From positions 1 to 16,705 of the forward strand of contig CAYJVY010000016.1 of NCBI GenBank assembly GCA_964373795.1: a stretch of 16,705 bases of DNA, read 5' to 3'. The notes beneath the pieces are model-generated. The model had not been told where the DNA came from and did no database searches. It saw nothing but the letters and a program-made list of their open reading frames with translations. Shown piece after piece: positions 1 through 16,705 of the stretch (the stretch's first letter is position 1; each line of letters starts with the position of its first letter). Both the position numbers and the translations under genes were made by a program. This DNA is from an uncultured archaeon. GTDB lineage: Archaea; Iainarchaeota; Iainarchaeia; Iainarchaeales; DATDZZ01.

Positions 1-44
1 CAAAGAAATAAACTCTTGGAAATTGTAAATGAATTGGTGTTTGA

Positions 45-647
45 ATGAAGATTAAAATGATTTTTTTTGATTTTGATGGAGTGCTTGCATTTGGTGGTTT
101 TAGCAAGTTTTTGCCAAAGATGGCAAAAAAAACTGGCAGGCCTGTGAAAGAGTTGGATGAATTAATTTATAGAAACATTTTTCCAGAGCTAACTGCTGGC
201 AGAATTTCGGATGCAGATTATTGGAATAAAGTAATTCAATTACTTGGCTTGGAAAAAAAGTACAAGAACTGGAGAGAAATTGATAAAGAGTTTTTTTCAA
301 CTTTTACTTTGAATAAAAAATTGGTTGCTTTTGCTAAAAAGTTAAAATTGAAGAGAGTGATTTTGTCTAACTCGAATAAGAGATGGTTTAGAATTAGGTT
401 AAAGCTTTTGCATTTGACTGGATTGTTTAAAGGAATTCTTAGTTCAGAGATTGGCATAAATAAAAACGAGCAAGGATTTTTTGAAACAATCTTGCCAAAA
501 TTGAAACTCAAACCGCAAGAATGTGTTTTAATTGATGACTTGGAAAGGAACTTAGTTCCGGGAAGAGAGCTGGGAATTCATACAATTTTATTTAAGAACA
601 ACAAGCAAGCAATAAAAGATTTGAAAAAGGTTTTGCAGGAAAAATAA
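45..647 (+). CDS. HAD-superfamily hydrolase (phosphatase-like, subfamily IA type)
   Basis: 200-aa ORF. HAD motif I FFDFDGVL lies near the N-terminus, with motif II VILSNS and motif IV LIDDLERN. A GGTG Shine-Dalgarno-like element at 36-39 sits 5 nt before the ATG, suggesting co-transcription with a gene upstream of the window. Confidence 0.8.
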   Translation: MKIKMIFFDFDGVLAFGGFSKFLPKMAKKTGRPVKELDELIYRNIFPELTAGRISDADYWNKVIQLLGLEKKYKNWREIDKEFFSTFTLNKKLVAFAKKLKLKRVILSNSNKRWFRIRLKLLHLTGLFKGILSSEIGINKNEQGFFETILPKLKLKPQECVLIDDLERNLVPGRELGIHTILFKNNKQAIKDLKKVLQEK

Positions 648-664
648 ATTAATGAAGTGAATTT

Positions 665-1627
665 ATGCCTAAAAAAATTAATGAAGCAGAGTTTGTTGCA
701 CATTTTTTAGAATTAGGAATGGATGACGTTGCAAGAGCTGGAGGAAAAGGCGCTCAACTAGGAGAAATGTTTAATGCTGGATTGCCTGTTCCGCCAGGAT
801 TTGTGGTTTTAACTGCAAGCTTTGACATGTTCATGCATGACAATAATTTGGATTCAAAAATCTATAAATTAATTGAAAAGGTAAACGAAAAAGACACTCA
901 TGAATTGGAAAGAGTTTCAAAAGAAATAAAGGAAATGATTTTGGCAGCAAAAATTCCTTCATCTGTAGAAAAATCAGTTCACGATGAATTTAAGAAATTA
1001 AAAGCAGAGTTTGTTGCAGTTCGCTCTAGCGCAACAGCTGAAGATGCTTCAACTGCTTCTTGGGCAGGAGAATTAGATACTTTTACAAATATTACTTTTG
1101 ATTCATTAGTGCATTCAGTTAGAAAATGTTGGGCTTCATTGTTTAGTCCTAGAGCAATTTTTTATAGAATTGAAAAAAACTTAAGACATGAAGAAGTTTC
1201 AGTTGGAGTTGTTGTACAGAAAATGATTCAATCAGAGATAGCAGGAGTTGCTTTCACTGTTCATCCAGTAACAAAAGATTTTGGAAAAATAGTAATTGAA
1301 GGAGCTTGGGGTTTAGGTGAAAGCGTTGTATCTGGATCTGTAACGCCAGACAATTATATTGTGGATAAAAATGGATGGTTTATTGATTCAATTGAAGTGG
1401 CATCTCAAGAACACATGTTGACAAAAGTTGAAGGCAAGACTACAAAAATTCAAGTTCCAGAACATAAAAAAGAAATGCAAAAGCTTTCAGGACAACAAAT
1501 AATTGAGTTAGCAAAAATGTGTAAAAAAATTGAAGAATACTATAAGCATCCTCAAGACATTGAATGGGCTTTAGAAGCAAACAAACTCTATTTATTGCAA
1601 ACAAGGCCAATAACTACTTTAAAATAA
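665..1627 (+). CDS. Stand-alone PEP/pyruvate-binding ATP-grasp domain protein (N-terminal domain of PEP synthase / pyruvate phosphate dikinase family)
   Basis: 320-aa ORF with family motifs GGKGAQLGEM, VAVRSSATAED, VVVQKMIQSE, AGVAFTVHP, GAWGLGESVVSG, DIEWA and a C-terminal LLQTRPITT, which marks the end of the ATP-grasp domain. There is no phosphohistidine swivel domain or TIM-barrel domain downstream. An AGTGA SD-like element at 656-660 sits 4 nt before the ATG. Confidence 0.8.
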   Translation: MPKKINEAEFVAHFLELGMDDVARAGGKGAQLGEMFNAGLPVPPGFVVLTASFDMFMHDNNLDSKIYKLIEKVNEKDTHELERVSKEIKEMILAAKIPSSVEKSVHDEFKKLKAEFVAVRSSATAEDASTASWAGELDTFTNITFDSLVHSVRKCWASLFSPRAIFYRIEKNLRHEEVSVGVVVQKMIQSEIAGVAFTVHPVTKDFGKIVIEGAWGLGESVVSGSVTPDNYIVDKNGWFIDSIEVASQEHMLTKVEGKTTKIQVPEHKKEMQKLSGQQIIELAKMCKKIEEYYKHPQDIEWALEANKLYLLQTRPITTLK

Positions 1628-1706
1628 TTTTCAATTTAAATGCACATCTAAATTCCAGGAGTTTGAATTAGGCCTAATTTAGCCCTAATTTTTGTTTACT
1701 GATTTC

Positions 1707-1757
1707 TTGGTAATTGATTACCAATGGTTTATAAACAGTTTGGTATTTAATTACCAA
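1707..1757 (+). promoter_or_regulatory. Promoter with twin palindromic operator-like sites flanking a TATA box
   Basis: TTGGTAATTGATTACCAA (1707-1724) has perfect 8-bp arms. TTGGTATTTAATTACCAA (1740-1757) has the same right arm and one mismatch in the left arm. Centres are 33 bp apart. TTTATAAA (1728-1735) lies between them, about 27 nt upstream of ATG 1762, which implies a leaderless mRNA. Confidence 0.55.
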
Positions 1758-1761
1758 TACT

Positions 1762-3126
1762 ATGGTTTTTGAAGAAGCTCTTAGAAGGCAAAATCCTTGG
1801 TGGATAGATTCAAAGGAGATTGGGAGTGATTTTAAGGTTTCTTTTGCTTTAAATCAAAAGCATAAAGTCTTGTATTCCTTTGATGTAGAGACTCATAGGA
1901 TTTTTTTTGGCCCCAGACAAGTTGGTAAAACAACTTTTTTGAAATTATTAATTTATGACTTAATTAAGAATAAATCCATAGATCCTCGAAATATTTTTTA
2001 TTTTTCTTGTGAGCCTTTGAATACTAAAAATGATTTGATTGCTTTATTTGAAGAAATTGATTCATTTGCTATTGGTGGAAAAAAGTTTCTTTTTTTGGAT
2101 GAAGTTTCAATGATTAGTGATTGGGAGTTAGCTGTTAAGTATTTTCTTGACTCTACTTTGGCAAGAAATAAAATTTTGTATTTAACTGGTAGTTCTGCAA
2201 TTTTTTTAAAAAAAGGTTTTGAGAGGCTTCCTGGCAGAAATATTGAGTTTGAGTTGTTTTTGCCTTTAAGTTTTAGAGAATTTTTATTGCATTTTTCTTC
2301 TTCAAAGTTGAAGGGACAACTCATTCGTGCAAAGATTTCTCTAAGTGATTTAGCTAAACTGGATAACATTAAAAAAAATTGCCAAAAACTGTTGCCATTT
2401 GTTAGCGAATTAAATACCTTTTTTCAAACTTATCTTTCAACAGGCGGTTTTCTTAAACCTATTTACGAGTTTTTTGAAAAAAAAGAAATATCTGAAGAAA
2501 CTTTTAACGCATATATTAACTGGGTTTTAGGAGACTTAAGCAGGTTTGACAAGAATGAGCACTTTTTTAAGCAAATTATTAGTAGTGTGATAAAGAATTA
2601 CTCTTCTAAGTATTCTTCCAATTCTGTTGCTAATCAGACAAATATTGGTTCGCATAAGACTGTAAATTCTTACTTGGATTTCATGCAGTCATTAATCCTT
2701 GTTAACAATTTATACCAAGTAGATATTTCCAAAAAAAAGCCAATTTTTAGAAAAGAAAAAAAAACATATTTCGTTGACTCTTTTCTTTTTAGTATTTTTA
2801 TGAACTATTCTCAAGGTTTTATTGAAAAACAAGACTCAAAAATTGTTGAAGGAATTTTGTGTGAGGCTTTCACAAGACTTAATAGAGTTAATCTTGAAAA
2901 CAGTCATTTTTTATGGTTTTTTGTCGGAAAAAAGGAAACAGATTTTGTTTTAAAGGTTGGACAAGAATTAGTTGGCATTGAATTAAAATATCAAGAAACT
3001 GTCTCTGAAAGAGATTTTAATAATGCAAGAACTTTTAAAAAACATTTTATTTTATCCAAAAAAGCTTTTGATTCAAATCAAAACATTTTTCCTGTAAGCG
3101 TTTTTTTGGCACTATTAGAGAAATGA
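1762..3126 (+). CDS. AAA+ ATPase of the AAA_14/DUF4143 type (COG1373-like) with a C-terminal nuclease-like motif
   Basis: 454-aa ORF. N-terminal NPWW motif, Walker A GPRQVGKTT and Walker B FLFLDEV. The C-terminal ETDFVL...GIELKYQ resembles a PD-(D/E)xK-type D...ExK motif, as seen in this family. Confidence 0.8.
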   Translation: MVFEEALRRQNPWWIDSKEIGSDFKVSFALNQKHKVLYSFDVETHRIFFGPRQVGKTTFLKLLIYDLIKNKSIDPRNIFYFSCEPLNTKNDLIALFEEIDSFAIGGKKFLFLDEVSMISDWELAVKYFLDSTLARNKILYLTGSSAIFLKKGFERLPGRNIEFELFLPLSFREFLLHFSSSKLKGQLIRAKISLSDLAKLDNIKKNCQKLLPFVSELNTFFQTYLSTGGFLKPIYEFFEKKEISEETFNAYINWVLGDLSRFDKNEHFFKQIISSVIKNYSSKYSSNSVANQTNIGSHKTVNSYLDFMQSLILVNNLYQVDISKKKPIFRKEKKTYFVDSFLFSIFMNYSQGFIEKQDSKIVEGILCEAFTRLNRVNLENSHFLWFFVGKKETDFVLKVGQELVGIELKYQETVSERDFNNARTFKKHFILSKKAFDSNQNIFPVSVFLALLEK

Positions 3127-3261
3127 ATAACAATTATTTAGAAACAATTCGAACAGAACAGGCAATGATTATACTTTCTAAGACTAGAAAAATACTTAAA
3201 GAAATTGAAGAAGAATTTTAGAGGGGTAAAGAATTAAATAGTTGCTTTGAGTGAATTAATT

Positions 3262-3885
3262 ATGGTTTTCATTGATTTAGAGCTTAGGAAAACTTTTTAT
3301 CCTTCAATAGGACATATAGCTTTCACTATTTTGTGTTTCATTGCATTTGTTGGATTTAATTTAATTGAAGCAAACGATTCTTTTCAATTGCTTACTGGAG
3401 TAGTTTTTGCTTATTTTACTGCAAGCATGATAATTTATGTTTACAGGCAAGTTAGAAAAAAGCATTTAGGAAGAGTTATTGCTTTTGATGCAGGAGGAGT
3501 TTATTTTACTGGAGATTATTTCACTGAAAAACTTAGTCCAAGAAAAGGATTTAATGAATTACTTAAAAAATTAAAAGAATCTCATGTAGTTGTAATGCTT
3601 ACAAATCAAAACATTGAAGTAAGCCAGTTTTTGACAAACAAGTTTGGATTAGATTTAATTTTTGATGAAGTAATTTCTTCAGGAGACTTGAAAGCAAAAA
3701 AACCCGACCCAACTATTTACAAAGAATTAATGAAAAAATTTAATGTAAAACCTTTAAAAACTATTTTTGTTGACGACGATAAAGCCAATGTAGATGCTGC
3801 TTCTGGATTAGGAATTAAAGCAATTCAATTCAAATCCTTAGATCAATTAAAAGAAGACTTGAAAAAACTAGGCGTGAAAGCCTAG
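3262..3885 (+). CDS. Membrane-anchored HAD-like hydrolase with atypical motif I
   Basis: The ORF track starts at TTG 3247. ATG 3262 is preferred because GAGTGA (3249-3254) lies 7 nt upstream. Two N-terminal hydrophobic helices (IGHIAFTILCFIAFVGFNLI, LLTGVVFAYFTASMIIYVY) precede a HAD core. The core has motif I AFDAGGVYF (DxG instead of DxD), motif II MLTNQ, motif III KAKKPDP and motif IV FVDDD. Confidence 0.7.
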   Translation: MVFIDLELRKTFYPSIGHIAFTILCFIAFVGFNLIEANDSFQLLTGVVFAYFTASMIIYVYRQVRKKHLGRVIAFDAGGVYFTGDYFTEKLSPRKGFNELLKKLKESHVVVMLTNQNIEVSQFLTNKFGLDLIFDEVISSGDLKAKKPDPTIYKELMKKFNVKPLKTIFVDDDKANVDAASGLGIKAIQFKSLDQLKEDLKKLGVKA

Positions 3886-3927
3886 TGCTTTGAGGTATTT
3901 ATTCTGTAGATGCTTTTCTAATGAATC

Positions 3928-3938
3928 TTTTTAAAATA
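3928..3938 (+). promoter_or_regulatory. TATA box for the glycosyltransferase gene
   Basis: TTTTTAAAATA is centred about 27 nt upstream of ATG 3962, the same geometry seen at several other first genes in this window. Confidence 0.4.
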
Positions 3939-3961
3939 CTTTGGATTTAAAAATATTTTTT

Positions 3962-4654
3962 ATGAAATCGTTTTCAATAGTTGTTCCAACATTGAATGAA
4001 GAAAAATTTATTGAGAAATGCTTGCTTTCCTTGTCAGATCAAACAATCCCAAGGAAAGGTTATGAAATAATTGTTTCAGATAGTAGTAGTACTGATAACA
4101 CTGTTGAAATTGCTGAAAGCCTTGCAGATAAAGTAGTTATTTGCAAAAAACATAGTGCAGGTTTTGGAAGAAATTTCGGCGCAAGAAATGCAAAAACTAA
4201 TTTAATTGGATTTATTGATGCAGACACAATTGCTTGCCATGAATGGATTGAAGCAGCAATTAATTCTTTGAAAAAAAATATTTCAGTTACTGGTTCAGTT
4301 GAATCACTTGAAAAAGATTCAATTACTTTATCATTGTTTTATTCTTGGTGGAGTATTCAATCTCATTTAAGTGTTTTAATTAATTACCCTGTTTTTCCAG
4401 GTTTTAATATTGCTGTTCAAAAAAAAGCTTTTGAGAAAATAAATGGTTTTAGTGAAAGAGATTTTACTTGCGAGGATTTAGATTTTTCTTTAAGGTTAAG
4501 TAAAATTGGAAAAATAGGTTTTTCAGAAAAAATGCGTGTTAAAACTTCTAATAGAAGGCTAAAAGAAAAAGGCATTGTAAAATATATTTTTAATGCTTGG
4601 AATTTTTTGTTATTTAATAGAAGTAATACTTGGCAAATGCATAGACAACAATAA
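3962..4654 (+). CDS. Family 2 glycosyltransferase (GT-A fold)
   Basis: The ORF track starts at TTG 3941. ATG 3962 gives the typical GT2 N-terminus MKSFSIVVPTLNEE. Also present are IVSDSSSTDNT and the DxD-type motif FIDADT. Confidence 0.8.
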   Translation: MKSFSIVVPTLNEEKFIEKCLLSLSDQTIPRKGYEIIVSDSSSTDNTVEIAESLADKVVICKKHSAGFGRNFGARNAKTNLIGFIDADTIACHEWIEAAINSLKKNISVTGSVESLEKDSITLSLFYSWWSIQSHLSVLINYPVFPGFNIAVQKKAFEKINGFSERDFTCEDLDFSLRLSKIGKIGFSEKMRVKTSNRRLKEKGIVKYIFNAWNFLLFNRSNTWQMHRQQ

Positions 4655-4717
4655 GCATTTTTTATCTTTAGTTTTTGGAGTGCTTTTTTTGCATGCATTA
4701 TTATTTCAAATATAGGT

Positions 4718-5806
4718 TTATGGCAAGAAATCGTTTGATTTAATTTTTTCAGGCAAGTATTTTTCTGTTATAAATCGAATTCCTTTTTTTGTTAATGCTT
4801 CTAGTTCTAGTTTTATTGCTTTGGCTTTCATGTTTTCAAATTCGTCTTGCCATTCTTTTTTCTTAAACCATTCATATTTTTTCATTTCGTTTAATCTTTT
4901 TTCATCTAATTTGTTTAACTTAATTGTTACTTCTTTTGGAATTTTAAATGTTTCAACATCTTTTGTTGTTAAACCAATATATTTTGCTTTTGGAGTTGCA
5001 AGTTTTTCTTCAGAGTATGAAAGAGAAATTGAGCCTTGTTTTATTACTGAATAAATATACATTCCCCATGGATCTGCATCCATTAAGCAATAAATTGGTA
5101 AATCAAATTCTTTATTTAATCTTTGAGCTAGTCTTCTTTCAGCTCTTGAAGGCTGGCCTCTCCCAGTTAAAATAATGCATTTGTTTTTCTTCCAAAAGGC
5201 ATCTTCATTGAATCTTTTCCATACAGCATCTTTTTCAATGAATAAAACGTATTCGGCATCTATGTCCTTGAATTCAATTTTTTCAGGTTCTACATTTGAT
5301 GGAACTCCCCACCCTCCTGACCCCATTTTGTTTAAATCAATTGTGTCTTTACCGTCTTTTACTTTCATGTTTCCAACAATTACTCCTTTAGATGAAGCAG
5401 CTAAATGCAATTCTTCTCTTAACAAGTCAAGTGATGCTTCAATGTCTTCAATTAGGGGATCTGATTCCTCTTGTGATTCAAAACTGTTCTCTTGAGTTCC
5501 AGGAATTGTGTGTTTTAATGCATAATATAAATCACGAATTGAAACAGTTGCTTCTTCTGCTATTACTTTTTTTATTTCAGAGGTAACTAAAACTGTTTGC
5601 ATGAATTTTCTTGCATGCATTACATTCAAGAATTGTCTTTCAGATGTTTTGTCTCCTAATTTAATTGTTTGACTTTTTTGATCAAAGAAAACATTTCCAA
5701 GAGTTCTTACTGGAAGCTTAATTGAAGGCTCGTCTTTTTTTTCAATTTGTTTTACTACGGTTTCCCCAATTGATTCAAGTCTTTTTATTACTTCTTTGTC
5801 ATTCAT
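4718..5806 (-). CDS. top6A: DNA topoisomerase VI subunit A (Spo11 family)
   Basis: 362-aa ORF. The catalytic-tyrosine region is IRDLYYALK. Toprim motifs are FIEKDAVW (Glu) and LMDADPWG (DxD). The ATG overlaps the top6B stop (ATGA, 5803-5806), and a GGTGA SD lies 6 nt upstream. Confidence 0.93.
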   Translation of the reverse strand: MNDKEVIKRLESIGETVVKQIEKKDEPSIKLPVRTLGNVFFDQKSQTIKLGDKTSERQFLNVMHARKFMQTVLVTSEIKKVIAEEATVSIRDLYYALKHTIPGTQENSFESQEESDPLIEDIEASLDLLREELHLAASSKGVIVGNMKVKDGKDTIDLNKMGSGGWGVPSNVEPEKIEFKDIDAEYVLFIEKDAVWKRFNEDAFWKKNKCIILTGRGQPSRAERRLAQRLNKEFDLPIYCLMDADPWGMYIYSVIKQGSISLSYSEEKLATPKAKYIGLTTKDVETFKIPKEVTIKLNKLDEKRLNEMKKYEWFKKKEWQDEFENMKAKAIKLELEALTKKGIRFITEKYLPEKIKSNDFLP

Positions 5807-8800
5807 TCAAACTCACCTTCTTCTTTTACTTTTTCTTCTTTTATTACTTCTTCTTTTTCTTCAAGTTTTCCTTCTTTTTTAAGTTTTTCCTCAAGCTTTA
5901 ATTTTTTTGAAACAATGTCTACTAATTTTTTTTCAATGCTTTCACGTTTTTCTTTTGTTAACTCTGATAAACCAATTGCTATTTCTTGAGCGTATTTCAT
6001 GAAAAGTTTTTTCTTTTCTTGTTTTTCTTGTTCTCTTCTGGATTCAGATATGTGTTTCCAAATTCTTCTTCCTGCATCCATTATTCCTAGTCTTATTTCT
6101 TCTATTACTTCTTGTTCTTCAGAGATTGCTTGTTTTCCTGCTGAAGTGTAAGGAATGTGAACAGAAATTACATTCACTAATACTGTTAATGGCACGTTAT
6201 CTAAGTCTTTTACTCCGTATCTTTTCCAGTCAACTGATTCAACTGCTTTTGTTGTAGCGCATCCTCCTGCATCAAATAACAACGGAACTTTATTTGCAAA
6301 CCTCATTAACTCGATTTTTTTTTGCTCCCCTGTTTCTTCAGAGGTTCCTTGAAATACTTTTCCTGCATTTCCACCAAAAGCTATTCCTATTTCTACTTGG
6401 AATGGAAATCCTCCTTGATAAACTGTCGGTTTTCTAGTTATAACTGAAATGAATTCTGGTTGAACTATTGCTTTCATTGATTTTTCAATTCTTTCCTCTC
6501 CTATTGGCCTTAAAGCATCTAGTCTTGGAGCAATGAATTCAATTTTTTTGAATTGTTTTATTATTTCTTCTGCTTCTTCCCAAGTTAATTTTTTTGGATC
6601 CTTGTTTAAATCAAATGAAACTCCTTTAGATATTTCTTCAATTGCTTTGTCCCCCATTCTATCAAAAGAGTTTTTTAAAAAACTTGAAATCTTTCTTCCA
6701 TCAGTGTGTTTTGCTAGAGTACTTAATTCGTCTACTGTTACTCCTTTTGGATGAGGCTGAATTGCAATTGGTTTTAATGGAATTGTTTTAGATGTTCTGT
6801 GAAAGATTGTTGTTTCTCCTAAGGGATCAGAGAATTTGACTTGAACATGTGGATTAGCAATAACTGTTCTCCTCAAATATTCTAAAGGAGATTGATCGTT
6901 GTTAATGTATTTTACTCCCTTGAATTGAGCTTTAATTGCTAGTCCTTTAAATTTTTTATCTAAATCTCTTAAATTAATTATTTTTGGTTGATTTGTTTTC
7001 GCATCAACTGCTACTTCGCATGCAAAAACTTCTTTAGCTGTTCCAGAAATTACTTGAACTGTTTTACCTGTAGTCATTTGAGAAAGCATTGTACAACCAG
7101 CTGCTCCAATTCCTTGTTGGCCTCTTTGTTGAATTAGTCTATGAAATTTTGTTCCAGCAAGTAACTGTCCCAATGCTTTTCCAACTGTTTGCTTTGTTAA
7201 TCCAGGACCATTATCTGTAACTGTTATTTCTAAATGGTCTTCAGCTATTTGAGCAATTTTAACTTCAATATCAGGCAAAATATGTGATTCCTCACAAGCA
7301 TCAACTGAGTTGTGTAAACAAATTGCTCCAAATCCACCTACGAAATTCTCATCTTTTTCAATTGAGTAATCATAAACGTATTCGTTTTCTTTTGGAATTC
7401 TTTCTTCAATTTCTGTTATTGGCAGAATTCCTAAATCTCCTGCAATAAATCTTGCTGCGCTTTCTGTTATTTGTGCTTCATTTATTTTTAGAGAAGCAAT
7501 TTTTTCATAGCTTACAATTTTTTGGTTTCTTTGACTTATTGCCCATTTTAATTTTGGTTCAATTATTGTTGTCATGTCTCCTATTTCCATTGGATAGAAA
7601 TTTAGTGGCGAGTTTTTTTGTTCTGTATAGAACTCTATTTTGTAGTTTTGGCCAAATCTTGCAAGCTTGTCTTTAACAAGTCTTTGTTCTGCTTTTTTTT
7701 GGCTAAAACTATATGAATAACCCAATCCTGAAAGAAGATATTGTAATTGTGTTGAAAGTTTTTTGCTTGCAGTAACTAAAGTAATTTTTTCCTTGAGCGA
7801 AAAATTTGATTTCTTGATACATTCAAAAATTTTTCCTGACGGAAAACCATCTCCAACAGCGTATGCAATCAAGAATTCTTTGGCTTTTTCTTTTCCTGAA
7901 CTAAAAACCAGTGTGGGAATTGATTTTGTTTTAGCATTTTCTCCACACTTTAACACTTTTTTTAGCATTATTGAAATTGTTTTACTGTTAATTTTGACAT
8001 TCACAGCTGTAGCATGGGCTTTCTTTATAAGCGGCCTTATATTGAAAACCTTTTCGAACAAGTCTGCAGTATATTCAATTAATTCTTTTTCATGCGCCTC
8101 AAACGAAAAGTTTACTTCTACATTGTTTTTTCTTGTAGAACCTTCTGCTACAAACAATCCAAGTATTTGCATCAATTCTTTTGTTATTGGCATTAAAGGT
8201 TTGAGTTTGTACTTTGAATGTCTTTCCCCTATTTCACAGTTATAAAAAATCTTTTTTTCTTTTTCGTTCAATATTTTTAAAAGCCTTAAAGGCAGTCTAT
8301 CACATTTCATGTACTTGTTGTAAACCCCATAATGTTGTTCTTTTTTTGTTAGAAGCGATTTTATTTTGTTTTTCAGCTCCTTGTCAGAGTATAATATTTT
8401 TTTTACCCCGAAAACACTGAACTCTTTTAACTCTTTGTCATCAAGTTTTAGGAATTCTTCCAATAAATTTATTTCATTTATTGTTTCCTGTATCCATGGC
8501 TTTCGTGGAACAACTAAATAATCTCCAATCCTTAAATTTTCAGCTTTAACTTCTTCTATTACTCCCTTCCTTAAAGTAAATAATCCATGATGCTTTGTTG
8601 CTTCTACAAACCTGTTTCCAAGAGTTTTTATTTTGAATATTCTTTCACCATTTTCCATTTTGTGTCTATGCAATGACTTAACTTCTTTGAAAACAAGTTT
8701 TTGTGTCTCTTTGTCAAAGCAAAGCACTTCAAATTTTGGAAACTCTCTTAATGATTGCAATTCTTTTTCTTTATTTTCATTGAAACCATGCAAAGACATT

Positions 8801-9063
8801 TTATTGTCTATTACTTTCCCGATTTCTTCAAATCTTATTTCGCCGTTTTCTCTCACAACTGTTGGCGTCTCAGATGTCACGGAATTTGTTACATATTCGT
8901 GGACAATTGTTGTAAGGGTTTTAATTTTTCCAGTTAAACCAAGCATTTGCATGTTTTTTTTAAAGAATTCTGCAACAGAGTGTTCTTTGAATTCTTTTGC
9001 TAAATGTTCCGCCGTAATTTGTGTTTCTGTTTTAGTTTCTTCAACCAATTTCTTTCCCTCCAA
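5803..9063 (-). CDS. top6B: DNA topoisomerase VI subunit B, interrupted by an intein
   Basis: 1086-aa ORF. The GHKL N-box EYVTN/SVDA is split by an insertion. The G1 box TDNGPGL and G2 box RGQQGIGAAG lie downstream, followed by transducer-like sequence and a K/E-rich tail. The exteins total 561 aa, the normal Top6B size range. There is no ATG upstream of the conserved SVAEFFKKN, so the start must be TTG. Candidates are 9063 (abutting the KH gene stop) or TTG 9048, which has GGAGGG (9061-9056) 7 nt upstream. Confidence 0.9.
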   Translation of the reverse strand: MEGKKLVEETKTETQITAEHLAKEFKEHSVAEFFKKNMQMLGLTGKIKTLTTIVHEYVTNSVTSETPTVVRENGEIRFEEIGKVIDNKMSLHGFNENKEKELQSLREFPKFEVLCFDKETQKLVFKEVKSLHRHKMENGERIFKIKTLGNRFVEATKHHGLFTLRKGVIEEVKAENLRIGDYLVVPRKPWIQETINEINLLEEFLKLDDKELKEFSVFGVKKILYSDKELKNKIKSLLTKKEQHYGVYNKYMKCDRLPLRLLKILNEKEKKIFYNCEIGERHSKYKLKPLMPITKELMQILGLFVAEGSTRKNNVEVNFSFEAHEKELIEYTADLFEKVFNIRPLIKKAHATAVNVKINSKTISIMLKKVLKCGENAKTKSIPTLVFSSGKEKAKEFLIAYAVGDGFPSGKIFECIKKSNFSLKEKITLVTASKKLSTQLQYLLSGLGYSYSFSQKKAEQRLVKDKLARFGQNYKIEFYTEQKNSPLNFYPMEIGDMTTIIEPKLKWAISQRNQKIVSYEKIASLKINEAQITESAARFIAGDLGILPITEIEERIPKENEYVYDYSIEKDENFVGGFGAICLHNSVDACEESHILPDIEVKIAQIAEDHLEITVTDNGPGLTKQTVGKALGQLLAGTKFHRLIQQRGQQGIGAAGCTMLSQMTTGKTVQVISGTAKEVFACEVAVDAKTNQPKIINLRDLDKKFKGLAIKAQFKGVKYINNDQSPLEYLRRTVIANPHVQVKFSDPLGETTIFHRTSKTIPLKPIAIQPHPKGVTVDELSTLAKHTDGRKISSFLKNSFDRMGDKAIEEISKGVSFDLNKDPKKLTWEEAEEIIKQFKKIEFIAPRLDALRPIGEERIEKSMKAIVQPEFISVITRKPTVYQGGFPFQVEIGIAFGGNAGKVFQGTSEETGEQKKIELMRFANKVPLLFDAGGCATTKAVESVDWKRYGVKDLDNVPLTVLVNVISVHIPYTSAGKQAISEEQEVIEEIRLGIMDAGRRIWKHISESRREQEKQEKKKLFMKYAQEIAIGLSELTKEKRESIEKKLVDIVSKKLKLEEKLKKEGKLEEKEEVIKEEKVKEEGEFE
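7309..8883 (-). mobile_element. Intein (525 aa) with a LAGLIDADG homing-endonuclease domain, within top6B
   Basis: The N-terminal splice junction is ...HEYVTN|SVTSETPTVV (Ser1, block A-like), and block B is TKHH. LAGLIDADG motifs are ILGLFVAEGS (8137-8166) and LIAYAVGDG (7846-7872). The C-terminal blocks are VYDYSIEKDENFVGGFGAICLHN|S (His-Asn, then +1 Ser at 7306-7308). Removing it restores EYVTN-SVDACEE. Confidence 0.85.
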
Positions 9064-9603
9064 TCATATTTCAAGTTTTTGTTTTGCATGTTTGTGTTTT
9101 TCTAAAAAATCAAATACATTTGAATGATTTGCTCCTTCTAAAAGCATTAAAATTGCTTCTTTAGCTGTTTGCAATCCATTAAATTCTCCTATAATTGAAA
9201 CTGTTTTTCCATAAACTGATACATTAGTATTAGTTAATTCTTCTATTTGGTTTCTGGATTTACCGTTTCTTCCAATCACTCTTCCTTTTTTTTGATTTAA
9301 TATTTTTGAATTCTTTGTTCCAACCAATTCAGTTAAGTTAATTACTTCTAAAAAGAATTGATCATTTAATAAAAGTAATGCATGCTCTGGAGAAAAACCT
9401 CTTGCAATTCCAGTAATAATGTCTTTTGCTTTTAAAATACCTGTATCTGTTTTAGCTTTATTAATTATTTCAACATCTCCAGTTGAACTATTAATTTTAA
9501 TCGAAGTCATGGTTTGTTTTTCAATTGCTTTCTTTGTTTTTCCTTGAGGGCCAATTAATACTGCTATTCTGTCTTTTGGAATTCTAATAAATTCTTCTTC
9601 CAT
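9064..9603 (-). CDS. Double-KH-domain RNA-binding protein (archaeal Dim2/Pno1-like)
   Basis: 179-aa ORF with two KH GxxG loops (LIGPQGKTKK and VIGRNGKSRN). Its TGA stop (9064-9066) directly abuts the top6B TTG. Confidence 0.75.
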   Translation of the reverse strand: MEEEFIRIPKDRIAVLIGPQGKTKKAIEKQTMTSIKINSSTGDVEIINKAKTDTGILKAKDIITGIARGFSPEHALLLLNDQFFLEVINLTELVGTKNSKILNQKKGRVIGRNGKSRNQIEELTNTNVSVYGKTVSIIGEFNGLQTAKEAILMLLEGANHSNVFDFLEKHKHAKQKLEI

Positions 9604-9704
9604 TGAAATGCCTTAAACAATTTATAGTATATGTAATAAATAATAGTAAGAAATAAAAATAGAAACAAAATAAAAACAACTTCATTTTTTTGTATTTTTT
9701 TCAA

Positions 9705-9737
9705 GAAAAAAATAAAGATAGAGCGAGTTTCCGCTCT
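9705..9737 (-). terminator. Hairpin plus U-tract terminator downstream of the aquaporin gene
   Basis: On the minus strand, AGAGCG/CGCUCU forms a 6-bp stem (9720-9725 with 9732-9737) and a 6-nt loop, 14 nt after the stop. It is followed by UCUUUAUUUUUUU (9719-9706). Confidence 0.45.
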
Positions 9738-9751
9738 TCGTTTTAATAGGA

Positions 9752-10435
9752 TTACTTTTTTCTTTCCCCTAATAAGAAAGTATAAACAAGTGATCCTAAA
9801 ACTCCTCCTAAGACTGGGCCAACAAAGTAAACCCATAATTGTTCTAATGCAGTGCCACCTGCTTTTCCTAGTAAAACAGGCACTACTGCAGGCCCTAAAG
9901 ATCTAGCTGGATTTAAAGAAGCTCCTGAAAAAGCAATTCCTGAAAGATGTGCAACTAGTAAGTAAAACCCAATTGCAAGTGCTGCATGATGAGCTGAAGG
10001 AGATTTTTCATTTGTAACTGATAAAATTACAATCAAAAATAATGCTGTTGCTATTACCTCAAAAATTAATGCTGCATTTAATCCGAAGCCTCCAACAGTT
10101 GTTGCTCCTAAACTATTTCCTCCAATCATTGCAAAAAGAACTAAAGATGCTAGAAGTCCTCCAACAAATTGAGCAAGCAAGTAAGGAACTACCTTGTTTG
10201 CTGGAAATCTTTTTGCAATCCATAAAGCAAGTGTAACTACTGGATTAAAATGCCCTCCAGATAATGGGCCAAAAGTATAAGCTAAAACAGCTAATACAAG
10301 TCCTGCTGTGAATGCAATTGCTACAAGGTTTACTAAAGTAAAGCCTTGAGTTAAAGCAAGTGAACCCATAATTGTTGCAGTAATTGCAAAAACTAATCCA
10401 AATGTTCCAAGTAATTCTGCCACTAAGTCTTTCAT
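9752..10435 (-). CDS. MIP-family channel (aquaporin/aquaglyceroporin)
   Basis: The ORF track starts at TTG 10483. ATG 10435 (MKDLVAELLG) is preferred because GGAGGGAG lies immediately upstream (10446-10439). First motif is HFNPVVT (NPV), second is SLNPARSLGP (NPA). The protein is hydrophobic throughout, compatible with the six-TM fold of the MIP family. Confidence 0.85.
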   Translation of the reverse strand: MKDLVAELLGTFGLVFAITATIMGSLALTQGFTLVNLVAIAFTAGLVLAVLAYTFGPLSGGHFNPVVTLALWIAKRFPANKVVPYLLAQFVGGLLASLVLFAMIGGNSLGATTVGGFGLNAALIFEVIATALFLIVILSVTNEKSPSAHHAALAIGFYLLVAHLSGIAFSGASLNPARSLGPAVVPVLLGKAGGTALEQLWVYFVGPVLGGVLGSLVYTFLLGERKK

Positions 10436-10493
10436 TATCTCCCTCCAAAAATAGTTAAAAATAGTTAATTGAATTAACTTCAATCAATTTAAA

Positions 10494-11234
10494 TTATTTT
10501 TGTTTGCAAGCCTTTATTTCTTTAAAGACTTGATCAAGGTTTTTGTTTAAACCAAGTTTTCTAAAAAAATGAGTTAAATTTTTTACATCGTTTTCAAAAA
10601 ACTCTTTTGCTTTTGGATGGTTTCTTAAAACTCCTTGCCCAAAATCAATGAAGTAAACTTTTTCATTCCAGTAAATCATGTTATATTCACTTAAATCTGC
10701 ATGAATTAAATCTGCTTTAAAAAAAAGTTTTGCAACATTTTCAATTATTTGATTATATACTGAGATTTTTTCTTCTTCACTTAAACGAACTTCTCTAAGC
10801 AAAGGAGCTGCGTCTTCATTTCCTAAAAACTTCATTACTAAAACGTTTTCCTTAAACGCCAAAGGAGAAGGGCATTGAATTCCTGCATCTCTTGCTTTAC
10901 TTAAATTTTTAAATTCTTTTTTAGCCCAAGTAAACACAATGTCTTGTTTATCTTTTTTTACTTTACTGAAACGAATATCTCCTTCAATGTATTTCATCAT
11001 GTTTTTGAACAAACTTGTTTCGATTTTGTAAATTTTTACTGCTCTTGGTTCGCCGTTAACGTCAACTGCTTTGAATACATGTGCTTCTTTTCCAGTTGAA
11101 ATAATGTGCTCTAATTTGTAAAACCATCCCTTGTTTGCAAGTTCTTGAATTACGTTTAAGGTTCTAAAATCAAAAACTTGTGCAAAAATTTTTTTATCTT
11201 TTTCAGTTTTAAAAAAGTTTTTTGCATTAACCAT
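10494..11234 (-). CDS. rio1: Rio1-type atypical serine protein kinase
   Basis: 246-aa ORF. It has the Rio1 P-loop-like STGKEAHVF, the catalytic loop IHADLSEYN and the metal-binding IDFGQ. There is no Rio2-type N-terminal winged helix. Confidence 0.85.
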   Translation of the reverse strand: MVNAKNFFKTEKDKKIFAQVFDFRTLNVIQELANKGWFYKLEHIISTGKEAHVFKAVDVNGEPRAVKIYKIETSLFKNMMKYIEGDIRFSKVKKDKQDIVFTWAKKEFKNLSKARDAGIQCPSPLAFKENVLVMKFLGNEDAAPLLREVRLSEEEKISVYNQIIENVAKLFFKADLIHADLSEYNMIYWNEKVYFIDFGQGVLRNHPKAKEFFENDVKNLTHFFRKLGLNKNLDQVFKEIKACKQK

Positions 11235-11258
11235 AAACTAATCCAAGACAAAATCAGA

Positions 11259-11266
11259 ATTTAAAT
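11259..11266 (-). promoter_or_regulatory. TATA box for rio1 (divergent intergenic region)
   Basis: The palindromic ATTTAAAT is centred about 27 nt upstream of the rio1 ATG (11234). Confidence 0.4.
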
Positions 11267-11286
11267 TAATTGCTTTCAACTACAAA

Positions 11287-11294
11287 TTTTTAAA
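11287..11294 (+). promoter_or_regulatory. TATA box for the PKD-domain protein gene
   Basis: TTTTTAAA is centred about 27-29 nt upstream of ATG 11320. Confidence 0.4.
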
Positions 11295-11319
11295 CAGTTG
11301 TTTCGCCAATTATTATTGA

Positions 11320-13179
11320 ATGAAAGTAAATTATTTAATTCTTGCAGTCTTGCTTGTCTTAATTCTTTTGGCTGGCTGTATTAGTGGAAAAGGTAGTGAC
11401 TCAAATGCAGACGTGAATGCAGACGTGAATGCTGATTTAAATTCCGGGAAAACTGTTTCTAATTCTTCTGGAAAATTGTCTTGTGAAATTATTTCTCCAA
11501 TAAGTGTGCTAATTGGTTCTCCAGCAAATTTTAGTTTCAAATTAGAAGGCGGAGAAGCTGAAAGCGTTGAATGGAGTTTTGGAGGGGAAGGAGAAGGCCC
11601 TTCAAATATTGAAAGCCCTTCATTTAAATACAAGTCAACTGGAAAAAAATCAGTAAGCCTTATGGTTACAACTAGTTCTGGAGAAAAAGTTGAATGCAAT
11701 GTAAATGTTAACTCAGTTGGATATAACGATTTAAGAATTACCAAAATTAAAGCAAATTCAGTTAAACCTGTTTTGAGTTTAACTGCTTCTGCTACTTCGC
11801 TTAATGGAGTGGCTCCTTTAACTGTTGAATTTGATGCAACAGCTGTTGGAGGAATTGCTCCTACAAGAAATTATACTTTTAATTGGTTAGGGGATTTACA
11901 AGAAAATAATATTCAAAATCCGAGCAAAACTTTTTCAGTAGAAGGAACTTATGCAGTTGTTGCAGAGGTTTTTGATGAAGGAGTTCCGCAAGAATTCGAG
12001 TTTGATGTTGAAGTTGAAGGAGGCTTGGCTCAATATAGCGGAGGAAAACCTGTTTATCGTTATGCTTGGACTTTTGGAGATGGAGGAACGTCTAATGAAA
12101 AAAGTCCTAAACATTTTTTCAATAAAAAAGGACAATTCCCTGTAACAATTAAGGTTACAGATGAATTATTTCAAGACAATTTTGATGCAGCTGAAAAAGC
12201 AAAACATTTAGCAGAGCATTTTTTTGAAGTAGGAGTTGAATCTCAGAGAGCGCTTAGTAATAAATTAAATATTGTTGTTGGAACGCCTCCTATTGTATTA
12301 ACAGAAGAAGCAGTTCTTGAATGTAGAATTAATTTGTCTCAAGGAAGTACTTTTTTTGCTAACAAAAAAGATTCAACTGAAAATAACTTGAAAGGATTTA
12401 ATTCAACTCATTGGGAAGGCTATAATTATGCTCCGCGCGAATTAAAAGTTAAAATTATTAGAACTCCAAACAAAGAAAAATTAAATGAATCTTACACTGA
12501 ATTTGTTTCCAGGCCAGTTAATAAAGAGGTTGCATGGTATAATCCAACTCTCAAACCAGACATATCTTATTACAATGATTTCTTTAATGAAACAGGGCCT
12601 TATTTAAAGGAATATAAGGTTAAAGATGAAAAAGGAAATTCCGAAATTGGAGTGGAAGGAAAATTTAATTTAATTTCTTATAAAAATACTCCTTATTGGT
12701 TAAAAGAATTCAAGGAATGGTCTGATCCAGCAAAAGAGGCTGAAAGCTATGATGACATTGTATTATATCAAATTACTGCAAAACAAAATTTGTGTACAAT
12801 AAAAGTTTACTCAATGTTATCTGAAGGAGCAGGATTAGCTTTGGATAAATCTAAACTGGAAGCATATGCAAAAAACCAAGCAGAACAAGTAATGAAATTA
12901 ATTATCAATAATTCTTCAATAATTTGTTCTGATAATGTTCCTGAAGTTAAAGGAGTTGCAAGGAATTATTCTGTGGAAGTTTACAATGAATTCACTCCTG
13001 AAAAAGTTAGAGACTATTGTATAATGGCTGACAAAATTCAATATGATACTTACAAGCATTACAGTTTTTGGTGTGATGGAAAATTTTGTTCTTTTGATGG
13101 AGCAGATTTAGAAGAAATTAATGGAAAAAAATTCAGAAAAAACTCTTTGTTTCATCCAACAACCAGTAATTCAAATTAA
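11320..13179 (+). CDS. Secreted/lipid-anchored PKD-repeat surface protein with an uncharacterised C-terminal half
   Basis: 619-aa ORF. It has a signal peptide with a lipobox-like LLAGC. PKD-type repeat signatures are WSFGGEGEGPSNIESPSFKY and WTFGDGGTSNEKSPKHFFNKKGQFPVTIKVTD. From about residue 290 to the end I recognised no motifs. Confidence 0.75.
   Translation: MKVNYLILAVLLVLILLAGCISGKGSDSNADVNADVNADLNSGKTVSNSSGKLSCEIISPISVLIGSPANFSFKLEGGEAESVEWSFGGEGEGPSNIESPSFKYKSTGKKSVSLMVTTSSGEKVECNVNVNSVGYNDLRITKIKANSVKPVLSLTASATSLNGVAPLTVEFDATAVGGIAPTRNYTFNWLGDLQENNIQNPSKTFSVEGTYAVVAEVFDEGVPQEFEFDVEVEGGLAQYSGGKPVYRYAWTFGDGGTSNEKSPKHFFNKKGQFPVTIKVTDELFQDNFDAAEKAKHLAEHFFEVGVESQRALSNKLNIVVGTPPIVLTEEAVLECRINLSQGSTFFANKKDSTENNLKGFNSTHWEGYNYAPRELKVKIIRTPNKEKLNESYTEFVSRPVNKEVAWYNPTLKPDISYYNDFFNETGPYLKEYKVKDEKGNSEIGVEGKFNLISYKNTPYWLKEFKEWSDPAKEAESYDDIVLYQITAKQNLCTIKVYSMLSEGAGLALDKSKLEAYAKNQAEQVMKLIINNSSIICSDNVPEVKGVARNYSVEVYNEFTPEKVRDYCIMADKIQYDTYKHYSFWCDGKFCSFDGADLEEINGKKFRKNSLFHPTTSNSN
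11404..11439 (+). repeat. 12-bp in-frame tandem repeat (about 3 copies) encoding NADV-NADV-NADL
   Basis: AATGCAGACGTG at 11404-11415 and 11416-11427 are identical. AATGCTGATTTA at 11428-11439 is a diverged copy. The repeat lies just after the lipobox Cys. Confidence 0.8.
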
Positions 13180-13808
13180 ATTTTTGCTTTAAAAAAATTG
13201 TTTGCATACTTAAATTCTTTTACTAATTTTTTGTAAAAATAGTTTGAAAAACTTTTAACAAAAGGCAAGTAAAAGTTTTTGGTTTCAAATAAAATTCTTT
13301 TAACTTTTTTTAATCTAGTATTTTTCACAAGACATTGAATATTATTTAATCTGTCAGCTGCTTTAACTATTTTTGCTTCTAAAGGTGCTTTTTTTAATTG
13401 TTTAAAATATGCTTTATCTCTTTTTAATTTGATTTCTTCCAAGTTTTTTCCATCAAAATCAATTAGTCTTGGCTTGCTTAAAAATTTTACCATTGAAAAA
13501 ATTTTTTTCCCAAATTTTTTCTTAAATGCACTTTCTTTAATTCTTGGATCATCTTCTAATGTGTCATGTAATAATGCCATTGCAACAAGTGTTTCCGGGG
13601 TTTTCTTTTCCTTGAATAAGTAAAACTCAATTACATTCACTGTAACAGGATAAATATGTTCTTCTAAATAACTTGAGCCATCGTCTCTTAATTGTTTTTT
13701 ATGAGATTTAATTGCTTGAATTAAAGCTTTTTTAATTAACTTGGTTTCACTTACTTTAAATTCTTTCAATTTTTCAAGGAGCTCTTTTTTTGTTAAATGA
13801 GGATACAT
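13176..13808 (-). CDS. HD-domain hydrolase of the RelA/SpoT (Mesh1-like, (p)ppGpp hydrolase) type
   Basis: The ORF track starts at TTG 13847. ATG 13808 is preferred because a TATA-like TATTTATT (13838-13831) lies about 27 nt upstream. Motifs are RDDGSSYLEEHIYPV, ALLHDTLEDD and KAADRLNN. Confidence 0.7.
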   Translation of the reverse strand: MYPHLTKKELLEKLKEFKVSETKLIKKALIQAIKSHKKQLRDDGSSYLEEHIYPVTVNVIEFYLFKEKKTPETLVAMALLHDTLEDDPRIKESAFKKKFGKKIFSMVKFLSKPRLIDFDGKNLEEIKLKRDKAYFKQLKKAPLEAKIVKAADRLNNIQCLVKNTRLKKVKRILFETKNFYLPFVKSFSNYFYKKLVKEFKYANNFFKAKI

Positions 13809-13866
13809 CTTAAAATTAAAGCTAAAGAGAAATAAATAGTTTTGCAATTCCTTGCATTTTTTTGTA

Positions 13867-14211
13867 TTAAATTGGTAATTTGCTTATTAATCCAGTGCTT
13901 TTAATTCTTTCAATTTGATATCCCTGGAATCTCCAAACTAAATCAGCTTTCGATGGTTGAAAGTCCCATAAACGAATAATTACTAAATCGCCTTCTCTAA
14001 CCCAAACTTTTTTCTTTAATTTTCCTGGAATTCTAACACTTCTTTCCTGGCCATCATTGCATTGAACCTTTAACTGGTTTGAACCCATTCTTTGAACTAC
14101 TACGCCAAACATTTCTAATTCGTTTTCTCTTGGATAACGAATTTTTCCTTCTTCAGGAGATAATTCTTTTTTTTCCTTACTTCTTTTAATTCTTTTAAAC
14201 AATTTTTTCAC
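13867..14211 (-). CDS. eif1A: Translation initiation factor aIF-1A
   Basis: 114-aa ORF with the S1-like OB-fold core GVVVQRMGSNQLKVQCNDGQERSVRIPGKLKKKVWVREGDLVIIRLW. The GTG start abuts the DUF424 TAG stop. TTG 14202, 5 nt after AGGTGA, is an alternative start. Confidence 0.9.
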   Translation of the reverse strand: MKKLFKRIKRSKEKKELSPEEGKIRYPRENELEMFGVVVQRMGSNQLKVQCNDGQERSVRIPGKLKKKVWVREGDLVIIRLWDFQPSKADLVWRFQGYQIERIKSTGLISKLPI

Positions 14212-14511
14212 CTAAAACTTGATTATTTGGGCATGAGGAATTCCTTGTATTTTAATTACGTCATTTTCATTTAAATATCCTTCTTTTACAGCTATTCTAA
14301 CTGGTTTTTCTCCAAACAAATTAATGTTATTTGCTTCTTGCAATAATTCAATGAATTCTTTTTCTGAAACCAGTTTCCCTTTATAGAACGATTCTTTTAC
14401 TTGAAAAGAAATTTTTCCTTCATTAAATGTTTTTCCAAGTAATTCTTTTTCACAGCAAGCCAGAATAGTGAAATGACTTGAATGAATTAGTTTTGCGTAA
14501 ATTATTGTCAC
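14212..14511 (-). CDS. DUF424-family protein
   Basis: 99-aa ORF. The pattern ILACCEKELLGK...FYKG...NLFGEKPV...GIPHAQI matches my memory of archaeal DUF424. The GTG start directly abuts the aIF-2 beta TAG stop. Confidence 0.65.
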   Translation of the reverse strand: MTIIYAKLIHSSHFTILACCEKELLGKTFNEGKISFQVKESFYKGKLVSEKEFIELLQEANNINLFGEKPVRIAVKEGYLNENDVIKIQGIPHAQIIKF

Positions 14512-14916
14512 CTAAATTTTTTTAATTGGATGCAATGCCCCGCAAGCAGTGCATTTAAGCATTTTCACTCCATGCTCTTCAATAAATTTAGTGTCAGGTT
14601 TTTTGCATTCAAAGCATAAAACAAATTGATTCAAATAACTGTTAAAAATTTTTTCAACTTGAAGTTGATTAAATTTTCCATTAATTATTGCTCTTTCTCC
14701 TTCAACTCCAACCGCTGTTGCAACCTCTCCTGTAATAAATTTAATTAAGTGTTTTTCTTCTCTGTTCAAGGATTTAATTATTTGATTAAAGTTTTTCACA
14801 ATAGTTTTATTTCCTTGAATAAAAGAATCTGGTTTAGGCATTTCAAATCTTTCCCTAGTTAAAGCTTCTTTAGGTAAGGAAAGATATAATCTGTCAAGCA
14901 TTTTTTCATATTCCAT
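14512..14916 (-). CDS. eif2b: Translation initiation factor aIF-2 beta subunit
   Basis: 134-aa ORF. It has an N-terminal YEKMLDRLY, a central helix-turn-helix-like core and a C-terminal zinc ribbon CFEC...CTACG. TATA box TTTAAAAA (14948-14941) lies about 27 nt upstream of the ATG. Confidence 0.9.
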   Translation of the reverse strand: MEYEKMLDRLYLSLPKEALTRERFEMPKPDSFIQGNKTIVKNFNQIIKSLNREEKHLIKFITGEVATAVGVEGERAIINGKFNQLQVEKIFNSYLNQFVLCFECKKPDTKFIEEHGVKMLKCTACGALHPIKKI

Positions 14917-14947
14917 TTGAAAGAATTATTCTACTTTACATTTTTAA

Positions 14948-15212
14948 ATTCGCCGTTCGCGGTTCATCCCGCGAAGCTGTGCACTACCTTTGGTAGAGCT
15001 TCGGCCTAACCAGTCGAACGGTTCAGGGTTCAGTCCTTGAAGCGCGTTCAGCCGGCAAGGCTGAAGACTGACGTCGGCCCTCGTGCTCGACGCACGAGAC
15101 GTCGCAGCCGGCGAAGCTGAGTGTCCGTAGGCCTTGCGTAGTTAGTGCGACACAGTCTCGCCGGCTGCTCGACAAGCGAAGCGAGCTCGTGTCATATGAC
15201 ATTGTACTCGCC
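14948..15212 (-). ncRNA. GC-rich structured RNA gene, class unresolved (best guess divergent RNase P RNA; SRP RNA not excluded)
   Basis: My hand count for 15001-15180 is 112/180 G+C (~62%), against ~30% in the flanks. Dense helices are present, numbered on the minus strand with nt 1 = 15212. One is AGCCGGCGA (47-55) with UCGCCGGCU (99-107). Another is GACGU-CUCGUGC-loop GUCGA-GCACGAG-bulge-ACGUC (110-143). A third is CAGCC-UUGCC-GGCUG (150-164). A fourth is CGAAGCU-CUACC-AAA-GGUAG-UGCAC-AGCUUCG (210-241). A fifth is UUCGCGG-GAUGAA-CCGCGAA (238-257). TATA-like TTTAAAT (15243-15237) would place a start near G 15212. The strand call rests on this promoter and one G-U pair only. Confidence 0.6.
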
Positions 15213-15288
15213 AAATGTGACTGCAATTGAAAAAGCATTTAAAGAAGGAATTGCTTTATATTATTGAATTACTTTCAAGGTTTGTTAA

Positions 15289-15882
15289 ATGACTGAGAAA
15301 AAAAAGTTTGAATTTGATTTTTATAAACTTGGTTTGTTTGCCTTGGCTTTAATAATTATTTTTTCAATTATTGCAATAATTGTTTTCAAAATTGATTTAG
15401 TGAAATTATTATTTTCTTTGAAAGAATTTGGTTTAGTTGGATTGTTTGTTGCAGCGTTTGTTGCAAATGCATCTCTTTTCTTGGTTACCCCGCTTGACTT
15501 AATTATTTTTACTTTTGGAGTGGTTTACCCTCCTTTAATGGTTGCAATTGCTGCAGGGCTTGGAGCAGCAATTGGGGAAATGTCTGGATATATTGTTGGA
15601 TTAGGGGGAAGAGAAACAATTGCAAAAGTTAAATTAGAACATTTACGGCATTTAGATGAAGTTTATGCAAAAATAAAGCTTTTTGGTTTTCCGTTCATCG
15701 TGTTTGGAGCATTTATTCCTTTTCCATTTGATTTAATTGGAATTACTTGCGGGTTATTTAGATATACTTGGTATAAGTTTTTTGCTGCAGCATTAATTGG
15801 AAAATTTTTTAGATACTTGTTAGTTTCATATGCTGGTTTGTATGGAGTTCAATTAATTAAAACAATTTTTTTAATTGGTTAA
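15289..15882 (+). CDS. VTT/DedA-superfamily membrane protein (YqaA-like, COG1238-like)
   Basis: 197-aa polytopic membrane ORF. FVANASLFLVTPLDLIIF, GLGAAIGEMSGYIVGLGGRE and FIPFPFDLIGITCG...GKFFRY resemble the YqaA pattern. TATA-like TTTATATT (15254-15261) lies about 30 nt upstream of the ATG. Confidence 0.55.
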   Translation: MTEKKKFEFDFYKLGLFALALIIIFSIIAIIVFKIDLVKLLFSLKEFGLVGLFVAAFVANASLFLVTPLDLIIFTFGVVYPPLMVAIAAGLGAAIGEMSGYIVGLGGRETIAKVKLEHLRHLDEVYAKIKLFGFPFIVFGAFIPFPFDLIGITCGLFRYTWYKFFAAALIGKFFRYLLVSYAGLYGVQLIKTIFLIG

Positions 15883-15891
15883 TTTAATTGA

Positions 15892-16705
15892 TTAAATTAA
15901 TTCAGTTAACAAAATTATTCCATAAGCTATTAACATTGCAATTGTTTGAAGAGGTAATGCAGGCAATGGCTTACCAACTTGTTTTGAGGCAATATTTACT
16001 GTGAAAATTAATCCAATTAATGAAGCCAATAAAATTAGTGTTGAAGGAATGAAATTATTTGGAAAAAGAATTTCTTTTTTTACAATGCTTAAAACACTTG
16101 AAGAAAAAACTAATGGAATAACTAAGTCTCCTGTTCCAAGCTCAAATTGATGTTCTTTTGTAGGCATTGCAACAGTGAAAGCTAAATTTTTTCCAGACAA
16201 ATTTTTAGCTAAAGTAATCATGTGCTTTGTTTTAAACACTGCAATTAAGTCATACAATGAAAGCAATGAAATGAATATAATTATTGGAAAAGGATTCAAG
16301 CTCACTCCAAGCAAGGATCCAGCGCCTGCAATTGAAATAATTGAAGCAAGGTTTCGCAGTAAAACATTTTTTGAGTAAATCCATCTACTTGCAACTAAAG
16401 CAATTGATAAAATTAAAACAGGTAAAAGAAATGAAGTGAATGCACTAAATACGATGAAACTAGTTCCAAAAACAGCTAGTGATTCAATTACTTTAAATAA
16501 CGCTCCAATGTCTTTGAAAAACTTTATTAACACTAATAAAATAGCTGTTACAACTAAAATGTATGCAATTAATGCAAGAGAATTAATTGGATCTTCCTTG
16601 TTTTCAGTTACAATTGTTGCTTGCACTTCTTCTTTAATTAAAGTTGAAGCAACAAATAATCCAAGAATTTGAGTAATTAAAAAAATTACAATTAATTGAG
16701 CAATT
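15892..16705 (-). CDS. Presenilin/signal-peptide-peptidase-like GxGD intramembrane aspartyl protease (partial, N-terminus outside the window)
   Basis: It has the YD motif LSLYDLIAV, the GxGD motif LGTGDLVIP and the PAL motif PLPALPL in a multi-TM protein. The ORF-track start at 16626 is GTG. The frame stays open upstream to the window edge, encoding a hydrophobic IAQLIVIFLITQILGLFVAS, so the gene very probably continues beyond 16705. Confidence 0.7.
   Translation of the reverse strand, partial: IAQLIVIFLITQILGLFVASTLIKEEVQATIVTENKEDPINSLALIAYILVVTAILLVLIKFFKDIGALFKVIESLAVFGTSFIVFSAFTSFLLPVLILSIALVASRWIYSKNVLLRNLASIISIAGAGSLLGVSLNPFPIIIFISLLSLYDLIAVFKTKHMITLAKNLSGKNLAFTVAMPTKEHQFELGTGDLVIPLVFSSSVLSIVKKEILFPNNFIPSTLILLASLIGLIFTVNIASKQVGKPLPALPLQTIAMLIAYGIILLTELI

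Follow-up and report, generated by a model that had tools for sequence, protein, structure and literature searches.

The gene for DNA topoisomerase VI subunit B (top6B) of an uncultured archaeon is interrupted by a 525-aa block that is very probably a canonical class 1 intein with a LAGLIDADG homing endonuclease, inserted in the N-box of the ATPase between the Asn that ligates Mg-ATP and the following Ser. Because the same insertion occurs in dozens of archaeal genomes, this intein is best regarded as a real but ordinary case. The DNA analysed, called the window below, is a stretch of 16,705 nucleotides (contig CAYJVY010000016.1).

The N-box insertion in Top6B

The features of the locus are given below. 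All lie on the minus strand, residues of the insert are numbered from its first Ser, and conservation was scored over 29 alleles at the N-box site. In junction motifs, here and throughout, a stroke marks the insertion point.

4718..5806, minus: top6A (matches to TOP6A-Spo11_Toprim, 1.9e-61, and TP6A_N)
5803..9048, minus: top6B precursor gene, 1081 codons plus stop (called product P0001, 1081 aa)
8884..9048, minus: N-extein, 55 aa, ending ...TIVHEYVTN with the N-box Glu and Asn; aligns with M. mazei Top6B 5-49
7309..8883, minus: predicted intein, 525 aa, with a LAGLIDADG homing endonuclease set into a Hint splicing domain
8857..8883, minus: block A, SVTSETPTV, with Ser1 (codon 8881-8883) as predicted nucleophile, invariant in 29/29
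8578..8604, minus: block B, EATKHHGLF, containing T96-K-H-H99; T96 and H99 invariant in 29/29
8137..8163, minus: LAGLIDADG motif 1 (block C), LGLFVAEGS, with E247 as predicted catalytic acidic residue (27/29); G248 in 29/29
7924..7926, minus: block D lysine K320, in KSIP; K320 and P323 invariant in 29/29
7843..7875, minus: LAGLIDADG motif 2 (block E), FLIAYAVGDGF, with D345 as predicted catalytic acidic residue; G344 and D345 invariant in 29/29
7333..7380, minus: block F, YVYDYSIEKDENFVGG, with 8 residues invariant in 29/29 (V503, Y504, D505, S507, E512, N513, F514, G517)
7309..7323, minus: block G, ICLHN, with penultimate His524 and terminal Asn525, both invariant in 29/29
7306-7308, minus: Ser+1, first residue of the C-extein, in SVDACEE
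5803..7308, minus: C-extein, 501 aa plus stop, starting SVDACEE; aligns with M. mazei Top6B 46-497

Judged by its sequence, the host protein is DNA topoisomerase VI subunit B. The NCBIfam equivalog model TIGR01052 (top6b) matches the precursor (E=2.9e-181, 603 bits, cutoff 380.7) in two stretches, one on either side of the insert. Pfam detects both the GHKL domain (HATPase_c) and the transducer domain (Topo-VIb_trans, 2.7e-54), and top6A lies immediately downstream, its ATG overlapping the top6B stop codon (ATGA). The original prediction described a 1086-aa protein with the insert after Asn60. The open reading frame (5803..9063, minus strand) does hold 1086 codons, with the frame intact and zero internal stops, but the likely start is not the in-frame TTG at 9063. 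It is the second TTG, at 9048, which is preceded by GGAGG with a spacer of 8 nt and is the start chosen by the gene caller; the product then has 1081 aa and the Asn is residue 55. Elsewhere in the window, a GC-rich island (14950-15215) yielded neither a tRNA nor, up to E<=1, any Rfam family.

The insert comprises residues 61-585 of the 1086-codon frame, exactly 525 codons; it begins with SVTSETP and ends with ICLHN, and is flanked by ...HEYVTN and SVDACEE.... In a phmmer search of the PDB, query residues 16-61 align with residues 5-49 of M. mazei Top6B and the query from 583 onward with residue 46 onward. Since the alignment breaks there, the insert is placed directly after the N-box Asn, at Asn42/Ser43 in S. 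shibatae Top6B numbering; coordinates, flanks and alignment thus agree with the block first proposed at 7309-8883. Top6B Asn42 and GyrB Asn46 are the same conserved residue of the ATP pocket (PMC1616964). Excision in silico joins EYVTN to SVDACEE and gives back the N-box ExxxNSxDA, as originally anticipated, and the HATPase_c match lengthens from profile positions 14-96 (35.9 bits) to 2-96 (45.3 bits). Precise removal of the intein is predicted to restore an ordinary Top6B of 556 aa, whose C-extein holds the remainder of the GHKL fold plus the transducer domain. In annotation, the 1081-aa product should be treated as a composite of a 556-aa Top6B and a 525-aa intein, and the latter should be stripped before Topo VI phylogenies or structure predictions are made.

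Ser1, the TxxH motif, D505, the terminal His-Asn, Ser+1, the Hint profile and fold, and an excision that restores the host motif identify the insert, at the level of sequence and predicted fold, as a class 1 intein. The predicted splicing residues (S1, T96, H99, D505, H524, N525 and S+1) are all invariant in the 29 alleles. TKHH, LFVAEGS, AVGDG and HN/S were found where the original prediction had placed them (8578-8604, 8137-8163, 7843-7875 and 7309-7323/7306-7308, respectively). Its class 1 assignment and its reading of both LAGLIDADG motifs as retaining their acidic residues, E247 and D345, also hold. The HMM searches that it proposed gave matches above cutoff to Pfam PF14890 Intein_splicing (E=2.7e-18, 66.7 bits, cutoff 35.8) and, in two stretches, to PF14528 LAGLIDADG_3 (7.4e-7, 29.8 bits, cutoff 22.5). 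NCBIfam TIGR01443 (intein C-terminal region) scored 22.3 bits in the precursor scan and 21.1 in the insert scan (cutoff 15.6), and TIGR01445 (intein N-terminal region) fell slightly under its cutoff (22.5 bits vs 24.5). The insert is also matched by the intein segments of the NCBIfam models of PolII, RpoA'' and Tes.

An AlphaFold model of the intein (pLDDT 89.8, pTM 0.90) contains a complete and confident endonuclease domain. In Foldseek searches of the PDB, its top match was PI-PkoII (2cw7) over the whole chain (E 2e-37, TM 0.72/0.73), with the TliVMA intein, PI-PfuI and PI-SceI among the other best matches. Intein structures 2cw7, 7qss and 1dq3 and the mini-inteins 5o9i and 4e2t were matched; I-DmoI matched the endonuclease core, and I-SceI was also retrieved. 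PI-PkoII, the Pol intein of Thermococcus kodakarensis, is the best sequence match as well (phmmer 1.2e-23), and shares with the window intein a Hint domain and a two-motif LAGLIDADG endonuclease with accessory regions. However, its host is a family B DNA polymerase, the two inteins are only 22% identical, and PI-PkoII has been characterised experimentally whereas the window intein is known from sequence and predicted fold.

Same-site inteins, empty sites and other Top6B alleles

A homologous intein occupies the identical site in 28 other database proteins, and in 38 species-representative genomes where both junctions are readable. Insertion sites were mapped by junction-motif searches; global pairwise alignment, in which gap extension was cheap, overlooked or broke up the insertions in P0008, P0026, P0035 and P0042-P0050. 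Hosts of the N-box allele include Micrarchaeota, Iainarchaeota, Woesearchaeota, Aenigmatarchaeota, Nanohaloarchaea, Archaeoglobaceae and Halobacteriales, and the contigs bearing the allele are numerous, independent and drawn from different studies. Copies from archaeal MAGs, such as JAHJUD010000050.1 ('Candidatus Micrarchaeota archaeon', L002), JACQPB010000053.1 ('Candidatus Iainarchaeum archaeon', L004) and P0002-P0021, share the insertion point of the window (..N/S[VL]T...HN/S[LIV]DA). They also resemble its intein in length (~505-529 aa), in blocks A-G, in the splicing residues and in both LAGLIDADG motifs. In contrast, the identity of the window to any of these copies is at most about 65% in the intein and at most 66% in the extein, which points to an unsampled lineage, and its C-extein starts with SVD where SLD is usual. 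The window adds one divergent copy to a widespread allele, and the phenomenon is not new. The closest loci come from MAGs with mixed names (Micrarchaeota, Iainarchaeum, 'archaeon'); most sequences labelled Diapherotrites or Iainarchaeum share 59-66% extein identity with the window (51% for P0055), and most of those labelled Micrarchaeota 44-50%. These values suggest that the host is an Iainarchaeota-like DPANN archaeon.

Intein-free orthologues with ~62-65% extein identity show the gene order of the window, eIF2beta-DUF424-eIF1A-x-RIO1-KH-top6B-top6A; their empty-site peptide (L081, L082) reads TIVHEYVTN/SLDACEEAK. Such syntenic close relatives without the intein fit mobility. In the Top6B clade with 59-66% extein identity, intein-free, N-box-only, post-G2-only (see below) and doubly invaded alleles coexist. 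In P0012 and P0013 the intein is 58% identical to that of the window and the extein just 44-47%, a difference suggestive of lateral movement. Mostly, intein identity tracks extein identity (~63-66% each in the closest relatives), and in a neighbour-joining tree, which carries no bootstrap values and was used as an indication only, inteins largely cluster by host taxon; on these two grounds, much of the history of the N-box intein could be vertical. Composition gave no sign of a recent arrival, with a GC content of 0.310 in the intein and 0.323 in the extein, and an intein GC3 of 0.246; intein GC and GC3 both lie within the range of the window's genes (0.11-0.33 for GC3).

The original prediction pointed, correctly, to Top6B inteins in haloarchaea and left open whether the allele was the same. 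Soucy et al. (2014) described a top6B intein in, for example, the halophilic archaeon DL31 (YP_004808658.1) and Haloquadratum walsbyi (PMC4071816). Like that of the window, this published intein is hosted by Top6B within the GHKL ATP-binding domain, is large with an endonuclease, and has Ser1 and Ser+1. However, its site (FHAREQ/SLTPDQ...SVKN/SRGQQGIG, i.e. Q103/T104 in S. shibatae) lies just before the G2/ATP-lid box, ~60 residues downstream of N42/S43, and is hence not the N-box allele; its penultimate residue in DL31 is Lys in place of His524. The halobacterial site is empty in the window (LIQQRGQQGIG), and some haloarchaeal MAGs carry the N-box allele too. In the neighbour-joining tree, which does not include the halobacterial copies themselves, the intein of P0023, located at this pre-RGQQGIG site, comes out as the sister of the N-box clade. 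A third site follows the RGQQGIG box (post-G2; V112/K113 in S. shibatae numbering), so that inteins occupy no fewer than three sites in Top6B, N42/S43, Q103/T104 and V112/K113, all around the ATP pocket. Novikova et al. (2016) count 15 Top6B inteins (PMC4760082), and no description of the N-box site was found in the accessible text of Novikova 2016, Soucy 2014 or Villain 2022.

Predicted splicing and homing, and alternative readings

By analogy with the established intein mechanism, Ser1 would undergo an N-O acyl shift after translation, assisted by T96 and H99. Ser+1 would attack the resulting ester to give a branched intermediate, Asn525 would cyclise with the help of His524 and release the intein, and an O-N shift would link ...EYVTN to SVDACEE... 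in the mature protein, so that the Top6B ATP site would form only once splicing had taken place. Homing is less certain: once released, the intein may cut an intein-less top6B at the N-box coding sequence (candidate target: the junction of ACAATTGTCCACGAATATGTAACAAAT and TCAGTTGATGCTTGTGAGGAATCACAT), with E247 and D345 as its catalytic residues, and the cut allele would then receive a copy of the intein via recombinational repair. Homing would explain the patchy distribution of the intein. We infer both splicing and DNA cleavage by the window intein from its sequence and model. Inteins of this kind, cysteine-independent through Ser1 and Ser+1 and with well-defined native junctions, may be of interest for protein engineering.

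The endonuclease of the window copy could nevertheless be inactive despite its intact motifs. The insert would then be a splicing-competent but fixed, vertically inherited passenger, kept since its imprecise loss would destroy the N-box, a reading that we consider possible though rather unlikely. The grouping of inteins by host lineage, the similar intein and extein identities in the closest relatives and the unremarkable composition all speak for it, and three N-box inteins (P0004, P0043 and P0050) are without a precomputed LAGLIDADG_3 Pfam match. However, E247, D345 and K320 are intact in the window and conserved across the alleles (D345 and K320 in 29/29, E247 in 27/29), a conservation that speaks for the nuclease being under purifying selection, and the endonuclease domain of the model is full and confident. 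The mixture of empty, singly and doubly occupied alleles within one clade is moreover expected under an ongoing homing cycle, and the intein of P0012 and P0013 is closer to that of the window than their exteins are. That the insert is instead a permanent, non-splicing lineage-specific domain, or an artefact of annotation or assembly, is scarcely credible: 525 aa inserted right behind the Mg-ATP Asn would break up the GHKL pocket, the splicing residues are invariant, the 1086-codon frame is intact, and the same architecture recurs on independent contigs from different studies.

Novikova et al. (2016) have also speculated that an intein may act as a 'panic button' when its host is a replication protein (PMC4760082). 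Applied to Topo VI, the intein would be retained because formation of the ATP site answers a cellular or environmental cue, which we regard as improbable. The position of the intein within the ATP-binding pocket, so that the precursor must be inactive, and the clustering of all three Top6B sites round this pocket match that speculation. This clustering is explained equally well by homing endonucleases that target conserved DNA, or by selection against imprecise deletion; the sequence gives no hint of a sensor, and close relatives do well intein-free. It is plausible that Topo VI is the only type II topoisomerase of the host; Villain et al. (2022) report that most Micrarchaeota, Woesearchaeota and Pacearchaeota have gyrase and that six other DPANN phyla lack it. 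If the host is without gyrase, splicing at the Mg-ATP Asn would be needed to assemble the ATP pocket of its sole type II topoisomerase, and there is a slight chance that this splicing is conditional. Were it so, the intein would be a post-translational switch on chromosome decatenation, more than a parasite.

Related inteins in bacterial GyrB

Inteins of the Top6B N-box family were also observed in bacterial GyrB at the homologous Asn: in Chloroflexi PHCA01000032.1 (L039) and in P0087, P0089, P0090 and P0094-P0098. They follow Asn46, the structural equivalent of Top6B Asn42, and have Ser1, HN and Ser+1 as in the Top6B N-box inteins. In contrast to the latter, their host is a paralogous GHKL ATPase of Bacteria (E[VI]VDN/.../S[ILV]DEA[ML]AG). 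Against the N-box inteins of archaeal Top6B, identity is ~33-41%; it is 34-36% for the Micrarchaeota/Iainarchaeota group, to which the window intein belongs, and 29% for the window intein itself (best tblastn segment). In every GHKL host of the family (Top6B, GyrB), the insertion is at the same conserved Asn. The family seems to have crossed between paralogous GHKL ATPases as well as between domains, its hosts being Top6B in Archaea and GyrB in Chloroflexi, Acidobacteria and Patescibacteria. Such cross-paralogue movement is better supported than a splicing switch, and the family offers a tidy case for homing endonuclease jumps between paralogous conserved sites. L039, the sole GyrB copy in the neighbour-joining tree, branches within the Top6B N-box clade.

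Insertion of a class-1 intein in the Top6B N-box

The top6B gene lies on the minus strand of the window, and its main features are as follows.

5803..9063, minus strand: top6B open reading frame, long form, 1086 codons without a stop
9063 and 9048, minus strand: in-frame TTG start candidates (region 9040-9100)
8883..7309, minus strand: intein, residues 61-585 of the long frame, exactly 525 codons

The product was identified as Top6B by TIGR01052 (603 bits; cutoff 380.7), whose match falls in two separate stretches, and by the HATPase_c and Topo VI B transducer domains of Pfam. top6A is located directly downstream, with an ATGA stop/start overlap. An ORF of 1086 aa had been predicted, and the frame is indeed open over that length. 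However, 1081 aa is a better estimate for the product, because GGAGG lies ahead of the TTG at 9048, separated from it by 8 nt; this shorter form is the likelier one. The public gene call (P0001) also starts there, five codons downstream of the TTG at 9063, which is abutted by the TGA stop of the KH gene.

The insert (SVTSETP...GAICLHN) occupies exactly the 525 codons originally predicted, between TIVHEYVTN and SVDACEES. In a phmmer comparison with the PDB, residues 16-61 of the query aligned with residues 5-49 of Methanosarcina mazei Top6B and the query from 583 onward with residue 46 onward. Top6B of S. shibatae aligned likewise, placing the insert between its Asn42 and Ser43. Asn42 is the same conserved ATP-pocket residue as Asn46 of GyrB (PMC1616964). 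Excision in silico produced a 556-aa protein in which the HATPase_c match starts at profile position 2, against 14 before excision, and scores 45.3 against 35.9 bits. The reconstructed empty top6B site is ACAATTGTCCACGAATATGTAACAAAT/TCAGTTGATGCTTGTGAGGAATCACAT (here and below, slashes mark intein junctions).

Analyzed alone, the insert matched the Pfam profiles Intein_splicing (E 2.7e-18, 66.7 bits; cutoff 35.8) and LAGLIDADG_3 (29.8 bits; cutoff 22.5), and, in NCBIfam, the intein segments of the models for PolII, RpoA'', Tes, V-ATPase A and GyrA that bear inteins. For the intein ends themselves, the C-terminal NCBIfam model scored above its cutoff and the N-terminal one marginally under (22.5 vs 24.5). 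An AlphaFold2 model of the insert, built with 14 homologues, was confident (mean pLDDT 89.8, pTM 0.90). Its closest PDB structure over the full length was the intein-endonuclease PI-PkoII (Foldseek E 2e-37, TM 0.72/0.73), followed by the TliVMA intein, PI-PfuI and PI-SceI; the Hint part resembled mini-inteins, and the endonuclease core resembled I-DmoI and I-SceI. The splicing residues are all present (Ser1, block B T96-x-x-H99, block F D505, block G H524-N525 and Ser+1), as are E247 and D345 of the two LAGLIDADG motifs and K320 of block D. The element is thus a standard class-1, Ser1/Ser+1 LAGLIDADG intein, and the original prediction holds both for this class and for the intact acidic residues of the two motifs.

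Intein alleles of Top6B

A search of 5.8 billion proteins (E<=1e-10) gave 86 matches, among which 28 further Top6B proteins, full or partial, carry an intein at the identical N-box site. These alleles share the junction pattern N/S[VL][TS]...HN/S[LIV]D[AS] and are 504-529 aa long. S1, T96, H99, D505, H524, N525, S+1, K320 and D345 are invariant in 29/29 alleles, and E247 is kept in 27/29. Because the key residues are conserved over these 29 alleles, both splicing and endonuclease activities look to be under purifying selection. The nearest relative of the window shows about 65% intein identity and 66% extein identity.

We also scanned one genome per GTDB species, using an alignment that covered the intein and flanks of 8 residues, and obtained 552 confirmed relatives. 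Among the best 80 of these, 38 are Top6B N-box inteins with both junctions readable and four more are partial or frameshifted copies, one of them (locus L043) labelled Thermoplasmata. The other host labels of these Top6B copies are Micrarchaeota, Iainarchaeum, Woesearchaeota, Nanoarchaeia, Aenigmatarchaeota, Nanohaloarchaea, Archaeoglobaceae, several Halobacteriales/Haloferacaceae/Haloarculaceae, and Methanobacteriota. The intein of the window is a divergent new copy of an allele common in public archaeal genomes, not a new phenomenon.

Novikova et al. 2016 (PMC4760082) name Top6B as one of the leading intein hosts in Archaea and count 15 inteins in it, from Euryarchaeota and 'other Archaea'. 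One halobacterial top6B allele, found in 8 genomes, was described by Soucy et al. 2014 (PMC4071816), and Villain et al. 2022 took inteins out of their Top6 sequences. The supplementary alignment of Soucy et al. (PMC4071816) positions the halobacterial intein at GSRFHAREQ/SLTPDQ...LSVKN/SRGQQGIG, directly before the G2 (ATP-lid) box, which is Q103/T104 in S. shibatae numbering by our own count on the phmmer/PDB alignment. The original prediction left open whether the window carries this allele. It does not, since the Q103/T104 site is uninterrupted in its Top6B, whereas its own intein is at the N-box. We found no name for the N-box site in the accessible text of the literature. At least three Top6B intein sites can be distinguished, all within the ATP-binding GHKL domain.

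Intein sites in Top6B (S. shibatae numbering)
N42/S43: N-box; intein of the window
Q103/T104: pre-G2 box; halobacterial allele, also in the protein P0023 together with an N-box intein
V112/K113 (QQGIGA/C...HN/SG): post-G2 box; 15 of the protein-search matches

These sites are represented by P0007, P0010, P0023, P0028-P0029 and other proteins, as well as by the loci L029, L032 and L036-L038; some of the proteins contain two inteins (1630-1646 aa). A number of in-frame reads from haloarchaea span 1868-2037 aa and may hold more than one intein. A divergent Top6B-like protein of 1569 aa (P0024) apparently has two related inteins with atypical junctions (...LGYSITGGTPTVV..., ...ICLHN/SGLITP and ...IVLHN/SLDNLQES).

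The N-box intein family in bacterial GyrB

One relative, in the Chloroflexi MAG contig PHCA01000032.1 (locus L039, 2663-4294), is a bacterial GyrB, as indicated by Pfam DNA_gyraseB and HATPase_c after excision. It contains three inteins.

Inteins of the Chloroflexi GyrB
Intein 1: N-box, EVVDN/SLTYDTP...CHN/SIDEAMAGY
Intein 2: mini-intein, EGDSAGG/C...HN/SAKQGRD
Intein 3: Toprim site, IIM/SVD...HN/TDADVDG

Over about 500 residues, its N-box intein shares 33-41% identity with the N-box inteins of archaeal Top6B, is far nearer to them than to GyrB Toprim-site inteins, and branches within the Top6B N-box clade in a neighbour-joining tree. A protein search with this intein recovered at least nine more GyrB with both junctions at the N-box site and three more with the C-terminal junction only. 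The GyrB proteins with N-box inteins (P0087, P0089, P0090, P0094-P0098, P0101 and P0109) show the pattern E[VI]VDN/S..HN/S[ILV]DEA, and the named sources are Chloroflexi, Blastocatellia, Pyrinomonadaceae and Patescibacteria/Paceibacteria. The N-box DNA of GyrB reads GARGTNGTNGAYAAY/WSNATHGAYGAR. Because this GyrB and the further ones carry the family, sequence comparison places a single intein family at the homologous Asn of two paralogous GHKL topoisomerase ATPases, in Archaea and Bacteria, and suggests transfer between these paralogues across domains. Both comparative results, the three sites around the ATP pocket of Top6B and the N-box family shared with GyrB, are of modest value for intein specialists.

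Probable splicing and mobility, and genomic context

The splicing mechanism of class-1 inteins is established, and we extend it by analogy to the copy of the window. An N-O acyl shift at Ser1 would be followed by trans-esterification by Ser+1, and cyclisation of Asn525 would set the intein free. An O-N shift would then link Asn55 to Ser, so that the N-box, and hence a functional ATP site, would exist only after splicing. Once free, the intein would work as a LAGLIDADG endonuclease on top6B DNA that lacks an intein, and homing would spread it.

In the closest Top6B clade (59-66% extein identity), four kinds of alleles coexist: intein-free (many proteins, about 600 aa), N-box intein only, a distinct intein past the G2 box, and both inteins (P0007, P0010). 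Two intein-free orthologues (loci L081 and L082) have the gene order of the window, eIF2beta-DUF424-eIF1A-x-RIO1-KH-top6B-top6A, and read TIVHEYVTN/SLDACEEAK at the insertion point. Their flanking DNA differs from that of the window almost only by synonymous third-position changes, the sole amino-acid difference adjoining the junction being Leu instead of Val. In two other proteins (P0012 and P0013), identity to the window is higher for the intein (58%) than for the exteins (44-47%). The allele mix, the syntenic empty sites and these identities fit a mobile element. Against this, inteins are grouped largely by host taxon in the neighbour-joining tree, so long vertical stretches are likely in their history; homing activity of the window's endonuclease is putative.

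The neighbouring genes (RIO1 kinase, KH protein, aIF1A, aIF2-beta and DUF424) and a GC content of about 31% indicate that the contig is archaeal. Identity to database proteins does not exceed 66%, and the lineage is therefore unsampled; judging by the extein identities, the host is probably a DPANN archaeon similar to Iainarchaeota (Diapherotrites). According to Villain et al., most Micrarchaeota, Woesearchaeota and Pacearchaeota possess gyrase and none was found in six other DPANN phyla, which makes it plausible that Topo VI is the only type II enzyme of the host.

An aquaporin-like MIP gene (9752-10483, minus strand) and a gene for a 619-aa PKD-domain protein (11320-13179, plus strand) interrupt the otherwise conserved gene block; both are missing from the block of L081 and L082. 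PPDK_N is the AMP/ATP-binding domain of pyruvate phosphate dikinase and PEP synthase. A stand-alone 320-aa ORF (665-1627, plus strand) consists of this domain only (E 4e-102) and has neither a phosphohistidine nor a PEP-utilising domain. In the intergenic region between two genes, positions 14950-15215 form an island of about 260 nt that is rich in GC.

14512-14916, minus strand: aIF2-beta
15289-15882, plus strand: VTT-domain gene

GC content peaks there at 0.41-0.42 in 600-nt composition windows, vs about 0.31 overall. ARAGORN detected no tRNA in the island, and Rfam gave no match even at E<=1. On both strands it folds far better than shuffled controls (z -4.4 and -4.6); the island is perhaps a divergent gene for a structured RNA in a DPANN archaeon.

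Follow-up and report, generated by a model that had tools for sequence, protein, structure and literature searches.

The stretch of DNA analysed here (the window, 16,705 nucleotides) belongs to a Candidatus Iainarchaeum-like DPANN archaeon with an A+T-rich genome. A 372-bp intergenic gap separates a gene for a VTT-domain membrane protein from the aIF-2beta/DUF424/aIF-1A operon. Between the divergent promoters of these two units lies a G+C-rich element, oriented like the operon, whose 3' end is 31 nt before the aIF-2beta start codon. The original prediction had correctly placed the element next to aIF-2 beta in a reduced archaeon. The features of the locus are as follows.

14512..14916, minus strand: aIF-2 beta gene, directly downstream of the element on the same strand (Pfam PF01873, E 1.8e-35).
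14940..14948, minus strand: TATA box TTTAAAAAT of aIF-2beta, at -32..-24 from the ATG at 14916, abutting the 3' end of the element.
14948..15212, minus strand: the element, a putative structured RNA of ~263 nt, from 5' GGCGAG at 15212 to 3' ...GGCGAAU at 14948 (composition, fold z-score, no Rfam match, no coding signal).
15237..15243, minus strand: TTTAAAT, a TATA-like box that lies at -31..-25 relative to the G at 15212 and may be the promoter of the element.
15255..15263, plus strand: TATA box TTTATATTA of the divergent VTT/DedA-type gene, at -34..-26 from the ATG at 15289; the same box occurs in the related locus L018.
15289..15882, plus strand: gene for a membrane protein with a VTT (DedA-like) domain, in divergent orientation to aIF-2 beta (Pfam PF09335, E 2.4e-17).

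Over its 265 nt, the minus-strand element contains 60% G+C, as compared with 30.1% in the rest of the window, and the G+C block proper spans positions 14951-15212. The richest other 265-nt stretch of the window reaches 40% and the immediate flanks have only 16-25%. The island that had been claimed is therefore real, and it is the only one of its kind in 23.9 kb of host genome. The use of G+C content as an indicator of structured RNAs in A+T-biased extremophile genomes is mentioned in PMC3150283, which cites Klein et al. 2002 on this point. Logan assemblies built from three further runs of the same population, ERR3478686, ERR4904390 and ERR4904391, contain the element at the same locus with 100% identity. 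Four Logan contigs enter it from the two sides, covering 15085/15093-15212 on the VTT side and 14948-14972 on the aIF-2beta side, and all four break inside it. Since these independent assemblies are 100% identical, the element is not a chimera.

We folded both strands (nucleotides are numbered below from nt 1 = 15212 on the minus strand) and compared each with 200 dinucleotide shuffles. The minus strand reached -120.9 kcal/mol versus -94.6 +/- 5.1 for its shuffles (z -5.15), and the plus strand -122.4 versus -98.5 +/- 5.3 (z -4.53), with none of the 200 shuffles as good in either case. The excess thus amounts to ~5 standard deviations on both strands, which are not told apart by fold energy. 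Where at least five strong local helices had been predicted, we counted no fewer than seven hairpins with perfect Watson-Crick stems of 5-12 bp, and almost all the local stems of the element are perfect Watson-Crick palindromes. Both the minimum-energy and the centroid folds consist of local hairpins, with a multibranch core closed by a 5-bp helix (nt 34-38/259-263). The earlier statement that the element has no 5'/3' closing helix consequently holds for its extreme 5' end, which is unpaired with the 3' end, but not for the core of the minimum-energy fold. The hairpins predicted on the minus strand are the following.

nt 1-33 (15180..15212), minus strand: 5' hairpin in which GGCGAGU pairs with GCUCGCU and, further in, GUCA with UGAC (from the minimum-energy fold and the pair probabilities); two of its G.U pairs are present on the minus strand only.
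nt 40-112 (15101..15173), minus strand: long hairpin with a 12-bp helix, GCAGCCGGCGAG/CUUCGCCGGCUGC, and a 23-nt apical loop (inverted repeat I1, minimum-energy fold).
nt 114-134 (15079..15099), minus strand: CUCGUGC-GUCGA-GCACGAG, extendable by a flanking GACGUC/GACGUC pair (predicted fold).
nt 148-213 (15000..15065), minus strand: long irregular hairpin with an ACUGAA apical loop and three minus-strand-specific G.U pairs; an alternative local hairpin, UUCAGCC-UUGCC-GGCUGAA, costs +5 kcal/mol.
nt 214-232 (14981..14999), minus strand: CUACC-AAA-GGUAG.
nt 238-257 (14956..14975), minus strand: 7-bp stem UUCGCGG/CCGCGAA with a GAUGAA hexaloop.

Some features differ between strands. The minus-strand fold contains 8 G.U pairs versus 5 in the plus-strand fold, three of them in one high-probability hairpin of 65 nt, and two apical loops (GUCGA and GAUGAA) are of the G...A type on the minus strand only. 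However, given a plus-strand fold of equal quality and local stems that are almost all perfectly palindromic, the folding signal is also compatible with hairpins at the DNA level.

Every motif string listed in the original prediction was found where it had been placed. The sequence GCCGGC occurs three times in the element (nt 48-53, 101-106 and 157-162) and nowhere in the other 23.6 kb of host sequence; GGCGAG or GGCGAA is found at nt 1-6, 51-56 and 259-264, and UUCGCC at nt 98-103. Further strings are ACUGAACCC (nt 179-187), GGUUAGGCCG (nt 202-211), GGAUGAA (nt 244-250) and GAACGGCGAAU (nt 255-265). The alternative pairing registers that had been proposed do exist, but they are costly (+13.3, +8.9 and +15.1 kcal/mol). 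The element also contains three copies of a 16-19-nt module. Elsewhere in the window, sequences repeating the element or complementary to it were limited to chance matches of 9-11 nt.

The gene order SPP / VTT / aIF-2beta / DUF424 / aIF-1A allowed us to compare the locus with 23 related ones (17 from GTDB, 2 from the closest protein relatives and 4 additional ones). The homologous intergenic regions next to aIF-2 beta, from which covariation might have been obtained according to the original prediction, turned out to lack the element: the order is kept in all 23 loci and the element is present in none. The closest relative, the MAG GCA_030650135.1 with an aIF-2beta 76% identical, has a 143-bp gap without it, and the gaps measure 60-143 bp in L003, L007, L014, L015, L018, L144 and L145 versus 372 bp at the host locus. 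Nhmmer searches of the related loci gave no match at E<=10, and no G+C island occupies the corresponding site. The only enlarged gap without an ORF, of 318 bp in L005, is unstructured (z +0.46) and not G+C-rich, the other enlarged gaps containing extra ORFs. A search of 21 of the related loci against Rfam detected one tRNA in L016 and nothing further.

Relatives were equally absent from larger collections. Blastn (word size 11) against phages and plasmids gave no real match, the 16-mer repeat module had only chance matches in IMG/VR, an 18-mer of the element had none in IMG/VR, and the 23-mer apical loop had none in JGI metagenomes. A 71-aa ORF and all six frames had no homologue among 5.8 billion proteins, and Pfam gave no match to the element. 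Exhaustive HMMER searches with this false ORF retrieved only long tandem-repeat proteins, whose scores were sums of many weak repeat matches, and six degenerate 24-nt patterns derived from it gave no confirmed match in IMG/VR or JGI metagenomes. We rejected a protein-coding gene on the grounds of this lack of homologues and of the low complexity of the translation. The only other copies of the element are those in the Logan assemblies, and with no homologue in the collections searched the element offers no alignment from which covariation or conservation could be read. A literature search retrieved nothing on reduced RNase P or SRP RNAs in DPANN archaea, nor on non-coding RNAs of Diapherotrites, nor on the accessions of the three sequencing runs.

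Known RNA families did not account for the element either. The comparison with Rfam suggested in the original prediction was carried out with release 15, including the archaeal RNase P and SRP models; no family matched the element at gathering score in a scan of the whole window, and lax filters at E<=10 over positions 14850-15320 gave only two chance C/D snoRNA matches (E 2.7 and 3.9), both scoring far below the gathering threshold. A tRNA or tmRNA was rejected since ARAGORN and Rfam found none, and GUUCGAC and UUGGUAGAGC, if read as the T-arm and D-arm of a tRNA, have the wrong closing pairs and loop sizes. Resemblances to 5S rRNA and to the sarcin-ricin loop are short strings without a model match, and a degenerate CRISPR array was discarded on account of its spacing (56 and 84 nt) and low repeat identity.

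From these observations, we tentatively favour the view that the element is a lineage-specific, independently transcribed gene for a stable structured small RNA of ~263 nt, read from the minus strand (15212 to ~14950). The archaeal RNA polymerase would start at the G at 15212, ~25 nt downstream of the TTTAAAT box, whose spacing is measured on the minus strand from the very edge of the G+C block. The transcript may then fold into the 5' hairpin and a multibranch core of five hairpins closed by the 5-bp helix, and the high G+C content of the stems would keep this fold stable under A+T-directed mutation pressure. Such an RNA would act in trans, probably as a protein-bound structural RNA, and would be neither an RNase P or SRP RNA, nor a tRNA, nor a C/D or H/ACA guide RNA. 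With greater reserve, we consider that it might be the first, and to date the sole, representative of an undescribed class of ~260-nt structured RNAs, having recently originated or been captured between two promoters in a single Candidatus Iainarchaeum-like lineage, where a TATA-like box already in place would drive its expression. The original prediction had left the choice between a divergent RNase P or SRP RNA and an undescribed RNA; the former has not withstood the analysis, and the latter is the best remaining reading, for a putative RNA.

The closest precedent for an RNA gene of this kind is provided by the G+C-island non-coding RNA genes of A+T-rich archaea, such as the Hgc RNAs, known from screens of the type of Klein, Misulovin & Eddy 2002, at least as cited in PMC3150283. 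Like them, the element is an isolated intergenic island, with ~60% G+C in a genome of 30% G+C, folds beyond its shuffles, has no coding signal and is preceded by a TATA-like box at the right distance. In contrast with the Hgc RNAs, it matches no described family, including HgcC/E/F/G, which are in Rfam, and the lack of homologues in related genomes makes it an orphan of a single lineage. The RNA gene reading has to contend with this lack, with the empty 143-bp gap of the closest relative, with a plus strand that folds as well as the minus strand and with the missing oligo-U terminator, just UUU coming after the element. The stems, with 67% G+C against 46% at predicted unpaired positions and 16-25% in the flanks, speak for an RNA, but the unpaired positions are enriched as well, which together with the internal repeats fits a young insertion and counts against it. 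In addition, relatives without the element carry a similar TATTTAAAGC box, so that TTTAAAT may not be the element's own promoter.

The main rival is the recent insertion of a G+C-rich palindromic DNA element, which could be selfish, like a MITE or a mitochondrial 'GC cluster', or a horizontally acquired fragment. Its hairpins would matter in the DNA or not at all, and any transcript would be incidental. We judge this rather unlikely, but it explains several of the facts behind the reading as an undescribed RNA. The presence/absence pattern is clean, with 23 loci of the same gene order lacking the element; the stems are palindromes equally good on both strands; there are three module copies and three GCCGGC cores; and the G+C content of the loops looks as if not yet decayed to the A+T bias of the host. 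Moreover, ATTT is found on both flanks, a possible 4-bp target duplication, and the four Logan contigs break inside the element, as assemblies do where a sequence is repeated or polymorphic. Yeast mitochondrial GC clusters, Rickettsia palindromic elements and archaeal MITEs are multi-copy and usually 30-150 bp long. They share with the element a palindrome-dense block in an A+T-rich spacer, variable presence, repeated modules and, possibly, a short flanking direct repeat. However, the element measures 263 bp, has no terminal inverted repeats and is single-copy, with no second copy, module core or other G+C cluster in 23.9 kb of host genome. Four nucleotides such as ATTT are weak evidence in flanks of 16-25% G+C, no transposase or integrase gene lies nearby, and nothing similar was found in the phages, plasmids, IMG/VR or JGI metagenomes searched.

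Alternatively, the element might act in cis, as a long structured 5' leader or a regulatory or insulator element of the aIF-2beta / DUF424 / aIF-1A operon, transcribed by read-through from the distal TATA-like box and using its mutually exclusive GCCGGC and GCUUCG pairings as a switch. Its orientation and its distance of 31 nt to the start codon would suit such a role, as would the resemblance of the distal box to that of the relatives. Likewise, we detected no oligo-U terminator, the element being followed by no more than UUU, and no terminator-like site between it and aIF-2beta. Nevertheless, the proximal TATA box of aIF-2beta at -32..-24 predicts a leaderless mRNA, as in the relatives, of which L010, L012, L013 and L015 have a ATTTAAAA box equally far from the start codon. 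With this conserved box of its own at the normal spacing, aIF-2beta does not need the element as a leader. Such leaders are missing from all the relatives, Rfam contains no matching riboswitch or leader family and, although several exclusive pairings can be drawn, the alternative folds lie 5-15 kcal/mol above the optimum, which argues against a balanced switch. We therefore consider a cis-acting role improbable.

Among RNAs acting in trans, a multi-hairpin modification guide, H/ACA-like or C/D-like and binding L7Ae, deserves consideration because G+C-rich orphan RNAs of A+T-rich archaea have often proved to be H/ACA guides. The element resembles the archaeal H/ACA guide sRNAs with K-turn or K-loop in its several G+C-rich tandem hairpins, and one of its loops contains a GAUGA string. 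In the original prediction, this GAUGAA loop was seen as K-loop-like and as a potential L7Ae site. From the definition of a K-loop, we deem this unsound: the two GA dinucleotides are parted by a single U, and with one nucleotide between the GA steps the tandem sheared G.A pairs should be unable to form, leaving no feasible K-turn or K-loop. In addition, neither strand contains an RUGAUGA C box, and the single GAUGA of the element lies 3' of all its CUGA strings. None of the hairpins carries an internal pseudouridylation pocket with ACA or ANA after it; the ACA triplets (nt 8, 21, 89 and 233 on the minus strand, nt 203, 225 and 252 on the plus strand) do not follow a pocket-bearing hairpin. A guide RNA is, accordingly, very doubtful.

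An RNase P RNA or SRP (7S) RNA that has strongly diverged or been reduced, as considered in the original prediction, has become still harder to sustain, and we regard it as highly improbable. Size and G+C richness do fit the stable RNAs expected in an A+T-rich archaeon. The similarity to archaeal RNase P RNA (types A, M and minimal T) extends to the multi-hairpin architecture, a possible 7-bp long-range pairing (UUCGCCG/CGGCGAA) and a few short strings resembling segments of the bacterial RNA. The collinearity of these strings with RNase P motifs is correct as to their positions, but they are short and found no support in any model-based test. The 5' strand of P4, CR-I, which we take to be GGAAAGUCC with the universal form GNAANNUCNGNG, had been reported missing, and it is indeed absent from both strands, even with 2 mismatches and in scans allowing up to 2-3; the degenerate GNAANNUCNGNG is absent too. 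For the 3' strand of P4, CR-V, presumably ACAGAANNCGGCUUA with the universal form ACNNNANNNNGNNUA, the latter is absent from both strands, the nearest string being ACUGAA at nt 179, one mismatch from ACAGAA. The P4-like pairing is energetically disfavoured, costing +8.9 kcal/mol because the 12-bp helix must open. As for archaeal SRP RNA, the element is similar in length (~265-300 nt), G+C richness and single locus. Nevertheless, a regular-expression scan for the helix-8 signature, a GNAR tetraloop with the (G)GA/AGCA loop motif 2-3 bp further on, found none on either strand, as originally noted. Two AGCA strings (nt 44 and 126) do exist, within a stem or at a loop-stem boundary, in hairpins without GNAR tetraloops. 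The long helix 5 joining the 5' and 3' halves is absent from the minimum-energy and centroid folds, and Alu-domain loops are also lacking. For both RNAs, the two ends show no terminal pairing of the P1 or helix-5 type and no covariance model matched, either at gathering score or at E<=10; moreover, one would expect the sequence of an essential, universal RNA to be recognisable somewhere among the related loci and the collections searched.

Finally, an assembly artefact joining foreign G+C-rich DNA into the MAG contig, which the foreign composition and the short-read contigs ending within the element might suggest, can practically be dismissed given the identical Logan contigs from three further runs on both sides and the location of the element exactly between two intact promoters.

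The element is at present known from one population, and our conclusions apply to that population. If transcribed and functional, it would represent a stable RNA confined to one lineage, in a DPANN archaeon whose small genome is of a type thought to keep little that is dispensable. Its absence from a relative as close as 76% aIF-2beta identity would then date its origin and give a rare glimpse of how a new gene for a structured RNA emerges. Should the element prove to be a palindromic insertion, it would indicate that A+T-rich archaeal genomes can carry G+C-cluster elements like those known from mitochondria. Either way, the element is not a hidden RNase P or SRP RNA.

The stretch at 14948-15212 is a sharp composition island, with 60% G+C versus 30.1% in the remainder of the 16.7-kb contig; its immediate flanks are at 16–25% G+C, and no 265-nt stretch elsewhere in the window exceeds 40%. 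We compared its folding energy with those of 200 dinucleotide-preserving shuffles per strand and obtained −120.9 kcal/mol for the minus strand (shuffled, −94.6 ± 5.1; z −5.15) and −122.4 kcal/mol for the plus strand (−98.5 ± 5.3; z −4.53), values matched by none of the 200 shuffles on either strand. Every string listed in the original prediction was also found at its minus-strand position (nt 1 being 15212), and these results together confirmed its physical observation of a single, strongly structured G+C island. The stems have 67% G+C and the predicted unpaired positions 46%, and almost every local stem is a perfect palindrome usable by either strand. The element has three copies of GCCGGC, a hexamer missing from the rest of the 23.9 kb assembled from the same genome. 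A 16–19-nt module (CAGCYUYGCSGGMUG...) is present in three copies, with a degenerate fourth seen by eye, which suggests that the element grew by internal duplication.

Predicted fold of the element (minus strand, nt 1 = 15212)
nt 1-33, minus strand: hairpin H1
nt 34-38 with nt 259-263, minus strand: closing helix, 5 bp
nt 40-112, minus strand: hairpin H2, 12-bp GCCGGC helix and 23-nt apical loop
nt 114-134, minus strand: hairpin H3
nt 148-213, minus strand: hairpin H4, ACUGAA loop
nt 214-232, minus strand: hairpin H5
nt 238-257, minus strand: hairpin H6, GAUGAA loop on a 7-bp stem

Genes and promoter boxes around the element
14512-14916, minus strand: aIF-2beta, adjoining the element downstream on the same strand
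downstream of the element, minus strand: DUF424, aIF-1A and HD protein, on the same strand as aIF-2beta
15289-15882, plus strand: VTT/DedA-type membrane protein, on the opposite side of the element
VTT side of the element: signal-peptide peptidase, flanking gene
−32 to −24 from the ATG, minus strand: aIF-2beta A/T box TTTAAAAAT, abutting the element's 3' end
15243-15237 (−31 to −25 from the G at 15212, first base of the G+C block), minus strand: TTTAAAT box
−34 to −26, plus strand: VTT box TTTATATTA, from comparison of upstream regions

In A+T-rich organisms of this kind, G+C content has served to indicate RNA genes (PMC3150283). The prior expectation for an isolated, strongly folding, non-coding island of 60% G+C in a 30% G+C archaeon is a stable RNA gene. 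The TTTAAAT box lies at −31 to −25, the canonical archaeal TATA-to-start distance. Because of this prior and this promoter geometry, we tentatively favour, as the best single explanation, that the element would be a structured small RNA, specific to this lineage and transcribed independently. Reading the plus strand revealed no box at the right distance from the element's other boundary. The fold contains eight G·U pairs on the minus strand versus five on the plus strand, three of the former within a 65-nt hairpin whose pairs are predicted with near certainty, and two loops read G...A on the minus strand only, features that would point mildly to transcription from that strand. However, a TATTTAAAGC box akin to TTTAAAT is also present in relatives without the element, we found no oligo-U terminator, and the palindromic stems serve either strand, all of which count against the minus-strand assignment. 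A near-palindromic box, GC(T)ATTTAAAGC, is located at window 15235-15245, at ~806-818 in the closest relative (L018) and in the upstream regions of the related loci L010 and L013; it recurs upstream of aIF-2beta in several relatives, in each case next to a proximal TATA box that is also there, and may serve as an additional promoter or bind a regulator.

The main rival, somewhat unlikely in our estimate, is that a palindromic, G+C-rich DNA element was inserted recently. The gene order (signal-peptide peptidase, VTT divergent from aIF-2beta, DUF424, aIF-1A, RIO) is kept in most of the 23 related loci, none of which shows a G+C island or matches the element in nhmmer; these regions beside aIF-2beta offered no copy to compare for covariation. 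The GTDB genomes were covered through the synteny of these genes. The VTT/aIF-2beta spacer measures ~60–143 bp in seven relatives (L003, L007, L014, L015, L018, L144 and L145) versus 372 bp in the window, and that of L018 (143 bp) lacks the element. Larger spacers in other relatives are occupied by extra ORFs, and the sole ORF-free one (L005, 318 bp) is unstructured (z +0.46) and not G+C-rich. At this divergence, the element would be an insertion or a lineage-specific gene. In two related loci, L146 (8721-8880) and L147 (5681-5830), a locally G+C-enriched stretch runs from the 3'-terminal part of the signal-peptide peptidase gene into the next spacer; this related genome has 39% G+C overall, and the stretch shows no similarity to the element.

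Logan short-read contigs from the same population bear on both the insertion and the integrity of the assembly. A cluster look-up led to a contig carrying a 98%-identical aIF-2beta (L140, ERR3478686); this contig matches 7.3 kb of the window at 99.93% identity and begins at 14972, within the element. The identical VTT gene is found in three more contigs (ERR3478686, ERR4904391, ERR4904390) that end within the element at 15093, 15085 and 15093, 100% identical. As the Logan copies are identical, they provide no covariation. All four contigs (L140–L143; three sequencing runs) break within the central part of the element, 14973-15092, those from two independent runs at the same base (15093). The breaks could reflect a repeat, polymorphism or sequencing bias; that they are shared suggests graph branching (a repeat elsewhere, polymorphism or an inversion) and not random low coverage.

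These internal breaks favour a DNA insertion, as do the clean presence/absence among relatives, the perfect stems symmetric between strands, the internal repeats, the G+C-richness of the predicted loops as well, and the ATTT at the flanks, a possible duplication. Nevertheless, the element is single-copy in the 23.9 kb from this genome, has no terminal inverted repeats and has no relative in any collection searched: neither blastn against phages and plasmids nor exact and degenerate DNA patterns against IMG/VR and JGI metagenomes retrieved one. Since gene callers tend to predict false ORFs where a G+C-rich RNA gene lies, we searched a 71-aa false ORF, together with all six frames, against 5.8 billion proteins, with no match; an exhaustive HMMER search yielded tandem-repeat artefacts only. 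The small-RNA and insertion readings are compatible, since an inserted element may be transcribed.

That the element is a cis-acting leader of aIF-2beta is unlikely, given the conserved proximal promoter of this gene: comparison of upstream regions showed that the counterpart of its A/T box in L010, L012, L013 and L015 is a ATTTAAAA box equally distant from the ATG, so that aIF-2beta retains a promoter of its own, from which an essentially leaderless mRNA is predicted. The true start of this gene looks to be the upstream ATG at 14916 (MEYEKML..., 134 aa), from which the alignment with relatives begins; public annotation uses an ATG downstream of it (14901-14916 region; 129 aa, P0001).

A guide RNA is quite improbable. 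Rfam release 15, the check originally proposed, gave no match at gathering score in the whole window, and lax filters on the element region alone gave only two chance C/D snoRNA matches (E 2.7 and 3.9; 14–16 bits versus gathering scores of 50–70). We rejected a C/D guide on these grounds and because the RUGAUGA C box is missing on both strands of the element. An H/ACA guide was also rejected: none of the hairpins combines a pseudouridylation pocket with an ACA after it, and the GAUGAA loop, thought to be K-loop-like, is unfit. Tandem sheared G·A pairs require at least three intervening nucleotides, and by this K-turn/K-loop definition the single U between the two GA steps of the hexaloop excludes it. 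A tRNA was discarded as well, neither ARAGORN (tRNA and tmRNA) nor Rfam having found one.

We found no support for a hidden RNase P or SRP RNA, which is highly improbable; this half of the original either/or claim was rejected. The RNase P consensus patterns GNAANNUCNGNG (CR-I) and ACNNNANNNNGNNUA (CR-V) were missing in a motif scan of both strands of the element, in agreement with the earlier remark on CR-I, as were GGAAAGUCC at up to two mismatches and GAGGAAAGUCC at up to three. Equally, the SRP helix-8 signature (GNAR tetraloop, then the (G)GA/AGCA motif) was confirmed to be missing on both strands. The alternative GCCGGC/UUCGCC registers can be drawn, including a candidate P4 (UUCGCCG at nt 98-104 with CGGCGAA at nt 258-264), but nt 98-109 are already taken up by a perfect 12-bp helix with nt 45-56, so that forcing this P4 carries a penalty of 8.9 kcal/mol; the remaining registers cost 13–15 kcal/mol. 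Diapherotrites have been reported to possess, in one or more members, the full set of five archaeal RNase P proteins (PMC4919917), which points to a conventional RNase P in the phylum. An assembly artefact is the least probable reading, as both element junctions were found in independent Logan assemblies, so that chimerism of the MAG contig is very unlikely.

Archaeal genes flank the element, and the other genes of the window include RIO kinase, aquaporin, a KH protein and topoisomerase VI A and B, with no mobile-element genes among them. The window is nearest to MAGs of Candidatus Iainarchaeum (Diapherotrites, DPANN), whose aIF-2beta is 43–64% identical; the closest protein in the 5.8-billion-sequence collection is 76% identical. 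In L003, L007, L144 and L146 the order aIF-1A/RIO/KH/Top6B is compact; here, an HD-domain gene and a PKD-domain protein (13176-13847, 11320-13179) separate aIF-1A from RIO, and an aquaporin (9752-10483) separates RIO from the KH protein. The neighbourhood has taken in several insertions besides the G+C-rich element. Topoisomerase VI subunit B (5803-9063, minus strand, 1086 aa) carries in its ATPase region an intein with a LAGLIDADG homing-endonuclease domain, versus uninterrupted proteins of 564–573 aa in L144 and L146. The MCM helicase of the same organism (L141, 2625-8790, past the window's right end) exceeds 2300 aa and has at least three intein/LAGLIDADG insertions, versus 705 aa in L146. 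A 320-aa ORF (665-1627, plus strand) corresponds to the N-terminal ATP-binding domain only of pyruvate phosphate dikinase/PEP synthase (PF01326), and no phosphohistidine or PEP-utilising domains were detected in adjacent ORFs.

The host genome thus seems unusually rich in inteins. The G+C-rich element is real, unclassified and confined to a single lineage, and it is possible that it represents, on the basis of one population, an undescribed RNA class.
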